From: a virus
Taxonomy: Duplodnaviria; Heunggongvirae; Uroviricota; Caudoviricetes
Reading direction: 5' to 3' (one strand)
DNA: 45,586 nucleotides
IMG/VR virus record: IMGVR_UViG_2713896785_000028
Coordinates: 1 to 45,586 of that record
Part shown: positions 1 to 45,586 of the stretch, piece after piece
Layout: each line of letters opens with the position of its first letter
Numbering within the stretch: position 1 is the stretch's first letter
Notes under the pieces: generated by a model
Databases searched by the model: none
The model's input: the letters and a program-made list of their open reading frames with translations, nothing else
Told to the model about the DNA's origin: nothing
Made by a program: the position numbers and the translations under genes

Positions 1-1236
1 CTACGGTAACCGCGCATTCAACATAGCTACCTGTTCGTCGTTCATGTCATCAATCCACATACCGTAAATTTCATACACCATCTGCGCAGTTTCATGCCCC
101 ATCTGGCTGGCTATAAATGCCGGGTTCGCTCCTGCCGTCAACAGCCAGCAGGCAAAAGTATGTCGCGTATGGTACGGATTACGGCGGCGAATACCAGCAC
201 GTTTTACAGCTGCATTCCATCTCGCTCCCAAACTGCTTACCGAGTAATAAGGTTTCTGTTTTCCGTTACACACCCTGGGCATGAAAACAAAATGCAGTTT
301 TTGCTTTTCAGTTCTGCCGTACTCCCGATGATAAAAAGTGATTTCGCTTTTGCGATGATGCCCGGTCAGTTTGTATTGCTCCTTCAGTGCTTCAAGAGCC
401 GGCTGCAGTAATGTTACCGTCCGGATCCCGGCATTTGTTTTTGGGGGACCGAACATATCAAGTATCGTCAGGTTTCTTCTGACATTCACAATTCCCTTCT
501 CGAAATCCACATCCTCCCATGCCAGAGCAGCCAGTTCCCCGTGACGAAGCCCGGAGTAAACGGCAAATTTCCACAAGTTCTGGCTCTGTCCTTTTTCACT
601 TTCCATTAATGCATTGAATTCTGTTTTAGATAACGGAGCAGGCTTTATTCTGTTTCGCTGTAATTTTTTTACTCCTTCAAATGGTTTGGTTGATATAAAT
701 CCCGACTGATACGCAAAACGTAACAACGAACAGAGCAGGGCGATATAGTTATCAACTGTGCGCACGGTTCTTCCTTTTTTGTTGGATCTTGGATTATCCA
801 GGTAAAGCGTTTCTCCATGCAGCAGTTCATTCCGGTAGTTTAAGATATCGCTATAACGAATATGTGATATTGGGGTACTCTCACAAATTATTATCCTGAG
901 TGTTTTTAATTGTGATTTCGTTTTCTTCATTGTGTTTGTTGTTAACTCTGTCTCTTTAATTTTTGTCCAGATATCACAAAGCTCCCCGAATGTTTTTATG
1001 ACCTTCGTTGTCACCATTTTTGCCCCAGTGCTGGACTGGGGAAAACGTCTTAAATACTCGAATTCGCCGGAATTGATTTCGTGAACTATCAACGCTCTTA
1101 AATTCCCGGCCTTTTTAATATTACTGTTAGTAACCTCCCAGCCTTTCAATGTTTCCCGACATCGTTTTCCTCGAAACATGAACCAGATGCGAATGTATTT
1201 TCCCCGAATCTCGACACCTGTTGGTAATTTAGACAT
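1..1236 (-). CDS. int: Phage integrase, tyrosine recombinase (Rac IntR-like)
   Basis: 411-aa ORF; C-terminal catalytic region typical of tyrosine recombinases (HTRHTFACWLL...GHETAQMVYEIYG); sits at the prophage edge next to an excisionase-like gene. Confidence 0.9.
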   Translation of the reverse strand: MSKLPTGVEIRGKYIRIWFMFRGKRCRETLKGWEVTNSNIKKAGNLRALIVHEINSGEFEYLRRFPQSSTGAKMVTTKVIKTFGELCDIWTKIKETELTTNTMKKTKSQLKTLRIIICESTPISHIRYSDILNYRNELLHGETLYLDNPRSNKKGRTVRTVDNYIALLCSLLRFAYQSGFISTKPFEGVKKLQRNRIKPAPLSKTEFNALMESEKGQSQNLWKFAVYSGLRHGELAALAWEDVDFEKGIVNVRRNLTILDMFGPPKTNAGIRTVTLLQPALEALKEQYKLTGHHRKSEITFYHREYGRTEKQKLHFVFMPRVCNGKQKPYYSVSSLGARWNAAVKRAGIRRRNPYHTRHTFACWLLTAGANPAFIASQMGHETAQMVYEIYGMWIDDMNDEQVAMLNARLP

Positions 1237-1237
1237 A

Positions 1238-1477
1238 TCATGAGTCTTTGATAAACTGATTTATCTTCGGATAGTTGTACCAGATAATCCCTCGCTTGCT
1301 GTCTGGCTTACCTAAAGGAGATACTCGTTTGAAGTGGAAGCCTTCCACCCAACAGTTCTGGCGGTATGCTTCAATTTGTCTGGCCCCCAGACCAGTACGA
1401 AGCATCAGACCGTATTCAACCATCCACTCTTCATTAAAGATCACTTGTGCCATCGCATCACCTCTGGCAGGCGCCAA
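1238..1477 (-). CDS. xis: Excisionase-like protein (Rac YdaQ/Xis-like)
   Basis: 79-aa ORF immediately upstream of int on the same strand, 1-nt spacing; size and position typical of a recombination directionality factor. Confidence 0.6.
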
Positions 1478-1552
1478 TGTTAGACTGAAATTGACGCCCG
1501 ATGTTGATTATTAATAATCAGCTATGAAGTTTTAATTTGAATACAATGCAAT

Positions 1553-1753
1553 TCACGAGGACTGAAGTTTCTCGCAATTAAAATTTATCAGTTTTACTTT
1601 CTGCTCTCTGGAAACGCCTGCTTCTTTTTTCCCTGAGAGCATTTTTTCGCATTCCGATTTGGTTAACTTTGTTTTTGAGTACCTTGTCCAGTTAGTAGGA
1701 GTGCCACCTTCCTTTTCAATAGTGGCGGTAATTTTATACATGAACACCTCCAT
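1553..1753 (-). CDS. Hypothetical small protein (Rac YdaC position)
   Basis: ORF in track 1553..1813; shortened to the internal ATG (MEVFMYK...) to limit overlap with the upstream gene; start uncertain. Confidence 0.4.
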   Translation of the reverse strand: MEVFMYKITATIEKEGGTPTNWTRYSKTKLTKSECEKMLSGKKEAGVSREQKVKLINFNCEKLQSS

Positions 1754-1928
1754 TATTATTTCCAGTGGTTCGTTTATTCCATCGTTCGAGTGCTTCTTTT
1801 TCACTTCCACCATAGCCGGTTCGGGATTCGCATCCGTTACACTTCGCGCGGTAATATCCTGAAATGGCTTTCACCGTTACTGATGGACAACCACAAAAAG
1901 GGCATGGTTTGACTTTTTCATACCGCAT
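1734..1928 (-). CDS. ralR: RalR/Lar-family restriction-alleviation protein and type I toxin (small Cys-rich DNase)
   Basis: 64-aa product from the internal ATG (MRYEKVKPCPFCGCPSV...CNGCESRTGYGG...), CPFCG/CNGC zinc-ribbon-like motifs; same position as lar/ralR in Rac, upstream of recT. Confidence 0.7.
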   Translation of the reverse strand: MRYEKVKPCPFCGCPSVTVKAISGYYRAKCNGCESRTGYGGSEKEALERWNKRTTGNNNGGVHV

Positions 1929-1991
1929 TGTTTTTTCTCTCATATAATAAAATTTTGTGATGGCGGTGAGGCTACACCGCCAAAGTCAATA

Positions 1992-3095
1992 TCAGGAGCC
2001 GATATATTCTGGTTTCATATCTGTCAGTGTCGTTTTATACGCCTCATATAATTCACCCAGATGTGGCCGGGCAGCATTCAGCGTATTTTCCAGAGCAGTA
2101 AATTTTTGTTCTGCTTCTGGATCACCTGATGAAGGAAGGTCATTTATCATCTTCTCGATACTGGCAATAGCATTGAGACGGTGATGACGCCGAACCACTT
2201 TTCCTTTAAGCTCGGCAAAGAATTCGCCGATCTGGTTTTTCTGATCCTCTATCTCTTGGCGTAATGCAGTGGTTTCCTCAGTCGTGGCCGCACTTTCGAC
2301 ACGCTGCCGGAATTCATCAATCCACGCTTCGTCAATACGCTGTTCGATGGTTTCTGTTCGCTGCTCGCTTACCTCGCTATAATTCTGTACCGGCACAGGA
2401 TTGATGATTTTTTCCTGTGGCTCTTCCAGTTCGTCCGGGGTATACACGCCCAGGATGACGTCAGGACAATAAAGGCGAGCCCAGTATTTCAACGCCAGAT
2501 AGGCGAGCTGTTGTTTCGGGTTTGAGGTCCATAAAGGAGAATTACGCGTAATCACGCTGGAAAGAAACACCGGTTCTCCCCAGGTAATCTCACTTTCACC
2601 GCGAAGAACTGCACCAACTCGAACTGAGAGACCATACTCATCTTCACTGGTCCAACATGGGATCGTTTCTTTTTTCTCATAGATTCCGCCTCCTTTGGCC
2701 GTTTTCTTAACGGTCTCCACTCGGGTGCGAGAGCATTTCTCCCAGTCTCCCTCGTACTTGTAATGGAAGCGGCCTACAATTGCACTTGAGCTAGAGATCA
2801 CAGCGTTAACCAGTTGTGCTTCATAACCCAGAACTCCGTTTACCAGGTGTGTTTTCTGAGCCACAGCGTAGGGGTTCATGCCCCATTGCATGGCTTGCAT
2901 GATGATTGCCATGCAGTCGGCAGGATTTCCGCGAAGGTGATCGGGAACTGTGACGGTGGCCTGTGACATCAACCCGGCTACTGCCTGAAGTTGTGTCAAC
3001 GCCTGAACGTTAAAAATAGTGTTACTGGCAGAAATGGTATTTGGTGTCTGCTCTGTCGTGATGATATTGGTATTTTGCATGGTCAGGTTCTCCAT
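1992..3095 (-). CDS. recT: RecT/Red-beta family single-strand annealing protein
   Basis: 367 aa; translationally coupled to the upstream exonuclease (ATG overlaps its stop); core resembles the annealase motif region (AxxIxQ..GMNP); alternative start at 3080 (MQNTN...) with a GGAGA RBS. Confidence 0.65.
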   Translation of the reverse strand: MENLTMQNTNIITTEQTPNTISASNTIFNVQALTQLQAVAGLMSQATVTVPDHLRGNPADCMAIIMQAMQWGMNPYAVAQKTHLVNGVLGYEAQLVNAVISSSSAIVGRFHYKYEGDWEKCSRTRVETVKKTAKGGGIYEKKETIPCWTSEDEYGLSVRVGAVLRGESEITWGEPVFLSSVITRNSPLWTSNPKQQLAYLALKYWARLYCPDVILGVYTPDELEEPQEKIINPVPVQNYSEVSEQRTETIEQRIDEAWIDEFRQRVESAATTEETTALRQEIEDQKNQIGEFFAELKGKVVRRHHRLNAIASIEKMINDLPSSGDPEAEQKFTALENTLNAARPHLGELYEAYKTTLTDMKPEYIGS

Positions 3096-6000
3096 TAAGC
3101 CAGATGCAGTGCTTCAAGACGACGAAGATCAAAGTCGTTTAATTCGTCGGTATAACTTTCGGTAATCGGTGCTGGCCAGTTGTTTGTCTCTAGGGCTTCG
3201 TTTATCTGGCGTAGCGTCCGGCGATATTCCTGTCGACCAAGTTCCAGGAGTTCCTGCGAGGCTTCCACGACAGCCACCCAGTGATAGCCAGCATCTTTGT
3301 TGACGAAGATCCAGAAAAATTTGTCCAGGTTTGCCACATCGCAATACATTGCGGCGCTGAGGTGATAATCATGCTCAATAATTTCACGGTGCAGGCGATC
3401 TTTAAGTCGTTCCTGCCGCACATAACCGAGGCTGACTGACTTCACGTCAGCGCAAATGCTTTCGTATGGCAGCCGGATTTCGATATCAGGACGGACCCTG
3501 ATTTCCAGCCCGGTTTCTTCATCAAACCCGAAATAGCTGATTTCAGATTTGCGATCCGGGTGGTTGAGTAGCCTTGCTGCATCAGTATTGTTTTGCATTG
3601 CAGCGTGAATATTTTTTGCCTGTTCATACATATCCGGACTGATAAACGTTTTCCCGGCGTTTTCTTCTTGCTGGCGTTTTTGCCAGTCCTCCAGTGTCAC
3701 CAGTTCCGGGCGAATTTTCCGTGCGATTTCGGTTAATTGCTCTTTTGTGCCACTGATGTTGTAAGGCAAAGATTTAGCACGTTCTTTTTTTGCCAGTTCT
3801 GGGTCTACAGTTTCAATTTGATCCAGAAGCTGCTCCCGTGCTCCACTGGTTTTCAACAGAGGAGGGAGGCTTGCGTTGTATTCTTTAATACAGGCTTTCA
3901 TTGCTGATGCTGTATGTTTTTCCCCCTCAGGAATACGCCGAAATTCCATCGGAAGCGAACCGTAAAGGATGCCTGTTTCTTCGGCCCCAGCACTTACAGA
4001 CAGTGGCTGTATAAGAGTGCTGTTGTAGCTTTCGATCCACTCTTTCATCTGCTCTGGTGTCATCAGTGCTGGCAGACTGGCATTGTGTTTTTTAATGATG
4101 GCGATCAGTTCGTTAGAAGTAGTAACCACATATTCAGGAACCGGTACCGGAATGGCATATTCATCAGCGAATTTATCCGTTTCCAGAACATAGCTGTGAA
4201 TGATCCGCCCACGCAGCAGTGCATCACTTTCCTCGTTCGGAATAGTTCCGGCAATGTGCCGCCCGTGGTAATACATCAGGCTGATACGGGCATCCTTCAG
4301 CATCGTGCTGCTTATTCCGTTGGCGGAGTGATAAACCTCGTTCGGGAGGTTTTCATAGCGGCCTGGCTCGAAATATGACGGCCACATGATTTCAGTTGCT
4401 ACAGGAGCTGACGCTTCACCAGTTTCATCACTGCAATCGTGATGCGGATGGTTGCCAGCGTTCTCCTTGTGCGGATGTTCAGCGCCTTCCATTTCCTCCG
4501 GATCATTTTCCTTAGCTTCAACCTGATTCTCTTTATCGAATGTTTCTTGGTATGTTGCGTCGCCCATTACCGCACCACAGTCAGGGCAGTTATCCCCGCC
4601 AGTCTGACCGCAGGCGGCGCAGACTTTTTCCGGTTCCTGTTGCGCATCTGGTTCATTTTGTCGCGCATTTTGGCCGTTTTGTTCCGATTTTCGGTCGTTC
4701 TGTTCCGTTTTTGGCTGATGCTGGTACACAGAATCGCGGGTCTGGATCCCCTTAACCCATTTCGGATCATTTGGGGCGCTAATCCCTTCAACAAATTCTC
4801 CGCGATAGGCAGCCAGTAATTTGTCTGCATCGACAGGATTTTTGGGCGGAATGTTTTTCCGGGCTTCATGGAGTTCTGCCCGCAGTTTCTGATATTTCGC
4901 ATCAACAGAATTTACCTGTGACTGAGCATCCAGCGGCTGCGTGTCCTGATGATGTTCAGTTGCATCCGGTTCCACTGTTTCAGCCGTTGCCTGTTCATCT
5001 GCCATTGCGCAAGATGGTTGCGGTTTTTCTTCATCATCCTGTTTTTCTTCTTCTGTTACACGCTGCGGCATCGGGGCAGAGGAGCGACCGCAGGCAATAT
5101 CCACGATTTCCGGATCAGGGTTGGCATGATCGGTTTCAGTCAGTACTTTGTTCAGATATTCAGTGACGTGCGCGGGGATGACCTCGATCCCAATTGGTGC
5201 TTCTTTCACGGACGCAACCACGATGGCGCGGGAATAATCCAGCCCGCCAGGCATGGTGATGAATTTGTCGCGGAAAACAGAAAAGGGCGGTTTATTTTCA
5301 GCGATAATTTCCTCAATGCGTTTAGCGTGTGCAGGATGAAGGTTATAGATGTCCACATCCATTGAACGGGCCAGTACGCCAGTGGCTACATCGCGCGCCA
5401 GTGACGTCAGATCGTGGACGAAACCTTCGCCGCGATCGGTGAGGTTCCCGCCGCCAGCATTAGCACCGGAAGCCGTGCGAGTGATGCGTGAAACACGATT
5501 CCCTTTTCGCCATTCTTTTGTCAGAAGACCGCGATCAATGTGTTCGGTATCCAGCCAGGCTGAAATGAAATTCTTAAATTCATAGGGCTGATGTTTTTTC
5601 GTGATAGAGAAAACTGCCTTAATTGCATCAGTCAGGCGGAGCAGGGCGGCATTATCCAGAGTTGTCGGTTCTGCCATGCCGCGTATGGCCAACAGCAGAT
5701 TCTGGACATAGCTGTTTTCCTGATCCATCTCAAGAGCAGTGATGTGTTCGCGTTGTTCACGGGTGGCATGATGCAGGTATTTCCGATCCCCGGCCGCATA
5801 CGTAAAAATGTGCAGAAGACGCTGTGTGAACCGCAAAGTGGCTACAGAGACTTCGCAATCCTGGCAATCCCCGTGGGCGTCTGCCTGCGCGTTTTCTTCC
5901 TGGCCCCCCGCCAGTTCTTTGGTTTCCTGAGCATTATCATGGTGGTGAACGTCGTCTGGCGCTGCTCCCGGTTTTAGTTCCCAGGTCATGGAGTCTTTGC

Positions 6001-6241
6001 TGAGTTGATAGCGTTCACTCCAGGTAAAATCGATCTCACCTTCAGGGGGAAGGTCATTAACGACAGGAAAATTCGTGGCAACAGCTTTAAAATAGCTGCT
6101 CAGTTTTTTACCTGACTTAACGATCAGGTAGTCCAGAGTGGCACAGGTCGATTCAAAATCGTCGCTTGCCCACAAGACGACGTCAGGTTCACCGGATGAT
6201 TTTTTCGCTTTCCGTAACAGGAAGAGTGGTTTTGTGCTCAT
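3095..6241 (-). CDS. recE: RecE-like exodeoxyribonuclease VIII
   Basis: 1048-aa ORF; N-terminus [26 protein letters not shown]... as recalled for Rac RecE; large acidic/His-rich linker containing a CxxC..CxxC motif; C-terminal nuclease region; recE-recT order. Confidence 0.8.
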
Positions 6242-6342
6242 TGTTTTTTAACCTCAACTCAGATTAAAATTCGTTTTGTTCAGTGAATGATCTTGCCGGA
6301 TACACACTGTTCATAGCCTGCGCCATACGCAGGCTATTTCTT

Positions 6343-6618
6343 TCAGATTTCACCGTTTAATTTCATTGCAATCAGAGTTGCCAGAAATCCGGTTTTTTTT
6401 TCTGCGGGCAGATTCTTTCCGATGTGAACCAGGCACATTTTTGTGACACCTTCATCAAGTGTTTTTACGTTGCCTGATGGACCGTCGATATCAACCACAG
6501 TGAATGGGGTTTCTTTATTTTCTGTTTTAATCACGTAGCCAATACGCTTTCCTTCCAGATTAACCTCGTGAACAATGTCATCGGTAGTTACAACAGTGGC
6601 TTCATAATTGGTAATCAT
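6343..6618 (-). CDS. racC: RacC-like small protein
   Basis: 91 aa from the internal ATG preceded by AAGGAGAAAAAC; position immediately upstream of recE as in Rac. Confidence 0.65.
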   Translation of the reverse strand: MITNYEATVVTTDDIVHEVNLEGKRIGYVIKTENKETPFTVVDIDGPSGNVKTLDEGVTKMCLVHIGKNLPAEKKTGFLATLIAMKLNGEI

Positions 6619-6692
6619 GTTTTTCTCCTTAATTAAGGTTGAGTGAATCCCTGCCATTGCTGGCATAAATTCAGTTTCGAATAGTCAGTTAA

Positions 6693-6869
6693 TTAAAGTT
6701 CGTGTGCCATCTGGTCTTTTTCGGCACATATTTCACTACAATATTTTTTCATTTCCGTCGTTGGGATAACTCCACGCATGAAATGAAGTGGTTTTGTAAT
6801 GCTTTTGCTTTTTTCAACTTCTTTATTGCAAAGGTGGTAAGCACATTTTATTTTCTTAGTCATCACCAT
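6693..6869 (-). CDS. ydaE: YdaE-like small Cys-rich protein
   Basis: Hand-translated 58-aa ORF below the track cutoff ([18 protein letters not shown]...[16 protein letters not shown]); coordinates approximate. Confidence 0.45.
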
Positions 6870-7084
6870 GACTCCGCCTTTACAGGTAAACCATCACGAC
6901 CGAGGAAGACTTTAATCATGCAGTCAGTAATGCATGTTTTTGTGGTCAGGTTACGAATATAAAGTTTTCGCTTTTTAATATTGTTTGCCGAGGCAATATA
7001 TGTCCGGCCTTCATGAAGAACATAATCGCCAGGAGTCACACACTGACGTGGTATTTCATCAGTTCCGAAGTGATGTGCAATCAT
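6863..7084 (-). CDS. kilR: KilR-like cell-division (FtsZ) inhibitor
   Basis: 73 aa from the internal ATG ([32 protein letters not shown]...), GGAGA RBS; matches the size and recalled sequence of Rac KilR. Confidence 0.7.
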
Positions 7085-7495
7085 AATTATCTCCATTTTT
7101 ACAAATGAACTTTGTTGATGCGGTGCCTGGTGCCTCCAGGTGACGTTAACCAGTTAACAATTAACGCCGGATAATCCACCCATAACACTGATGCTTTTAA
7201 CTGTTCCGCGTGCGCTTAGCCGCATTCACCGCATCACAAAATTCACTTTAAAAAGGGGCGGACATCAGCCGAACTTCAAGAAAAAACTGATGCCGCCAAG
7301 ACTACACACAGCAATGTCGTTATTTACAACCGGAGGCGCACTCCCACCATTTAAATTTAACAGACAAAACCGACTCTTTATGGATATCGGAAATGCGCCT
7401 TCGTGTTGTGCCCGGTTTTATTTCACCACCTCCGGGCTTTGGTGGTTTCTGCTATACCCCTACAGCGAGAATATTGAATTAATCCAAATAATGGA

Positions 7496-7648
7496 TTAGC
7501 CAGTATTTCTGGCAAGCCAGCGACGTGCGCCCGTTTCAGTTTTGAATGTCTTGCTTTTGGTATAAGTCATGGCAGTGAACGTTCCATCTTGGTTGGGGAA
7601 CACGCCGCACCCCAGGGATTCGTTATTGCCGAGGTCGATTTTTTGCAT
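7496..7648 (-). CDS. ydaF: YdaF-like small protein
   Basis: Hand-translated 50-aa ORF (MQKIDLGNNESLGCGVFPNQDGTFTAMTYTKSKTFKTETGARRWLARNTG); Rac synteny. Confidence 0.5.
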   Translation of the reverse strand: MQKIDLGNNESLGCGVFPNQDGTFTAMTYTKSKTFKTETGARRWLARNTG

Positions 7649-7658
7649 TTTTCGCACC

Positions 7659-7793
7659 TCACATTTTGTTGTTGCGGATAGAGGCTTCTGCCTGCCAGAG
7701 ATCCCAGTCGTTGCTGCGTAAAGCCTGCACAGCCTGGTTGTAAGTGATACCGCAACAATCCATCAAATACTGAACTACTTCGTAATGCACCAT
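7659..7793 (-). CDS. ydaG: YdaG-like small protein
   Basis: Hand-translated 44-aa ORF (MVHYEVVQYLMDCCGITYNQAVQALRSNDWDLWQAEASIRNNKM); Rac synteny. Confidence 0.5.
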   Translation of the reverse strand: MVHYEVVQYLMDCCGITYNQAVQALRSNDWDLWQAEASIRNNKM

Positions 7794-7982
7794 CTTATCT
7801 CTCCCCTTAACGCCGGGTGGCGGAACTAAAACCTACAGCGCCGTGCTGCTTCTGCAATAATATTAGTTATATTCATATTGATGATCAACATAAATATGCA
7901 TTTTATTGATAAAAATGTACTATCCTAATGAAAATTTTAGTGTTTTTTTTTGATAAAAAAGTAAGGCGATGGGGGCGCAGGG

Positions 7983-8010
7983 GACAAAAAAACCGCCAGG
8001 GATGGCGGTT
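7983..8010 (-). terminator. Rho-independent terminator downstream of the repressor gene
   Basis: GC hairpin CCGCCAGGGATGGCGG flanked by an A-run on the plus strand (a T-run on the minus strand). Confidence 0.5.
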
Positions 8011-8030
8011 TAGTTACGAGGTAGTGGGGG

Positions 8031-8495
8031 CTATTTCTTCATGCGTTTCTGAGCTGCCAGCATATTTTCAAACGCTTCTTTGTAGAGTTCATTCTGGCCT
8101 TTAAGCCTTTCGATTAGTTTTGCTTTTTCTGATTCGGGGAGGATATCAAAAAGATCCAGTAAATCAGCTTGTTGCTTGTTAACCATCCGCCACCCTTCGC
8201 CTTCGAAACTTTCGTCATAAGTTCCAGAGGAACGGACGTAATTCATCAGATCAGCTAAATCAGGCCTCAAGTCTTCAGGCTTAACTCTTAGCAATACTGC
8301 GAATTTTAATGCCGCATCAGTGTTAAGTGGAGCCTTTCCGTTGAGATAGTGGCTAACCGTAGATTGCGTCTCAAAGCCCATTAGCTCGGCAGCAAGCTCC
8401 TGAGTCAATTTGAGCTCTCTTTTTTTTGCATCCCAGATTCCGCGTAGACGCTGCGTAGCTTCTGGCGATGCGATTTCTTCGCGTTTTCTTCTCAT
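8031..8495 (-). CDS. racR: Prophage repressor, XRE/CI-like HTH (RacR-like)
   Basis: 154 aa; HTH segment LTQELAAELMGFETQSTVSHYLNGK; divergently arranged with a Cro-like gene across a roughly 100-bp AT-rich intergenic region. Confidence 0.75.
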   Translation of the reverse strand: MRRKREEIASPEATQRLRGIWDAKKRELKLTQELAAELMGFETQSTVSHYLNGKAPLNTDAALKFAVLLRVKPEDLRPDLADLMNYVRSSGTYDESFEGEGWRMVNKQQADLLDLFDILPESEKAKLIERLKGQNELYKEAFENMLAAQKRMKK

Positions 8496-8599
8496 ACCAC
8501 CATCTTATGAACACAGCTCATAATCTCAAACTGATATAACTATTGATCATTTAAATTAGTATAGTTAATATTTTGGCAAACATTACTAAGGTGACCCTT
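8496..8599. promoter_or_regulatory. Divergent promoter/operator region of the immunity switch
   Basis: About 100-bp AT-rich spacer between divergent repressor and Cro-like genes; operator sites not resolved. Confidence 0.4.
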
Positions 8600-8875
8600 A
8601 TGACATTAGATGAATATTTGAAAAAAAATCGTGTACGACAGTCTTGTTTGGCCGCGCTGGCTGGTTGTTCGCAATCAATGATTAGCCTCGTTGCTACTGG
8701 ACGTAGTCAGTTAAGCCCTGAAAAGGTATTGCGTATCGCAGAGGCTACGAATTTCGAGGTTACACCTCATGAACTCCGGCCTGATATCTACCCGAATCCG
8801 ACCGATGGTTTACCTGTTGGATGTAAGGCTAACACACAAAATGCACAGGAGTTGATTCATGAAAATCAGGCATGA
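8600..8875 (+). CDS. ydaS: Cro-like HTH regulator (YdaS-like)
   Basis: 91 aa from the ATG preceded by TAAGGTGA; HTH (RQSCLAALAGCSQSMISLVATGR); divergent from the repressor. Confidence 0.7.
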   Translation: MTLDEYLKKNRVRQSCLAALAGCSQSMISLVATGRSQLSPEKVLRIAEATNFEVTPHELRPDIYPNPTDGLPVGCKANTQNAQELIHENQA

Positions 8876-9281
8876 GCACATCGAATCAGTGCTGTTAGCC
8901 CTGGCCGCTGAAAAAGGGCAGGCATGGGTAGCCAATGCAATTACTGAAGAATATCTGCGCCAGGGGGGCGGCGAATTGCCCCTGGTACCAGGCAAGGACT
9001 GGAATAATCAGCAGAACATCTATCACCGTTGGTTAAAAGGTGAAACGAAAGCGCAAAGGGAAAAAATTCAGACACTGATCCCTGCGGTTCTGGCAATTCT
9101 TCCGCGCGAGCTGCGTCACCGACTCTGCATCTTCGATACCCTGGAACGCCGTGCATTGCTGGCGGCGCAGGAAGCGTTGAGTACGGCAATTGATGCGCAT
9201 GATGATGCAGTCCAGGCCGTTTACCGGAAAGCACATTTCAGCGGTGGTGGGTCGCCCGGTGATTCTGTCGTAGTGCATTGA
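8859..9281 (+). CDS. ydaT: YdaT-like protein (CII-like or toxic regulator)
   Basis: 140 aa, overlaps the ydaS stop by 17 nt; Rac synteny and size. Confidence 0.6.
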   Translation: MKIRHEHIESVLLALAAEKGQAWVANAITEEYLRQGGGELPLVPGKDWNNQQNIYHRWLKGETKAQREKIQTLIPAVLAILPRELRHRLCIFDTLERRALLAAQEALSTAIDAHDDAVQAVYRKAHFSGGGSPGDSVVVH

Positions 9282-9325
9282 TTGAAATTAATCGTGCCGG
9301 ATTGTTTTGTTCGGTATCAGTTAAA

Positions 9326-9346
9326 TGTAACGCTGCGAGCGTTACA
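9326..9346. repeat. Perfect 21-bp palindrome TGTAACGC-N5-GCGTTACA, copy 1, just upstream of ydaU
   Basis: Read directly from the sequence; the right half is the exact reverse complement of the left. Confidence 0.7.
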
Positions 9347-9358
9347 AGGTGAAAACAA

Positions 9359-10147
9359 ATGGCTTCAAACTGGATAAAGCTCGAGGTTATTACGCCGGAT
9401 AAGCCGGAAATATTCAGGCTTGCTGAGATTCTGAATATTGATCCAGATGCCGCATTAGGGAAGGTTATTCGCTTCTGGGCATGGGCGGATCAACAAATGA
9501 TAGACGGTAATGCAGATTGTAACGCTCGCGGCGTTACAAAAAGTGCAATAGATCGCATCACTTTTATGGCTGGTTTTGCTGATGCGTTAATTCAGGTTGG
9601 ATGGCTGGTCGAAAATGACGTTGGGCTTTCTCTACCTAACTTTGAACGCCATAACGGAAAAAGCTCTAAAAAACGGGCGGTTACAAACGAACGAGTTACA
9701 AAAATACGTGAACTGAAACGAAAAGGTAACGCTGCCGGCGTTACACAAACGGATCAAAAAGCGCTACCAGAGGAAGAGGAAGAGGAAGATCTAAATACTG
9801 ATCTCCCCCTAAATCCCCCTCGCCAAAAACGAGCGTCTAAAAAATTCGAGCCGGAGGCTATTGAGCTGCCCGATTGGTTGTCGGAAACACTCTGGCATGA
9901 GTGGGTCCGGTTCAGACAGGCATTGCGAAAACCGATTCGAACGGAGCAGGGCGCTAACGGGGCGATACGGGAACTGGAAAAATTCCGTCAGCAGGGTTTT
10001 ACACCTGAGCAGGTGATTCGACACAGCATCGCCAATGAATACCAGGGCCTGTTCGCGCCGAAAGGTGTTCGGCCTGAGACGTTACTCCGACAGGTTAACA
10101 CCGTCTCGTTACCGGATAGTGCGATCCCGCCAGGCTTCAGGGGGTAA
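9359..10147 (+). CDS. ydaU: Replication initiator, lambda O-like function (YdaU-like)
   Basis: 262 aa; located immediately before a DnaC-like loader; contains iteron-like palindromes within its own coding sequence. Confidence 0.6.
   Translation: MASNWIKLEVITPDKPEIFRLAEILNIDPDAALGKVIRFWAWADQQMIDGNADCNARGVTKSAIDRITFMAGFADALIQVGWLVENDVGLSLPNFERHNGKSSKKRAVTNERVTKIRELKRKGNAAGVTQTDQKALPEEEEEEDLNTDLPLNPPRQKRASKKFEPEAIELPDWLSETLWHEWVRFRQALRKPIRTEQGANGAIRELEKFRQQGFTPEQVIRHSIANEYQGLFAPKGVRPETLLRQVNTVSLPDSAIPPGFRG
9518..9538. repeat. Perfect 21-bp palindrome TGTAACGC-N5-GCGTTACA, copy 2, inside ydaU
   Basis: Read directly from the sequence; same half-sites as copy 1 with a different 5-bp centre. Confidence 0.7.
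9725..9745. repeat. Imperfect copy 3 of the GTAACGC-N5-GCGTTAC palindrome inside ydaU
   Basis: Read directly from the sequence; additional direct GTTACAAA half-sites occur near 9679-9701. Confidence 0.55.
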
Positions 10148-10153
10148 CTGACC

Positions 10154-10888
10154 ATGAAAAATATTGCGGCAGGCGGCATTCTTGAACGTATCCGCAGACT
10201 GGCCCCGCCACATGTAACCGCCCCATTCAGAACGGTTGCTGAGTGGCGCGAGTGGCAACTTGCTGAAGGCCAGAAACGTAGCGAGGAGATCAACCGCCTG
10301 AATCGCCAGTTGCGGGTGGAAAAAATTCTGAATCGCTCAGGCATCCAGCCGTTGCACCGTAAATGCTCGTTTGCGAATTACCAGGTGCAGAACGACGGCC
10401 AGCGATACGCGTTAAGCCAGGCGAAATCCATCGCCGATGAACTGATGACCGGGTGTACAAATTTTGCGTTCAGCGGAAAACCTGGTACCGGGAAGAATCA
10501 CTTAGCGGCAGCTATCGGGAATCGCCTGCTGAAAGACGGTCAGACAGTGATTGTGGTTACCGTGGCTGATGTTATGAGCGCCCTGCACGCCAGCTATGAC
10601 GACGGGCAGTCAGGCGAAAAATTTTTGCGGGAACTGTGCGAAGTGGATCTGCTGGTTCTTGATGAAATTGGCATTCAGCGCGAGACGAAAAACGAGCAGG
10701 TGGTACTGCACCAGATTATTGATCGACGGACAGCGTCGATGCGTAGCGTGGGAATGCTGACAAACCTGAACTATGAGGCCATGAAAACATTGCTCGGCGA
10801 GCGGATTATGGATCGCATGACCATGAACGGCGGGCGCTGGGTGAATTTTAACTGGGAGAGCTGGCGCCCGAATGTTGGCTTGCGATGA
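10154..10888 (+). CDS. ydaV: DnaC/IstB-like helicase loader ATPase (YdaV-like)
   Basis: 244 aa; Walker A GKPGTGKNHLAAAIG and Walker B DLLVLDEIG. Confidence 0.85.
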   Translation: MKNIAAGGILERIRRLAPPHVTAPFRTVAEWREWQLAEGQKRSEEINRLNRQLRVEKILNRSGIQPLHRKCSFANYQVQNDGQRYALSQAKSIADELMTGCTNFAFSGKPGTGKNHLAAAIGNRLLKDGQTVIVVTVADVMSALHASYDDGQSGEKFLRELCEVDLLVLDEIGIQRETKNEQVVLHQIIDRRTASMRSVGMLTNLNYEAMKTLLGERIMDRMTMNGGRWVNFNWESWRPNVGLR

Positions 10889-10987
10889 TTTTTATGAGGA
10901 AATAATCGACGAATGAGGGCTAATGTCTGGTCACCCGGTTGACAATTACAAATATTTTATTGACGATGAATGGAAAATGCGTGACGA

Positions 10988-11016
10988 TTACAATATATGA
11001 CTTGTCAAAGTATAAT
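10988..11016 (+). promoter_or_regulatory. Putative sigma70 promoter of the ATPase-protease cassette
   Basis: TTACAA, 17-bp spacer, perfect TATAAT, ending about 10 nt before the ATG at 11027. Confidence 0.4.
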
Positions 11017-11026
11017 GAGAGATTGC

Positions 11027-12130
11027 ATGAAGATTAACCATGAGGATTTAATTGATCTTATAAAGGCATCACTGGATGCGAATTACAGCGAAGTTCGTAG
11101 TGTTAGTAATCGCATTGTTCGCGCAATTAGCGCTCAGGATGCTGACTTAGCAAAGCAAATTAAGTCTATCATCCGTAAAAAAGGGGTACCATTACGTAGC
11201 TCTGGTTATACGGACAGTTTGCCCTTAGATCCGAAATCAAGGATGCCTTTAGTGGAAGAAGTCGAATGGCCTGCAACGCCTTTATTTCTTTCTGATGAAT
11301 CACAGCATATTTTTCATGCTTTTATTCAGAATGTTATCCATCAGAATGAACTTATAGAGAATGGAATTCCAGGTAAATTGAATTTACTTCTTTCTGGTCC
11401 GCCAGGAACAGGTAAGACATTAGTCGCTGGTCATATCGCATCCAAATTAAACAAACCGCTCTATGTTGTTCGGCTTGACTCTGTTATTTCTTCTCTGTTA
11501 GGTGATACAGCGAAGAACCTAAGACAGATTTTTGACTTCGTCCCGACAAAAGATGGTGTGTTATTTCTTGATGAAGTAGATGCGGTTGCTAAGCTTCGTG
11601 ATGACAATCAGGAAGTTGGAGAGTTAAAAAGAGTTGTTAACACATTAATCCAAGGACTGGATTCTCTTGATGATTCTGCTATTGTCATTGCTGCAACTAA
11701 TCATTCGAAGCTATTGGATCCAGCAATTTGGAGACGTTTCCCATATAAAATTAGCTTTGGTTTGCCTGGACAAGATGTCAGATGTGCTATGTGGGAACAT
11801 TTTTTATTTAGAGATGATACGGATTCATTTCTAAGTAAAATGTTATCTATCATATCAACTGGGCTAACAGGTGCTGATATTGAAAATATCAGTTTATCTG
11901 CAAGAAGGCATAGTGTTTTATCTGGCAATGGACTGGATATACCATCTGTTGTTTATGCTATATTGAATAGCGTTGCAGATAGTACAGCAATTCCTTTTGG
12001 TAAGGATATAAATTCGAGTGTTAAGAAAAATTTAGCGAAGGAATTATCTAAGTTTAAATTATCACAGGCAGATATCGGTAGACTTTTAAATGTGAGCAGG
12101 CAAACTATATCAGGTTATTTCAAGGAATAA
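11027..12130 (+). CDS. AAA+ ATPase (IetA-like candidate defence ATPase)
   Basis: 367 aa from the ATG downstream of the predicted promoter (track ORF starts at 10997); Walker A LLLSGPPGTGKT, Walker B VLFLDEVD, sensor-1 IAATNH, Arg-finger region DPAIWRRF; HTH-like C-terminus (LSQADIGRLLNVSRQTISGY); visibly AT-rich. Confidence 0.8.
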   Translation: MKINHEDLIDLIKASLDANYSEVRSVSNRIVRAISAQDADLAKQIKSIIRKKGVPLRSSGYTDSLPLDPKSRMPLVEEVEWPATPLFLSDESQHIFHAFIQNVIHQNELIENGIPGKLNLLLSGPPGTGKTLVAGHIASKLNKPLYVVRLDSVISSLLGDTAKNLRQIFDFVPTKDGVLFLDEVDAVAKLRDDNQEVGELKRVVNTLIQGLDSLDDSAIVIAATNHSKLLDPAIWRRFPYKISFGLPGQDVRCAMWEHFLFRDDTDSFLSKMLSIISTGLTGADIENISLSARRHSVLSGNGLDIPSVVYAILNSVADSTAIPFGKDINSSVKKNLAKELSKFKLSQADIGRLLNVSRQTISGYFKE

Positions 12131-12132
12131 TT

Positions 12133-14400
12133 ATGGTCAGTGAAAATAAAGCTAAAATTTTAAACCCAATAATTACTTTATTGAAACCACCAACGCCAGA
12201 GGCGATTCCTGTTGGAGGGAAAAGTCGTAAAAATATTGTTGGTTCACGGTTGAAACAACAGCGTGAAGTTTTATCCTCAGAGATAGATTCCATATTAAGA
12301 ACAGAAGGTGAAATAGTTAAACATCGTGGTAAGTATCATATAGTAACAAGTATGTTTGAGGACTCATATGCACCATCGTTTATACCAGATTCATTATTCT
12401 GTCCCAGTGTTGAATGTAAGATAGTTGCACCAGCATACAATGGATATTTAATTGAGGTCAATAGCAATGCTTTATTGAAGTTGAAAAATAAAATTAATAA
12501 TGCAAAAGCTATTACTGATCTTGTGGATATTTCAAGGGTTAGAAGTGTTAGTCTTTTTGATTCATCTTGTACATTGCGAAATAGTAGCCTTGATTCGCTC
12601 TGGAATACAGTTAAGGCTTTGAATACATTTCAATTTAATATGTGGCTTATGCCTTTTTTTGATGAGCTTTCTAGAGAGTCTGTAGTTTCAACTTTTTTAA
12701 ATTTTTTAAATGATGGTATCATCGCTTTTGGTTATTCAGATTTTGACATAAAAACTATAAATCAAGATGCTGCTGTTGGCGGGGATAATATAGTCATAGT
12801 TCCACCGTTACTTATTGAAGCGATAAAAAAGTATCGTAAATCAGGTCAAGCATCCGTTACCGTCACTGTAGAGACTAAAGATAGTTTAAACAGGATACTG
12901 AATAGCAGTGCTGTGTATCGTATAGATCCTGTATCACCGCTAAACGTAACAGATACTCCTCCTGGTAATGGGGCTGAACCTGTTCCACCAATATTGGGGG
13001 ATAAGAAAATGCCAACTGTAGTTGTAATTGATGGTGGGTGTAATGCGAAATCATATTCAAATTTAAATATATATAAACTAAATCCGCTAATTCCAGATCA
13101 TGATGCAGATTGTAAACATGGTAATAAAGTTGTATCGTTGTTATGTCACGGTTATGCTTGGAATAATAATTTAAACTTACCTAAATTGCAATGTAGCTAT
13201 ATAAGTGCACAGGCTATTGCGAAAAGGGGAGTGTTGAAACAACCAACTCCGGATCAATTTTTAAATTATTTAAGAATGGTTGCTGACAAAACGTCATCTA
13301 TCGCCAAGGTCTGGAATCTTTCGTTTAATGAAGACGCTCCTCATTATAACTGTAATGAGATAAGTTATCTGGGACATAAAATCAGTTTGTTGGCTCGAGA
13401 ATTTGGTATTCTGCCTGTAATATCTATCGGTAATGTTTCAAAGAACGAAAAACAAAAAAATCTTTGTCCGCCCGCAGATTGTGAGTCAGGAATTACAGTA
13501 AGTGGGAGAACGGCCAATCATGAAGGAATGCCTTCAGATGGCTGTCCTTTAAGTCGGAAAGGCCCTGCTCCTGCAGGAATGAAAAAACCTGAGTTATCAT
13601 GGTTTTCTCGAGTTAGGGTGATAGGTGGAACAGTAGATATCGGAACAAGTTTTAGTGCTCCATTAGTTTCATCTATTGCTGCTCATACCTTTTCGAATAT
13701 TAAAAATGCCACTCCTGATTTGGTTAGGGCATTATTGATTAACAGGAGTGAGTTGCTTTCTCATGATGATGCATTAGGATGGGGGACTCCTTGGGATGGC
13801 GATTTACTGCCATGGTATTGTAAAGATGGCAGTGTCACATTAACGTGGATATCTAAGTTAAAGGCTGGGGCTGCTTATTATTGGAACGATCTTCCATTAC
13901 CTCCAGAGATGTTAGTTAATGGTAAATTAGTTGGTGAGATATCTCTGACAGCTATACTAAAACCTAAGGTTTCTGAGTTCGGAAGTGAGAACTATTTTTC
14001 GACAAGGCTCCAATGTTCGTTACAGGCAATAAAAGAAATTAACGGAACGCTAAAAACAGAAAGCCTTCTTGGGTCAATGAAAGAATCTTCTGTTGATGAG
14101 CGTAAAGCTAGAAATGAACTTTCTAAATGGAGCCCTATTCGCCATCATGCAGAGTCGTTTAAGAGAAAAGATATAACAGGGTGTAAAATTCGGCTTTATG
14201 CTAGGATATATGCTAGAGATTTGTATCAGTATGGGTTAAATAACCAACGGGAGCTTGAAGAGCAAGAGGTTTCCTTTGTTTTAACTTTTAAAAGTGTATC
14301 AGGATCGTCCTCAATATATACATCAATGGTTCAGCAACTTGGTGTTTATGTTGAAAGTGCTGTTATAGATAATCACATTAACATAGATGTTAATAAGTGA
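12133..14400 (+). CDS. Subtilisin-like S8 serine peptidase (IetS-like)
   Basis: 755 aa, 2 nt after the ATPase stop; catalytic-triad motifs in S8 order: Asp (TVVVIDGG), His (HGNKVVS), Ser (GTSFSAPLVSS); about 280-aa N-terminal and 240-aa C-terminal regions of unknown function; AT-rich. Confidence 0.8.
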   Translation: MVSENKAKILNPIITLLKPPTPEAIPVGGKSRKNIVGSRLKQQREVLSSEIDSILRTEGEIVKHRGKYHIVTSMFEDSYAPSFIPDSLFCPSVECKIVAPAYNGYLIEVNSNALLKLKNKINNAKAITDLVDISRVRSVSLFDSSCTLRNSSLDSLWNTVKALNTFQFNMWLMPFFDELSRESVVSTFLNFLNDGIIAFGYSDFDIKTINQDAAVGGDNIVIVPPLLIEAIKKYRKSGQASVTVTVETKDSLNRILNSSAVYRIDPVSPLNVTDTPPGNGAEPVPPILGDKKMPTVVVIDGGCNAKSYSNLNIYKLNPLIPDHDADCKHGNKVVSLLCHGYAWNNNLNLPKLQCSYISAQAIAKRGVLKQPTPDQFLNYLRMVADKTSSIAKVWNLSFNEDAPHYNCNEISYLGHKISLLAREFGILPVISIGNVSKNEKQKNLCPPADCESGITVSGRTANHEGMPSDGCPLSRKGPAPAGMKKPELSWFSRVRVIGGTVDIGTSFSAPLVSSIAAHTFSNIKNATPDLVRALLINRSELLSHDDALGWGTPWDGDLLPWYCKDGSVTLTWISKLKAGAAYYWNDLPLPPEMLVNGKLVGEISLTAILKPKVSEFGSENYFSTRLQCSLQAIKEINGTLKTESLLGSMKESSVDERKARNELSKWSPIRHHAESFKRKDITGCKIRLYARIYARDLYQYGLNNQRELEEQEVSFVLTFKSVSGSSSIYTSMVQQLGVYVESAVIDNHINIDVNK

Positions 14401-14440
14401 TGTACAGAAACTGATTTATTATTATGTTAATTAATGTATT

Positions 14441-14470
14441 ACCCGCTTCGGCGGGTTTTTGTTTTTATTT
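14441..14470 (+). terminator. Rho-independent terminator after the S8 peptidase gene
   Basis: ACCCGC-TTCG-GCGGGT hairpin followed by TTTTTGTTTTTATTTT. Confidence 0.6.
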
Positions 14471-14591
14471 TCAATACGTTTGAAGTTATGGACGATGCCG
14501 GAATAGAATCAAAAATACTTAAGTAGCGCGCAGGGAGAAGAGGGATGGACCCCGAACAGGGGGGTGCTATTTATCTGGAAGGATTCTGTTG

Positions 14592-14765
14592 ATGAAAATT
14601 GAAGAATTACGTGAAATTTTTAGTGAAAATGGCCTCTTTGCTGTGCGCGTTGAGAATGGGGAAGTTATCTACGCAACGTTAATCCCTGATAATCATGTAA
14701 TTTTATCTATCGAGGCATTCATTGAATATCTTGAAAGGCTCGGTTTCAAGGTGATTCGGGAATGA
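14592..14765 (+). CDS. Hypothetical small protein (57 aa)
   Basis: Hand-translated ORF below the track cutoff (MKIEELREIFSENGLFAVRVENGEVIYATLIPDNHVILSIEAFIEYLERLGFKVIRE), GGAAGGA RBS; coordinates approximate. Confidence 0.3.
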   Translation: MKIEELREIFSENGLFAVRVENGEVIYATLIPDNHVILSIEAFIEYLERLGFKVIRE

Positions 14766-14824
14766 GTTATAATTCGTAAGCCAGCCTGAACAACTGGCAA
14801 CCTACAGCGCCATTGGAGACAGCA

Positions 14825-15424
14825 ATGGCGCATATACAACTGGTCAAACAAACCTCTTCCGGATTACTTCTCCCGGCGACGCCGGAGAGTTGCGATTTTT
14901 TGCATCAAATCAAAATAGGTGAGTGGATACACGCAGACTTTAAGCGTGTGCGTAACTACGCATTCCACAAGCGTTTTTTCAAACTCCTGCAACTGGGATT
15001 CGATTACTGGACTCCGGTCGGTGGGGTGATCACGCCTCGCGAACGAGAACTGGTGTCCGGTTTCGTTGATTTCCTGTGCGAATCAGTAGGTCGGGAACAT
15101 ACGCCAGCCCTTAGTGATGCTGCAGAGCAATACCTTAACACCGTTGCGACTCGCAGAACCCGGGATACGGCCTTACTCAAGTCATTTGACGCTTTTCGCG
15201 AATGGATAACCATTCAGGCCGGATTTTACACCGAGCATTTTTATCCGGACGGTAGCCGTGGACGCCGGGCGAAATCCATCGCTTTTGCGAATATGGACGA
15301 AACCGAGTTTCAGCAGGTTTATAAATCTGTACTGAATGTGCTGTGGAACTGGATCCTGTTCCGTAAATTTTCCTCTCCGGAGGAAGTCGAAAATGTGGTC
15401 GCACAGTTACTGGAGTTTGCGTAA
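14825..15424 (+). CDS. Nin-region protein of unknown function (DUF1367-like, by recollection)
   Basis: 199 aa from the ATG with a GGAGA RBS (track ORF begins at a TTG at 14813); stop overlaps the start of the next gene (TAATG). Confidence 0.55.
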   Translation: MAHIQLVKQTSSGLLLPATPESCDFLHQIKIGEWIHADFKRVRNYAFHKRFFKLLQLGFDYWTPVGGVITPRERELVSGFVDFLCESVGREHTPALSDAAEQYLNTVATRRTRDTALLKSFDAFREWITIQAGFYTEHFYPDGSRGRRAKSIAFANMDETEFQQVYKSVLNVLWNWILFRKFSSPEEVENVVAQLLEFA

Positions 15425-15714
15425 TGGTGGATTTACGTAAAGCGGCGCGGGGGCAGATGTGCACCATCAGAATTCCTGGCTACTGCAATCACAATCCCGA
15501 AACTTCTGTGCTGGCGCATTACCGACTGGCGGGGACGTGCGGAACAGCGACAAAACCACACGATATGCAGGCAGCGATTGCCTGTAGATCGTGCCACGAT
15601 TTAATCGACGGGCGGGTAAAAACCAGTGATTACACCAAAGAAGAATTACGCCTGATGCATGCAGAAGGTGTTTTTCGCACACAAGAAATCTGGAGAAAGG
15701 AGGGATATTTATGA
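15424..15714 (+). CDS. ybcO: YbcO-like protein (DUF1364, putative Zn-dependent nuclease)
   Basis: 96 aa; Cys/His-rich (CTIRIPGYCNHNPETSVLAHYRLAGTCGT...CRSCHDLID), resembles recalled DLP12 YbcO. Confidence 0.6.
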   Translation: MVDLRKAARGQMCTIRIPGYCNHNPETSVLAHYRLAGTCGTATKPHDMQAAIACRSCHDLIDGRVKTSDYTKEELRLMHAEGVFRTQEIWRKEGYL

Positions 15715-16253
15715 TTTACCCAACGAATACAGGAAAAAGCGGAGAACACCTTCGTCTCACTACGCTGGAAAGTGTCTGGATTCAGGGAAAACTACGTATG
15801 TGGGGGCGCTGGTCATATATTGGTGGTGGCAGGTCAGGAAATATGTTCAATCAGTTGTTGGCATCCAAAAAATTGACGAAAACAGCCATCAATGAAGCCC
15901 TGCGCAGAATGAAAAAAGCGGGAATAGAGAAACCTGAGCTGGAAGCGTTTTTGCGAGAGATGATCAATGGTAAGCAAAAGAGCTGGCTGGCGCATTGTAC
16001 TGATGCAGAGGCGTTATGTATTGATCGGGTTATAAGTGAGGTGCTGGCAGAACATCCGGGATTGATTAGCATCCTCCGACAACGGTATGAGGGGCGAGGA
16101 ATGAGTAAGAGAAGGATGGCCGGGTTACTAAACGAACAGTATCCAGAGTGGTGTTTTAACACATGCGAAAAGCGAATTGCTAATTGGTTGGCTGTTGCTG
16201 AGTGTGCGCTATACATTCCCATGCGAGAATCATTTGCTCAAAAAATGGCTTGA
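15711..16253 (+). CDS. Q: Late-gene antiterminator Q (lambdoid Q-like)
   Basis: 180 aa; strong AAGGAGGG RBS; WG-W motif (KLRMWGRWSY) recalled from Q-family antiterminators; immediately upstream of a tR'-like terminator and the late region. Confidence 0.6.
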   Translation: MIYPTNTGKSGEHLRLTTLESVWIQGKLRMWGRWSYIGGGRSGNMFNQLLASKKLTKTAINEALRRMKKAGIEKPELEAFLREMINGKQKSWLAHCTDAEALCIDRVISEVLAEHPGLISILRQRYEGRGMSKRRMAGLLNEQYPEWCFNTCEKRIANWLAVAECALYIPMRESFAQKMA

Positions 16254-16334
16254 TTTCTTACGCATAAACTGCTTCAATTCCGATACGCTTCGCAAAGCTG
16301 TATCGCGTGGCGAATTAATCGCATGAACTTCACC

Positions 16335-16362
16335 AGAACCCGCCATTGAGCGGGTTTTGTTG
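16335..16362 (+). terminator. tR'-like terminator downstream of Q
   Basis: CCCGCCATTGAGCGGG hairpin followed by TTTTGTTGTT. Confidence 0.55.
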
Positions 16363-16706
16363 TTATGTTTAACCATCTACGGGAGAGCTGGCGCTCTACT
16401 GACTGGTATTTTGATAACGAAATCTTAAATATTTTATATTGTGATTGTTAGTTGTCTAAATTTTATGTATGTTAAGCGGCACAGGATTCCTCCTGCGACG
16501 AAGTTTTAGTGGAATCATTATTTACTTTTCTTATGCCAGCCTTTCCTTGAGGTTGGTTTTTTTATACCTGAAAAAGCAGGTTGGTACGTTAAACTTTATG
16601 ATGGCTATGCAATTTTAGTTTCTCCTTTCCTGAACCCTCTTGACTACATGGAATTTTCTTTGTTATGTAAAGCGAGTTAATGTTGTTAAGTTGTTAGAGG
16701 ATGATT

Positions 16707-17420
16707 ATGAGTGACAGTACTCTGCTCAGGAATTCTTCACTTTTTGTTGCTTACATGGGGTGTCTTGGGTGGGGAAGTGCTTATTTCTATGGCTGGGGTA
16801 CTTCCTTTTACTATGGCTTTCCATGGTGGGTTGTCGGGGCCGGTGTTGATGATGTGGCCAGAAGCCTGTTTTATGCTGTCACAGTTATCGTTATATTCTT
16901 GGCTGGATGGGGGATCGGTATTGTCTTCTTTCTGGGGATCAAACAAAAAAATAATATGAAGGATTTGAGTGCTGTCAGGCTTTTTCTTGCGATATTGTTG
17001 CTTTTTGTTCCTCCGGCTCTGGAGTTTTCGGTAATTCATCAGCACTTTGTGCCAGATGCATTGGTTTTATGCGCTATTGTGGCATTAATAATTACCATGT
17101 TCGTCAGAACGGGCAGGAAGTTTATTTACGTTAAATGTATTTCTGAAGTGTCTTTTATTCGGCATCACAAGATTGAGTGTGTTATGGCCGGATTCATGCT
17201 CTATTTCTGGTTGTTTTCGCTTATTGCTGGATGGTACAAACCTCAGTTTAAGAAGGAGTATCAGACACTTCACTATGAGAGCGTTTGGTATTACGTTCTT
17301 GCTCGCTATGGTGATCGCTTGGTTTTATCAAAATCGTACAGGCACGGTAGTACGAATTTCGTTATACTTAATAGCGCACATACAGATGAATTTGAAATTA
17401 ATATAGTCAAAGTGCGCTAA
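16707..17420 (+). CDS. Multi-pass membrane protein, moron of unknown function
   Basis: 237 aa from the ATG with an AGAGGA RBS; about five hydrophobic helices rich in Trp/Gly/Tyr plus a roughly 50-aa hydrophilic C-terminus; AT-rich gene with an AT-rich upstream region. Confidence 0.6.
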   Translation: MSDSTLLRNSSLFVAYMGCLGWGSAYFYGWGTSFYYGFPWWVVGAGVDDVARSLFYAVTVIVIFLAGWGIGIVFFLGIKQKNNMKDLSAVRLFLAILLLFVPPALEFSVIHQHFVPDALVLCAIVALIITMFVRTGRKFIYVKCISEVSFIRHHKIECVMAGFMLYFWLFSLIAGWYKPQFKKEYQTLHYESVWYYVLARYGDRLVLSKSYRHGSTNFVILNSAHTDEFEINIVKVR

Positions 17421-17560
17421 AACATTATGAGTAACCGGGATATAGACTTTTCTGCTTGTTGTTCAGATATTTTTACTTGATTGTAGCTGACATACAAGAT
17501 TTAAACGGTTGTGTTGGGTGGATTACAGCGCTAAACTGATTCAGTCAATATTTTTCAATC

Positions 17561-17636
17561 GGCCCTTTAGCTCAGTGGTGAGAGCGAGCGACTCATAATC
17601 GCCTGGTCGCTGGTTCAAATCCAGCAAGGGCCACCA
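17561..17636 (+). tRNA. tRNA with anticodon CAU (Ile2/lysidine type, ileX/ileZ-like)
   Basis: Cloverleaf read by hand: acceptor GGCCCTT/AAGGGCC, D-arm TAGCTCAGTGGTGAGAGC, anticodon loop CTCATAA, T-loop GGTTCAAATCC, encoded CCA; close to the recalled E. coli ileX sequence. Confidence 0.8.
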
Positions 17637-17638
17637 TT

Positions 17639-17715
17639 CCGCCACTAGCTCATCGGGATAGAGCATCAACCTTCTAAGTTGATTGTGCGAGGTTCGAGTC
17701 CTCGGTGGCGGACCA
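17639..17715 (+). tRNA. tRNA-Arg (anticodon UCU)
   Basis: Cloverleaf read by hand: acceptor CCGCCAC/GTGGCGG, anticodon stem TCAAC/GTTGA, loop CTTCTAA, T-arm CGAGGTTCGAGTCCTCG, discriminator A plus CCA. Confidence 0.8.
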
Positions 17716-18777
17716 TTCCATGCAAGTTTAGCTGGCAGCGCTATTAGCTCGGCGTAATAGGGCTATTCGTTAGGCTCTGTTAGTTCACCATATTTCGTCA
17801 AAACTTTTCTTTTCAACGCTACAGTTAACGTTAATCATTACAAAAACTACTGCTGATGTAAGTCTTGTGAACTGTTATTTCTGAAGAGCTTACTGTGATT
17901 TATTGCGACAACGGAGTTAGCGTACTCCCAATTTGTTCATTTTTATGTTGTTTTTTTTCACAATTTCCTGTGAGAAATCAGAAGTCTGGATGAAATAACG
18001 TAAATTGTATGCGTATGATACATATTTATACATATATTTAAATATGAAAACTAATTAGTTTTTGATGTCATATAAATTATCGGTAATATTACTCCCGACC
18101 CGAAAGGCAGCAAGTTTCTGTTCACAGGGGTGTTACCCGCTGTCTTGCGGGTCATTGCAGGCATCCGTTTAATCATAATGAAGGGCTGTTATCAGTATCA
18201 GTGTCATTATTGTGGTTACGGAGGCCTGCTCTATGTGCAGGTATCGTATAGTGGTTATTACATCAGCCTTAGGTTGGTAATGCCGGTTCGATTCCTGTTC
18301 TCCGCAACTTCATTGTTTTTTTGGACAAGTTTTTACAGCACTGGCGAATTTTCGTGAAGAACAGACCTGGCAGGTGGATTTGTTGTTCTTCATTCTGTAG
18401 ACCTGACCGCCTACAGTTTCAGTGCTTTTTTTGTAGTCATCCCTGCATGTTGCAGGGATGAGGTGATACCAGAATGCGTCGTTGTCTGTTTCCGGGCTTA
18501 CGATTTGCCAGTTTGCACAGCAGGCTGACGGCGCATTCTTATAACATCTATACAAGTAAACTCTGTTTCATCATTACATTGCGTTAGCCCGCCTTATGTG
18601 TGGGCATTTTTTTACCTATGCATATGGCTCGCTGCGGCGGGCCTTTTTCATATCCGCGCCACGCCTGGCGCACATCACATCAGATAGCGCCACACAAAAG
18701 GTATCTGCGGGTGCCTTTGACGGGGTGTTTTTTTACGGGCCGACAGAGGCCCTTTTTTATTTACAGGAGAAAAACGT

Positions 18778-19167
18778 ATGTCTGAACCCTTGTCCGGTTC
18801 CGGCACGGCTGCGGCGCTCGGCGGGGCGACGGTATTCGGGCTGTTTACCGGAACGGATTTCGGGATTGTGTTTGGTGCATTCGCAGGGGCGCTGTTTGTG
18901 GCCACGATACCACAGCAGATTTCTGTCTGGCGTGTGGCAGCGCATTTTCTGGTGTCGTTCATTGTTGGCGTGCTGGGGGCGGATGTGATGGCGTCTTACC
19001 TGGTTGAAAAACTGAATCTCCACAGCACATCTCTCGACGCGCTTTGCGCGGTACTGGTATCGGTGGTGTCGGTGAAGATTCTCTCATTCATCCACCAGCA
19101 GGATATCGCATCGCTGGTATCCGGGCTGTTCTCCCGTCTGCGGGGTGGAGGCGGCAATGTTAAATAA
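18778..19167 (+). CDS. Putative holin / lysis membrane protein
   Basis: 129 aa; Gly/Ala-rich transmembrane segments; GGAGAAAAAC RBS; first gene of the lysis cassette upstream of the endolysin. Confidence 0.5.
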   Translation: MSEPLSGSGTAAALGGATVFGLFTGTDFGIVFGAFAGALFVATIPQQISVWRVAAHFLVSFIVGVLGADVMASYLVEKLNLHSTSLDALCAVLVSVVSVKILSFIHQQDIASLVSGLFSRLRGGGGNVK

Positions 19168-19435
19168 CCTTCCCGGATTGCTGAATGTGGCGTCATGTAC
19201 GGTTATCGTGCTGACGCTCTTTTTTTATCGTCGTCGTGATTCCAGACATAAACCGCTGATGTCATGGCTGGCCTGGCTGCTGATGCTGCTGTATGCCTTT
19301 GCGCCCCTCAGCTATCTGTGTGGTCGCTTTCCACCCGGTAACTGGCTGGTCGTCCTGATTAACCTGGTGTTCTGCGTGCTGGTGATACGAGCACGCGGGA
19401 ACGTATCAAAAATCCTTGTATTACGAAGGCGCTGA
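19157..19435 (+). CDS. Putative holin (three TM segments, basic C-terminus)
   Basis: 92 aa from the ATG with a GGAGG RBS; three hydrophobic segments and a C-terminal RRR; ends 2 nt before the endolysin start. Confidence 0.5.
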   Translation: MLNNLPGLLNVASCTVIVLTLFFYRRRDSRHKPLMSWLAWLLMLLYAFAPLSYLCGRFPPGNWLVVLINLVFCVLVIRARGNVSKILVLRRR

Positions 19436-19436
19436 T

Positions 19437-19982
19437 ATGAAGTCGAAAGATGAAATTTTTGACGAAATTCTGGGAAAAGAGGGCGGTTACGTCAATCACC
19501 CGGATGATAAAGGTGGTCCGACTAAATGGGGCATCACTGAAAAAGTTGCCCGTGCACACGGTTATCAGGGCGATATGCGTGACCTGACGCGTGGGCAGGC
19601 GCTGGAAATACTCGAGGCGGACTACTGGTACGGACCACGATTCGACCAGGTTGAGGACCTGTCTCCTGATATTGCCGCAGAGTTGTGCGATACGGGCGTG
19701 AACATGGGGCCAACTGTGGCGTCCAGAATGCTTCAACGCTGGCTGAACGTTTTCAACCTGCGCGGGAAACTCTATCCGGATATGGATGCTGATGGACGCA
19801 TCGGGCCGCGTACTCTTAATGCATTACGGGCATATCTGAAAAATCGCAGCAGGGATGGTGAACTGGTACTGGTGAAAGCCCTGAACTGTACGCAGGGCGA
19901 GCGTTATCTGGAGCTGGCAGAGAAACGCGAGGCCAATGAGTCGTTTGTCTATGGCTGGATGAAAGAGCGCGTGGTGGTTTAA
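19437..19982 (+). CDS. Endolysin, glycoside hydrolase family 108-type muramidase with C-terminal peptidoglycan-binding region
   Basis: 181 aa; N-terminal signature EGGYVNHPDDKGGPTKWGIT typical of the GH108 family; GAAGG RBS. Confidence 0.85.
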   Translation: MKSKDEIFDEILGKEGGYVNHPDDKGGPTKWGITEKVARAHGYQGDMRDLTRGQALEILEADYWYGPRFDQVEDLSPDIAAELCDTGVNMGPTVASRMLQRWLNVFNLRGKLYPDMDADGRIGPRTLNALRAYLKNRSRDGELVLVKALNCTQGERYLELAEKREANESFVYGWMKERVVV

Positions 19983-20077
19983 AAACTGACACTGAAGTGC
20001 TGAACACCCTCAACTCATGCAGGCTCTTTTCTGGGGCTACGATGAGCGAAAGTAAGGGGCATAGCATCAGATAGCAA

Positions 20078-20112
20078 AAACCCCGGCTGCGGTAACAGTC
20101 CGGGGTTTTCTG
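20078..20112 (+). terminator. Rho-independent terminator after the endolysin gene
   Basis: CCCCGGCTGCGGTAACAGTCCGGGG hairpin followed by TTTTCTGTTTCT. Confidence 0.55.
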
Positions 20113-20178
20113 TTTCTGGCCCTGGGTAAGGCAAAGGAGAACATGAGGAAGTATAAACTAATTCTGTTGAGGTTGACT

Positions 20179-20325
20179 ATGAAAAACGGCCTTGAATTGA
20201 AAGCGCCTGTAACTGATGACATCAGCAGAGCGGTGGCTTTTGCCATTAAGTGGGTGGCGGTCGGTATCACTGTGTCTCCGATGCTGTATGGGATGGCAAA
20301 ATTGATCATTGCAGTGAAATCGTAA
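20179..20325 (+). CDS. Hypothetical small membrane protein (48 aa)
   Basis: Single hydrophobic segment (AVAFAIKWVAVGITVSPMLYGMAKLIIAV); start uncertain (track ORF from 20143). Confidence 0.3.
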   Translation: MKNGLELKAPVTDDISRAVAFAIKWVAVGITVSPMLYGMAKLIIAVKS

Positions 20326-20342
20326 GTGGGGCAGGGGTAAAT

Positions 20343-20477
20343 ATGTCAGATAGCATTATAAAACTGGCGCGAATTCTCTGTGTGGTTGTTGGCCTTTCAT
20401 TTTCAGCAATGTTGGTTGCCATTTTCATTTCCACCGCCTGGCGAGTATTGAGCTTATCCGGATTGATTGGTGGATAG
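20343..20477 (+). CDS. Hypothetical small membrane protein (44 aa)
   Basis: Internal ATG of track ORF 20250..20477; single TM (ILCVVVGLSFSAMLVAIFISTAW). Confidence 0.3.
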   Translation: MSDSIIKLARILCVVVGLSFSAMLVAIFISTAWRVLSLSGLIGG

Positions 20478-20481
20478 TGAG

Positions 20482-20664
20482 ATGAAGCGAAAACACTGGA
20501 CACACAGAATGCCGAGAACGGCGGCGAAATGGGCACTGGTAGCGATACTGGTGCCTTTTTTCCTGGTGGGATGCGTCAGCCTGGATAAGGCGCGCCAGCT
20601 TTTCGATACAGCTTCTCAGGTCTGTGAAATTGTCGACGGTGTTCGGCAGTGTATGCAGAACTGA
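20482..20664 (+). CDS. Small lipoprotein, possible spanin-like lysis accessory
   Basis: 60 aa; signal peptide with lipobox FLVGC and two further Cys in the mature part; no proline-rich region. Confidence 0.4.
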   Translation: MKRKHWTHRMPRTAAKWALVAILVPFFLVGCVSLDKARQLFDTASQVCEIVDGVRQCMQN

Positions 20665-20837
20665 TCGCCTGTAAGAGCAGAATATTTTGCTGAAAAATGA
20701 AGGATACGCCGGCGTCCGGAAAGCATGAAATTCTGCTGCGTGTGCCAATTTTATCTTATTCATTCTAAATCTTGCCGAATCAAGATGAACTTTGATCAAC
20801 TGCCTGGCGGCAAGGGGCATTAAAACAGGAGAAAATT

Positions 20838-20945
20838 ATGTGGAAACCTACAGGTGACAAGTTAATCACCGCGTTGATTGACGGCAAGCCACAATACTTA
20901 CGCATTGAAATGAGTGGTCAGCATGCTCGTTTGATTCGTGAGTAA
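20838..20945 (+). CDS. Hypothetical 35-aa protein
   Basis: Hand-translated ORF (MWKPTGDKLITALIDGKPQYLRIEMSGQHARLIRE) with an AGGAGA RBS 5 nt upstream; below the track cutoff. Confidence 0.25.
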   Translation: MWKPTGDKLITALIDGKPQYLRIEMSGQHARLIRE

Positions 20946-21089
20946 CAGGCATTACAGCAGCCCTTCAGTGTGAGGGGCTGCGATAATGCCAAAGCTCGTT
21001 ATCAGCACCCGCCGCGCACCCAGCGCACTGGCCGATAGCGGGCTTTTTTATGGATAACTGAAGCAGGAGAAAGAGCAGGGCGGTGACTG

Positions 21090-22181
21090 ATGAAAGAGTC
21101 GGACTGGAAAATCATAAGACACCGACTGGAAACCGGGGATGCCTCCGCCAGAGAATTGGGCAAGGAGTATGGAGTCAGTCATACAACGATAAATAACAGA
21201 GCCAGAAAGGAAGGCTGGAAAAAGCCTGGAAATAAAGTTTCCACTAAAAAGGTTTCCACACGAAAAGTGGAAAGTGGAAACTCGGAAACTGACAACTCGC
21301 CACCTCCCCAAAGAACAGGCGGGCACAAATCAAAAAATACCAGATTCGCCCCCTCATCTGATGATACTGATATCCCTTTTAACCCCGATGAATTCGGCAT
21401 TTCTGACCAGCAGGCTAAGTTTGCGATGCTTGTTGCTCAAGGGAAAAAGCCGACAGAGGCATACCGACTGGCTGGGTATGAAGGGCAAGGTGCGACAGCT
21501 AACAGCAACGCCAGCCGTATGCTTAGAAATGCCAGGGTTTATCGTGCTATCAGCTACTTCCGCAATCAGTATCAGAAACGCTATACCGCAGACCTGGATT
21601 TACTGGTGAGTCAGTTGATGGCCATTGTCCAGGCCGACCCCAATCAGTTGGCACAATTTCGCCGTGTTAACTGCCGTTATTGCTGGGGCGAGAATCATCT
21701 CTACCAGTGGCGTGATATTGCAGAATTCGATAAGGCAGCGGCACAGGCCTCCAGAGATGGCAAACCCGAGCCGGAATCTGGAGGCCTCGGCTTTGTTGAT
21801 AACGCCATACCCAATCCGGATTGTCCGAAGTGCTGCGGTGAGGGAACGGGACAGCTTTATATGGCTGATACCACTCTGCTTGATGGGGATGCGCGACAAT
21901 TATATGCAGGGGCAAAGCTCGGGAAATTTGGTGTTGAGATCCTGCTGGAGGATAAGGCTGCCGCCCGGCGCGAACTTATCAAGCTGATAATGGCGACGAA
22001 AGGAAGTTCTGCTGGTGGTGCAACTGACAGTCGCAATGATCTGGAGCTTGAAGGACTGAGGCTTCGCAACGAAAAGCTGCGCACTGAGATTGAAAACCTC
22101 AAAAAAGGCGTGGGTGGTGAGAATAACGAAATAATTATCCACAACTCTCTGCCGATGCCGGGAGTGGATAATGTCGATTGA
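21090..22181 (+). CDS. terS: Terminase small subunit
   Basis: 363 aa; N-terminal HTH-like region (ELGKEYGVSHTTINNR); Cys cluster CRYCWGE...CPKCCGEG; overlaps the start of the large-subunit gene. Confidence 0.7.
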   Translation: MKESDWKIIRHRLETGDASARELGKEYGVSHTTINNRARKEGWKKPGNKVSTKKVSTRKVESGNSETDNSPPPQRTGGHKSKNTRFAPSSDDTDIPFNPDEFGISDQQAKFAMLVAQGKKPTEAYRLAGYEGQGATANSNASRMLRNARVYRAISYFRNQYQKRYTADLDLLVSQLMAIVQADPNQLAQFRRVNCRYCWGENHLYQWRDIAEFDKAAAQASRDGKPEPESGGLGFVDNAIPNPDCPKCCGEGTGQLYMADTTLLDGDARQLYAGAKLGKFGVEILLEDKAAARRELIKLIMATKGSSAGGATDSRNDLELEGLRLRNEKLRTEIENLKKGVGGENNEIIIHNSLPMPGVDNVD

Positions 22182-23499
22182 AATCTACCTCCCAAAACCT
22201 CATGAGGGGCAAATAGCTGCATGGACGGCGGCAATAGAGGAACGCTTCCACGCGGTATGCTGTGGTCGTCGCTGGGGTAAAACGGTGATGCTGGTAAACA
22301 TCGCTACCAGTTTCGCTACGCGGAAATTTGCCGTTCCTACCACCGGGCAACTTATCGCGGGTAGGGTGGGGATTTTTACCGCACAATACCGCCAGTACCA
22401 GGAAATCTGGGATGAAATTAGCGCCGTTCTGCAACCGCTGATCCTCAGCCAGTCAAAAAATGAAAAGCGCATTATTCTCCGTAATGGGGGGCGCATCGAC
22501 TTTTGGGTAACGGACAATAACAAACTGGCCGGGCGTGGGCGTAAATATCACGCTGTGCTGATTGATGAGGCAGCATTCACTAAATCGCCGGAAATGCTCG
22601 AGGAAATCTGGCCCCGAGCTATACGCCCGACGCTTGTCGATTACCGCGGCTGTGCGTGGGTATTTTCCACACCAAACGGTATCGACGAGAGCAATTTTTT
22701 CTACGCGATATGCCACGATGAATCCCTGGGATTTGTCATGCACCATGCGCCAACTTCATCGAATCCGTATATTCCGAAAGAAGAACTGGAGGAAACGGAG
22801 AAGAAATCCGATCCGCGCGTCTGGCAGCAGGAATATCTTGCCGAGTTCGTGGACTGGTCCAAAGACGCGTTACTCGATGTCGATAAGCTGCTGGTGGACG
22901 GTCAGCCGATTGAGATGCCGCCGTACTGCGACATGATTTTCGCAGTGATGGATACGGCGCTGAAAGGCGGGACCGAAAATGATGGTACTGGCGTGTTGTA
23001 TTTCGCTTATGAGTCAACGTATTCGGAAGAGCCAAAACTGACGATTATTGACTGGGATGTGACGCAAATTAAAGCGTCATTGCTTCCTGAATATATCCCC
23101 GGCGTTTATGACAACCTTGAGCGCCTCGCGAAATTATGCCGTCCGCGTCTGGGCAGCCAGGGAATTTTTATGGAAGACGCCGCGATGGGGGCAATCCTCA
23201 ACCAGAAGGCGGAAACCGAAGGCTGGGATATGACGCCGATTAAATCGGCACTAACCAGCAAGGGCAAAGACGAACGGGCGGTGATGGCATCCAGCTACCA
23301 CTATCAGGGGATGTGCAAAATCGTCCGGGAGGCTTACGACAAGACCGTTTCATTCAAGCGCACCACCGCAAACCACCTCATAAAACAAATCGCCGGATTC
23401 CACCTGGCGGATAAAGACGCGCATAAACGTGCTGATGACCTTTTCGATTGTTACACCTATGGATTGATCATCGCGCACGGTAATTACGCGGAGTTGTAA
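22171..23499 (+). CDS. terL: Terminase large subunit (ATPase/nuclease)
   Basis: 442 aa; Walker A-like CCGRRWGKT near the N-terminus; Asp-rich C-terminal nuclease-like region; conserved terS-terL-portal order. Confidence 0.85.
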   Translation: MSIEIYLPKPHEGQIAAWTAAIEERFHAVCCGRRWGKTVMLVNIATSFATRKFAVPTTGQLIAGRVGIFTAQYRQYQEIWDEISAVLQPLILSQSKNEKRIILRNGGRIDFWVTDNNKLAGRGRKYHAVLIDEAAFTKSPEMLEEIWPRAIRPTLVDYRGCAWVFSTPNGIDESNFFYAICHDESLGFVMHHAPTSSNPYIPKEELEETEKKSDPRVWQQEYLAEFVDWSKDALLDVDKLLVDGQPIEMPPYCDMIFAVMDTALKGGTENDGTGVLYFAYESTYSEEPKLTIIDWDVTQIKASLLPEYIPGVYDNLERLAKLCRPRLGSQGIFMEDAAMGAILNQKAETEGWDMTPIKSALTSKGKDERAVMASSYHYQGMCKIVREAYDKTVSFKRTTANHLIKQIAGFHLADKDAHKRADDLFDCYTYGLIIAHGNYAEL

Positions 23500-23516
23500 A
23501 AATCAGGATATTTTTG

Positions 23517-24953
23517 ATGGCAGAGATCGAGATTACTGGCGGCCTCGGTTCAGCACTGATGCGTATTCTTGAGGCTGAAGAAATTCAGCCGGGAACCGAT
23601 ATTGGCTATGAATTGTGTAAGCTGCTGTGGCAATTCCATCCTCTGGGCGGAAAACTTGTCGAAAAACCCATACTGATGGCGATGTGTAAGCCGCGACAGT
23701 ATAACGTGGAGACAGATCCTGACGAGAGGGTTGTGCGGCGTTTCCAGGAGGTATGGGAACGTATGAGGGTCAACGAGAAGATAAAAAATCTGTTTTTTCT
23801 GTCTCGTTGCTACGGTGCTGCAGCGATCGGCGTGGGCACCGACAGTGTTTCATGTCGTGAGCCGCTTCCGACATTCGGGCTGACAGAAGAGGATGTGTAT
23901 ATCAACGCGTGGGATCCGTTGAACGCTTCCGGTTCGATGGTGACTGACCAGAACCCAAACAGTCCGTTTTTCCAGGAAGCCAACAAAAGGCTGAAGATTG
24001 GCGGAAAAGACTGGCATCCGTCACGCACACTGAAAATCTTCAACGGCACACCGATTTATCTGGAGTTTCAGAGTTCATCGTTCGGATTCACCGGACGAAG
24101 TGTGTTTCAGCGCGTTCTTTATTCCCTGAAATCCTATATCAACACGATGGAGGCGAATGATCTCGTCAGTCAGAAGGCGGGCGTACTGGTAGCTAAAGTT
24201 GTGCAGTCCGGTTCGAAAATGGACGGGATCATGGCTGCTGCCACGGGGCGTAAAAGGGAAAACGTGAAAGCCGCCAAAAATAAAGGCGTGTTGAGTATTG
24301 GAAAAGACGAAGACGTAAGTTCACTGAACCTGCAAAACATCGACGGGGCGCTGAATACTGCCCGCGGCAATATCATTGCTGATATTGCCGCCGGGAGTGA
24401 CGTTCCGGCCATTATTATCAAGGAAGAAGCATTCAGTAACGGATTCGGTGAAGGTAAGGAGGACTCGAAAGCACTCAGCCAGTATATCGATGGTGTACGC
24501 CAGCAGATTGAACCTGTGATGGATTATTTCGAACGCCTGGTGCAGTACATCGCCTGGAACGAGGAATTTTATCAGTCGCTGAAAAATGATTACCCGGACA
24601 TCATAACCGAGGACTATAAAACCACGTTTTACCAGTGGCGGCGCGAGTTTACCGCGACGTGGCAGGAGCTGGTGGAGGAGTCGCCGGACAAACGCCGGGA
24701 AAGCGACAGTAAAGTGATTCAACAGGCGATAGCACTTTTCTCTGCCGTGTCGCTACAGGTTGATCCTGAAAACCGTGCCGCCGTCACTGAATGGCTGGCA
24801 AGCCTTGTTAATGCCACGCAGACCTATGGCGAAGCTCCACTCATCATTGATGTGGACGCCCTGGCGAATTATGAACCACCGAAGCAGGAGACGCCTGATG
24901 GCAATTTCCAGCCGGGCGGGGAGGAAGAAGAAACGGATCAGGACGCTGTATGA
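23517..24953 (+). CDS. Portal protein (putative)
   Basis: 478 aa directly after terL; acidic C-terminus; assignment by position and size. Confidence 0.55.
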   Translation: MAEIEITGGLGSALMRILEAEEIQPGTDIGYELCKLLWQFHPLGGKLVEKPILMAMCKPRQYNVETDPDERVVRRFQEVWERMRVNEKIKNLFFLSRCYGAAAIGVGTDSVSCREPLPTFGLTEEDVYINAWDPLNASGSMVTDQNPNSPFFQEANKRLKIGGKDWHPSRTLKIFNGTPIYLEFQSSSFGFTGRSVFQRVLYSLKSYINTMEANDLVSQKAGVLVAKVVQSGSKMDGIMAAATGRKRENVKAAKNKGVLSIGKDEDVSSLNLQNIDGALNTARGNIIADIAAGSDVPAIIIKEEAFSNGFGEGKEDSKALSQYIDGVRQQIEPVMDYFERLVQYIAWNEEFYQSLKNDYPDIITEDYKTTFYQWRREFTATWQELVEESPDKRRESDSKVIQQAIALFSAVSLQVDPENRAAVTEWLASLVNATQTYGEAPLIIDVDALANYEPPKQETPDGNFQPGGEEEETDQDAV

Positions 24954-25731
24954 GGTTCTGACGGATGCCGTTAACTACTACGTAAATCACGGGTGGGATA
25001 GCGAAAAATCATTGCTCGAATGGTGCCGGAAACTCCGTGTAGCCGCTCAGCGAGAAACCCCTGATGATACCGTAGCCAGAAAACATCTCACCGCTATCTA
25101 CAGCCGTCTTGTCATCGACGGCGGGGCATTACGGGATCAGCCTCCTGACGGCCCTAAAAAAATCACTGTTGAAAAACTGAAACCTGAGTTTCGCAAGGAA
25201 CTCGACAGGCGAATTTTCGCCAGTGCCAACCTGATAAAACTCAACCGCGAACAGGCTATCGAGAAAACCATACAGCGTTTTCAGGGATGGGTTACGTCCA
25301 TTCCGCCTGACGGGGTGAGCGAAATTGATCGCCGGGAAGTGAAGTCCGGTTTTCAGAAGTCCGTGAAGGATATGGATTTTATCAGTCGCCGGGTGGCAAT
25401 TGACCAGGGACATAAGCTGGCGAGCAACGTTAAGTATCTGCTGGCTGTTCAGAGTGGTGCGATTGCTCTGCGCTGGCATTCTAACTGGCGGCGTCCGGGC
25501 TACAAATACCGACAGGACCACAAAGAGCGCGACGAGAAAATTTATCTCCTCCGCGATTCGTGGGCGCTGGAGCAGGGGCTGATTAAGCCCGTATATGGTT
25601 TTTATGACGAAATCACTGCTGCCGGGGAGGAGGTTTATTGCAGTTGCGATGCACTGCCGATCTACGCCCCTCAGAAACTACCCGACGAATTTTTAACGGA
25701 GAAGGGCAAACGTGAGTTTAACCGAGCTTGA
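24898..25731 (+). CDS. Head morphogenesis / minor head protein (putative)
   Basis: 277 aa from the ATG with an AGGAG RBS (track ORF from 24760 overlaps the portal in another frame); position after the portal. Confidence 0.4.
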   Translation: MAISSRAGRKKKRIRTLYEVLTDAVNYYVNHGWDSEKSLLEWCRKLRVAAQRETPDDTVARKHLTAIYSRLVIDGGALRDQPPDGPKKITVEKLKPEFRKELDRRIFASANLIKLNREQAIEKTIQRFQGWVTSIPPDGVSEIDRREVKSGFQKSVKDMDFISRRVAIDQGHKLASNVKYLLAVQSGAIALRWHSNWRRPGYKYRQDHKERDEKIYLLRDSWALEQGLIKPVYGFYDEITAAGEEVYCSCDALPIYAPQKLPDEFLTEKGKREFNRA

Positions 25732-27034
25732 AGTGGCAGAACGCATCAGGGACGGAACCGTACCGTCTCCGGTGAAATTCTCCAACATGTGGCTGGTGAA
25801 TTTGCGAATAACCGGAACCGGGCTTGCCTATCGCGCCGGGCTGAAAGAGCACGTCTGGCGTGATCCAAAGCTCTATCTGAACGAGGAGTTTTTAAGGCGA
25901 TGCAATGGCCTTCCGGTTATCGCAAACCATCCTGACGACGCAGTTCTGACGGAGGAGGATTTTAAATCGCGGATCGTCGGTAGCGTCATGCTGCCGTATA
26001 TCCGGGGTGATGAGGTATGGGCGGTGTGCCGCGTTTACCTCCAGAGCATTGTTGAAGAAATCACTGAGGGGGATGTTTCGACAAGCCCGTCGGTGGTGTT
26101 CAACAGCACATCAGGAAATGTGGAAGTACAGGAAGGTGACACCAATTTTTTAATCGAGGGCGTTCCTTTCCTTGTTGATCACATCGCCCTGGTGACGAAA
26201 GACCACGGCTCACTGGGCGTGTGGGATAAAGACCGGATCCCCGCAGGGGTTGAAGTGACAAACACAGGTGAAATCGAGATGGAAAAAGAAGAACTCCAGG
26301 CCCTGTTACAGGGGGTGGTGAACGATGCCCTGAGCGGCATTAATCAGAAAATCGATGGAGTAGTCACGCGCATGGACTCACTGGAACAGCGGGACAAAGC
26401 GCGGGCGGATGCTGAAGAGCAGGCGAAAAAAGAGGTCGAAGAAAAGGCCAAAGCCGATGAAGCCGCAGAGGAACAGCGTAAAGCTGATGAAGCTGCGGCA
26501 AAGGAGCCGGAAGAAAAAGCCAAAGCTGACGAGGCAGCAGCCAAAGACGCTGAGGAGAAAGCAAAGGCTGATTCCGAAGCAGAAGAACAGCGTAAGGCCG
26601 ACGAGGAGGCAGAAAAAGAACGCAATGATTCTGCCCTGGCAGAAGCGCAGGCAAAAGCCGACTCCGCATTCAGAGCCTGCGGTAAAAACGCGCCAGCACC
26701 GTTTTCTGGTGAAAATGCGCTGGACTACCGCAAGCGTGCGCTAATCGCTATGCAGAAACACTCTCCGGCACATAAGGACGTCAATATTCGCGCGATTGCG
26801 GATTCTGCAACGCTGGCTGTGCTTGAGGACGCAATTTTCAGTGCCGCCCGTCAGTCCATCGAAAAAGAAATGATGAGTACGCAGGGGCAACTGCATAAAC
26901 GTATCCGCAACGATGAAGCCGGACGTCGCATTACTGAATATCAGGGCGATCCGAACGTCTGGCTGAGTGCTTTCAAAATTCCGGGGCGTCGTCTGGCAAA
27001 AATTAACACTCAAGGGAGCCTGAACAATGGCTGA
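25712..27034 (+). CDS. Capsid scaffolding / maturation protein with Ala-Glu-Lys-rich coiled-coil repeats
   Basis: 440 aa; central tandem repeats (EEQRKADEAAAKEPEEKAKADEAAAKDAEEKAKAD...); position before the major capsid gene. Confidence 0.45.
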   Translation: MSLTELEVAERIRDGTVPSPVKFSNMWLVNLRITGTGLAYRAGLKEHVWRDPKLYLNEEFLRRCNGLPVIANHPDDAVLTEEDFKSRIVGSVMLPYIRGDEVWAVCRVYLQSIVEEITEGDVSTSPSVVFNSTSGNVEVQEGDTNFLIEGVPFLVDHIALVTKDHGSLGVWDKDRIPAGVEVTNTGEIEMEKEELQALLQGVVNDALSGINQKIDGVVTRMDSLEQRDKARADAEEQAKKEVEEKAKADEAAEEQRKADEAAAKEPEEKAKADEAAAKDAEEKAKADSEAEEQRKADEEAEKERNDSALAEAQAKADSAFRACGKNAPAPFSGENALDYRKRALIAMQKHSPAHKDVNIRAIADSATLAVLEDAIFSAARQSIEKEMMSTQGQLHKRIRNDEAGRRITEYQGDPNVWLSAFKIPGRRLAKINTQGSLNNG

Positions 27035-37510: not shown

Positions 37511-38223
37511 TGTCAAACGCTCAAAAATTACCGTTTCTCCGAACACTGTCGGAGATGATGACCAGTTCTGGTAACCAGCAAGCCGAGCTTAAAGGCCGCG
37601 AATTGCCCTGCCATGTTGTCGATATCTGCGGGCAAATAGTGACAGTTCAGTTTGATATGCTGCCGGAGGGGATCAACTTCCCGCAGATAACAATCCCTGT
37701 CGCCACATTCCCGTATATCCGTTACCCGATACAGCCGGGCGATCGAGGAGTAACAATTGCCGCTGATGTATCACTGCGCGGTGTGTCCGGATTGGGAACC
37801 GGTATGGCAACGCTTTCTTACTCGATGTCGCTCACTCCCCTGTTTTTCGTGCCATTGGCAAACAAGGAGTGGTCCGACGAAGATCCGCAAAAAATCGTTT
37901 TGTACGGTCCGGATGGCGCGATCCTCAAAACAGAGGACGGCAGTAGCTCGGTAATGGTGGCTCTGGAAGAAATCAGGCAAAAGTCGAAAGCTGTTTACCT
38001 CGAGGCCGAAGATATTTTCCTGAACGGGAAAATTCACCTCAATGGACCGATCGTCCAGGACAAAGCCCAGATGAAGGATACAACCGCTTCGCTGATTGGT
38101 CCTCTTAATGTCGAGATGGATGCAGTTATCAACGGCGTGAGCGTCAGCGGCCACAGCCACGATGTGACTGGTGTTCAAAGCGGCAGCAGCACGATTACGT
38201 CGAAGAAACCAAATCCTGGTTAA
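37510..38223 (+). CDS. Baseplate spike protein (gpV-like)
   Basis: 237 aa; C-terminal HxH motif (VSGHSHDVTG) as found at the tip of gpV/gp5-type spikes. Confidence 0.5.
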   Translation: MSNAQKLPFLRTLSEMMTSSGNQQAELKGRELPCHVVDICGQIVTVQFDMLPEGINFPQITIPVATFPYIRYPIQPGDRGVTIAADVSLRGVSGLGTGMATLSYSMSLTPLFFVPLANKEWSDEDPQKIVLYGPDGAILKTEDGSSSVMVALEEIRQKSKAVYLEAEDIFLNGKIHLNGPIVQDKAQMKDTTASLIGPLNVEMDAVINGVSVSGHSHDVTGVQSGSSTITSKKPNPG

Positions 38224-38261
38224 TACCGGTTCATTTCACTTTAAATTCTGACCATAAAACG

Positions 38262-38300
38262 AAAACCCCGACTGTTGGCCCAGTCGGGGTTTTCTGTTTC
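38262..38300 (+). terminator. Rho-independent terminator after the spike gene
   Basis: CCCCGACTG-TTGGCC-CAGTCGGGG hairpin followed by TTTTCTGTTTC. Confidence 0.5.
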
Positions 38301-38320
38301 TCACCTTGAATACGCAAGGG

Positions 38321-38509
38321 ATGATTACGTATGTTTGGAGGTCTTCCGTGATTAATTTTAGCGGAGGAGACTGGATTGTGAAAGCCTTAAAATTAGTGGC
38401 AAAAAGCAATACCTTACGACGCATGTATTACACCGCTGCACTCGTAGCTTTAGCATTTGCCTTTTCACCAGTACTGACAGAGTTAGTTAAAGTGATGGGG
38501 GCACGATGA
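38321..38509 (+). CDS. Hypothetical small membrane protein
   Basis: 62 aa from an internal ATG of track ORF 38306..38509; hydrophobic segment YYTAALVALAFAFSPVL. Confidence 0.3.
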   Translation: MITYVWRSSVINFSGGDWIVKALKLVAKSNTLRRMYYTAALVALAFAFSPVLTELVKVMGAR

Positions 38510-38853
38510 GAACATGGGGCCGCGTCACCGACGCGAACGGCAACAAAAAATGGGTTGCAGTAGAATCTGACGCCAACGGTGATTTCTCCTACGGCTGGCT
38601 GACGACGCTCATTCAGACGTTAAAGCTGGGATTGGGGGAGTCGCCGTTTTACGCGAATTACGGTATTCCTGCACAGCAGTGCATCGTGCAGCAGATTTAC
38701 CCAGACTACTATGTGAACATGGTTCAGCAACAGTTTGCTGGGTATTTTGCATCACTGGCAATTTCAAAGGTAGATGGAGCAGATAACCCCACCTATAACA
38801 TCGATGTTGTGTTTTTTAATGGGACCAGTTACCGGACGCAGGTGCCGGTATGA
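38506..38853 (+). CDS. Baseplate protein (putative)
   Basis: 115 aa; size and position comparable to gpW/gp25-class baseplate proteins, with no motif-level support. Confidence 0.35.
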   Translation: MRTWGRVTDANGNKKWVAVESDANGDFSYGWLTTLIQTLKLGLGESPFYANYGIPAQQCIVQQIYPDYYVNMVQQQFAGYFASLAISKVDGADNPTYNIDVVFFNGTSYRTQVPV

Positions 38854-39002
38854 ATCACAGTTTTATGATAAAACTTTTACCTTGGTTTGGAGTGCTGTAG
38901 AGAGATATTTTAGGGGGGCGAGTAATTTTCTAAGCTGGAGCATATTGACATATATTATTTCGGATTTGCAAAATACATATTGTTACCATGGAGGAGACAA
39001 GC

Positions 39003-40163
39003 ATGGAAAATTTTGCAAATAAGTTAAAAATACACACAGAGCATGTTGCAAAAATGGGGGTGTTTTGTACAACTGAAGAAACGACAAAACAAGCACTCAT
39101 TATGCCATTACTAGATATTCTTGGTTTTACTCCGTATGATCCAAGAAAAGTCAAAGCTGAGTATAGTGCTGACTTCCCCGGGGTTAAGGCTAATGAACGG
39201 GTTGATTACGCTTTATTTTGTCATGATGTTCCTGTGATGTTCATTGAGGCGAAATCGTTTTCAGAACAAATTGATAATCACTGCCCACAGCTATCAAGAT
39301 ATTTTAATTCAACACCGGAAGTTACTATATCAGCCATTACAAATGGTGTTGAATGGCGTTTTTTTACGGATTTGAAACAAAAAAACATAATGGATTCAAC
39401 GCCGTTTTTAAAAATAAGAATGGATTCTCTAACTCACTCCGATATTACACAATTATTTCGTTTTCGTTATGATAAATTCAAACCAGAGGCTTTACGGACA
39501 CTGGCTGAAGAAAGTGTTTATTTGAATTCATTTACTAAAACAATCAGTTCTAGTCTTCGTGAAGTTGATCTGGAGTTTGTTCGATATGTTGCTAGTCGTT
39601 CAAATATTGAGAGACAACTTAATCAGAGATTTCTTGAGTTCGTGACTCCATTAGTTAAACAGGCCGTTGAGCGCGCTGTTAGCGCAATGGTGGTTTCCGG
39701 GCTATCTACACAACCGGTAGAGCAAACTAAAGAAAATGATGCAACGGATACACAAGTTAATAACGCCATTGTTGATGAAGAAAACCCCAACATAATAACC
39801 ACAGCCAAAGAATTGGAGCTATTTGAAAGGGTAAAACAAATCATACAAACAGAAGATAATATAGAATATAAAGATACTGAGTCATATTTTGGTGTGCTAT
39901 TGAATGGTAAAACTAATAGATGGCTGTTAAGATTTTATGATAAAAAATCTTCATTTATAACTTTACCTATTTCGCTTAGTGAAGTTCAGTTGAATGAAAT
40001 AAGACGAGCTCGACTTGATACGGATGGTAAAAGGATACATATAACTAATCCGGAAGATATACTTCGCATATCTGGTTTGATTCTGGATTCATACGAGTAT
40101 GTTAAAAATGATGATAATTTCCGCCGAGGGTCCAGAGTGAGCAGTTTAGAAGAGGTTGAATAA
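39003..40163 (+). CDS. Restriction-endonuclease-like PD-(D/E)xK nuclease with HsdR-N-type N-terminal domain, moron of unknown role
   Basis: 386 aa from the ATG with a GGAGGA RBS; N-terminal motifs ALIMPLLDILGF...RVDYALF...VMFIEAKS...ITNGVEWRFF match the type I restriction HsdR N-terminal nuclease pattern; AT-rich; own TTGACA promoter element upstream and a terminator downstream. Confidence 0.7.
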   Translation: MENFANKLKIHTEHVAKMGVFCTTEETTKQALIMPLLDILGFTPYDPRKVKAEYSADFPGVKANERVDYALFCHDVPVMFIEAKSFSEQIDNHCPQLSRYFNSTPEVTISAITNGVEWRFFTDLKQKNIMDSTPFLKIRMDSLTHSDITQLFRFRYDKFKPEALRTLAEESVYLNSFTKTISSSLREVDLEFVRYVASRSNIERQLNQRFLEFVTPLVKQAVERAVSAMVVSGLSTQPVEQTKENDATDTQVNNAIVDEENPNIITTAKELELFERVKQIIQTEDNIEYKDTESYFGVLLNGKTNRWLLRFYDKKSSFITLPISLSEVQLNEIRRARLDTDGKRIHITNPEDILRISGLILDSYEYVKNDDNFRRGSRVSSLEEVE

Positions 40164-40165
40164 GT

Positions 40166-40192
40166 AAAAAACCCGCGAAAGCGGGTTTTTTA
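40166..40192 (+). terminator. Rho-independent terminator after the nuclease moron
   Basis: AAAAAACCCGC-GAAA-GCGGGTTTTTT, a perfect hairpin with T-run. Confidence 0.65.
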
Positions 40193-40203
40193 ATGGAGTA
40201 AAT

Positions 40204-41430
40204 ATGTCAGAAATACCAATTACTATGACCAGTGCGGGGGCGCAGCCTACGCCACCCAATGATTTGCTTGCAAATCTTATCATCAGAGTTGCTGAAAAAG
40301 TACCTGGATATACAGCCAACCTTCCGGCGGGGCTTATTACTGACCTTGCCAGCACGGCAGTCGGGGCGCTGGCATTAATAGACCAGGCGCGGGTGGACCT
40401 TATTAACTCCGTAAGCCCATACGGCGCAAATATTCCGTTACTGATGCAACTCGGAAACATTTATGGAGCACAGAAGGGATTAAGTACAAATACGGCGGTA
40501 TACGTGGTATTTGAGGCGTTGCCGGGGTTTGGTATCCCTAAAGGATTTGTTGTCGGTGATGGCAACTACCAGTATGCAGTTTCCCGCGATACGGTGGTGC
40601 CGGAAAGTGGGCAGACTGAACCAGTCTACTGTGTGGCCACAACGTCAGGCTCATGGGCTGTACCGGAAGGGACTGTGACGCAGGTTATTACCTCAGTACC
40701 AAAAGACCAGCCTGTAAAATGCACGAACCTTACCGCAGGGATGCCAGGTCAGGAGGCGCAGACGTGGGCATCTTACCGCGCCGAAGTCATGGAGTCCGGT
40801 ATGTTTGGTGTGCAGGGAACACCGGATTGCTATAAAGCGATGCTCAAATCAGTAAGCGGTGTGCGAGAAAACCTGATTTCTTTCCGGCAGTCGTCGCTGG
40901 GGAAATGGGTTGCGGTTGTTGGTGGCGGTGATCCGTATGATGTGGCTTATGCGATTTACAAATCTGTACCGGATATTTCGAAACTGACCAACGATGTAAG
41001 CAATCCATCCGGTGCGGCAGTGGAAAAACGCACGGTTTCAATAACCGTTTCGCCGGACGTTTATCAGGTGCCGTTCGTTATCCCGTCATCACAAAACGTC
41101 ATGGTGCTAATCACCTGGAACACGGTGTCTGATGATTATGTTGATCCGGCGGGTATTGCTATGGCTGTGCAGCAAAACGTTGCTGATTACATCAATTCAA
41201 TTGAAGTCGGACACCCGATAAATCTTCTGCGTATCCAGGATATTTTTACCAGTTCTGTCAGGTTGCTGGTTGATGCGACGTTGATCTCAACAATCAGTGT
41301 GAGCATTGGCATTAATGGTCATATTGTTCTTCCGGCAAAAGACACAAGCCTGGTTTATGGCGATACCTATTCCTATTTTTCGACAGTGGCATCACAGGTT
41401 CAAGTTAACAAGTATGCAATATCTGACTGA
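40204..41430 (+). CDS. Baseplate J-like protein
   Basis: 408 aa, followed by a gpI-like gene and the tail fibre, as in Mu/P2-type baseplate clusters. Confidence 0.55.
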   Translation: MSEIPITMTSAGAQPTPPNDLLANLIIRVAEKVPGYTANLPAGLITDLASTAVGALALIDQARVDLINSVSPYGANIPLLMQLGNIYGAQKGLSTNTAVYVVFEALPGFGIPKGFVVGDGNYQYAVSRDTVVPESGQTEPVYCVATTSGSWAVPEGTVTQVITSVPKDQPVKCTNLTAGMPGQEAQTWASYRAEVMESGMFGVQGTPDCYKAMLKSVSGVRENLISFRQSSLGKWVAVVGGGDPYDVAYAIYKSVPDISKLTNDVSNPSGAAVEKRTVSITVSPDVYQVPFVIPSSQNVMVLITWNTVSDDYVDPAGIAMAVQQNVADYINSIEVGHPINLLRIQDIFTSSVRLLVDATLISTISVSIGINGHIVLPAKDTSLVYGDTYSYFSTVASQVQVNKYAISD

Positions 41431-42040
41431 AAAAATTCTCCCTGCTTATCCGTTTGTGCAGTACAGAGATGATCCGAATGTTGTTGCGTTCTTTGATGCA
41501 TACAATGAAATTGCTCAGGAATACCTCGATTCACTCAACAATCTGGCATTGCCATGCTGGACATCGGAATCAATAACCGGGCAATTGCTGGACTGGATTG
41601 CTCTCGGGATTTATGGCGTTGAAAGGCCTTTACTACAGGTTTCCGAGGAGGCTATTGCACGCGGCGCATACGATACCATTGAATACAATACAATCCCTTA
41701 TGCGGCAATGCGGAATTATGTTCCGGGGCAGGCATCGTATGTTCCGGATGATTATTTCAAGCGAATATTAACTTGGAATTTTTATAAGGCTGACGGTTCG
41801 CATTTCTGCATTGACTGGTTAAAGCGCCGTGTGGCACGGTTCATTCATGGGAAAAACGGAATAGACCCGCCGTTGCAGCACACTTTTGATGTGAGCGTGA
41901 CTGTATCGGACAGTGTTTTTTCTATTCAGATACCAGAATATGGTGATGGTATAGGCTATTTTCTGAAAGATGCCATTGACCAGAAATATGTAAAACTCCC
42001 TTTTATTTATTCCTATGCAACAACGGTGATTCAAAAATGA
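41414..42040 (+). CDS. Tail protein I-like baseplate protein
   Basis: 208 aa from the ATG overlapping the J-like stop; position before the tail fibre. Confidence 0.45.
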   Translation: MQYLTEKILPAYPFVQYRDDPNVVAFFDAYNEIAQEYLDSLNNLALPCWTSESITGQLLDWIALGIYGVERPLLQVSEEAIARGAYDTIEYNTIPYAAMRNYVPGQASYVPDDYFKRILTWNFYKADGSHFCIDWLKRRVARFIHGKNGIDPPLQHTFDVSVTVSDSVFSIQIPEYGDGIGYFLKDAIDQKYVKLPFIYSYATTVIQK

Positions 42041-43590
42041 TTCTTGGATTCGGAAATAACGTTGTTTCAGCACTGGCTGGTGATATTACGACGATTCAGA
42101 CTGATATTCCGGTGATGCCGGGCACGGGAGCTAAATTTGCAAAATTGCTTTCTGCCGATTTTGAAAATAAATCGAACGGGCAACGCGTCTATGCAAAAAT
42201 TACGCTTACCGATAATAAAGAGTCTGCATTTGAGATTTGTCACCTGGTATCGGTAAGCGGTGATGTGCTGAAAGTCATTCGTGGGCAGGAAGGAACAACC
42301 GCGAAAGGTTGGTCCCTTAATGACGTTGTGGCTAACTTTGCCACGCGTGGATCGGAAAACTATTTCGTACAGATAGCGCAGCTTCAGAGCGGTCATTATA
42401 TTGCGGGTGTTACTGGTGGCACTGCAAACGCACTGACGCTGGAACTTCCCTCGACGTTTTTTGTTAATGGAGGTACAGATTGGACGCTACGAACTCCGAT
42501 TATAGTTTTCCCCGTTCAGAACAATACCAACGCGGCGACACTTCAACTAACACTAGGCGGAAAGGTTCTTGGTACGTTCCCACTTTATAAGGGGAACAAG
42601 TCCGAGCTGGTAGCGAATGATATCATTAAGGGTATTCCTTTGATTTGCCTTCTTGATAGCGAGAAAAGCTATTTCAGTGTGATAAACCCCGGCAATATCT
42701 ATTCAGATTTTGATCTGCGATATGTAAAAAAATCTGGTGATTTGATGACCGGGGAGCTGAAAATACGTGGTGTTAATGCATTGAGGATTTTTAACGAGGC
42801 TTTTGGCCTTATTTTTCGCCGTTCTGAAGAGTGCCTGCACCTTATCCCTACTAGTGAAGGTCAGGGCGAGAATGGAGATATTGGTCCCCTGCGTCCGCTC
42901 ACCATTAATTTGCGGACAGGAGAGATATCCATGTCGCATAAAGTGTCTGTTGGCGGTGGTTCTCAGGTCAATGGTGCACTGGGTATCGGCGTTCAGAACG
43001 CGCTGGGCGGAAACTCAATTGCTTTCGGGGATAACGATACAGGTATAAAACAAAACGGCGACGGCATTCTGGATGTTTATGCGAATGGACAGCATGTATT
43101 TCGTTTCCAGAATGGTGTGGCGATAGCGTTAAAAAATATTCAGGCCGGAAATGCTAAAAAATTCACGTTATCCAGCGCCAACAACTCCACGAAAAACGCA
43201 ACGTTTAATTTATGGGGTAATTCATCCCGACCTGTAGTTGCAGAGCTTGGTGATGATTCCGGCTGGCATTTTTACAGCCAGAGAAATACCGATGGCAGTA
43301 TCACATTCGCTGTAAACGGACAGATGACCCCATCAAACTATGGAAATTTCGATGCCCGTTATCAGCAGCGAAATGGCGGCGTGCAGGATGTGCGCTATGG
43401 TTCCGAAATGTATTACAAACCTGGCAGCAATGTAATCTCCTGGACATATCACGCTCCTGCGGGACACGGATTGTCAGGGATATCGATATCGGATACTGGT
43501 AAAAATTCAGCGGATAACGTCAACGGCGTGTATTACCGACCGCTTCAGAAACTGATTAACGGCACCTGGTATAACGTGGCGAGTGTTTAA
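42037..43590 (+). CDS. Tail fibre protein
   Basis: 517 aa, Gly/Asn/Ser-rich C-terminal half; followed by a tail fibre assembly gene. Confidence 0.65.
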   Translation: MILGFGNNVVSALAGDITTIQTDIPVMPGTGAKFAKLLSADFENKSNGQRVYAKITLTDNKESAFEICHLVSVSGDVLKVIRGQEGTTAKGWSLNDVVANFATRGSENYFVQIAQLQSGHYIAGVTGGTANALTLELPSTFFVNGGTDWTLRTPIIVFPVQNNTNAATLQLTLGGKVLGTFPLYKGNKSELVANDIIKGIPLICLLDSEKSYFSVINPGNIYSDFDLRYVKKSGDLMTGELKIRGVNALRIFNEAFGLIFRRSEECLHLIPTSEGQGENGDIGPLRPLTINLRTGEISMSHKVSVGGGSQVNGALGIGVQNALGGNSIAFGDNDTGIKQNGDGILDVYANGQHVFRFQNGVAIALKNIQAGNAKKFTLSSANNSTKNATFNLWGNSSRPVVAELGDDSGWHFYSQRNTDGSITFAVNGQMTPSNYGNFDARYQQRNGGVQDVRYGSEMYYKPGSNVISWTYHAPAGHGLSGISISDTGKNSADNVNGVYYRPLQKLINGTWYNVASV

Positions 43591-43592
43591 CA

Positions 43593-44138
43593 ATGTTGCA
43601 TTTAAAAAATATTACTGCAGGCAATCCGAAAACCGCAGAACAATATCAGATGACAAAACAACATGGTATCACCTGGCTTTTTTCGGAAGATGACAAAAAC
43701 TGGTATGAAGAGCTGAAAAATTTTGCCAGTGACACCATAAAAATGGTTTACACCGGAGACGGGCGCGTGGTTTGGGTCGGTAAGGATGTGACAGGCATTG
43801 AACCCCGTAACGCCAGTGTTATTGAAGTTCCTGATATTACCGCTAACCGCCGTATTACCGTGCCTGGTTACTGGTTTTACCGCGACGATAAATTTGTCTT
43901 CGACTACAAACTTAAAGCGGAAGATGAGCGCGATGCCCTGTTACAACGGGTCAGCATCATGACCAGCGAATGGGAAAAAGACCTGCTGCTGGGATTAATC
44001 AGTGACGACGACAGGGAGAAGCTGAAAGCGTACCGCATTTACGCGAAATCGCTGCAGGCGATGGATTTCAGCACCATCACTGATAAAACCTCATATAACG
44101 CCATTGAATGGCCCGTCTCTCCGGAAGCCTCTTCCTGA
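43593..44138 (+). CDS. tfa: Tail fibre assembly protein (Tfa-like)
   Basis: 181 aa; C-terminal ...AIEWPVSP motif typical of Tfa chaperones; directly downstream of the fibre gene. Confidence 0.7.
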   Translation: MLHLKNITAGNPKTAEQYQMTKQHGITWLFSEDDKNWYEELKNFASDTIKMVYTGDGRVVWVGKDVTGIEPRNASVIEVPDITANRRITVPGYWFYRDDKFVFDYKLKAEDERDALLQRVSIMTSEWEKDLLLGLISDDDREKLKAYRIYAKSLQAMDFSTITDKTSYNAIEWPVSPEASS

Positions 44139-44161
44139 TTTAATTTATCGCGAGAAAAACT

Positions 44162-45586
44162 ATGTCTGTAGTGATATCAGGTGCGCTGATTGATGGCGCA
44201 GGTATCTCCATGTCCGGATGCCACATTATTCTGAAATCCCGGGTAAACACCTCAGAGGTGGTGATGCGCACAGTTGCCGACGTGGTGACAGGAAACTGTG
44301 GCGAGTACTGTTTTGAGGCGCAGACCGGAAAATATTGCGTATATCTGAAACAGGGCTGGCGCGACGAGTACTGTGTTGGCGATATTGCTGTATACGACGA
44401 CTCAAAGCCCGGCACGCTGAACGATTTTCTGACTGCCCTGGATGAAGGCGACCTCAAACCCGACGTGGTGAAACGATTTGAGGAAATGGTGGCGCAGGCG
44501 CAGCAGGGTGCCGAAACCGCAACAGAAAGCGAACGACAGGCAGGGCAACATGCAGATGCTGCCGCCCGGGCAAAAGAAGAGGTAAAAAAACTGGCGGAAG
44601 GTGTTCAGCAGAACGCCGACGCTGTTGCGGAGGGTAAACAACAGGCCGAAAATCTGGCCTCGCAGGTTGAGAATGCCGCCGCAGAGGTAAAAAAGGACGC
44701 TGAAGCTGCTAAACAGGCCGCATCCGGTGCAGAGCAGGCCAGAGCAGATATTGATACTGCGTTATCTGCGACACTGAAAACGGCGAATCGCCTGTCAGAG
44801 CTGGCTGATGAAGGTGAAGAGGCTCAGCAGGAATCCCGTGATAATCTTGGACTGAAAAGCGCTGCCACAATGACGCCACAGAGCGACATTCGTGACCGGA
44901 CTGAAGGTCGTCTGGCGACACCTGGCGCATTTGGTTTTGGGCATATTTTTTTGCCCGCAGAGCGTATCCGTTTTAACACAGAGGATGATTTTCTGGCATG
45001 GGTAAGGAATGCGACGCCGGGTGAATATTTTGTTGAGGGTGGCAGTAAAATCATATCCGGAGGTGTGTTGTTTAACGGGGTGGTCAGAATCCGGTGGGTT
45101 GAGGCACACAATAATCCACCGGAACCGCGATATACATCAAAGGCCATTATTTTCTACGGTATCAATGGCGATGTTTATTACAGCCGCTACTGGACAACAG
45201 GTAATGGTTATCTGACTGGCTGGGAAAATCTGAAAATTACCTCACAGGACATTATCTCTCTTTTGTCCGGTATTGCTCCCGGTACCACGGACGGCTGGTA
45301 CGGTGCAGGCAGTCTTGTACTGGCGGCTTATAACGGTAAGGGAGATGCAGACACCGACCGCCGGATAAAGCGCGGTTACAGTTATCCGGGGTCACGCCTG
45401 AGTGCGGTTGAATTTATGTGTTACGGCACGACCGGTAGCAGGGTTGGATATAACGGCAGCGTTTCCGTATATGTGCGGGGTTCTGGTGGTGGTATGCCGG
45501 GGTCATATCGTGCACTGTCAGGCGATGAACTCGGGTCTGCCGGGTCAGCCAGTGTCATGATTGGTTTGTTCATACGTATTGCGTAG
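44162..45586 (+). CDS. stf: Side tail fibre protein (Stf-like N-terminal domain)
   Basis: 474 aa; N-terminus ISGALIDGAGISMSGCHIILKSRVNTSEVV...PGTLNDFL resembles the conserved N-terminal domain of lambdoid side tail fibres; Ala/Glu/Gln-rich coiled-coil segment; stop codon is the last triplet of the window. Confidence 0.6.
   Translation: MSVVISGALIDGAGISMSGCHIILKSRVNTSEVVMRTVADVVTGNCGEYCFEAQTGKYCVYLKQGWRDEYCVGDIAVYDDSKPGTLNDFLTALDEGDLKPDVVKRFEEMVAQAQQGAETATESERQAGQHADAAARAKEEVKKLAEGVQQNADAVAEGKQQAENLASQVENAAAEVKKDAEAAKQAASGAEQARADIDTALSATLKTANRLSELADEGEEAQQESRDNLGLKSAATMTPQSDIRDRTEGRLATPGAFGFGHIFLPAERIRFNTEDDFLAWVRNATPGEYFVEGGSKIISGGVLFNGVVRIRWVEAHNNPPEPRYTSKAIIFYGINGDVYYSRYWTTGNGYLTGWENLKITSQDIISLLSGIAPGTTDGWYGAGSLVLAAYNGKGDADTDRRIKRGYSYPGSRLSAVEFMCYGTTGSRVGYNGSVSVYVRGSGGGMPGSYRALSGDELGSAGSASVMIGLFIRIA

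Follow-up and report, generated by a model that had tools for sequence, protein, structure and literature searches.

Conserved palindromes in and upstream of a phage initiator gene as candidate recognition sites of a replication origin

We propose that a phage replication origin extends over the 5' half of its initiator gene, and that three copies of a palindrome, lying just upstream of and within the gene, serve as the recognition sites of that origin; we assign this reading a probability of about 0.7. The preliminary description had suggested a lambda-type origin inside the initiator gene; this fits the comparative evidence, namely the constraint on the DNA, its linkage to the initiator N-terminal domain, the switching of site classes, and a purine tract with its GC dip, from which we infer origin activity of the segment. 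Among the points against the proposal, the sites are few (two to three) and spaced at 190-210 bp, in contrast to the closely packed arrays of lambda-type origins, and autoregulatory operators, too, typically take the form of inverted repeats.

The palindromes and the gene that carries them

The window, i.e. the whole stretch of 45,586 bp that was analysed, was searched with the 21-bp pattern TGTAACGC-N5-GCGTTACA, allowing up to three mismatches. Exactly three matches were found, in agreement with the two perfect and one near-perfect copies described earlier at about 9326, 9518 and 9725, and the scan added no further copy elsewhere in the window; the chance expectation is 0.12 per shuffle. None of the three is assigned to a strand. 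Palindrome 1 (9326-9346; TGTAACGCTGCGAGCGTTACA, 0 mismatches) is a perfect 9+3+9 inverted repeat, TGTAACGCT-GCG-AGCGTTACA, located between the YdaT/CII-like gene and the initiator gene; the Shine-Dalgarno sequence AAGGTG starts where it stops, and the initiator ATG follows at 9359. Palindrome 2 (9518-9538; TGTAACGCTCGCGGCGTTACA, 0 mismatches) is the proximal in-gene copy, at gene offset +160, with CNARGVT as its frame-0 translation. The distal in-gene copy, palindrome 3 (9725-9745; GGTAACGCTGCCGGCGTTACA, gene offset +367), departs from the pattern by one mismatch, at its outermost base, and encodes GNAAGVT, again in frame 0. The spacings are 192 and 207 bp, so that the term "iterons" in the sense of a tandem array has to give way to two or three dispersed palindromes about 190-210 bp apart. 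The direct half-sites noted near 9679-9701 are present as two GTTACA hexamers on the plus strand (9680-9685 and 9695-9700) within an A-rich stretch that encodes AVTNERVT, but they are retained in just 8 of 93 relatives, and GTTACA/TGTAAC occurs 25 times in the whole window. As a pair they amount to no more than chance would give, and their standing as half-sites is doubtful.

The initiator gene (9359-10147, plus strand) carries palindromes 2 and 3 and encodes a protein of 262 aa, consisting of an N-terminal domain of ~100 aa that may be a winged helix, a disordered acidic linker and a C-terminal DnaT-like domain ending in IPPGFRG. The whole protein matches no Pfam family at E<=0.01, and a PHROG 'O-like' match is limited to residues 100-236. 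Its earlier designation as ydaU-like holds for the C-terminal half, in which residues ~143-262 resemble K-12 YdaU (64% identity over 179 aa, in a BLASTP alignment starting from residue 96), but not for the motif-bearing N-terminal ~135 aa, which form a domain unlike that of K-12 YdaU. In a phmmer search against the PDB, residues 171-262 matched 2ru8 (E=9.8e-4) and 9zbt (E=3.3e-3), a comparison with the DnaT C-terminal domain; PF17948 is precomputed for several homologues and is not reported for the window initiator. The AF2 model shows residues 124-142 as disordered, and palindrome 2 encodes a low-pLDDT loop of the N-terminal domain. Genes for RacR-like, YdaS/Cro-like and YdaT/CII-like helix-turn-helix proteins lie directly upstream (8031-9281). 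The plus-strand gene that follows the initiator (10154-10888; Pfam IstB_IS21 and Bac_DnaA; PHROG 50, E=3e-83) encodes a YdaV-like, DnaC-like helicase loader, the probable partner of the initiator.

Conservation as DNA and linkage to the N-terminal domain

The comparison set comprised 86 relatives with initiator proteins 42-72% identical, gathered by an alignment-based genome scan; some counts are over 93 class-A genes. A single-protein scan of viral contigs returned only near-identical E. coli/Shigella prophages and was uninformative for conservation. Across the 86 relatives the palindrome arms are retained at the same two in-gene positions, and the family consensus is a 19-21-bp element, GTAACGCT-N3-AGCGTTAC, to which palindrome 1 is the closest of the window copies. 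CGTTAC/GTAACG hexamers cluster at +120 to +200 and +330 to +420 of the 86 loci, with 58-77 per 30-nt bin vs 0.83 expected. The proximal site lies at about +148 to +160 in 84/93 class-A genes, the distal sites span +337 to +393, and 74 of the 93 genes have two in-gene sites. Adjacent site pairs 23-24 bp apart are seen in only a few relatives. The upstream copy is also present at -31 to -43 in the enterobacterial relatives L088-L095, and is limited to enterobacteria. Helical phasing was considered as well; the spacings (189-245 bp) track coding length and show no 10.5-bp periodicity.

Two features of this conservation indicate that the constraint acts on the DNA. The third positions of the arm codons are frozen in 56 non-redundant relatives (GGT 86%, AAC 96%, NGC 96%, GTT 93%), carrying 1.2-1.7 bits of information vs 0.03-0.35 bits in other invariant Gly, Val, Pro and Ala codons of the same set. 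Of the distal sites, 68 are translated in frame 0 and 23 in frame 2, giving the peptides GNAAGVT and KVTPTAL, respectively. As judged from this comparison of sequences, selection on the palindrome is sequence-specific and acts at the level of the DNA instead of the protein. The preliminary description had seen the motif imprinted on the protein as repeated peptides, and copies 2 and 3 bear this out, the DNA being the constrained layer: palindromes within coding DNA would force xNAxxVT peptides on the protein, in a loop and a linker where these are tolerated.

The motif occurs in Enterobacterales, Pseudomonas, Burkholderiales, Planctomycetota and Verrucomicrobiota (including Akkermansia). In these loci the upstream genes vary and show no relation to YdaS/YdaT, and the downstream partners and C-terminal domains also vary; the comparison thus points to a motif that is inherited with the initiator N-terminal domain and nothing else. 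More distant N-domain subfamilies have different palindromes in the same layout. The site is GTCCGC-N7-GCGGAC in epsilon15, phiPSA1, RPZH6, Carin1 and BUCT711, GTAGACG-N6-CGTCTAC in Raharianne, and of the class GTCACGC/GCGTGAC in further relatives. In every specificity class a proximal site is combined with a distal cluster, and a half-site adjoins the purine tract; the site classes track N-domain similarity. By this pattern, the sites change in concert at all copies when the N-domain diverges, although some agreement between site class and protein subfamily is to be expected in any case, the sites being inside the gene and co-inherited with it. Many alignment columns differ between the classes, and no single class-specifying residue stands out. 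The replication module is present in 804 of 5,426 (~15%) complete E. coli genomes, in the phages epsilon15, TL-2011b, Xanthomonas CP2 and Pseudomonas PAN70, and in prophages of Akkermansia, Planctomycetes and Pseudomonas. A protein search of plasmids returned only two records, both phage-like circles, and gave no independent support from plasmid replicons.

The purine tract, the proposed origin and the alternatives

A half-site-like sequence in right-arm orientation, GCGCTACC (9761-9768, plus strand), differs by one mismatch from the family form GCGTTACC and abuts a polypurine tract; in most relatives (G/C)CGTTACC(T) stands directly 5' of the tract. The tract of the window (AGAGGAAGAGGAAGAGGAAGA, 21 nt, 9769-9789, plus strand) encodes EEEEEED, is part of the linker joining the two initiator domains and is a candidate unwinding or loading region. 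Of the 86 relatives, 57 have a purine run of at least 14 nt between +300 and +520, vs 0.01 expected. All 126 Arg codons within the tract are AGA or AGG, compared with 17% AGR in the remainder of these genes, and among the relatives the tract occurs in all three reading frames. It is a near-invariant element of about 23 nt, AGAGAAGAGAAGAGAAGAGAAGA, with the version (GAGGAA)3 in the window, situated immediately 3' of initiator-specific repeats; it spans at least four N-domain families and several bacterial phyla, with nucleotide-level constraint in all three frames. Downstream of it, after a short AT-rich spacer, lies a pyrimidine-rich stretch (CTCCCCCTAAATCCCCCTCGCC, 9803-9824, plus strand); comparable C/T-rich stretches trail the tract in many relatives. 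Folding of 9715-9835 as single-stranded DNA (z=-1.9) yielded two hairpins, that of the palindrome and a small GATCT one, and no convincing purine/pyrimidine stem.

The preliminary description had suggested a search for an adjacent AT-rich unwinding element, and features like those of such an element are seen across the family. At +400 the family mean has a GC content 14 points under the locus average and a purine fraction of 0.69, and the GC minimum of the locus falls at the tract in 34 of 86 loci vs ~3 expected. The tract of the window itself, however, has ~47% GC, equal to the window mean, and therefore the AT dip is to be read as a family-level average; the lowest-GC 40-mer of 9000-10300 is 9685-9724, just 5' of palindrome 3.

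We tentatively raise a further possibility, that the purine tract is a previously unrecognised origin core shared across phyla, with a strand-specific function of its own beyond that of a passive unwinding element. It may be a landing site for the single-stranded-DNA-binding DnaT-like domain or for the helicase, or a transcription-dependent R-loop or primer-forming tract, the latter because purine-rich RNA on a pyrimidine DNA strand makes a stable hybrid. Such a core would tie these phage origins to primosome loading of the DnaT/PriA type.

In the proposed origin, dimers of the initiator N-terminal domain would bind the upstream (9326), proximal (9518) and distal (9725) palindromes, with an additional subunit on the half-site at 9761. 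This assembly would destabilise or mark the purine/pyrimidine-asymmetric stretch from 9769 to ~9830, and the DnaT-like C-terminal domain, tethered by the flexible linker that the purine tract itself encodes, would recruit DnaB via the DnaC-like loader of the adjacent gene. Through the upstream copy, next to the ribosome-binding site, the initiator may in addition restrain its own production.

It is unlikely, in our view, that the palindromes are autoregulatory operators only, with an initiator dimer repressing or roadblocking expression of the initiator gene at the level of transcription or translation, and the origin at some other place. Inverted repeats are the classical form of an operator, Rep dimers of iteron plasmids autorepress through them, palindrome 1 stops at the Shine-Dalgarno sequence, and the sites are few and dispersed. 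Against this, a scan for promoters and terminators gave nothing close to palindrome 1, with no sigma-70-like site near 9326-9346, weak evidence since the consensus scan was crude, and the sites retained across phyla sit 150-390 bp inside the coding region, the upstream copy being the one confined to enterobacteria. The pairing of the distal site with the half-site, the constrained purine tract and the GC minimum has no role in simple repression. Operator and origin functions are not mutually exclusive.

The conserved DNA, chiefly the purine tract, might instead be a recombination linker promoting the exchange of N- and C-domain modules between phages. A mosaic joint between the window initiator and K-12 YdaU falls at the tract, the C-terminal domains of relatives differ downstream of it, and at least 120 viral contigs contain the exact 23-nt tract, the genes concerned having N-domains of several families. 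We nevertheless give this explanation little credence: it leaves the palindromes, their concerted sequence switching and the site in the middle of the N-domain unexplained, while the tract is retained across phyla and keeps AGR codons even where the host is GC-rich, which indicates continuing selection, not recent exchange. Module exchange could also be a by-product of a position that serves as both origin and linker.

That the palindromes act as hairpins in the initiator mRNA, governing its stability, processing or translation, is very improbable. Each can fold into a 7-8-bp stem with a 5-nt loop, palindrome 1 is just 5' of the ribosome-binding site, and a terminator-like pattern occurs on the minus strand at palindrome 3, within the number given by shuffles. 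But changes at arm positions are one-sided in 108 cases and compensatory in one, and there is no Rfam match, which indicates that the palindrome is recognised as a sequence and not as a stem; the arms are invariant across phyla with no co-variation, and the extra single half-site is unable to form a hairpin. The preliminary description had offered, as its own alternative, operator sites of a helix-turn-helix regulator. The genes of the immunity-region regulators (RacR-like repressor, YdaS/Cro-like or YdaT/CII-like protein) lie immediately upstream, which would suit operators for these proteins, yet we consider this reading scarcely credible, since the same palindromes are found at loci where the upstream genes lack similarity to these regulators, and the repressor/cro intergenic region has no copy, nor has any other part of the prophage. 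Finally, a protein-level repeat xNAxxVT or a chance occurrence, suggested by the similar peptides and shared frame of copies 2 and 3 in the window, is refuted by the non-coding location of copy 1, the second frame of the distal site in 23 relatives, the frozen synonymous positions and the failure to reach three copies in any of 100 shuffles.

Significance and comparison with known systems

The origin reading provides a concrete and testable candidate for an origin and its binding motif in a module carried by ~15% of complete E. coli genomes. There is no annotated origin in epsilon15, TL-2011b, CP2 or PAN70, or in the prophages of Akkermansia, Planctomycetes and Pseudomonas. Our literature search found no published description of the palindrome or origin and no replication or binding reports for the initiator family; a search with motif strings returned primers only, one on epsilon15, DnaT and origins returned nothing relevant, and a paper on the Stx-phage replication unit is silent on repeats or origins. 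The locus would also be a case of overlapping codes, in which a DNA site sets the protein sequence (xNAxxVT, and EEEEE or EKRRE), the resulting peptides being accommodated in a loop and a linker. The GTAACGC, GTCACGC, GTCCGC and GTAGACG classes form a natural series for the co-evolution of initiator and site, and such classes would help to predict replication incompatibility or cross-activation of co-resident prophages. The common purine tract could serve as a simple tag for locating phage origins in metagenomes.

Among known systems, the Rep proteins of iteron plasmids (pPS10, F, R6K) resemble the window initiator in that its DNA-binding domain may also be a winged helix, in the placing of repeated cognate sites beside an unwinding region, and in inverted repeats that may double as autoregulatory sites. 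They differ in that the origin iterons of these plasmids are direct repeats, bound by monomers and located outside the rep gene, and no sequence match or significant fold match was found between Rep and the window N-domain. Initiators with Phage_rep_org_N (SPP1 G38P) or DUF1376/Lin1244_N domains are likewise small two-domain phage proteins working with a helicase loader. G38P of SPP1 binds an origin inside its own gene. Genes of these families have the identical 23-nt purine tract, with their own repeats before it, whereas a profile-profile comparison (hhalign) of DUF1376/Lin1244_N with the N-domain family of the window was negative (probability 0.15%) and no Pfam hit was found.

The Rac prophage of K-12 is reported to have an active origin, oriJ, for which sequence detail is not given (PMC3945230). 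Rac shares with the window the gene order of repressor, ydaS, ydaT, initiator and DnaC-like loader, and K-12 YdaU has the related C-terminal half with the same IPPGFRG end and a YdaV-type loader next to it. Its N-terminal domain, in contrast, is DUF1376 (2.7e-26), unrelated by sequence to that of the window, and its gene lacks both the GTAACGC palindromes and the purine tract, having direct repeats of its own, GATGTTCAAAC, at +143 to +437.

The origin of phage lambda, ori-lambda, is located within gene O (PMC6022878). It differs from the proposed origin in having four contiguous iterons, where the window has two or three sites ~200 bp apart with one upstream of the gene. The window N-domain has no detectable homology to O (no Pfam hit; Phage_rep_O absent), its C-terminal domain is DnaT-like, the partner is a DnaC-type loader in place of lambda P, and on the unwinding side there is a purine tract of the form (GAGAA)n/(GAGGAA)n, near-identical across many phages. 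The two are alike in having cis sites inside the initiator gene (here copies 2 and 3 in the ORF 9359-10147), each a hyphenated inverted repeat suited to a dimer. Further features that ori-lambda shares with the proposed origin are an unwinding-prone stretch of purine/pyrimidine asymmetry beyond the sites, origin DNA that codes for a flexible linker from an N-terminal DNA-binding domain to a C-terminal partner-binding domain, and the swapping of N-domain and sites as one module (PMC6022878).

Palindromes in a Rac-like replication module

The pattern TGTAACGC-N5-GCGTTACA has exactly three matches in the window and no further copies even when three mismatches are allowed; shuffled sequence holds a mean of 0.12 matches, and three were not reached in any of 100 shuffles, which dismisses chance and bears out the two perfect copies and one near-perfect copy of the preliminary description. 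Copy 1 (9326-9346, perfect) occupies the 77-bp gap between the YdaT/CII-like gene and the initiator gene, with the Shine-Dalgarno AAGGTG starting where it stops and the initiator ATG at 9359. Copy 2 (9518-9538, perfect) and copy 3 (9725-9745, with G for T at the outermost base) lie in frame 0 inside the initiator gene and encode CNARGVT and GNAAGVT, the repeated peptides by which the motif was rightly said to be imprinted on the protein. The GTTACA direct half-sites placed at 9679-9701 are present (hexamers at 9680 and 9695), but only 8/93 relatives retain them and the hexamer occurs 25 times across the window. Immediately 5' of copy 2, GGTAATGCAGAT (9506-9517) resembles a second, degenerate left arm; it corresponds to a four-codon insertion (GNADCNARGVT vs GNAGSVT) found only in an enterobacterial subgroup.

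An HTH repressor gene (8031-8495, minus strand), a YdaS/Cro-like gene (8600-8875) and the YdaT/CII-like gene (8859-9281) precede the 262-aa initiator (9359-10147), and a DnaC-like loader (10154-10888) follows it. The initiator falls in no Pfam or NCBIfam family; its PHROG match is 2509, 'replication initiation protein' (E=1e-87). The label 'ydaU-like' suits its C-terminal part, which shares 64% identity with K-12 YdaU across 179 aa and has a weak resemblance to the DnaT C-terminal domain, but not the N-terminal ~135 aa, which show no relation to the DUF1376 domain of K-12 YdaU; the module is thus Rac-like except in its putative origin-recognition half. The fold assignment of the initiator is weak. 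A 541-bp segment is found in 804 of 5,426 complete E. coli genomes. Directly after the loader, in the place of ydaW in Rac-type prophages, lies the anti-phage defence pair IetA (AAA ATPase, E=5e-100) and IetS (subtilase, E=2e-65) (10997-14400, plus strand), and upstream of the immunity region is a 1,048-aa ORF (3095-6241, minus strand), at whose equivalent place related phage loci carry annotated exonuclease VIII/RecE-like genes.

DNA-level selection and switching of site class

The palindromes are under selection at the DNA level. Both in-gene copies persist in phages whose similarity is confined to the N-terminal half of the initiator, at ~68% DNA identity (Klebsiella ST11-OXA245phi3.2, Enterobacter BUCT554, E. 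coli ZX5 and TL-2011b), and these four read the distal palindrome in another frame (QKVTPTALQK vs KGNAAGVTQT). Scanning one-genome-per-species contigs with a peptide pattern outside the motif gathered 80 loci with 42-72% protein identity, spread over Enterobacterales, Pseudomonas, Burkholderiales, Planctomycetota and Verrucomicrobiota, Akkermansia among the last; GTAACGC-N5-GCGTTAC, with no more than 1-2 mismatches, is present in nearly all of them close to +148 from the gene start and a second time at +337 to +393, a few starts being derived from tblastn coordinates. When the codons of 56 non-redundant members are aligned, third positions of arm codons hold 1.1-1.7 bits (GGT 86%, AAC 96%, NGC 96%, GTT 93%) against 0.03-0.35 bits in Gly, Val, Pro and Ala codons outside the arms that are just as invariant, in loci that are not phylogenetically independent and whose synonymous sites outside the motif are nearly saturated. 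These frozen third positions, together with distal sites in frame 0 in 68 cases and frame 2 in 23, reject a mere peptide repeat. Half-site hexamers number 58-77 per 30-nt bin at the proximal and distal places (0.83 expected), and the site consensus is A-n-G-GTAACGCT-nnn-AGCGTTAC. Departures from it in the arms are one-sided in 108 cases and compensatory in 1, indicating selection on sequence and not on pairing; with no Rfam match, RNA hairpins are rejected.

Several relatives vary the layout. Two palindromes stand 23-24 bp apart, about two helical turns, in L100, L105, L114 and L115 (+346, +369) and L117 (+148, +172), nearer to a classical iteron array than the dispersed sites of the window. 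Five Verrucomicrobiaceae loci (L153, L157, L161, L162, L165) have degenerate sites at the usual places, a conserved GTAACGC-N5-AATGTTTC ~57 bp upstream of the gene, GTAACGC-like sequence at +696 and no clean purine run. Two records filed as plasmids, NC_015459.1 (L168) and CP088505.1 (L169), both carry this initiator; the circle from Pusillimonas is a complete phage-like genome of 41 kb that encodes terminase, CII and NinB, and it has canonical sites and a purine run of 29 nt.

Among carriers, the N-terminal domain is the sole constant companion of the motif. C-terminal domains vary, downstream partners extend from a DnaC-like loader at one extreme to the absence of any annotated loader at the other, and upstream genes are unrelated to YdaS/YdaT: Pusillimonas, for instance, has a Rha-family regulator there, and the Uetakevirus-type phages have small genes that lack annotation. 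This contradicts the alternative of operators for an immunity regulator (a dimeric HTH protein such as RacR), as does the lack of copies elsewhere in the window.

In more distant relatives (~32-41% identity) GTAACGC is absent, and other palindromes are laid out in the same way. Of 151 genes, 93 have GTAACGC/GCGTTAC (the window, CP2, Pseudomonas prophages), 27 GTCCGC-N7-GCGGAC (epsilon15, phiPSA1, RPZH6, Carin1, BUCT711), 11 GTCACGC/GCGTGAC (viral contigs) and 4 GTAGACG-N6-CGTCTAC (Raharianne), and in every class a half-site of the matching kind adjoins the purine tract. Classes track N-domain similarity (identity 0.43-0.67 within, 0.31-0.43 between), an association that is partly automatic because the sites sit inside the gene. 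Site class has switched, all copies within a gene changing jointly with symmetry and layout retained, which points to a recognising factor of altered specificity; the simplest candidate would be the protein encoded by the same DNA.

The purine tract

Downstream of the distal palindrome, (G/C)CGTTACC precedes a run made up of purines alone, the window's versions being the half-site GCGCTACC (9761-9768) and the tract AGAGGAAGAGGAAGAGGAAGA (9769-9789). The tract is constrained at the nucleotide level: runs of at least 14 nt occur at +300 to +520 in 57/86 loci (0.01 expected) and are read in three frames (EEEEE, EKRRE, REEKRRE), and Arg codons inside them are AGA/AGG in 126/126 cases, compared with 17% in the remainder of these genes. 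At 17561-17715 (plus strand) the prophage has genes for tRNA-Met (CAU) and tRNA-Arg (UCU), the latter reading AGA; AGA fills the tract in relatives, whereas the tract of the window reads as Glu codons. At +400 mean GC falls by 14 points with a purine fraction of 0.69, and in 34/86 loci the tract is where GC is lowest within the entire 3.4 kb (~3 expected). The suggested adjacent AT-rich unwinding element is thus seen for the family, but the window's own tract is of average GC, its local GC minimum lying just 5' of copy 3 (9685-9724).

At least 120 viral contigs contain the 23-mer AGAGAAGAGAAGAGAAGAGAAGA without mismatch, and an ORF spans it in 77 of the 80 listed as loci (L177-L256), with a window-type N-domain in 60 and others, including Lin1244_N, Phage_rep_org_N and weak DUF1376, in 17. 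As this set was chosen by the tract itself, independent evidence comes only from its upstream repeats; the other-N-domain genes each carry their own direct or inverted repeats just before the tract (e.g. CTAGAGG, three copies of TGTCCCGAGAG, AATGCAAATGC, GTGACGTAACGC).

A candidate origin compared with ori-lambda and oriJ

In ori-lambda, inverted-repeat sites inside the initiator gene each bind a pair of O subunits; beyond them lies a strand-asymmetric region prone to unwinding, which also codes the linker between the DNA-binding N-domain and the partner-binding C-domain (PMC6022878). The likeness to our locus is in the logic of the layout, and on this basis window 9326 to ~9830 is read as a candidate prophage origin of replication. 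DNA-level selection, N-domain linkage, class switching and tract constraint make an origin inside the initiator gene, as first suggested, the best reading, from which we infer the replication role. The three palindromes would serve as initiator sites and the half-site with the purine tract as the opening or loading side, where the DnaT-like C-domain and the YdaV-like loader may deliver DnaB; initiator binding, unwinding, helicase loading and any autoregulation via copy 1 are predicted. That the tract is a recombination linker fits the mosaic joint against K-12 YdaU but leaves the palindromes unexplained, and pure autoregulation by the palindromes, a role that may coexist with origin function, is unlikely.

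An origin inside the initiator gene is a known kind of element. What appears new is the family, along with its site classes and its dispersed architecture built on a common purine core: we found no description in the literature of the GTAACGC-type motif, of the shared purine tract, or of an origin for epsilon15-like or Rac-like phages of this type. Unlike lambda, the window has an initiator without homology to O, its sites are few and dispersed with one upstream of the gene, and the purine tract of its family is common to several initiator families. For K-12 Rac, the literature knows oriJ only as an active origin, and its N-domain differs from that of the window: ydaU of E. coli K-12 MG1655 (locus L007, gene 2620-3477) has a DUF1376 N-domain and no palindromes. 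It carries instead four direct repeats of approximately GATGTTCAAAC (L007 2763-3056), starting at +143, +228, +387/+389 and +422, which, in a layout comparable to that of the window, are candidate oriJ repeats.

Follow-up and report, generated by a model that had tools for sequence, protein, structure and literature searches.

An IetAS-family ATPase–subtilase gene pair as rare cargo of a Rac-type prophage, with a phased repeat array upstream

Results

The window, by which we mean the whole 45,586-nt stretch of viral DNA analysed here, contains two adjacent open reading frames on the + strand (10997..12130 and 12133..14400), which encode an AAA+ ATPase and a subtilisin-like S8 peptidase and are termed here ietA and ietS (Table 1). 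The ATG at 11027, and not 10997, is the most likely ietA start, because the homologues from Klebsiella, Salmonella and Pseudomonas (368 aa long) all have their start at the corresponding M(K/N)I(N/D)HEDL and PGAP places the start at the same ATG in the twin genome. The ietA stop codon (TAA, 12128-12130) is followed after 2 nt by the ietS ATG, and an AAGGA Shine–Dalgarno sequence for ietS lies inside the 3′ end of ietA, in agreement with the coupling of the two genes proposed in an earlier interpretation of this DNA (hereafter, the sequence-only reading).

Table 1. Coordinates of the features at the ietAS locus (window numbering)
Feature	Position	Strand	Remarks
IetAS cargo cassette, 3,562 bp	10879..14440	+	relative to cassette-free Rac-type prophages
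Four TTKACA hexamers, exact 21-nt phasing	10939..11007	+	candidate operator for the IetA HTH
Sigma-70-like promoter, best match	10987..11016	+	ATTACA-18 nt-TATAAT, 10/12; overlaps repeats 3-4
ietA	11027..12130	+	classical-clade AAA+ ATPase, 367 aa, putative antitoxin/regulator
AAA+ core, IetA residues ~115-300	11369..11926	+	Pfam AAA 3.9e-29
C-terminal tri-helical helix-turn-helix (HTH), IetA residues 330-366	12014..12124	+	AF2, weak Pfam HTH_3
ietS	12133..14400	+	intracellular subtilisin-like S8 peptidase, 755 aa, putative toxin/effector
IetS N-terminal region, ~residues 1-280	12133..12972	+	alpha/beta domains, clade-specific at sequence level
S8 catalytic domain	13000..13812	+	D300 13030-13032, H329 13117-13119, oxyanion N434 13432-13434, S506 13648-13650
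IetS C-terminal all-beta domain, ~residues 565-740	13825..14352	+	
Intrinsic terminator	14441..14466	+	ACCCGC-TTCG-GCGGGT then TTTTTGTTTTT; right junction

The ATPase gene lies upstream of the co-oriented peptidase gene, as in the PADLOC definition of IetAS, and both products match the corresponding defence models over their full length. IetA aligns with PDLC02196 at 5.2e-100 (333.5 bits; residues 16-376 on positions 5-369 of 374) and IetS with PDLC02197 at 2e-65 (219.5 bits, compared with 973-990 bits for canonical members), while five further PADLOC IetS models match IetS at E <= 1e-10. The Pfam families AAA (3.9e-29) and Peptidase_S8 (5.5e-14) both exceed their gathering scores. The NCBIfam IteA and IteS models also match the two proteins colinearly and full length (for IteS, residues 42-736 on 33-731 of 747 model positions), with scores below the equivalog cut-offs, namely 297.5 versus 510 bits for IteA (NF042959) and 177.3 versus 900 bits for IteS (NF042956); the pair was accordingly rejected as a member of the canonical equivalogs. 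The branch is under-modelled, lying below these cut-offs and having no dedicated PADLOC model, which is why the RefSeq labels on the twin copy are only generic (‘AAA family ATPase’, ‘S8 family serine peptidase’). All catalytic residues of both proteins are intact, and the cassette is, as far as sequence can tell, an IetAS-family member in the broad PADLOC sense, as the sequence-only reading had suspected. Its divergence is one of sequence, not of architecture.

Translation confirmed the AAA+ motifs and the S8 triad that had been named previously. The core of IetA comprises a Walker A motif (GPPGTGKT, K130), S-L-L-G in pore loop 1 (157-159), a Walker B motif (LFLDEVD, D182/E183), the sensor-1 residue N225 in ATNH, the Arg fingers R236/R237 in WRRF and a GxxGADI lid, with the core residues invariant or nearly so in an alignment of 62 homologues. 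Sequence and fold place this core, with its SRH Arg fingers and lid, in the classical AAA clade (FtsH/Cdc48/Vps4-like unfoldases). The C-terminal HTH is built of helices 330-340, 347-354 and 358-366 (AF2 pLDDT about 92) and matches Pfam HTH_3 weakly (E 0.004); its recognition helix, SRQTISGYFKE, contains the nearly invariant R358, Q359 and Y364. The tail of canonical IteA aligns with this segment, which the IetA of pTiC58 lacks.

In IetS, the catalytic residues reside in VVVIDGG (D300), KHGNKV (H329), SIGN (N434) and GTSFSAP (S506), and all four are invariant in the 62-sequence homologue alignment. The AF2 model has a pLDDT of 86.6 and a pTM of 0.89, and no signal peptide was recognisable in the protein. 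For the N-terminal region, a Pfam search returned no match and BLASTP no alignment with canonical IteS. Residues N11/P12/P20/P22/G28/G29/K30 within it are conserved. An exhaustive search yielded only ~30 representatives matching IetS full length, with other subtypes aligning from ~residue 290 onward. The suggestion that the HTH-like tail and the additional protease regions mark a divergent variant did not hold, as both are kept full length in >100 homologue clusters and line up in the same order on the NCBIfam models for IteA and IteS, and canonical IteA has an HTH tail as well.

Comparison with the cassette-free Rac prophage of E. coli RM11911 revealed a clean swap: blastn homology stops at window position 10878 (99.2%) and restarts at 14441 (99.8%), the cassette taking the place of 3,147 bp that encode DUF1627, DUF977, hypothetical proteins, DUF551 and hokD. 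The lower GC content noted earlier was borne out, with 0.365 in the cassette, 0.515 and 0.466 in the left and right flanks and 0.480 in the rest of the window, making the cassette its lowest-GC 3.56-kb stretch; GC3 is 0.25-0.27, compared with 0.45-0.62 in the neighbouring genes. Among 5,426 complete genomes of E. coli, only one carries the cassette, and it is missing from 1,819 of the 1,820 that match a ydaV-flank query. Sibling prophages, including CS6L, harbour differing cargo in the slot that separates the DnaC-like gene from nin/Q, and phage vB_EcoS-683R6 has a different IetAS subtype there, which fits its earlier description as a recurrent cargo site. Based on the low GC, the replacement in near-identical Rac prophages and the rarity, the cassette is best described as an IetAS system gained horizontally in the variable slot between ydaU/ydaV and nin/Q, in line with the sequence-only reading. 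Other toxin modules are also present, RalR/RalA sRNA in the window, as well as kilR and ydaS/T among the annotations of the twin Rac prophage.

Relatives of the cassette were found in a K. pneumoniae prophage, in a Salmonella AlpA/YfjJ island, in a Pseudomonas island together with an SLFN-helicase/MazG pair and GT4-conflict, and in Bradyrhizobium adjoining a ubiquitin-like (Multi_ubiq/E2/ThiF-JAB) system; in addition, full-length homologues of the window IetS (42-43%) occur on other Rhizobium/Agrobacterium plasmids. This presence of the same clade outside phages speaks against the notion that the two proteins make up an ATP-dependent two-component protease in which, as in ClpXP or FtsH, an unfoldase passes substrates to a peptidase, and that this protease serves prophage development and not immunity, for example by degrading a repressor or a host factor. 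Such a role would suit the unfoldase clade of IetA, its invariant pore-loop-like SLLG and the location of the genes in the early-right operon, 3′ of the replication genes with no terminator between. However, the cassette is dispensable and rare and its composition is foreign, and no subtilase is known to work as a chambered protease. Furthermore, in the published genetics the ATPase antagonizes the protease instead of enabling it (PMC13069673, PMC5006074), and we regard this explanation as highly improbable.

The four hexamers upstream of ietA (10939 TTGACA, 10960 TTGACG, 10981 GTGACG and 11002 TTGTCA) constitute the only TTKACA array on either strand of the 45.6-kb window. An equivalent array of 3-4 sites precedes ietA in all 10 examined loci of the window's IetAS subtype, three of which (Salmonella, Pseudomonas and Bradyrhizobium) were fetched after the array hypothesis had been formed, and in nine of the 10 loci its score was matched by none of 300 dinucleotide shuffles. 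No informative covariation between the IetA recognition helix and the hexamer was detected. Because TTGACA is also the -35 consensus, the array could represent stacked promoter elements. Its conservation in 10/10 loci, paired with that of the C-terminal HTH, suggests that IetA may autoregulate its own operon; the combination of a conserved HTH on IetA and a window-unique phased array might reflect autoregulation of the type II toxin–antitoxin kind, with the putative binding of IetA to the repeats deduced from co-conservation only.

The promoter and terminator that were thought to bracket the cassette stand in part. ATTACA-18-TATAAT agrees with the sigma-70 consensus at 10 of 12 positions; however, the region contains 13 promoter-like sites versus 13.5 expected from shuffles, and we only tentatively assign this one to ietAS. 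The strong terminator is real, but it begins exactly where homology to cassette-free prophages restarts. Sequence from 14441 on is found at 90-100% in ~3,000 E. coli genomes, there 3′ of hokD/gef, and is for this reason, on comparative grounds, a backbone or module-boundary element that is not specific to the cassette. Homology of other cassette carriers to the window stops at 14460.

The weakness of the promoter prediction and the frequent defectiveness of Rac prophages would fit an inactive remnant, or a cassette silent in a cryptic prophage. We give this very little credence, as both reading frames are intact with every catalytic residue kept. The Rac prophage of E. coli OkiPb01675 has a copy that matches the cassette at 99.7-99.9% identity, compared with only 95.4% between its ydaV flank and that of the window, and the window IetA shares 100% identity with a cluster whose name comes from E. 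albertii. Moreover, the conserved upstream array is intact, and complete modules for morphogenesis and lysis are present in the window.

The canonical type, to which the NCBIfam IteA/IteS ‘anti-phage’ equivalogs and the best-matching PADLOC models refer, is exemplified by the E. coli pair IteA/IteS (strain CT282, L005:5448-8835), which has the same two-gene operon and order (382 and 752 aa versus 367 and 755 aa in the window). IteA shares with IetA the AAA motifs, the SLLG pore loop and the HTH-like tail at 36% identity, and IteS shares with IetS the D/H/N/S residues and the C-terminal beta domain at 27% identity (residues 278-736), with the N-terminal ~280 aa unaligned by BLASTP. Unlike in the window, no TTKACA 21-nt array was found upstream of canonical iteA. 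In the temperate phage vB_EcoS-683R6 (ON470595; L006:2095-5488), an IetAS of the same two-gene architecture occupies the same lambdoid slot, from the DnaC-like gene to DUF1367/YbcO/Q. A score of 990 bits on PDLC02197 places it in the canonical subtype, and its proteins are only 27% and 43% identical to those of the window, so that the two are independent acquisitions. A weaker array upstream of the 683R6 pair (GTTACA/GTATCA/GTTACG) is also 21-nt phased and falls outside the TTKACA motif.

In the IetAS of the Agrobacterium Ti plasmid pTiC58 (L009:17873-21373) and in SgiAT of Salmonella Genomic Island 1 (SGI1), too, the gene for an S8 protease comes after that for an AAA+ ATPase. The pTiC58 IetA (328 aa) is 40% identical to the window IetA over a stretch of 161 residues confined to the AAA core, lacks the HTH tail and has a canonical aromatic KFMG in place of the SLLG pore loop; its IetS (836 aa) has no significant BLASTP similarity to the window IetS, and no TTKACA array was found at that locus. 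The core-only IetA match and the missing IetS match rule out membership of the pTiC58/SgiAT clade. The ietHAS system (Liu-DS4, PMC13069673) shares the IetA/IetS core and has a third gene for an SNF2 helicase; the window pair is not such a variant, as only ietA and ietS, and no helicase gene, lie between ydaV (ending at 10888) and the rem-like ORF (14589). Subtilases of the Tk-SP/KP-43/fervidolysin type are secreted, degradative and furnished with propeptides; they are 14-18% identical to IetS, which differs from them in its clade-specific ~280-aa N-terminal region, its ATPase partner and the lack of a recognisable signal peptide. The IetAS systems assayed so far (Gao-type E. coli, B. cereus m1293, ECOR52, ietHAS, pTiC58 and SGI1) are all distant from the window pair, with IetS at <=27% identity to the canonical type and without BLASTP similarity to that of pTiC58.

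Discussion

With family matches and intact catalytic machinery in both proteins, the cassette described here is, in our opinion, probably an IetAS-family two-gene toxin–antitoxin or abortive-infection module, acquired horizontally as Rac cargo, in which IetA would act as the off-switch of IetS. Experiments on SgiAT have identified the protease as toxin and the ATPase as antitoxin (PMC5006074), and toxin and antitoxin roles have also been reported for pTiC58 IetAS (PMC13069673, PMC5006074). In systems studied elsewhere, IetAS acts by abortive infection, with SPbeta yosG as a trigger (bioRxiv 10.1101/2022.08.27.505566), and ietHAS defence requires the protease, while ietA mutants resisted cloning (PMC13069673). 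The mechanism of IetAS was still called unknown in 2026 (PMC13069673).

By analogy with these systems, the cytoplasmic subtilase IetS would be toxic and the AAA+ ATPase IetA would neutralize it, whereas defence would take the form of abortive infection that needs the protease active site and is triggered by a phage protein. As a classical-clade, pore-loop remodeller, IetA may form a ring that spends ATP to hold IetS inactive, much as Trip13 in CBASS keeps its effector off. Trip13 of the type III Trip13–HORMA systems (PDB 6p8v) differs from IetA in having a HORMA–cyclase complex and not a protease as its client, and in lacking an HTH, toxin–antitoxin genetics and membership of the family. The C-terminal HTH of IetA might bind the four phased repeats over the ietAS promoter and so confer autoregulation. 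Upon infection, a phage product could titrate or block IetA, the freed IetS would cut essential host and/or phage proteins, and the cell would halt growth before phage release.

The founding members, pTiC58 IetAS and SGI1 SgiAT, were seen as plasmid or island stabilizers (PMC13069673, PMC5006074), the host element already bears RalR/RalA, kilR and ydaS/T, and the ietAS of ECOR52, when acting by itself, gave only limited protection (bioRxiv 10.1101/2022.08.21.504612, which also places IetAS in E. coli prophages). The cassette might thus be mainly a prophage addiction or stabilization module acting by post-segregational killing or competitor exclusion, with the anti-phage effect secondary or absent. 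We consider this unlikely, since close relatives also neighbour other defence systems within defence islands on the chromosome, other IetAS systems protect heterologous hosts from phage (PMC13069673; bioRxiv 10.1101/2022.08.27.505566), and SgiAT expressed from its native promoter did not cause post-segregational killing (PMC5006074). The two roles can, however, coexist, and they share one toxin–antitoxin biochemistry.

A bolder extension of the off-switch model, which we put forward as doubtful yet worth stating, is that IetA is a DNA-tethered AAA+ remodeller whose ring would sit on the four TTKACA sites via its HTHs, repressing ietAS and restraining IetS alike. A phage trigger that removes or stalls IetA would then relieve the repression of the operon and set the protease free simultaneously, and the clade of the window would represent a separate subtype of IetAS, whose IetS has an N-terminal sensor domain of its own. 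If true, such a coupled transcriptional and post-translational switch would be undescribed for any IetAS system.

IetAS is a validated anti-phage family, and as an extra instance that PADLOC-type tools would flag, the window cassette adds little. What is new here is the set of four hexamers at 21-nt phase upstream of ietA, which, paired with the HTH, suggests autoregulation. The near-isogenic cassette-free relatives of this E. coli Rac prophage offer a natural comparison, and the HTH and the 21-nt array together provide a cheap, testable idea of how an ATPase ‘antitoxin’ may be wired into the control of its operon, which could open a route into the mechanism of IetAS.

The cassette and its genes

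The cassette consists of two adjoining plus-strand open reading frames, ietA (IetA, AAA+ ATPase, 367 aa) and ietS (IetS, S8 peptidase, 755 aa), laid out as in an earlier sequence-only reading of this DNA, and all the motifs listed in that reading are present in the translated sequence. The stop codon of ietA is followed after 2 bases by the ATG of ietS, and an AAGGA Shine–Dalgarno sequence for ietS lies within the 3′ end of ietA, which makes translational coupling of the two genes plausible. As the start of ietA, ATG 10997 was dropped in favour of ATG 11027, because the homologues, 368 aa in length, start at the corresponding residue, which PGAP also takes as the start in a twin genome.

Both proteins exceed the gathering scores of their Pfam models (AAA, 3.9e-29; Peptidase_S8, 5.5e-14). 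In alignments of 62 diverse homologues of each protein, residues D300, H329, N434 and S506 of IetS are invariant, as are Walker A and B, sensor 1, the Arg fingers and the SLLG pore-loop-1 of IetA. The AlphaFold predicted structures are confident, and a PDB sequence search with IetS returned no match. That the cassette is an inactive remnant is highly improbable, given its intact, highly conserved genes and an equally intact regulatory array upstream of ietA.

The lower GC content previously noted by eye was confirmed: 0.365 for the cassette versus 0.515 and 0.466 for its left and right flanks and 0.480 for the remaining window. No other 3.56-kb stretch of the whole window has a lower GC content. 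GC3 agrees (0.25–0.27 in the cassette genes versus 0.45–0.62 in adjoining genes). The near-consensus promoter and strong terminator said to bracket the cassette fared less well. The best promoter match agrees with the consensus at 10 of 12 positions, but promoter-like sites in this AT-rich stretch are no more numerous than in shuffled sequences. The terminator hairpin is real, but it is not specific to the cassette: the same sequence occurs downstream of hokD/gef in approximately 3,000 genomes that lack the cassette. This rules it out as a cassette component; it is a module-boundary sequence.

Features of the window and of the compared loci (positions refer to the sequence named in the first column)
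Sequence	Feature	Position	Strand	Remark
Window	RalA sRNA	1557-1735	+	Rfam RF02694, 218 bits
Window	recT-like and recE-like genes	1992-6241	-	367 aa and 1,048 aa
Window	TTKACA array	10939-11007		TTGACA 10939, TTGACG 10960, GTGACG 10981, TTGTCA 11002; exact 21-nt spacing; upstream of ietA
Window	Best promoter match	10987-11016
Window	ORF 1 (ietA), open frame	10997-12130	+	Preferred start ATG 11027
Window	ORF 2 (ietS)	12133-14400	+
Window	Terminator hairpin	14441-14466		Starts exactly at right cassette junction
Window	tRNA-Met(CAT), tRNA-Arg(TCT) and a third, weak tRNA-like match	17561-17715, 18237-18306	+	Downstream of Q-like gene
L004 (E. coli CS6L prophage)	Three-gene slot cargo	3354-5311
L005 (E. 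coli CT282, canonical)	21-nt-phased hexamers	~5370-5400		CTACAA/ATACAA
L005	Stray TTKACA array	9991-10060		21-nt phase, 1-3 mismatches
L006 (phage vB_EcoS-683R6, ON470595)	21-nt-phased hexamers	~1979-2026		GTTACA/GTATCA/GTTACG
L013 (other array locus)	TTKACA array	~5809-5877
L017 (other array locus)	TTKACA array	~5789-5836
L099 (other array locus)	TTKACA array	~4891-4960
L101 (other array locus)	TTKACA array	~4892-4941
L103 (Bradyrhizobium)	Multi_ubiq / Prok-E2 / ThiF-JAB / BubE set	2249-4887		Directly upstream of ietAS, opposite strand
L103	TTKACA array	~4920-4967

A separate clade of IetAS

The proposal that the pair is IetAS-like held up against defence-system models. Both proteins match their PADLOC models over the full length (IetA, 5.2e-100; IetS, 2e-65) and are colinear with the NCBIfam models IteA_antiphage and IteS_antiphage, with IetS residues 42–736 aligning to positions 33–731 of 747. 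There is little doubt that the cassette is an IetAS system and that it is prophage cargo.

The canonical E. coli type is nevertheless excluded. Compared with the system of E. coli CT282, IetS is 27% identical to iteS (across the protease and C-terminal domain only) and IetA 36% identical to iteA; the scores fall far short of the equivalog cut-offs (177 versus 900 for IteS, 297 versus 510 for IteA), and the best PADLOC IetS model gives 973–990 bits for canonical members but 219 for the window IetS. The founding type was excluded likewise once ietAS had been located on pTiC58: the 40% identity of IetA is confined to the AAA core, and BLASTP detects no similarity for IetS.

The window system belongs to a separate, full-length clade. 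Among the best 120 of 276 clusters (formed at 90% identity), nearly all are full-length with at least 43% identity, and an exhaustive search across 1.84 billion proteins yielded approximately 30 full-length representatives at 50% identity. Members of the clade occur in Enterobacterales, Pseudomonas, Halomonas and alpha-proteobacteria, in the last of these also on Rhizobium and Agrobacterium plasmids. The closest homologue outside Escherichia is 67% (IetS) and 81% (IetA) identical. The helix-turn-helix (HTH) tail of the ATPase and the extra protease regions, which had been taken as possible marks of a divergent variant, instead occur throughout the clade and align colinearly with the canonical models. 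They are family features, not signs of divergence; the C-terminal HTH tail is present in canonical IteA but missing from pTiC58 IetA.

Cargo slot and spread

In the cassette-free Rac-type prophage of E. coli RM11911, 99% homology to the window ends at 10878 and restarts at 14441, so that the 3,562-bp cassette stands exactly in place of 3,147 bp that code for DUF1627, DUF977, hypothetical proteins, DUF551 and hokD. The corresponding slot in the CS6L prophage holds three genes, for an ATP-binding protein of 376 aa, a protein with a STAS-like domain and a hypothetical protein. In the temperate phage vB_EcoS-683R6 this slot, between DnaC and Q, is occupied by another subtype of IetAS. The cargo in these sibling prophages and the IetAS of vB_EcoS-683R6 bear out the earlier view of a recurrent cargo site. 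The CS6L three-gene cargo may itself be another defence candidate.

Although 1,820 of the 5,426 complete E. coli genomes matched a ydaV-flank query, the cassette was found in only one of them, the bovine isolate OkiPb01675 from Okinawa (NZ_AP042478.1), where it lies within Rac at ttcA; draft genomes and two IMG/VR contigs have it in the same place, and a search of phage records for the cassette itself found none. The OkiPb01675 copy is 99.9% identical to the window (11027–14400), but the adjoining ydaV region (10100–10878) is only 95.4% identical, compared with 98.6% to cassette-free RM11911, which suggests that recombination has moved the cassette from one Rac variant to another.

Several other features of the prophage were recorded. 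RalA is the antitoxin of the Rac RalR type I toxin–antitoxin pair, so the prophage has at least one other toxin module. The recT-like and recE-like genes are unlike those of the OkiPb01675 Rac: the recombination module is mosaic, since 1983–4399 has no nucleotide match there and the matching part is 90.7% identical. Besides the two tRNA genes, a third tRNA-like match is weak (Rfam, 31.8 bits, barely over the gathering score) and was not called by ARAGORN.

A phased array upstream of ietA

Upstream of ietA lie four evenly spaced TTKACA-like hexamers, of which the third and fourth adjoin or overlap the best promoter match. The window and two Klebsiella loci first revealed the pattern, and four IMG/VR loci then showed it too; loci from Salmonella, Pseudomonas and Bradyrhizobium were subsequently retrieved as an independent test set. 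All 10 loci examined in this clade carry three or four TTKACA sites with 21–22-nt phasing, 40–110 nt upstream of ietA, and in 9 of the 10 none of 300 dinucleotide shuffles matched the observed array score. The array is the only one of its kind in the window on either strand, and across approximately 100 kb of related loci, matches are almost confined to ietA upstream regions.

The HTH recognition helix of IetA (SRQT-S-Y-K) is as conserved as the array; the latter is a candidate operator for this domain. On the simplest reading, IetA would use the HTH to bind its own promoter region, and the spacing of two helical turns between sites would fit an oligomer touching one face of the DNA. As a caveat, TTGACA is also the −35 consensus; covariation between recognition helix and hexamer variants was uninformative, because both are too conserved. 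No TTKACA array was found upstream of canonical and pTiC58-type systems. The canonical loci have weaker 21-nt-phased hexamers of their own; these, seen in two loci only, may represent a subtype-specific form of the arrangement. In CT282, a stray TTKACA array lies approximately 1.2 kb beyond the 3′ end of canonical iteS, flanked by a gene for a HigA-family antitoxin and a hypothetical gene.

Discussion

Relatives of the window IetAS occur in contexts typical for defence systems: inside a K. pneumoniae prophage, in a K. michiganensis chromosomal island, in a Salmonella AlpA/YfjJ island and in a Pseudomonas island alongside an SLFN-helicase/MazG pair and GT4-conflict, while the Bradyrhizobium relative adjoins a ubiquitin-like conjugation system in a defence-island-type neighbourhood. 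A phage-developmental ATP-dependent protease is a very improbable identity for the pair, being contradicted by the occurrence of relatives outside phages, by the rarity and foreign composition of the cassette, and by the antagonistic genetics.

In SgiAT of SGI1, the protease acts as toxin and the ATPase as antitoxin (PMC5006074), and the same roles are given for pTiC58 IetAS, as cited in PMC13069673 and PMC5006074. Defence requires the protease, and cloning of ietA mutants was not possible (PMC13069673). Abortive infection is the mode of action of a B. cereus homologue, for which the SPbeta yosG product is the trigger (bioRxiv 10.1101/2022.08.27.505566). Transferred from these distant relatives, a toxin–antitoxin, abortive-infection logic is the somewhat favoured reading: a phage product would titrate or disable IetA, and IetS would then cut essential proteins and abort the infection. 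We more tentatively suggest that IetA is a ring-forming classical AAA+ remodeller whose ATP use would keep cytoplasmic IetS inactive, and that it would additionally repress the operon via the repeat array. The same biochemistry is compatible with a module that stabilises the prophage, which we consider unlikely. The biochemical mechanism of IetAS is still described as unknown (PMC13069673); our literature search found no experimental report on any member of this branch and no paper mentioning ietAS together with autoregulation.

IetAS in E. coli prophages has been noted before (bioRxiv 10.1101/2022.08.21.504612). The IetAS system described here occupies a prophage cargo slot and is detectable by existing defence HMMs; its branch is sequence-divergent and annotated only generically; our additions are the delimitation of this subtype and the observation of the HTH together with the phased repeats.

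What the first reader, a model, noticed from the sequence alone, without database searches (positions are those of the whole stretch)
16363..17420. AT-rich multi-pass membrane-protein moron directly downstream of Q and tR', at the slot occupied by toxin cargo in Stx-type phages
Seen in sequence: a 237-aa protein with about five Trp/Gly/Tyr-rich hydrophobic helices and a short soluble tail, encoded in an AT-rich segment with a roughly 340-bp AT-rich leader, between the Q antiterminator/terminator and the tRNA genes. Established knowledge: the Q-to-lysis interval is a classic moron site in lambdoid phages (stx, bor and similar). Inference: this is lysogenic-conversion or superinfection-exclusion/abortive-infection cargo rather than a core late gene.
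Basis: partly seen in the sequence, partly recalled or inferred. Interest (0 to 1): 0.55.

Follow-up and report, generated by a model that had tools for sequence, protein, structure and literature searches.

The report
Uncharacterised membrane-protein cargo gene after Q
The gene is real and encodes a five-helix inner-membrane protein of the catalogued but functionally unknown STM1630 family. It rides as an optional cargo cassette just after the late-gene switch of many E. coli prophages, so it is a reasonable but unproven candidate for a gene that changes the host bacterium, not a new kind of system.

Summary
The ORF at 16707-17420 (+) encodes 237 aa with five transmembrane helices and a small C-terminal beta domain. 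It lies between a Q-type antiterminator with its terminator and two tRNA genes. AT-richness is only modest (41% GC against 47% for the window).

The protein belongs to the catalogued but uncharacterised STM1630 family (Pfam PF27470, PHROG 1521). About 22% of complete E. coli genomes carry a homologue, and phage 434 has one (gp68).

The gene plus a 150-nt leader moves as a cassette. It follows three unrelated Q families, and in one phage it follows stxAB. Phage 434B lost the region and still grows, so the gene is accessory.

The leader has an invariant promoter-like block. Three terminators shield the holin downstream. This gives a moron-like layout, but expression was not tested.

No homology or fold match to lysis, exclusion, defence or enzyme families was found. 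Purifying selection is clear (dN/dS 0.16).

Salmonella STM1630 is H-NS-bound, SPI-2 co-regulated and linked to colonisation phenotypes. I therefore favour a lysogenic-conversion envelope factor over phage exclusion. The mechanism remains inferred.

The parts
15711..16253 (+). Q-type late antiterminator (DUF1133 / Phage_antitermQ). This is context: it is the upstream boundary of the cassette.
   Evidence: Pfam PF06576 3e-106 and PF06530 28.7 bits, above the cutoff of 26.
16334..16364 (+). tR'-like intrinsic terminator belonging to the Q module. The left junction of the cassette lies at its T-run.
   Evidence: Hairpin plus T-run; -16.7 kcal/mol, z -4.86. A similar hairpin (aacccgcc..gagcggg plus T-run) precedes the cassette behind all three Q types. 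Bases 16254-16364 are 93% identical to phages that lack the cassette.
16365..16556 (+). Window-specific 190-bp AT-rich insertion between tR' and the conserved leader. It carries a promoter-like site (16411-16440) and ends in a second terminator.
   Evidence: Absent from L026 and all other contexts. Found in only 5 of 5426 E. coli genomes. Promoter-like TTGATA-18-TATATT scores 10 of 12.
16535..16563 (+). Second intrinsic terminator, at the 3' end of the insertion.
   Evidence: -12.9 kcal/mol, z -4.17.
16557..16706 (+). Conserved 150-nt leader that travels with the gene.
   Evidence: Homology with other copies starts here. The 81%-identity hits begin at query base 302, which is window 16555. No conserved RNA structure was found.
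16640..16669 (+). Invariant promoter-like block: -35 TTGACT (16640-16645), 18-nt spacer, TG (16661-16662), -10-like TATGTA (16664-16669).
   Evidence: CTTGAC..CAT.GAA..TTTGTTATG is at least 90% conserved in 41 of 42 distinct leaders, including copies with only 57% protein identity. The consensus scan did not call it because position 6 of the -10 is A. Function was not tested.
16696..16701 (+). Shine-Dalgarno AGAGGA, 5 nt before ATG 16707.
16707..17420 (+). CDS of a 237-aa STM1630-family (PF27470, phrog_1521) inner-membrane protein: 5 TM helices plus a C-terminal 5-stranded beta domain.
17561..17636 (+). tRNA with anticodon CAT. ARAGORN calls it Met; RefSeq annotates the identical gene as tRNA-Ile.
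17639..17715 (+). tRNA-Arg (TCT).
18237..18306 (+). Third, weaker tRNA-like gene. The related prophage of RM11911 has a tRNA-Gly annotated under the match to this interval.
   Evidence: Rfam tRNA 31.8 bits against a gathering score of 29. ARAGORN did not call it. tRNA-Gly lies under the match in RM11911.
18587..18760 (+). Cluster of three intrinsic terminators just upstream of the holin. It would stop any Q-independent transcript that starts at the cassette.
   Evidence: Folding gives -11.4, -14.5 and -11.6 kcal/mol, with z from -3.3 to -4.2.
18778..19167 (+). First holin of the lysis cassette. This is context: the downstream boundary.
   Evidence: Pfam Phage_holin_8 5e-22.

Best explanation
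The feature is a self-contained accessory ('moron'-type) cassette inside the late operon of a Rac-like lambdoid prophage. It consists of a 150-nt leader and one gene.

The gene encodes an STM1630-family polytopic inner-membrane protein. Its predicted layout is:
- N-terminus in the cytoplasm.
- Five transmembrane helices.
- A very conserved aromatic and glycine-rich TM1-loop-TM2 unit.
- A roughly 55-residue five-stranded beta domain, predicted to face the periplasm.

Shown: family membership, architecture, purifying selection, cassette mobility behind three unrelated Q modules, and dispensability for phage growth in phage 434.

Inferred:
- The gene is transcribed both by Q-antiterminated read-through from pR' and, at a low level in lysogens, from its own conserved sigma-70-like promoter downstream of tR'.
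- That transcript would also cover the rare-codon tRNAs and would be stopped by the terminator cluster before the holin.
- The protein acts without catalysis, because no polar residue is invariant across the family. It would bind a membrane or periplasmic partner and so alter the envelope physiology of the lysogen.
- It is therefore a lysogenic-conversion or host-fitness factor, like its Salmonella homologue STM1630. It is not a toxin, a lysis protein or a dedicated anti-phage system.
For: Family:
- phrog_1521, 1.7e-85.
- Every homologue carries PF27470.
- PGAP names orthologues 'STM1630 family protein'.
- The published STM1630 deletion primer encodes NSSMLLAYLGGLGWG, which is the family N-terminus. 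STM1630 is 717 bp and lies next to sseJ, as in loci L008 and L009.

Architecture:
- Hydropathy.
- AF2 model with pLDDT 82.9.
- Loops 79-91 and 134-157 carry net +3 charge across the family; the other loops are near 0.

Selection: dN/dS is 0.16 overall and 0.07 for residues 1-78.

Cassette:
- The same hairpin, leader and gene follow Q proteins of PF06576/PF06530, PF03589 and PF06323.
- In L083 it follows stxAB.

Accessory status:
- 434B lacks the region and forms plaques.
- It is rare among sequenced phages.

Promoter idea:
- The TTGAC..TGnTATG block is invariant in 41 of 42 leaders.
- There is no conserved RNA fold to explain that conservation.
- Three verified terminators lie before the holin.

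Non-enzymatic idea: only G175, A15, A25 and Y26 are near-invariant in the broad alignment.

Host-fitness idea, from work on STM1630:
- Co-regulated with SPI-2.
- H-NS-bound.
- Expressed in SPI-2-inducing medium and in macrophages.
- Mutants attenuated in calves and chicks.
- A deletion in strain 4/74 replicates more in macrophages.
- A deletion was hypermotile in one screen.
Against: - No expression data exist for this prophage.
- The -10-like hexamer TATGTA (TATGAG in the 434 type) lacks the consensus T at position 6, and the promoter scan did not call it.
- The Salmonella upstream region is not homologous to the phage leader, so its mapped promoter says nothing about this one.
- The STM1630 phenotypes are weak. 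The hypermotility phenotype was not among those confirmed in the follow-up study. No growth defect was seen in LB. The macrophage effect is an increase, not a defect.
- STM1630 is only about 46-48% identical to this protein, so function may differ.
- The periplasmic location of the beta domain follows only from helix counting. The domain itself is net positive.
- No fold or profile match gives any mechanistic handle.
Confidence: 0.45

Rival explanations
1. Superinfection exclusion or abortive infection. The inner-membrane protein blocks DNA entry of incoming phages, or collapses the membrane on infection, and so protects the lysogen.
For: - It is prophage-borne and dispensable.
- It is a single polytopic inner-membrane protein with a probable periplasmic face. 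This matches the general build of known exclusion proteins (own knowledge).
- The same prophage already carries an IetAS defence system.
- Homologues occur as solitary genes at variable chromosomal sites in Pasteurellaceae.
Against: - No hit to any of 5027 PADLOC models at E<=1.
- No Pfam hit to any family for 22 diverse members at E<=5.
- No sign of diversifying selection in pairwise dN/dS.
- The Salmonella homologue is regulated with SPI-2 and induced in macrophages. That pattern fits host interaction better than phage defence.
- No experiment links any family member to phage resistance in the papers found.
Confidence: 0.2
2. A purely late, Q-dependent accessory of the lytic cycle. It is made with the lysis proteins and tunes membrane state late in infection, for example lysis timing, holin triggering or blocking re-infection of the dying cell. 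It has no role in the lysogen.
For: - In the E. coli and IMG/VR prophage loci surveyed it almost always lies inside the late operon, as the first gene after tR' or after stxAB, upstream of the lysis genes.
- No consensus promoter was called in the leader.
- No terminator lies between the gene and the tRNAs.
Against: - It occurs with unrelated lysis cassettes: Phage_holin_8 plus a 3TM holin plus a GH108 endolysin here, and a class II pinholin plus SAR endolysin in 434 and O157. A specific holin partnership is therefore unlikely.
- Homologues in Salmonella, Pasteurellaceae and Neisseria have no phage or lysis neighbours.
- 434B grows without it.
- An invariant DNA block in the leader with no RNA structure needs an explanation.
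Confidence: 0.15
3. A toxin-associated helper or self-protection protein that travels with exotoxin and effector loci.
For: Homologues lie directly next to several toxin or effector genes:
- stxA-stxB in L083.
- sseJ in L008 and L009.
- cdtA/cdtC in L016.
- A HlyD plus C39-ABC exporter pair in L010.
STM1630 also lies between steB and sseJ.
Against: - These toxins use four unrelated export routes (own knowledge), so a shared helper is implausible.
- This window and most E. coli loci have no toxin next to the gene.
- Six of the ten non-phage loci examined have only housekeeping neighbours.
- Adjacency may only reflect shared residence in AT-rich, horizontally acquired islets.
Confidence: 0.07
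4. A hitch-hiking gene with no current function in this prophage.
For: The function is unknown, phenotypes of the homologue are weak, and the gene is silenced by promoter SNPs in Salmonella ST313.
Against: - The reading frame is intact.
- dN/dS is 0.16, and 0.07 in the N-terminal third, across 43 alleles.
- The exact protein was seen on 308 contigs.
- The leader block is conserved.
Confidence: 0.05

Closest known systems
Salmonella Typhimurium STM1630 (SL1344_1560), putative inner-membrane protein between steB and sseJ
   Same: - Same family (PF27470, 'STM1630 family protein') and same length (238 aa against 237 aa).
- The N-terminal motif is shared; the published primer-encoded peptide matches.
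- The subsp. arizonae and diarizonae orthologues next to sseJ are 48% identical over the full length. The large S. enterica cluster P0068 is 46% identical.
- Both genes are AT-rich.
   Different: - STM1630 is a chromosomal islet gene, not prophage-borne.
- It has its own mapped promoter, which is unrelated to this leader.
- It is regulated with SPI-2 and bound by H-NS.
- Its function is also unknown.
Phage 434 gp68 (CPT_434_68, 'putative membrane protein') and its O157:H7 prophage orthologues
   Same: - 58% identical.
- Same position, as the first gene after Q and tR'.
- Same conserved leader block.
   Different: - It follows a Q82-type Q (434) or a 207-aa Q (O157).
- It is followed by a DUF3927/TciB-like gene, a NanS-p-type esterase and a pinholin, not by tRNAs.
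Classical lambdoid morons (lambda bor and lom; the stx cassette in the Q-S interval)
   Same: - An optional gene with lower GC embedded in the late region.
- A candidate promoter of its own, with terminators downstream.
- Patchy distribution.
- It shares the Q-to-lysis interval with stx.
   Different: - The promoter is unproven.
- The nearest downstream terminators are 1.2 kb away, beyond three tRNA genes.
- The product is a polytopic inner-membrane protein, not an outer-membrane protein, lipoprotein or secreted toxin. The comparison with bor and lom rests on my own knowledge.
Phage superinfection-exclusion membrane proteins (P22 SieA/SieB, HK97 gp15, T4 Imm, lambda RexB)
   Same: Small, prophage-encoded, dispensable inner-membrane proteins. 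This is a resemblance from my own knowledge, not a tested one.
   Different: - No sequence relationship was detected: Pfam and PADLOC are negative.
- The size and architecture differ (5 TM plus a beta domain).
- The genomic position differs (late operon).
CAAX/CPBP-family membrane protein encoded just after the antiterminator of Sakai prophage Sp4 (ECs_1085)
   Same: Another polytopic membrane protein in the same post-Q position of an O157 lambdoid prophage, ahead of the ileZ-argN-argO tRNAs.
   Different: It is an unrelated family. The window protein has no Pfam hit to CPBP or anything else.

Membership tests
STM1630 family (Pfam PF27470 / PHROG 1521) | Significant full-length sequence similarity to family members. 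| tested here: met
   - phrog_1521 1.7e-85 over residues 19-239.
- 127 homologues, all pre-annotated PF27470, including the 98%-identical cluster representative.
- PGAP uses the name 'STM1630 family protein' on orthologues.
- The STM1630 primer-encoded peptide matches the family N-terminus.
The local Pfam-A and NCBIfam copies lack a model for it.
STM1630 family (Pfam PF27470 / PHROG 1521) | Shared architecture: about 240 aa, five TM helices, a conserved A-Y-x-Y-G-W-G...Y-G-x-P-W motif, and a C-terminal beta domain. | tested here: met
   Alignments A1 and A2; AF2 model; hydropathy.
Moron (autonomous accessory transcription unit in a phage late region) | Dispensable for phage growth and patchily distributed among related phages. 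| tested here: met
   434B lacks it and is viable. It is in 3 of 50,697 phage records. It is found behind three Q types.
Moron (autonomous accessory transcription unit in a phage late region) | Own promoter active in the lysogen. | tested here: inconclusive
   An invariant TTGACT-N18-(TG)TATGTA block lies at 16640-16669 with no RNA-structure explanation. However, the -10 is non-consensus and the scan did not call it. No expression data are available.
Moron (autonomous accessory transcription unit in a phage late region) | Downstream terminator insulating neighbouring phage genes. | tested here: met
   Three intrinsic terminators at 18587-18760 lie before the holin. They are 1.2 kb downstream, beyond the tRNAs.
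Moron (autonomous accessory transcription unit in a phage late region) | Base composition different from the flanks. | tested here: met
   The gene is 41.3% GC and the leader 33% GC, against 46-53% in the flanking genes. The gene is only at the 18th percentile of the window.
Known anti-phage defence or superinfection-exclusion families | Profile match to a described defence or exclusion protein. | tested here: not met
   PADLOC gave 0 families at E<=1. Pfam gave nothing at E<=0.01 for the protein and nothing consistent at E<=5 for 22 members.
Known anti-phage defence or superinfection-exclusion families | Protection against phage infection when expressed. | not testable with these tools
   This needs plating assays.
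Phage lysis proteins (holin, antiholin, endolysin, spanin) | Profile or fold match to a lysis family, and adjacency to the lysis cassette. | tested here: not met
   There are no Pfam or PHROG lysis hits. The best BFVD match to a LydA-type holin model has E 1.7. The gene is separated from the holin by 1.36 kb, three tRNAs and three terminators. It co-occurs with unrelated lysis cassettes.
Moraxella TfpB (a label on one database fragment) | Sequence similarity to Moraxella TfpB. | not tested
   A 101-aa E. coli fragment of the family is named 'protein tfpB' in one record. No TfpB sequence was available to compare. None of the named clusters looked up among the 72 representative hits was from Moraxella or called TfpB.

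The most novel reading that the evidence does not exclude
STM1630-family proteins are a so far unrecognised class of phage-mobilised, non-enzymatic inner-membrane modulators. Expressed from their own promoter in lysogens, they would restrain a membrane process such as energisation, motility or growth, or block entry of foreign DNA. They would repeatedly travel with exotoxin and effector cargo (Stx, Cdt, RTX exporter, SseJ) and so contribute to host colonisation by STEC and Salmonella.
Probability: 0.15. Interest if true: 0.6.

Novelty: new member of a known kind. Interest (0 to 1): 0.33.

Why it matters
- The family is common. About one complete E. coli genome in five carries it, including O157:H7, O145 and O111 prophages and the classical phage 434.
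- It has a fixed place at the head of the late operon, next to where Shiga toxin genes sit.
- It has no known function and no relative among solved structures.
- Its Salmonella homologue is tied to SPI-2 regulation and to animal-colonisation screens.
- A defined cassette with a candidate promoter makes a simple experimental target for asking what prophages add to pathogenic E. coli besides toxins.
- If it proves inert or purely late-expressed, it remains an ordinary hypothetical phage gene.

Tried and rejected
Homology searches that led nowhere:
1. Local Pfam-A, NCBIfam and PADLOC gave no hit.
2. A Pfam scan of 22 diverse members at E<=5 gave only scattered noise.
3. PDB sequence profiles from A1 and A2 gave nothing significant.

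Fold searches:
3. No BFVD match reached E<=0.001.
4. The afdb50 library was unavailable.

Other leads that failed:
- A second large protein search with the diverse alignment added almost nothing, because close E. coli sequences filled the candidate list.
- The RNA-element idea for the leader was rejected: the consensus fold is only -0.77 kcal/mol with no covariation, and Rfam found only tRNAs.
- The conserved short ORF idea in the leader (ATGGAATTT...) was rejected, because the ATG is ATT in the 434-type copies.
- The Salmonella promoter could not be transferred, because the upstream regions do not align.
- The 'tfpB' label could not be checked.
- The TciA/B/C lead concerns the neighbouring DUF3927 and TerB genes of other phages, not this protein.
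- I looked for a Sakai locus tag to mine O157 expression papers. The two regions I opened did not contain the gene.
Full report
**Observation**

The window holds an ORF at 16701..17420 on the + strand. The functional start is almost certainly ATG 16707, which gives 237 aa. An AGAGGA ribosome-binding site lies 5 nt upstream. RefSeq uses this start for the identical protein WP_001285363.1 in strain RM11911, and all homologues start there.

Upstream lie DUF1367, YbcO/DUF1364 and a DUF1133 protein. The DUF1133 protein also passes the Phage_antitermQ threshold, so it is a Q-type antiterminator. It is followed by a strong hairpin plus T-run at 16334-16364. Downstream lie tRNA(CAT) and tRNA-Arg(TCT), a weaker third tRNA, two holins and a GH108 endolysin.

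The rest of the window is a Rac-like lambdoid prophage. It has an integrase, RecT, RecE, a repressor, YdaT, an IstB-like replication protein, terminase and so on.

The gene is 41.3% GC against 47.1% for the window, which is the 18th percentile. The leader is 33-37% GC.

**What the protein is**

The local Pfam-A, NCBIfam and PADLOC libraries give no hit. PHROGs places it in phrog_1521, of unknown function, at 1.7e-85.

All 127 homologous clusters in the 5.8-billion-protein collection carry the precomputed Pfam label PF27470. That model is newer than the local copy. Recent RefSeq annotation calls E. coli orthologues 'STM1630 family protein'.

STM1630 of Salmonella Typhimurium is a 717-bp 'putative membrane protein' next to sseJ. 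The published deletion primer for it encodes NSSMLLAYLGGLGWG, exactly the N-terminal motif of this family. Loci L008 and L009 show the same gene beside an SseJ-like GDSL lipase.

The family is small. An exhaustive HMM search of 1.84 billion representative proteins found 72. Members come from Enterobacteriaceae, Pasteurellaceae and Neisseria.

**Protein anatomy**

Hydropathy and the positive-inside rule give five transmembrane helices. Loops 79-91 and 134-157 are cytoplasmic, each with net +3 charge across the family. Loops 37-46 and 112-117 lie on the other side.

An AlphaFold model built on close homologues alone was poor. With a diverse alignment it reached pLDDT 82.9 and pTM 0.77. It shows helices 10-36, 47-82, 88-111, 116-136 and 155-181, two short helices at 142-153, and five beta strands at 184-235. 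By helix counting, the beta domain and the most conserved segment (AYxYGWG...YYGFPWWVVGAGVDDVARS) face the periplasm. This is inferred.

Across the broad family no polar residue is invariant, which argues against an enzyme. Pairwise dN/dS among 43 alleles is 0.16. It is 0.07 for residues 1-78, 0.24 for 79-157 and 0.19 for 158-237. So this is a real gene under purifying selection, most tightly on TM1-loop-TM2.

**The cassette and its signals**

Aligning the upstream regions of copies from different prophages shows a common unit. A tR'-like hairpin (aacccgcc..gagcggg plus T-run) is followed by a 140-150-nt leader and then the gene.

Upstream of the hairpin the sequences are unrelated. They belong to three different Q families:
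- PF06576/PF06530 in the window.
- PF03589.
- PF06323, the Q82 type, as in phage 434.

Of 99 loci collected, 48 follow a Q82-type protein, 26 a PF03589-type and 6 a DUF1133-type.

Inside the leader, the block CTTGAC(t/g)nCATnGAA....TTTGTTATG is at least 90% conserved in 41 of 42 distinct leaders. This includes copies whose proteins are only 57% identical. It reads as -35 TTGACT, an 18-nt spacer, and an extended -10 TG-n-TATGTA at 16640-16669. There is no conserved RNA structure to explain it. The -10 is non-consensus and the simple scan did not call it, so promoter activity is a hypothesis.

No terminator follows the gene. Three verified intrinsic terminators lie at 18587-18760, just before the holin. 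A Q-independent transcript from the leader would therefore cover the gene and the tRNAs and stop before the lysis genes. That is the layout expected of a moron.

The window also has a private 190-bp insertion (16365-16556) between tR' and the leader. It ends in a second terminator.

**Distribution**

- 1197 of 5426 complete E. coli genomes match the gene at the DNA level, and 460 match over at least 80% of it. They include O157:H7, O145 and O111 strains.
- Only 5 genomes carry this exact allele and leader.
- Among 50,697 phage records only phage 434 and phage 2B8 have it.
- IMG/VR holds 187 relatives.
- In 434 and in an O157:H7 prophage, the gene is followed by a DUF3927 gene, a NanS-p-type esterase and a pinholin.
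- In strain 08-00022 it is followed by a methyltransferase, three tRNAs and TerB/DUF3927.
- In L083 it lies directly after stxA-stxB and before the holin. It therefore accompanies the toxin rather than occupying its place.

Outside prophages, homologues are solitary genes. They sit next to sseJ in Salmonella, next to cdtA/C in Glaesserella, next to a HlyD/C39-ABC exporter in Mesocricetibacter, and among housekeeping genes in Aggregatibacter, Haemophilus ducreyi and Pasteurella.

**Literature**

The phage 434 genome paper lists the gene only as a putative membrane protein. It reports that 434B replaced about 5.5 kb, including Q, the late promoter and the lysis region, with DLP12 sequence and still grows. 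The gene is therefore dispensable.

For STM1630 the papers found report the following:
- Unknown function, absent from S. Typhi, H-NS-bound, and few transposon insertions.
- Co-regulated with SPI-2.
- Expressed in SPI-2-inducing medium and in macrophages.
- Silenced by two -10 SNPs in ST313.
- Signature-tagged mutants attenuated in calves and chicks.
- No growth defect in LB.
- Increased intramacrophage replication of a 4/74 deletion.
- Hypermotility of a deletion in one high-throughput screen, which the follow-up study did not list among its confirmed phenotypes.

**Interpretation**

The secure part is this. The feature is an accessory cassette encoding an STM1630-family inner-membrane protein. 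It is mobile between late-operon contexts and under purifying selection.

The most likely function, at moderate confidence, is lysogenic conversion. I picture a non-catalytic membrane protein acting at the periplasmic face to alter envelope physiology or host interaction. It would be expressed at low level from its own promoter and strongly by Q read-through.

The rivals are:
- Superinfection exclusion is possible but has no positive evidence.
- A purely late lytic role is weakened by the unrelated lysis cassettes it accompanies and by the non-phage homologues.
- A toxin-helper role rests only on recurrent adjacency.
- Loss of function is contradicted by dN/dS.

**Novelty**

The protein and its family are already catalogued, though uncharacterised. 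The architecture of an optional gene in the Q-to-lysis interval is a known kind. This copy is therefore a new member of a known kind.

Interest is moderate to low. It rises if the conserved promoter and a lysogen phenotype are confirmed.

Noticed in passing
window 10997-14400 (+): An IetA (AAA ATPase, PADLOC 5e-100) and IetS (subtilase, 2e-65) anti-phage defence pair. It is very AT-rich (36-37% GC) and is inserted between the replication genes and the nin-like genes of the prophage.
   Followed up: partly
window 16365-16563 (+): A private 190-bp AT-rich insertion between tR' and the conserved leader. It has a good promoter-like site (TTGATA-18-TATATT, 16411-16440) and its own terminator (16535-16563), which is the shape of a roughly 115-nt small RNA gene. 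It is present in only 5 of 5426 complete E. coli genomes and has no Rfam match.
   Followed up: partly
window 18587-18760 (+): Three consecutive intrinsic terminators lie immediately upstream of the holin start codon. Lysis-gene expression should therefore depend strictly on Q-modified polymerase. The last roughly 150 bp are conserved in about 200 E. coli genomes.
   Followed up: partly
window 18237-18306 (+): A third tRNA-like gene, found by Rfam (31.8 bits) but not by ARAGORN. The related prophage of strain RM11911 has a tRNA-Gly annotated under the match to this interval. About 1 kb between the tRNAs and the holin has no convincing ORF.
   Followed up: no
window 16707-17715 (+): The membrane-protein gene uses 5 ATA codons out of 18 Ile, and 6 AGA/AGG out of 10 Arg. 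It is followed directly by tRNA(CAT), annotated tRNA-Ile in RefSeq, and tRNA-Arg(TCT). Those tRNAs read exactly these rare codons.
   Followed up: partly
L083 3540-5714 (IMGVR_UViG_2859677112_000002): A prophage with a divergent Stx1-like A subunit (RIP domain) and B subunit (SLT_beta). It is arranged Q - stxA - stxB - STM1630-family gene - holin - lysozyme. Its STM1630-family protein is 68% identical to the window protein, the same figure as an Enterobacter cloacae protein (P0025).
   Followed up: partly
L016 5955-8017 and L010 5888-9454: Pasteurellaceae homologues lie convergent to a cdtA/cdtB/cdtC-like operon (Glaesserella parasuis) and to a HlyD plus C39-ABC exporter pair (Mesocricetibacter). 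Together with sseJ and stx, this is a recurrent neighbourhood of toxins or effectors whose significance is unknown.
   Followed up: partly
L102 11239-12057 (Sakai prophage Sp4, ECs_1085): In O157:H7 Sakai Sp4, the position just after the antiterminator and before ileZ-argN-argO is held by a different polytopic membrane protein, annotated as CAAX amino-terminal protease family. The post-Q site seems to collect membrane-protein cargo.
   Followed up: no
protein P0194 (EIQ65956.1): One GenBank record names a 101-aa fragment of this family 'protein tfpB', the name of an ORF in the Moraxella pilin inversion region. The link could not be checked.
   Followed up: partly
window 18778-19982 (+): The lysis cassette has two different holin-family genes in tandem and overlapping (Phage_holin_8 and a 3TM Phage_holin_3_7), followed by a GH108 plus PG_binding_3 endolysin.
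   Followed up: no

Follow-up and report, generated by a model that had tools for sequence, protein, structure and literature searches.

What occupies the DNA that separates the lysis genes of this E. coli prophage from its late-gene regulator, and what is left of the third tRNA gene that appears to lie in it? Here, we present an analysis of positions 17561-18777 of IMG/VR record IMGVR_UViG_2713896785_000028, the 45,586-nt stretch of DNA referred to as the window; features with a strand lie on the plus strand unless otherwise indicated. We consider it probable that the segment is a non-coding cargo slot within the leader of the late operon in a P27-type/lambdoid E. coli prophage and that this slot has three layers, i.e., a tRNA pair, a dead cassette, and terminators. 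In this order, a working two-tRNA unit would be followed by a dead, self-contained tRNA expression cassette and then by hairpins and terminators before the holin gene. The succession of a late-gene regulator, two tRNA genes, a dead tRNA gene, and lysis genes is mostly ordinary phage architecture, and the locus as a whole is of an already known kind; the modest novelty resides in the structured leader and trailer alone. The RNA structures flanking the dead tRNA gene have no prior description.

The segment is preceded by a gene for a Q-like late antiterminator (15711-16253; Pfam DUF1133, E=3e-106; weak match to Phage_antitermQ, 28.7 bits), with a strong terminator-like hairpin 3' of this gene in the terminator scan (16334-16359), and an Rfam scan of 16150-17570 returned nothing. 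It is followed by the first lysis gene (18765-19167), which encodes a holin (Pfam Phage_holin_8, E=5e-22) and has the Shine-Dalgarno sequence AGGAG at 18765-18769 and an ATG at 18778; the order of the lysis cassette is holin-holin-endolysin. The first-pass annotation reported about 1 kb without a gene before the lysis genes, and this holds. Specifically, the longest ORFs in the 1062 bp from 17716 to 18777 (GC content 0.33-0.35 at 17750-18200) are at most 81 aa, none of the ORFs has a Pfam or PHROG match, all but one contain stops or frameshifts in homologous loci based on tblastn, and no feature is annotated in the interval in any of the 19 complete E. coli genomes in which it occurs. Three tRNA matches apart, nothing but noise came out of the Rfam scan at E<=10; a suhB/mmgR match of 24 bits was dismissed because it merely reflects two adjacent terminators.

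As previously annotated, the segment begins with two intact tRNA genes separated by 2 nt (17637-17638). ARAGORN calls both, and both score well above the Rfam gathering score of 29 bits for tRNA (RF00005), i.e., 71.6 bits for tRNA-Ile2 with the anticodon CAU (17561-17636) and 57.8 bits for tRNA-Arg with the anticodon UCU (17639-17715), and CCA is encoded in both. tRNA-Ile2 is of the ileZ type and differs from ileZ of Stx2a_F349 at one of 76 nt; its single flagged non-pair, A27-C43 in the anticodon stem, is common to ileZ of Stx2a_F349 and phiP27, and the NCBI annotation of near-identical E. coli loci names this CAT tRNA tRNA-Ile. All stems of tRNA-Arg are paired in the Rfam alignment. tRNA-Arg aligns with argN of Stx2a_F349 (UCG), with paired changes in the anticodon stem, and is unrelated to the argO body. 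Judged by sequence and position, it is the homologue of argN and not of argO. A conserved 3' trailer follows the pair at 17716-17790, where the identity of three lineages, about 80% elsewhere, rises to 90-100% in the alignment and sliding identity profile. Further downstream, the terminator scan gives a candidate terminator of the pair (17913-17958), which is made up of a weak 5-bp hairpin (17913-17928) and a T-rich tract behind it; in the alignment, a G-C pair of this hairpin is replaced by A-T in EC416 without loss of pairing.

C34 of tRNA-Ile2(CAU) is presumably lysidine after modification, and the tRNA then reads AUA; tRNA-Arg(UCU) would read AGA and AGG. Per 1000 codons, the prophage uses ATA 11.1, AGA 6.5, AGG 4.8, and GGA 16.0 times, while the E. 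coli averages are about 4, 2, 1, and 8. Thus, AUA and AGA/AGG are two- to four-fold more common than is usual in E. coli, and they peak in AT-rich accessory genes, with ATA reaching 38 per 1000 codons in the subtilase gene (36% GC). This usage fits the earlier idea of rare-codon supplementation, from which we infer that the prophage may benefit from the tRNA pair.

The pair has the same position, between the antiterminator and the cargo or lysis genes, as the ileZ-argN-argO cluster of Stx phages (Stx2a_F349, 933W type) and the ileZ-argO pair of phiP27, and its presumed role, the supply of rare-codon decoders, is alike. In phiP27, ileZ, argO, and stx2e lie directly upstream of the same holin leader, a gene order that supports the proposed equivalence with the tRNA/toxin slot of Stx phages; in ETEC and WAT prophages, the same slot contains TerB/DUF3927. 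By contrast with the Stx clusters, there are only two tRNAs here, no argO homologue, and no toxin gene after them, and the third element comes from a different tRNA lineage. Moreover, the argN-type tRNA here has the anticodon UCU, whereas argN of Stx2a_F349 has UCG and ARAGORN assigns AGA/AGG in that phage to argO(UCU) alone; the tRNA body and the position next to ileZ, with a spacer of 1-2 nt, are alike. The suggestion that the prophage keeps two of the three tRNAs of a reduced ileZ-argN-argO cluster does not stand.

The third element (18237-18306) is a decayed tRNA gene, as suspected from the first inspection of 18230-18307. Its Rfam score of 31.8 bits is marginally higher than the gathering score, and four non-pairs are flagged, while sister copies score 27.1 bits or are not reported and intact alleles of the same cassette score 47.8-65.6 bits; ARAGORN makes no tRNA call for it in any lineage. 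The acceptor stem contains the mismatches A3-C70 and U6-C67, the T stem contains C51-U63, and the anticodon loop has only 5 nt (CUU--AG) due to a 2-nt deletion. The homology to intact prophage tRNAs, together with syntenic flanks, rules out a chance resemblance. The element is 72-78% identical to tRNA-Gly(UCC) and tRNA-Arg(UCU), which are alleles of the cassette described below, and its identity is 0.58-0.61 to the tRNA-Arg and 0.44-0.49 to the tRNA-Ile of this prophage. On the basis of these alignments, it is the pseudogene form of the tRNA in a rare prophage cassette, the usual cargo of which is tRNA-Gly(UCC) and occasionally tRNA-Arg(UCU). Its two halves differ in their affinities: the 5' half is 0.82-0.85 identical to the Gly allele and 0.71-0.76 to the Arg allele, and the 3' half is 0.79-0.85 identical to the Arg(UCU) allele and 0.61-0.67 to the Gly allele. 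The two strands of the acceptor stem thus apparently derive from different alleles, Gly-like on the 5' side and Arg-like on the 3' side, which suggests that the pseudogene originated as a recombinant that was never able to fold properly; the lineage of this prophage would afterwards have lost the 2 nt of the anticodon loop. Instead of being a recombinant, the hybrid could also represent a step in the evolution between the Gly allele and the Arg allele. The anticodon loops differ among the pseudogene lineages (CUU--AG, CUUCUGG, CUUUUAG, and CUUCUAG), and each lineage has its own extra stem-breaking changes.

Two other accounts of this element have to be weighed against a cassette pseudogene. 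The first-pass annotation took it for a decayed argO, which is in line with its position between the antiterminator and the lysis genes as in Stx phages, and the ancestral loop of the pseudogene lineages reads UCU like that of argO (CUUCUGG in ETEC1730 and CUUCUAG in LR-21-1). Nevertheless, it aligns to argO or argN at only 55-57% compared with 75-78% to the cassette alleles; over all comparisons, the identity to argO (0.55-0.58) is no higher than that to the other unrelated tRNAs compared (0.49-0.61), among them argN (0.52-0.56), and lies below the 0.72-0.78 to the cassette alleles. In addition, 522 nt separate it from tRNA-Arg, and the conserved promoter, leader, and trailer of its own are those of the tRNA-Gly cassettes, while in Stx2a_F349 argO starts only 13 nt after argN. 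The Rfam scan at E<=10 contains no other tRNA-like match that could be an argO homologue or remnant. We therefore regard the origin from argO as refuted on sequence grounds and a reduced ileZ-argN-argO cluster as very improbable. Even less probable is that the fragment is a functional, unorthodox tRNA. Its score exceeds the Rfam threshold, and a redrawn 4-bp anticodon stem with the loop CCUUAGG, visible in the sequence, would give the anticodon UUA, with which ochre stop codons could be read. This proposal has to accommodate two mismatches in the acceptor stem and one in the T stem, a C rather than a U at position 33 of the redrawn loop, the absence of an ARAGORN call, and the fact that copies 98-100% identical are left unannotated by the NCBI pipeline; furthermore, the other loops and further stem breaks in the sister lineages are a pattern of neutral decay.

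The pseudogene is part of what we refer to as the P27-type prophage tRNA cassette family, which was delimited in this analysis. In other members, an AT-rich element and a sigma-70 promoter are followed by a two-hairpin leader of ~116-149 nt, a tRNA, and a branched terminator; in databases, the Gly(UCC) and Arg(UCU) cassettes are annotated only as a lone tRNA. Cassettes are carried by 51 of 5426 E. coli genomes and are present at 34 IMG/VR loci and 9 metagenome loci, the latter being the true copies among 51 loci returned by the metagenome scan, none of which added a lineage. Among the unique cassette sequences, 16 have a Gly(UCC) and two an Arg(UCU) tRNA, and the lineage of L029, L040, and L046 has kept the promoter, leader, and trailer without any tRNA. 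A collection with one genome per species, scanned with the pseudogene pattern and the promoter motif, gave nothing, and the element is therefore absent from these representatives; no trace of it was found outside E. coli. A distant DNA search of a phage collection recovered only tRNA-Gly homology, and the interval is present in no isolated phage. In a distant search of plasmids, IncF plasmids have a 74% match over ~100 nt (18292-18397) in an unannotated part.

Compared with the cassettes of E. coli R1, C5, RM10740, WAT, and C41, which carry Gly(UCC) or Arg(UCU) tRNAs, the cassette studied here has the upstream motif, the promoter hexamers, the two leader hairpins H1 and H2, the closing stem and U-run of the trailer, and the position before twin terminators and the holin leader in common; it differs in that its tRNA is dead, the H2 loop is ~33 nt longer, and the trailer has recombined in from an R1-type copy. 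The motif of the family, TGATACAnATnYATACA with a -35 TTGATR and a -10 TARTAT, is present at 18016-18089. It overlaps an AT-rich conserved element (18006-18045) with TGTAT-N7-ATACA and TGATACAnATnTATACA motifs, the columns of which do not vary in alignment A4 (11 sequences) or among 34 unique cassette sequences. This element is a candidate UP element or regulator site; a P2-type activator dyad (TGT-N12-ACA at -55) and a LexA box were also considered, but on inspection the spacing and position spoke against them. The putative sigma-70 promoter (18062-18089) consists of a -35 TTGATG (18062-18067), a 16-nt spacer, and a -10 TAATAT (18084-18089). It matches the consensus at 8 of 12 positions, which is under the threshold of the scan tool, and hence was not flagged; its sole support is the phylogenetic footprint, in which both hexamers are conserved while the spacer sequence varies among lineages, and the promoter is presumed to be active on that basis.

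Based on RNAalifold, pair counts, and the MFE fold, the leader consists of H1 (18097-18153), with the outer stem GACCCG/CGGGTC, the inner stem GGCAGC/GCUGUC, and a conserved apical UGUUCACAGGGGUGUUA, and H2 (18157-18229; GCAGGCAUCCG/CGGAGGCCUGC), the loop of which exceeds that of intact-tRNA lineages by about 33 nt. Seven pairs in H1 and nine in the whole two-hairpin leader have double changes. In the alignment, 95.5% of cells are paired compared with 25-47% with slid partners, and none of 500 shuffles reached the observed score. A covariance model of the leader scores 130 bits at 18095-18243, this sequence having been part of the model, and 103-134 bits for independent metagenome copies. The covariation is mostly between intact-tRNA and pseudogene lineages and, therefore, does not prove selection after the death of the tRNA. 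The trailer (18337-18432; alignment A6, RNAalifold, and MFE fold) has the closing stem AGCACUG (18337-18343)/CAGUGCU (18420-18426), two to three inner hairpins, and a U7 run, and we infer from this predicted fold that it may be a branched intrinsic terminator, although the branched trailer is an unusual shape for such a terminator. Because the closing stem is invariant, covariation is neutral on that stem, neither for nor against it. Around the dead tRNA, the promoter motif, the leader hairpins, and the terminator have all remained intact here. The earlier idea of a regulatory RNA structure in the interval gains support from the covariation in H1 and H2. No Rfam family matches the leader.

The cassette is a mosaic. 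A 40-nt identity scan places a recombination joint at 18340-18360; to its left, the sequence is 97-100% identical to the VG48B2/L012 type and to its right 97-100% identical to the R1 type. We suggest that the cassette recombined with an R1-type cassette at the conserved trailer motif after the events that gave rise to the pseudogene.

The remainder of the interval is rich in hairpins. A perfect 10-bp hairpin without a U-run, CAUCCCUGCA ugu UGCAGGGAUG (18438-18460; sequence, fold scan, and alignment), is common to the R1 type only, with fold z-scores as low as -6.3 (minus strand) and -4.1 (plus strand). It is followed by a long imperfect hairpin, AGAAUGCGUCG.../...CGGCGCAUUCU (18471-18539; inverted-repeat search and fold scan, z=-3.8), the pairing of which, based on the alignments, is kept through a change from GCG/CGC to GAG/CUC in ETEC1730. 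In the terminator scan, GC-rich hairpins directly precede a U-run at three places, each of which is a predicted intrinsic terminator. T1 (18587-18612; hairpin 18587-18605) consists of GCCCGCC...GGGC and T7, and other lineages have a different hairpin sequence of the same form at this position. T2 (18626-18648; hairpin 18626-18643) consists of GGCUCGCUGCGGCGGGCC and U5 and is conserved in five of six aligned loci, the exception being EC416. T5 (18737-18758; hairpin 18737-18752) consists of GGGCC gacaga GGCCC and U6 and ends 6 nt (18759-18764) upstream of the Shine-Dalgarno sequence of the holin gene; its stem is nearly invariant, with one G-C to G-U change in ETEC1730, and its loop varies across lineages. 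T5 corresponds to the GC hairpin with a T-run that had been noticed just upstream of the first lysis gene. Between T2 and T5, inspection of the sequence reveals a terminator-like hairpin, AAAGGUA...UGCCUUU followed by GGGGUG and U7 (18697-18734), which is part of the conserved holin leader and is kept in all six aligned loci and in phiP27. Overall, 15500-19200 contains nine terminator-like sites compared with 3.7 +/- 2.0 in shuffled sequences.

Three to four intrinsic terminators and two more hairpins would thus fill the last stretch (last 200 nt) before the ribosome-binding site of the holin gene. The terminators most likely stop transcription from the tRNA and cassette promoters, and the lysis genes would be expressed only once the Q-like protein makes RNA polymerase resistant to termination. 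By analogy with lambdoid late operons, an insulating role is the most likely one for these terminators; only this analogy connects the DUF1133 protein with read-through of the predicted terminators.

Does the cassette still have a function without its tRNA? It could still be a working non-coding RNA gene in which the leader, the trailer, or both are sRNAs or a cis element, such as a processive antiterminator or a processing signal, that influences transcription into the lysis genes, and the tRNA is dispensable cargo. The promoter, leader, and branched trailer would then represent an undescribed prophage RNA family, acting as a trans sRNA or as a cis tuner of P27-type lysis transcription and selected independently of the tRNA, because the cassette survives with a dead tRNA here and without a tRNA in the lineage of L029, L040, and L046. 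We regard this possibility as tentative and clearly less probable than cargo. Consistent with it, the promoter and the start of the leader (18040-18099) are 85-97% identical among pseudogene lineages compared with 78-90% for the pseudogene; H1 and H2 are paired in every lineage, with position 2 of the inner stem being G-U, A-U, or G-C in three pseudogene lineages; and folding gave a z-score of -4.15. There are only approximately three independent pseudogene lineages, though, so the excess conservation could be due to chance or recent shared ancestry, and the same lysis cassette occurs without the element in thousands of prophages (3481 records versus 51 genomes). Known RNAs offer two comparisons. 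The prophage sRNAs PasA/PasC/PasD, AgvB, AsxR, and STnc100 lie beside lysis genes in the antiterminator-holin slot (bioRxiv 10.64898/2026.05.13.724894; PMC8550237; PMC4104026), i.e., in the equivalent slot, and like the cassette they are non-coding, have terminator hairpins, and occupy an accessory slot in E. coli prophages; however, they accompany a lambda-type holin/lysozyme cassette, whereas the lysis cassette here is of the P27 type. BLAST against the pas loci of E2348/69 (PasA, PasC, and PasD) gave only noise at E>1, and the Rfam scan at E<=10 had no match to AgvB, AsxR, STnc100, or Esr41; identity with a Pas sRNA was rejected on the lack of similarity, and PasA is on the opposite strand. 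The put RNAs of HK022 are cis-acting processive antiterminators made of two stem-loops that are transcribed right after the promoter, downstream of PL and PR and upstream of terminators (PMC9378689). A put-type RNA acts through the beta-prime zinc-binding domain of RNA polymerase, rendering the enzyme resistant to terminators. The cassette leader likewise has two stem-loops just past a promoter and upstream of terminators, and H1 starts at the inferred transcription start as putL does (PMC9378689). However, put is ~70 nt and belongs to early operons, while the leader is 116-149 nt, lies in the late region, and has a conserved terminator in the same unit, a point against antitermination; searched with the covariance model of the leader, the HK022 immunity region (25000-30100) gave no match at E<=10, and thus no similarity to putL or putR in sequence and structure. 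As for a genuine small protein gene concealed in the interval, this is very unlikely. A 41-aa ORF on the minus strand (18051-18176) is open in three diverged lineages, but at the amino acid level it is only 75-78% identical, less than at the nucleotide level, where 40-nt windows of this stretch are mostly 75-97% identical to these lineages, and nearly all substitutions are thus non-synonymous, the opposite of coding constraint. Moreover, it overlaps the promoter and H1, the RNA covariation of which accounts for the conservation, and is missing in Gly-type cassettes; the lack of Pfam and PHROG matches for any ORF and of annotation in the 19 genomes speaks against it as well.

Altogether, our findings correct how this locus is annotated: rather than argO, the third element represents a pseudogene of the Gly/Arg cassette, and the intact Arg tRNA combines an argN-type body with an altered anticodon. 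Here, RNA modules alone fill the slot that P27-type and Stx phages use for toxin genes, and recombination at short conserved RNA motifs appears to exchange these modules. The locus provides a natural case in which a tRNA is dead while its promoter and structured flanks persist. If the flanks are not functional, the locus is decaying cargo behind stacked terminators; if they are functional RNAs, they would constitute a new family among the growing number of prophage sRNAs encoded beside lysis genes.

The only tRNA genes that ARAGORN called in the window are a tRNA-Ile2 (anticodon CAT; 17561-17636) and a tRNA-Arg (anticodon TCT; 17639-17715), which score 71.6 and 57.8 bits, respectively, with the Rfam tRNA model. 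Both genes encode CCA and, as the first-pass annotation described, they are separated by 2 bases (17637-17638). The CAT tRNA is labelled tRNA-Ile by the NCBI pipeline in near-identical E. coli loci and differs by one base from ileZ of an Stx2a phage; in tRNAs of the ileZ kind, C34 is converted to lysidine by TilS, and AUA is then read. The tRNA-Arg can be aligned over its whole length with argN, the neighbour of ileZ in Stx2 phages; however, the anticodon is UCG in Stx2-phage argN and UCU in the window, where the stem of the anticodon arm also carries paired changes. The body of argO is quite unlike that of the window tRNA-Arg. These comparisons argue that the locus consists of ileZ and an argN-type tRNA with the specificity of argO rather than a cut-down ileZ-argN-argO cluster, as had been proposed. 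Among the tRNA sets of Stx and P27-type phages, the pair is an ordinary member that differs by its changed anticodon. In the ETEC1730 prophage (L005:2580-2653), the tRNA-Arg(UCU) adjoining ileZ scores 32.3 bits with the Rfam tRNA model compared with 55.6-59.4 bits in other loci and may be degenerating.

The third tRNA-like element, noticed at about 18230-18307, lies at 18237-18306. It scores 31.8 bits with the Rfam tRNA model, slightly above the gathering score of 29, in an alignment that flags four non-pairs and leaves five bases in the anticodon loop, and ARAGORN made no tRNA call here. A chance match can be rejected: E. coli R1 has an intact tRNA-Gly(UCC) at the equivalent position with homologous flanks on both sides, and strain VG48B2 carries the degenerate element in a 98% identical copy, with an intact tRNA-Gly 0.7 kb downstream. 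While the element is a degenerate tRNA as suggested, it is not a decayed argO. With argO and argN of an Stx2a phage it shares 0.52-0.58 identity, which does not exceed the 0.44-0.61 obtained with the other unrelated tRNAs, whereas it is 0.71-0.78 identical to the alleles of a cassette in which a promoter-like motif, a two-hairpin leader, a tRNA, usually Gly(UCC), and a trailer precede P27-type lysis genes. The remnant thus comes from another tRNA lineage. Intact Gly alleles score 51.6-65.6 bits with the Rfam tRNA model, an Arg(UCU) allele scores 47.8 bits, and the degenerate copies score 31.8 bits, 27.1 bits, or under the reporting limit. The four degenerate lineages (the window/VG48B2/OkiPb01675 type, ETEC1730, EC416, and LR-21-1) have the acceptor mismatches A3-C70 and U6-C67 in common, and each has extra private stem breaks and its own anticodon loop (CUU--AG, CUUCUGG, CUUUUAG, or CUUCUAG). 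The shared and private defects indicate that the pseudogene was defective before these lineages diverged and has since decayed neutrally.

The 5' half of the pseudogene is 0.82-0.85 identical to the Gly(UCC) allele and 0.71-0.76 to the Arg(UCU) allele, which strain C41 and two IMG/VR contigs carry; conversely, the 3' half is 0.79-0.85 identical to the Arg(UCU) allele and 0.61-0.67 to the Gly allele. Because each acceptor strand (GCAGGUA and UCUCCGC) resembles a different allele, the two strands do not pair. We infer that recombination between Gly and Arg alleles gave rise to the pseudogene, or that it is a failed intermediate between the two. The ancestral anticodon loop had UCU, and two bases were lost later in the window lineage. 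The Arg(UCU) allele (C41, L025:1689-1764; also in loci L026 and L047) has the D-arm, T-loop, and U73 discriminator in common with the Gly(UCC) allele (75-81% identity), and its D-loop, as read by eye, is without the A20 base that usually identifies arginine tRNAs; the allele has the appearance of a tRNA-Gly with a shifted anticodon. Separately, ~100 nt spanning the pseudogene end and the trailer start (18292-18397; also L018:3001-3101) are 74% identical to an unannotated intergenic stretch in 21 Escherichia plasmids, of which 18 are predicted to be conjugative and the one examined, an E. fergusonii plasmid, is IncF.

Regions upstream of the cassette tRNA were aligned from eleven loci and then from 34 unique sequences (E. 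coli genomes and IMG/VR). In both alignments, the AT-rich motif TGATACAnATnTATACA is invariant and preceded by TGTAT-N7-ATACA, and a -35-like TTGATG (18062-18067) and a -10-like TAATAT or TAGTAT (18084-18089 in the window) are conserved around a 16-nt spacer, the sequence of which varies by lineage. Because these hexamers match 8 of 12 consensus positions and were not flagged by the promoter scan, the putative cassette promoter (18062-18089) is predicted from the phylogenetic footprint. The leader between this motif and the tRNA is 116-149 nt long and, based on RNAalifold and covariation, forms the hairpins H1 (18097-18153) and H2 (18157-18229). With 16 aligned sequences, RNAalifold gave 18 pairs, nine with compensatory double changes; 95.5% of alignment cells were paired compared with 25-47% when partners were slid one to three columns, and none of 500 shuffles reached the observed covariation. 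A covariance model built from this alignment matched the window once (130 bits) and, at 103-134 bits, independent copies in nine contigs from metagenomes, where a tRNA-Gly or the pseudogene follows in every case. The trailer is closed by the invariant stem AGCACUG (18337-18343)/CAGUGCU (18420-18426), encloses two to three hairpins with slight covariation, and is followed by seven U residues. The minimum free energy fold of 18091-18436 alone recovered H1, H2, and the branched trailer (z = -4.15). In the lineage of loci L029, L040, and L046, promoter, leader, and trailer are kept around a plain hairpin where the tRNA would be. The cassette is present in 51 of 5426 complete E. coli genomes, in 16 of them in the pseudogene form, and was not found in isolated phages or species-representative genomes. 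In strain 720632, the leader model also matches the tRNA-Lys directly before the tRNA-Gly in a four-tRNA array (L004:3159-3243; 26 bits, E ~1e-4), and the T-arm and acceptor end of this tRNA-Lys are similar to the 3' side of H2 (GUGAUUCCGGAAGCCAG); the leader itself may descend from a decayed upstream tRNA.

The 1062 bp between the tRNA pair and the holin start (18778), where GC content has a mid-interval minimum of 0.33-0.35, contain no ORF longer than 81 codons and none with a Pfam or PHROG match, and the homologous stretch is free of annotated features in all 19 complete E. coli genomes that carry it, in agreement with the gene-poor interval described initially. In homologous loci, stops or frameshifts interrupt every ORF except one. 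The exception, a 41-aa ORF on the minus strand (18051-18176), is not under coding constraint because its amino acid identity is lower than its nucleotide identity and it overlaps the conserved promoter and hairpin. Downstream of the cassette lie a perfect 10-bp hairpin (18438-18460) and a long imperfect hairpin (18471-18539) that is kept in ETEC1730 despite a GCG/CGC to GAG/CUC change. The terminator scan identified terminator-like hairpins with U-runs at 18587-18605, 18626-18643, and 18737-18752, the last being the GC hairpin noticed before the first lysis gene, and a further one was read from the sequence at 18697-18734. At the first of these sites, other lineages have the same form with a different hairpin sequence, and VG48B2 has the twin terminators twice. 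The 125 bp upstream of the holin start are conserved across all loci compared, ~95 bp of them (from 18684) also in phiP27, and 6 nt separate the last terminator from the Shine-Dalgarno sequence (18765-18769).

In a 40-nt scan, the identity of the window is 97-100% with the VG48B2/L012 type as far as ~18350 and 97-100% with the R1 type from ~18360 on. The joint lies within the conserved trailer motif CAGCACUGGCG, which suggests that cassettes are exchanged by crossover at such short conserved RNA motifs. VG48B2 (L002:3317-5138) has tandem cassettes, the pseudogene copy and then the intact tRNA-Gly copy, each followed by the same twin-terminator module; this arrangement shows duplication or insertion of the whole unit as a block.

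Several sRNAs are known from the same kind of slot, i.e., PasA/C/D, AgvB, AsxR, and STnc100 (bioRxiv 10.64898/2026.05.13.724894; PMC8550237; PMC4104026); the E2348/69 pas loci have no similarity to the window, and the Rfam scan reported none of these families. The HK022 put antiterminator RNAs are a promoter-proximal stem-loop pair (PMC9378689) and in this respect resemble the cassette leader; however, the sizes are unequal, the cassette has its own conserved terminator, and the leader model did not match the HK022 immunity region.

Three features precede the tRNA pair, namely a DUF1133 protein gene (15711-16253), whose Phage_antitermQ match is weak although above threshold, a strong hairpin resembling a terminator (16334-16359), and an AT-rich gene for a membrane protein; downstream of the interval are two holin genes and a GH108 endolysin gene. 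The same slot holds ileZ, argO, and stx2e in phiP27, TerB and DUF3927 genes in ETEC and WAT prophages, and four tRNAs in strain 720632. Based on these contents and the flanking Q-like and lysis genes, we interpret the segment as the accessory slot in the late leader, made up of three parts: a working tRNA pair, a dead tRNA cassette, and a terminator stack that, by analogy to lambdoid late operons, would silence the lysis genes unless the Q-like protein modifies RNA polymerase. On the plus strand directly after the DUF1133 gene (16250-16360), a possible promoter (TTGATT-17-TTCAAT, by eye) precedes the hairpin, which has a 10-bp stem; this is the layout expected of a short late-promoter RNA such as lambda 6S or StxS, and Rfam has no match here. 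A promoter-like TTGATA-18-TATATT (10/12) with a 9-bp terminator hairpin ~100 nt later (16411-16557, plus strand), upstream of the membrane-protein ORF (16701-17420; phrog_1521, unknown function), could yield a small transcript or an attenuated leader. In the early region, a full-length RalA sRNA, the antitoxin of the RalR toxin (1557-1735, plus strand; 218.5 bits), implies a Rac-type type I toxin-antitoxin pair.

Codon counts agree with codon supplementation by the tRNA pair: ATA, AGA, AGG, and GGA occur 11.1, 6.5, 4.8, and 16.0 times per thousand codons in the window ORFs, and E. coli averages are roughly 4, 2, 1, and 8. The highest ATA value, 38 per thousand, is that of the subtilase gene, which has 36% GC. 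This 755-aa ORF (Peptidase_S8 domain; 29 ATA codons) uses the codons decoded by the phage tRNAs most heavily. Together with an adjacent 377-aa ORF it occupies 10997-14400 (plus strand; 36-37% GC), and the two look like a foreign accessory or defence-type insertion. A second AT-rich insertion, a 36%-GC ORF of 391 aa among the tail genes (38988-40163, plus strand; 14 ATA and 9 AGA codons), would also rely on the phage tRNAs.

Altogether, the outline of the first-pass annotation (two live tRNAs, one dead, a gene-free interval, and RNA structure) stands, while the identity of the remnant and the three-tRNA framing do not. The proposed regulatory RNA structure is present as structure, and leader and trailer may have an independent function. 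Most of the locus is prophage architecture that is already known; what is modestly new is that a leader and trailer, rare and supported by covariation, flank a prophage tRNA and outlive this cargo.

Follow-up and report, generated by a model that had tools for sequence, protein, structure and literature searches.

The locus described here lies in the tail gene cluster of a prophage contained in the window, that is, the whole 45,586-nucleotide stretch of DNA that was analysed, and consists of a cassette with a single gene set between two conserved genes of the cluster. The features at the locus, all on the same strand, are the following.

38506..38853, + strand: upstream flank, a conserved tail-cluster gene of 115 aa that is kept whatever the cargo.
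38854..40192, + strand: cassette of variable cargo, made up of promoter-like site, a single gene and terminator, delimited by homology break points and GC.
38945..38974, + strand: sigma-70 promoter-like site, TTGACA (38945-38950), 18 nt, CAAAAT (38969-38974), identified by consensus match only.
38990-38995, + strand: GGAGGA, the Shine-Dalgarno sequence, separated from the ATG by 7 nt (visible in the sequence itself).
39003-40163, + strand: coding sequence for 386 aa, PHROG 4225 (ORF list and RefSeq WP_000426902.1).
40165-40192, + strand: intrinsic-terminator-like hairpin, AAAAAACCCGC-GAAA-GCGGGTTTTTT, between A6 and T6 runs (RNA folding).
40204..41430, + strand: downstream flank, a conserved baseplate J/gp47 gene (Pfam Baseplate_J 1.4e-8, RefSeq).

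RefSeq WP_000426902.1 has the same start, 39003, in an identical E. coli locus; an alternative in-frame ATG at 38988 would extend the product to 391 aa but overlaps the Shine-Dalgarno sequence. An earlier note had described the gene as having a TTGACA element, a strong ribosome-binding site and a terminator, and as being more AT-rich than the surrounding tail genes, and this description is upheld in each respect. The promoter-like site scores 10/12 and is the top + strand match between 38000 and 40800, although it should be noted that the AT-rich region inflates such matches, with 12 found there as compared with 5.5 +/- 2.4 expected. The hairpin, which is absent from the list of a simple terminator scan, has a dG of −17.4 kcal/mol (z = −4.8), and none of 200 shuffles was equally stable; because it is symmetric it is potentially bidirectional. 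The GC content of the cassette is 0.357, as opposed to 0.47-0.48 in the flanking tail genes, its GC3 is 0.26 as opposed to 0.44-0.59 in neighbouring genes, and the gene ranks among the lowest 2.8% of windows of the same length. The same GC/GC3 signature is seen in the IetAS defence cargo, which lies at another place in this prophage. In E. coli, AT-rich foreign genes are often silenced by H-NS. By its anatomy the gene is a one-gene moron, and its base composition is foreign.

Related E. coli prophages, and likewise phage vB_Apl-pPE4, are homologous up to the stop codon at 38853 and again from about 40192 (BLAST). The 115-aa gene immediately upstream, which has no match in Pfam or PADLOC, is 94-100% identical at the nucleotide level in about 90 E. 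coli genomes with the tail cluster; the nuclease gene occupies the slot in 25 of these and antirepressor-type (Ant/LprI-type) cargo occupies it in the rest, so that its presence or absence varies among phages that are otherwise about 95% identical. E. coli JNU, EC11 and A17 are examples of lysogens with the cassette. The proposal that the gene is an inserted moron is thus borne out in that the gene is absent from relatives in which the flanks are conserved, but not in the sense of a simple insertion, since the two flanks are contiguous in none of the approximately 90 genomes. The comparison also disposes of the possibility that the gene is a conserved structural component, because related tail clusters hold other cargo at this point. 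The slot flanked by the 115-aa tail gene and baseplate J serves as a cargo-exchange site of a Rac-like E. coli prophage.

The protein encoded by the cassette can be divided into four parts, as follows.

39003..39404, + strand: HsdR-N-type (RecB-like) PD-(D/E)xK nuclease domain, aa 1-134, predicted from Pfam and intact motifs.
39204-39206 (D68), 39246-39248 (E82) and 39252-39254 (K84), + strand: predicted catalytic residues, together with Q96xxxY100.
39405..39707, + strand: basic helical middle region, aa 135-235, pI 9.5, with a conserved MVVSGL motif at its end (AlphaFold2).
39708..39785, + strand: hypervariable acidic linker, aa 236-261, pI 4.05, predicted to be disordered (AlphaFold2, alignment).
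39786..40127, + strand: C-terminal alpha/beta domain, aa 262-375, with a predicted YdhG/YjbR/MotA-CTD-like fold; putative recognition module.

The motifs on which a nuclease had originally been proposed are all present (PLLDILGF at aa 35-42, VDYALF at 67-72, FIEAKS at 80-85 and NGVEWRFF at 114-121), and the profile search that had been suggested for the N-terminal half identifies it as an HsdR-N-type nuclease, with HSDR_N at 5e-14 and HSDR_N_2 at 2e-9, each above its gathering score. D68, E82xK84 and Q96xxxY100 are kept in homologues down to 26% identity and align with the HsdR fragment 3h1t, which the family profile matches in the PDB at E 0.02; when the single sequence was compared with the PDB, only chance hemagglutinin matches resulted (E 0.16-1.1). 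Judged from its sequence, the N-terminal domain is a nuclease fold with intact catalytic motifs, and the best reading of the gene product is a DNA endonuclease of HsdR-N/RecB type that depends on Mg2+. In RefSeq the protein is named "type I restriction endonuclease". However, no helicase family matches it in Pfam at E up to 1, it scores 19 bits with the NCBIfam HsdR equivalog as compared with a cut-off of 729, and no hsdM/hsdS, methyltransferase or specificity gene is present in the cassette or its flanks, in agreement with what the earlier note had said of the absence of such partners. Since it has neither the helicase motor nor the methyltransferase and specificity genes, the RefSeq name is wrong as a family assignment.

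The C-terminal part, about 250 aa, had been described as having no recognisable motif. This holds for Pfam, in which no significant match was found for that part in a search with the whole protein and in which 37 C-terminal domains searched alone gave scattered noise only at E <= 5, but modelling divides the region into a helical part, an acidic linker predicted to be disordered, and an alpha/beta domain. The middle region is predicted with pLDDT values of 43-87 per 10-residue block, and the pLDDT is <50 across aa 228-254 (AlphaFold2). The model of the C-terminal domain resembles YdhG/YjbR/MotA-CTD folds; a fold search of this domain against viral models gave nothing at E <= 0.001. Matches of the helical region to chemoreceptor sensors (family profile against the PDB, E ~0.006) were judged to be noise from helical composition. 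Among homologues the C-terminal region is fused to HSDR_N in every case, and the protein is soluble by hydropathy, with a maximum 19-residue value of 1.08. Members of the close family share on average 84% identity in the nuclease domain, 81% in the middle region, 63% in the C-terminal domain and 25% in the linker, and the decrease from nuclease to C-terminal domain to linker suggests an arms-race pattern.

The match to PHROG 4225 ("endonuclease") is full length (E 4.5e-149; residues 1-370 on positions 1-357 of the 357-position profile), and homologues comprise 1356 matches in 316 clusters at 50% identity, with an architecture of 350-400 aa that is fixed and widespread across the family. The family is represented in 185 species of proteobacteria, and temperate phages of Firmicutes, Bacteroidota, Actinobacteria and Fusobacteria also carry it; between families and orders of the Gamma- and Betaproteobacteria its members are 52-87% identical and the extra domain is conserved. 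The position of the gene differs between phages (in the tail cluster, next to Q, behind the repressor), the repressor-adjacent position being the commonest. Members of the family typically lie immediately downstream of, and co-oriented with, a prophage repressor, the position of rexAB in lambda. A CI/XRE repressor is the upstream same-strand neighbour in 24 of 79 species-level loci, with a gap of <=45 nt, often 10 nt, in 16 of the 24, and Pfam identifies Peptidase_S24 in 18 and HTH_3 in 22 of the upstream neighbours. The same arrangement occurs in Mu-like prophages of Citrobacter, Providencia and Salmonella, in Klebsiella phage KpF5, in S. pneumoniae phage IPP25 and in Corynebacterium phage Juicebox, and in two loci lambda N lies just downstream of the nuclease gene, which is exactly the rexAB position. 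Downstream neighbours are heterogeneous, and no methyltransferase is present among 72 of them. It should be recognized that the repressor in the window (8031-8495, minus strand) is not adjacent to the nuclease gene, and the argument from the immunity operon is therefore carried over from the homologues.

The usual location of its relatives, right behind the prophage repressor, makes the gene a good candidate for single-gene anti-phage defence, and it adds plausibility to the suggestion of the earlier note that the nuclease is expressed from the prophage and acts in defence or exclusion. The reading that we prefer, to which we assign a probability of roughly 0.55, is that the cassette is a one-gene moron in a cargo slot, encoding a stand-alone nuclease that is made in the lysogen and acts by excluding foreign DNA or by abortive infection. 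We infer that the gene is expressed in the lysogen, that it functions in defence, and the way in which its product would tell foreign from host DNA. The nuclease would need no translocase motor, methyltransferase or specificity subunit for its action, and its production in the lysogen would protect the lysogen and hence the prophage, either by cutting incoming foreign DNA or as an abortive-infection nuclease triggered by phage. The N-terminal domain would be the effector, the faster-evolving C-terminal YjbR/MotA-CTD-like domain and the basic helical region would recognise the target or trigger, and the acidic linker may restrain the enzyme.

Some of the same observations may be read differently. 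The nuclease could serve the DNA metabolism of the phage itself, in recombination, repair, the processing of replication intermediates, degradation of host DNA or control of induction, and not defence. The RecB-family motif set D..ExK..QxxxY, which is present in the protein, also occurs in recombination and repair nucleases; phage annotators call the family simply "endonuclease", and recombination genes, RdgC and RecT for example, lie close by in KpF5 and some prophages. However, the nuclease is dispensable, in that most closely related tail clusters are without it and carry unrelated cargo instead, its position is very different between phages, and the prophage in the window already encodes RecE/RecT. 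Moreover, the commonest position is one of co-transcription with the repressor, which implies that the nuclease would be made in the lysogenic state, in which the lytic DNA metabolism is shut down. A role of this kind is considered unlikely.

A nuclease expressed in the lysogen might also have a main role that is not anti-phage, as an addiction-type toxin by which the prophage is stabilised, in the exclusion of plasmid or transforming DNA, or in interference with co-resident prophages or satellites. The contextual case for expression in the lysogen is the same as for the defence reading, and components of toxin-antitoxin systems (RES, HicB, PIN, HigB, Fic/PhdYeFM) are neighbours of the nuclease gene in several loci. 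The activity of the nuclease must be restrained somehow, since neither an antitoxin nor a methyltransferase is evident. Against this reading, no partner antitoxin is conserved, and the sequence gives no pointer to the target. Most of the prophage genes studied at the rexAB position act against phages, and we regard a principal role outside phage defence as improbable.

A single nuclease gene of foreign composition, with its own expression signals, lying between conserved essential structural genes and present in some but not other phages of about 95% identity, also recalls the free-standing homing endonuclease genes of T-even phages, which have a similar layout. Such a selfish cassette would spread by cutting cassette-free cognate phage genomes during co-infection or recombination and would bring no benefit to the lysogen. 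However, the alternatives in the slot are other cargo genes, and no cognate empty target site is present in the E. coli genomes examined; the contexts of the family are non-homologous and have no common flanking target gene. The dominant repressor-operon context implies expression in lysogeny as opposed to lytic co-infection, and the extent of identity across the Gamma- and Betaproteobacteria, together with the conserved extra domain, would be unusual for a rapidly decaying homing gene; this origin appears very improbable. That the gene is a decayed, functionless remnant of a type I restriction enzyme (a 5' fragment of hsdR), as its RefSeq name and the fact that the HsdR N-terminal domain alone is recognisable by sequence might lead one to think, is effectively refuted by the conservation of a family of fixed length with a full-length PHROG, in which the catalytic residues are intact and strongly conserved, no helicase remnants follow the nuclease domain, and expression signals of its own lie tightly around the gene.

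Several characterized systems are comparable in part. The HsdR subunit (EcoR124I, PDB 2w00; fragment 3h1t) has the nuclease domain fold and the D..ExK..QxxxY motifs in common with the 386-aa protein but is roughly 800-1100 aa in size and has an SF2 translocase, a C-terminal domain that contacts HsdM, and hsdM/hsdS, all of which are lacking here. Type IIG/IIL enzymes (BpuSI, 3s1s; DrdV, 7lo5) combine their nuclease domain with methyltransferase and target-recognition domains in one polypeptide, whereas the present protein has neither. Stand-alone PD-(D/E)XK defence proteins and Type IV enzymes are, like it, solitary nucleases with an extra non-catalytic domain, encoded on a mobile element, and the protein has in common with Type IV enzymes that it is a nuclease without a cognate methyltransferase. 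The morons of HK97 and HK022 have the same promoter-like site, terminator, place between late genes and deviant composition, but in the relatives examined here the flanks are never directly adjacent and the slot always holds some cargo. The genomic niche of lambda rexAB, behind a CI-type repressor, matches that of many homologues, but RexAB is a two-protein system that depolarises the membrane, whereas the nuclease is a single soluble protein with no kinship to it in sequence or fold. Closer in concept are HepS of Gifsy-1 (PMC13043305) and SNIPE of E. coli (PMC13190303), which are single-protein nuclease defences without a methyltransferase and which, like the nuclease discussed here, must separate foreign from host nucleic acid. 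They differ from it in that HepS is a prophage-encoded HEPN tRNA nuclease triggered by tail-tip proteins and SNIPE is membrane-bound, as opposed to a soluble, predicted DNA nuclease of HsdR-N type whose extra domain is unrelated. STM14_3218-3220 of Gifsy-1, considered as possible relatives, encode a ParA-like ATPase and hypothetical proteins and are unrelated.

In PADLOC v2 (PADLOC-DB v2.0.0) no family matches the 386-aa protein at E up to 1, whereas IetA (5e-100) and IetS (2e-65), the positive control in the same window, were readily detected. Neither WP_000426902 nor WP_032188582 is among the DefensePredictor supplement entries listed, and the HsdR-N-named DefensePredictor matches, among those listed, are 825-971 aa in length. 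FS_HsdR_like is presumably the name of a DefenseFinder system. In the literature searched, no published test of the gene or of family members in defence was found. Among newly validated E. coli defence systems, PD-(D/E)XK occurs more often than any other domain (13 of 31; PMC13092281). That study also included 24 low-scoring transcription units remotely homologous to known defence proteins, 6 of them PD-(D/E)XK nucleases; only 1 of the 24 was protective (PMC13092281), which indicates that a PD-(D/E)XK domain alone is not enough for defence. Expression has been detected for a "prophage Lp2 protein 6" (PMC3845652), at most a putative homologue, which was given no weight.

If the nuclease does act in defence, it represents a compact (~1.3 kb) single-gene system in the immunity operon of temperate phages of at least five phyla, a widespread addition to prophage-mediated immunity that is absent from PADLOC v2; its recognition would correct a systematic RefSeq misnaming through which orphan type I restriction genes are overcounted and would pose the question of how a lone HsdR-type nuclease spares the host chromosome. 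A broader proposal, which is tentative and on balance doubtful, is that the family constitutes an unrecognised, pan-bacterial and methyltransferase-independent form of immunity in the repressor operons of temperate phages, comparable to Rex but acting through a nuclease, in which a YjbR/MotA-CTD-like "double-wing" sensor, together with an autoinhibitory linker of acidic character, would gate a nuclease of HsdR/RecB type, and in which the discrimination of foreign from host DNA would be unlike that of R-M, CRISPR and known Type IV systems. If it does not act in defence, it is an ordinary accessory nuclease of prophages. The slot itself, as a clean and natural place of cargo exchange in Rac-like prophages, could be mined for more accessory genes. 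Some members of the family are solitary chromosomal genes outside recognisable prophages, as in Gilliamella and Edwardsiella, and a 78%-identical allele in an Stx2 phage is a separate moron on the opposite strand, next to Q.

The 386-aa protein encoded at 39003–40163 on the plus strand (RefSeq WP_000426902.1) matches Pfam HSDR_N (5e-14) and HSDR_N_2 (2e-9), both within residues 25–128, and has a complete HsdR/RecB-type catalytic set (D68, E82-x-K84, and Q96-x-x-x-Y100), so that the N-terminal nuclease pattern described in the earlier note is upheld by profile search. The protein matches PHROG 4225, “endonuclease,” over its full length (4.5e-149). The family profile aligns the catalytic residues with those of the HsdR fragment 3h1t; D68, K84, and Y100 are invariant in 27 family members with identities down to 26%, and conservation is ≥90% for E82 and Q96. 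The Pfam search of the whole protein gave no further family, and to this extent the description of the C-terminal 250 or so residues as motif-less stands, but the structure model resolves three regions there:

Residues 135–235: basic helical region (pI 9.5), ending in a conserved MVVSGL.
Residues 236–261: disordered, acidic, hypervariable linker (pI 4.05).
Residues 262–375: compact α/β domain, YjbR/MotA-CTD-like.

Among close family members, mean pairwise identity is 84% in the nuclease domain, 81% in the helical region, 63% in the C-terminal domain, and 25% in the linker, for which the value in the broad family is 12%. Hydropathy analysis of the protein revealed no hydrophobic segment. A sharp conservation boundary is present at residues 229–261 (39687–39785), where the invariant MVVSGL gives way to the hypervariable linker, and might mark an autoinhibitory or DNA-mimicking segment.

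Type I restriction enzymes have a helicase motor, whereas this protein has none; it scores 19 bits against the NCBIfam HsdR equivalog, as compared with a cut-off of 729, and neither hsdM nor hsdS is found near the gene in the window or at the annotated E. coli locus, in line with the previous observation that no methyltransferase or specificity subunit accompanies it. Assignment as a type I restriction enzyme was rejected on these grounds, and the product name in RefSeq reflects annotation transfer at the level of a domain. Sequence comparisons indicate that the family is defined by the region after the nuclease domain: an exhaustive search with residues 135–386 gave 316 clusters at 50% identity, nearly all matches being proteins of 350–400 aa aligned from about residue 133 onward, and each longer match that was tested has HSDR_N in front, with an added TerD domain in one.

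The nuclease gene is the single ORF in a cassette (38854–40192) located between a 115-aa tail-cluster gene (38506–38853) and the baseplate J/gp47 gene (40204–41430). A Shine-Dalgarno sequence, GGAGGA, is 7 nt 5′ of its ATG. RefSeq likewise places the start at 39003, and an in-frame ATG at 38988 is an unlikely alternative because it overlaps GGAGGA. The promoter element and terminator previously attributed to the gene, together with its ribosome-binding site, are recovered:

38945–38974, plus strand: promoter-like site TTGACA-18 nt-CAAAAT (10/12, the best plus-strand match in the region; a consensus match only).
40165–40192, plus strand: terminator-like hairpin, CCCGC-GAAA-GCGGG core between A6 and T6 runs (ΔG −17.4 kcal/mol, z −4.8).

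It should be noted that promoter matching in this AT-rich region gave 12 matches versus 5.5 expected. The hairpin, which begins two bases past the stop codon, was detected by RNA folding and not by a crude terminator scan. The AT-richness of the gene relative to the surrounding tail genes is also borne out, the GC content of the cassette being 0.357 (GC3 0.26) versus 0.47–0.48 for the flanking tail genes (GC3 of neighboring genes, 0.44–0.59); the gene falls in the lowest 2.8% of equal-length windows, and just one other part of the window, likewise a cargo region, is comparably AT-rich.

Near-identity to annotated E. coli chromosomes such as that of strain JNU, in which the matching prophage adjoins ompN/uspF, identifies the window as a Rac-like lambdoid prophage of this species. 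From the integrase gene at the left end, the gene order runs through recET, an immunity region of RacR type, and the replication, nin-like, and lysis genes to the head and tail genes at the right. A complete IetAS (Gao Iet) defense system is present at 10997–14400 on the plus strand, directly after an IstB/DnaC-like replication gene:

10997–12130, plus strand: IetA, AAA ATPase, 377 aa (PADLOC 5e-100).
12133–14400, plus strand: IetS, subtilase, 755 aa (PADLOC 2e-65).

Like the nuclease cassette, this region is strongly AT-rich (GC 0.32–0.41), the two being the only such patches in the prophage; it represents a second variable cargo slot, since strain JNU, identical around the nuclease gene, has different genes there.

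This part of the tail cluster was found in 93 of 5,426 complete E. coli genomes, and 25 of the 93 have the nuclease in exactly the same place (98.5–100% identity); the remaining listed genomes that keep both flanks have an Ant-type antirepressor on the opposite strand, accompanied by an LprI-family gene or by hypothetical genes. The nuclease is thus not a conserved structural component of the cluster. Homology stops just past the stop codon of the 115-aa gene (38853) and returns at the baseplate J ribosome-binding site (about 40192), and the LprI cargo terminates in a hairpin of its own, unlike that of the nuclease cassette. A query with the joined flanks found no E. coli genome with the flanks within about 930 nt, so that the slot is never empty in about 90 genomes. 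The proposed insertion among baseplate genes is therefore correct in that most related clusters lack the nuclease, but the site is an always-filled cargo-exchange slot and not that of a one-off insertion. Alternative cargo, an Ant/AntB antirepressor on the opposite strand plus LprI-family lysozyme-inhibitor or hypothetical genes, is found at 5338–6986 of a related E. coli prophage locus (L002) and at 6338–7393 of locus L004 (PP818812.1). This phage, whose deposited name is “Actinobacillus phage vB_Apl-pPE4,” is arranged like the antirepressor-cargo E. coli genomes and has about 94.5% nucleotide identity to this tail cluster, which suggests that the phage is of E. coli type or that its host was wrongly assigned.

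A word-indexed search gave 1356 homologues, the best 120 of which (62–99% identity) are mostly from Enterobacterales, with Gilliamella in addition; with one genome scanned per species, the family occurs in 185 species of Gamma- and Betaproteobacteria. Homologues with 30–37% identity over at least 77% of the length are present in phages of Clostridium, Enterococcus, Lacticaseibacillus, Porphyromonas, Fusobacterium, and Pseudomonas. In 24 of 79 species-level loci with a callable upstream neighbor, a CI/XRE-type repressor gene lies directly upstream on the same strand, and the gap is ≤45 nt in 16 of the 24, commonly 10 nt, leaving no room for a separate promoter; an independent count by Pfam found HTH_3 in 22 and Peptidase_S24 in 18 upstream neighbors, others being Dit-like tail proteins, NinG, and Q. 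Downstream neighbors are heterogeneous (antirepressors, toxin-antitoxin components, housekeeping genes, and, in two loci, lambda N peptide) and include no methyltransferase. The repressor-nuclease pair occurs in a prophage remnant of Citrobacter koseri, lambdoid prophages of Providencia, a Salmonella Mu-like prophage, Klebsiella phage KpF5, Corynebacterium phage Juicebox, and S. pneumoniae phage IPP25, in the last of which the order is repressor, hypothetical gene, nuclease homologue, and integrase. The homologue stands alone on the chromosome in Gilliamella and Edwardsiella. In the Stx2 prophage of E. coli JNEC-KY177, an allele with 78% identity forms a moron of its own (8002–9159 of locus L003); it has the opposite orientation, is flanked by the Q antiterminator gene and a DNA methyltransferase gene, and is situated a short way upstream of stx2, about 2.3 kb from stx2A. 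Shiga-toxin phages therefore also have this family as cargo.

Genes co-transcribed with the prophage repressor have products that are made in the lysogen, and in lambda this position is occupied by rexAB. Many nuclease homologues share this niche, and its recurrence across phyla is the strongest argument that the family product acts during lysogeny. However, the nuclease gene in the window is not beside the repressor gene:

8031–8495, minus strand: repressor gene, away from the nuclease gene.

Its expression consequently depends on the promoter-like site within the cassette, and H-NS could dampen it. Single-protein exclusion of superinfecting phages or other foreign DNA is the most likely function, with a probability of about 0.55, on the basis of the repressor-linked position, the intact and conserved nuclease coupled to a faster-evolving second domain, the lack of a conserved partner gene, the movement of the gene between unrelated phage modules, and an AT-rich composition matching that of the bona fide defense system IetAS in the same prophage. 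Involvement in the DNA metabolism of the phage itself is improbable, and a nuclease made in the lysogen but directed at a non-phage target, or serving addiction, is doubtful to the same degree. A selfish homing-type cassette is less probable still, and a dead hsdR remnant, the nuclease being intact and conserved, can virtually be dismissed. An exclusion nuclease might spare the host chromosome if it recognized modified DNA in a Type IV-like manner, if it were activated by a phage component, resulting in abortive infection, or if its substrates were forms of DNA specific to phage genomes during entry or replication. In the structure model, DNA or a ligand could plausibly be bound by the YjbR/MotA-CTD-like domain and the basic helices, and the nuclease could possibly be restrained by the acidic linker.

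No PADLOC v2 model matches the protein, and a full-text literature search found no functional study of the family. The nuclease is a prophage-borne, single-gene defense candidate with a distinctive domain combination and an unusually consistent genomic niche; it is a good and inexpensive experimental target, if no surprise for the specialist. In PMC13092281, 13 of 31 newly validated E. coli defenses, more than in any other class, are stand-alone PD-(D/E)XK nucleases with diverse added domains, and the domain by itself is described as not predictive of defense. The accessions of neither the nuclease nor its Stx-phage allele appear in the examined part of the tables of that study; earlier validation of the nuclease as a defense may exist.

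Elsewhere in the prophage, the baseplate operon has a 282-nt gap (38224–38505) containing a perfect hairpin with a 14-bp stem (38261–38294) that has the form of a terminator in either orientation; next comes an unannotated ORF of 67 aa (38306–38509) with a hydrophobic C-terminal stretch. The tail-fiber ORF at 44162–45586 on the plus strand, which runs off the end of the window, has a long Ala/Glu/Gln-rich segment that is probably coiled-coil. Only a 102-nt N-terminal remnant is annotated as its counterpart in strain JNU, and from this difference the tail-fiber end is another variable region of the prophage.
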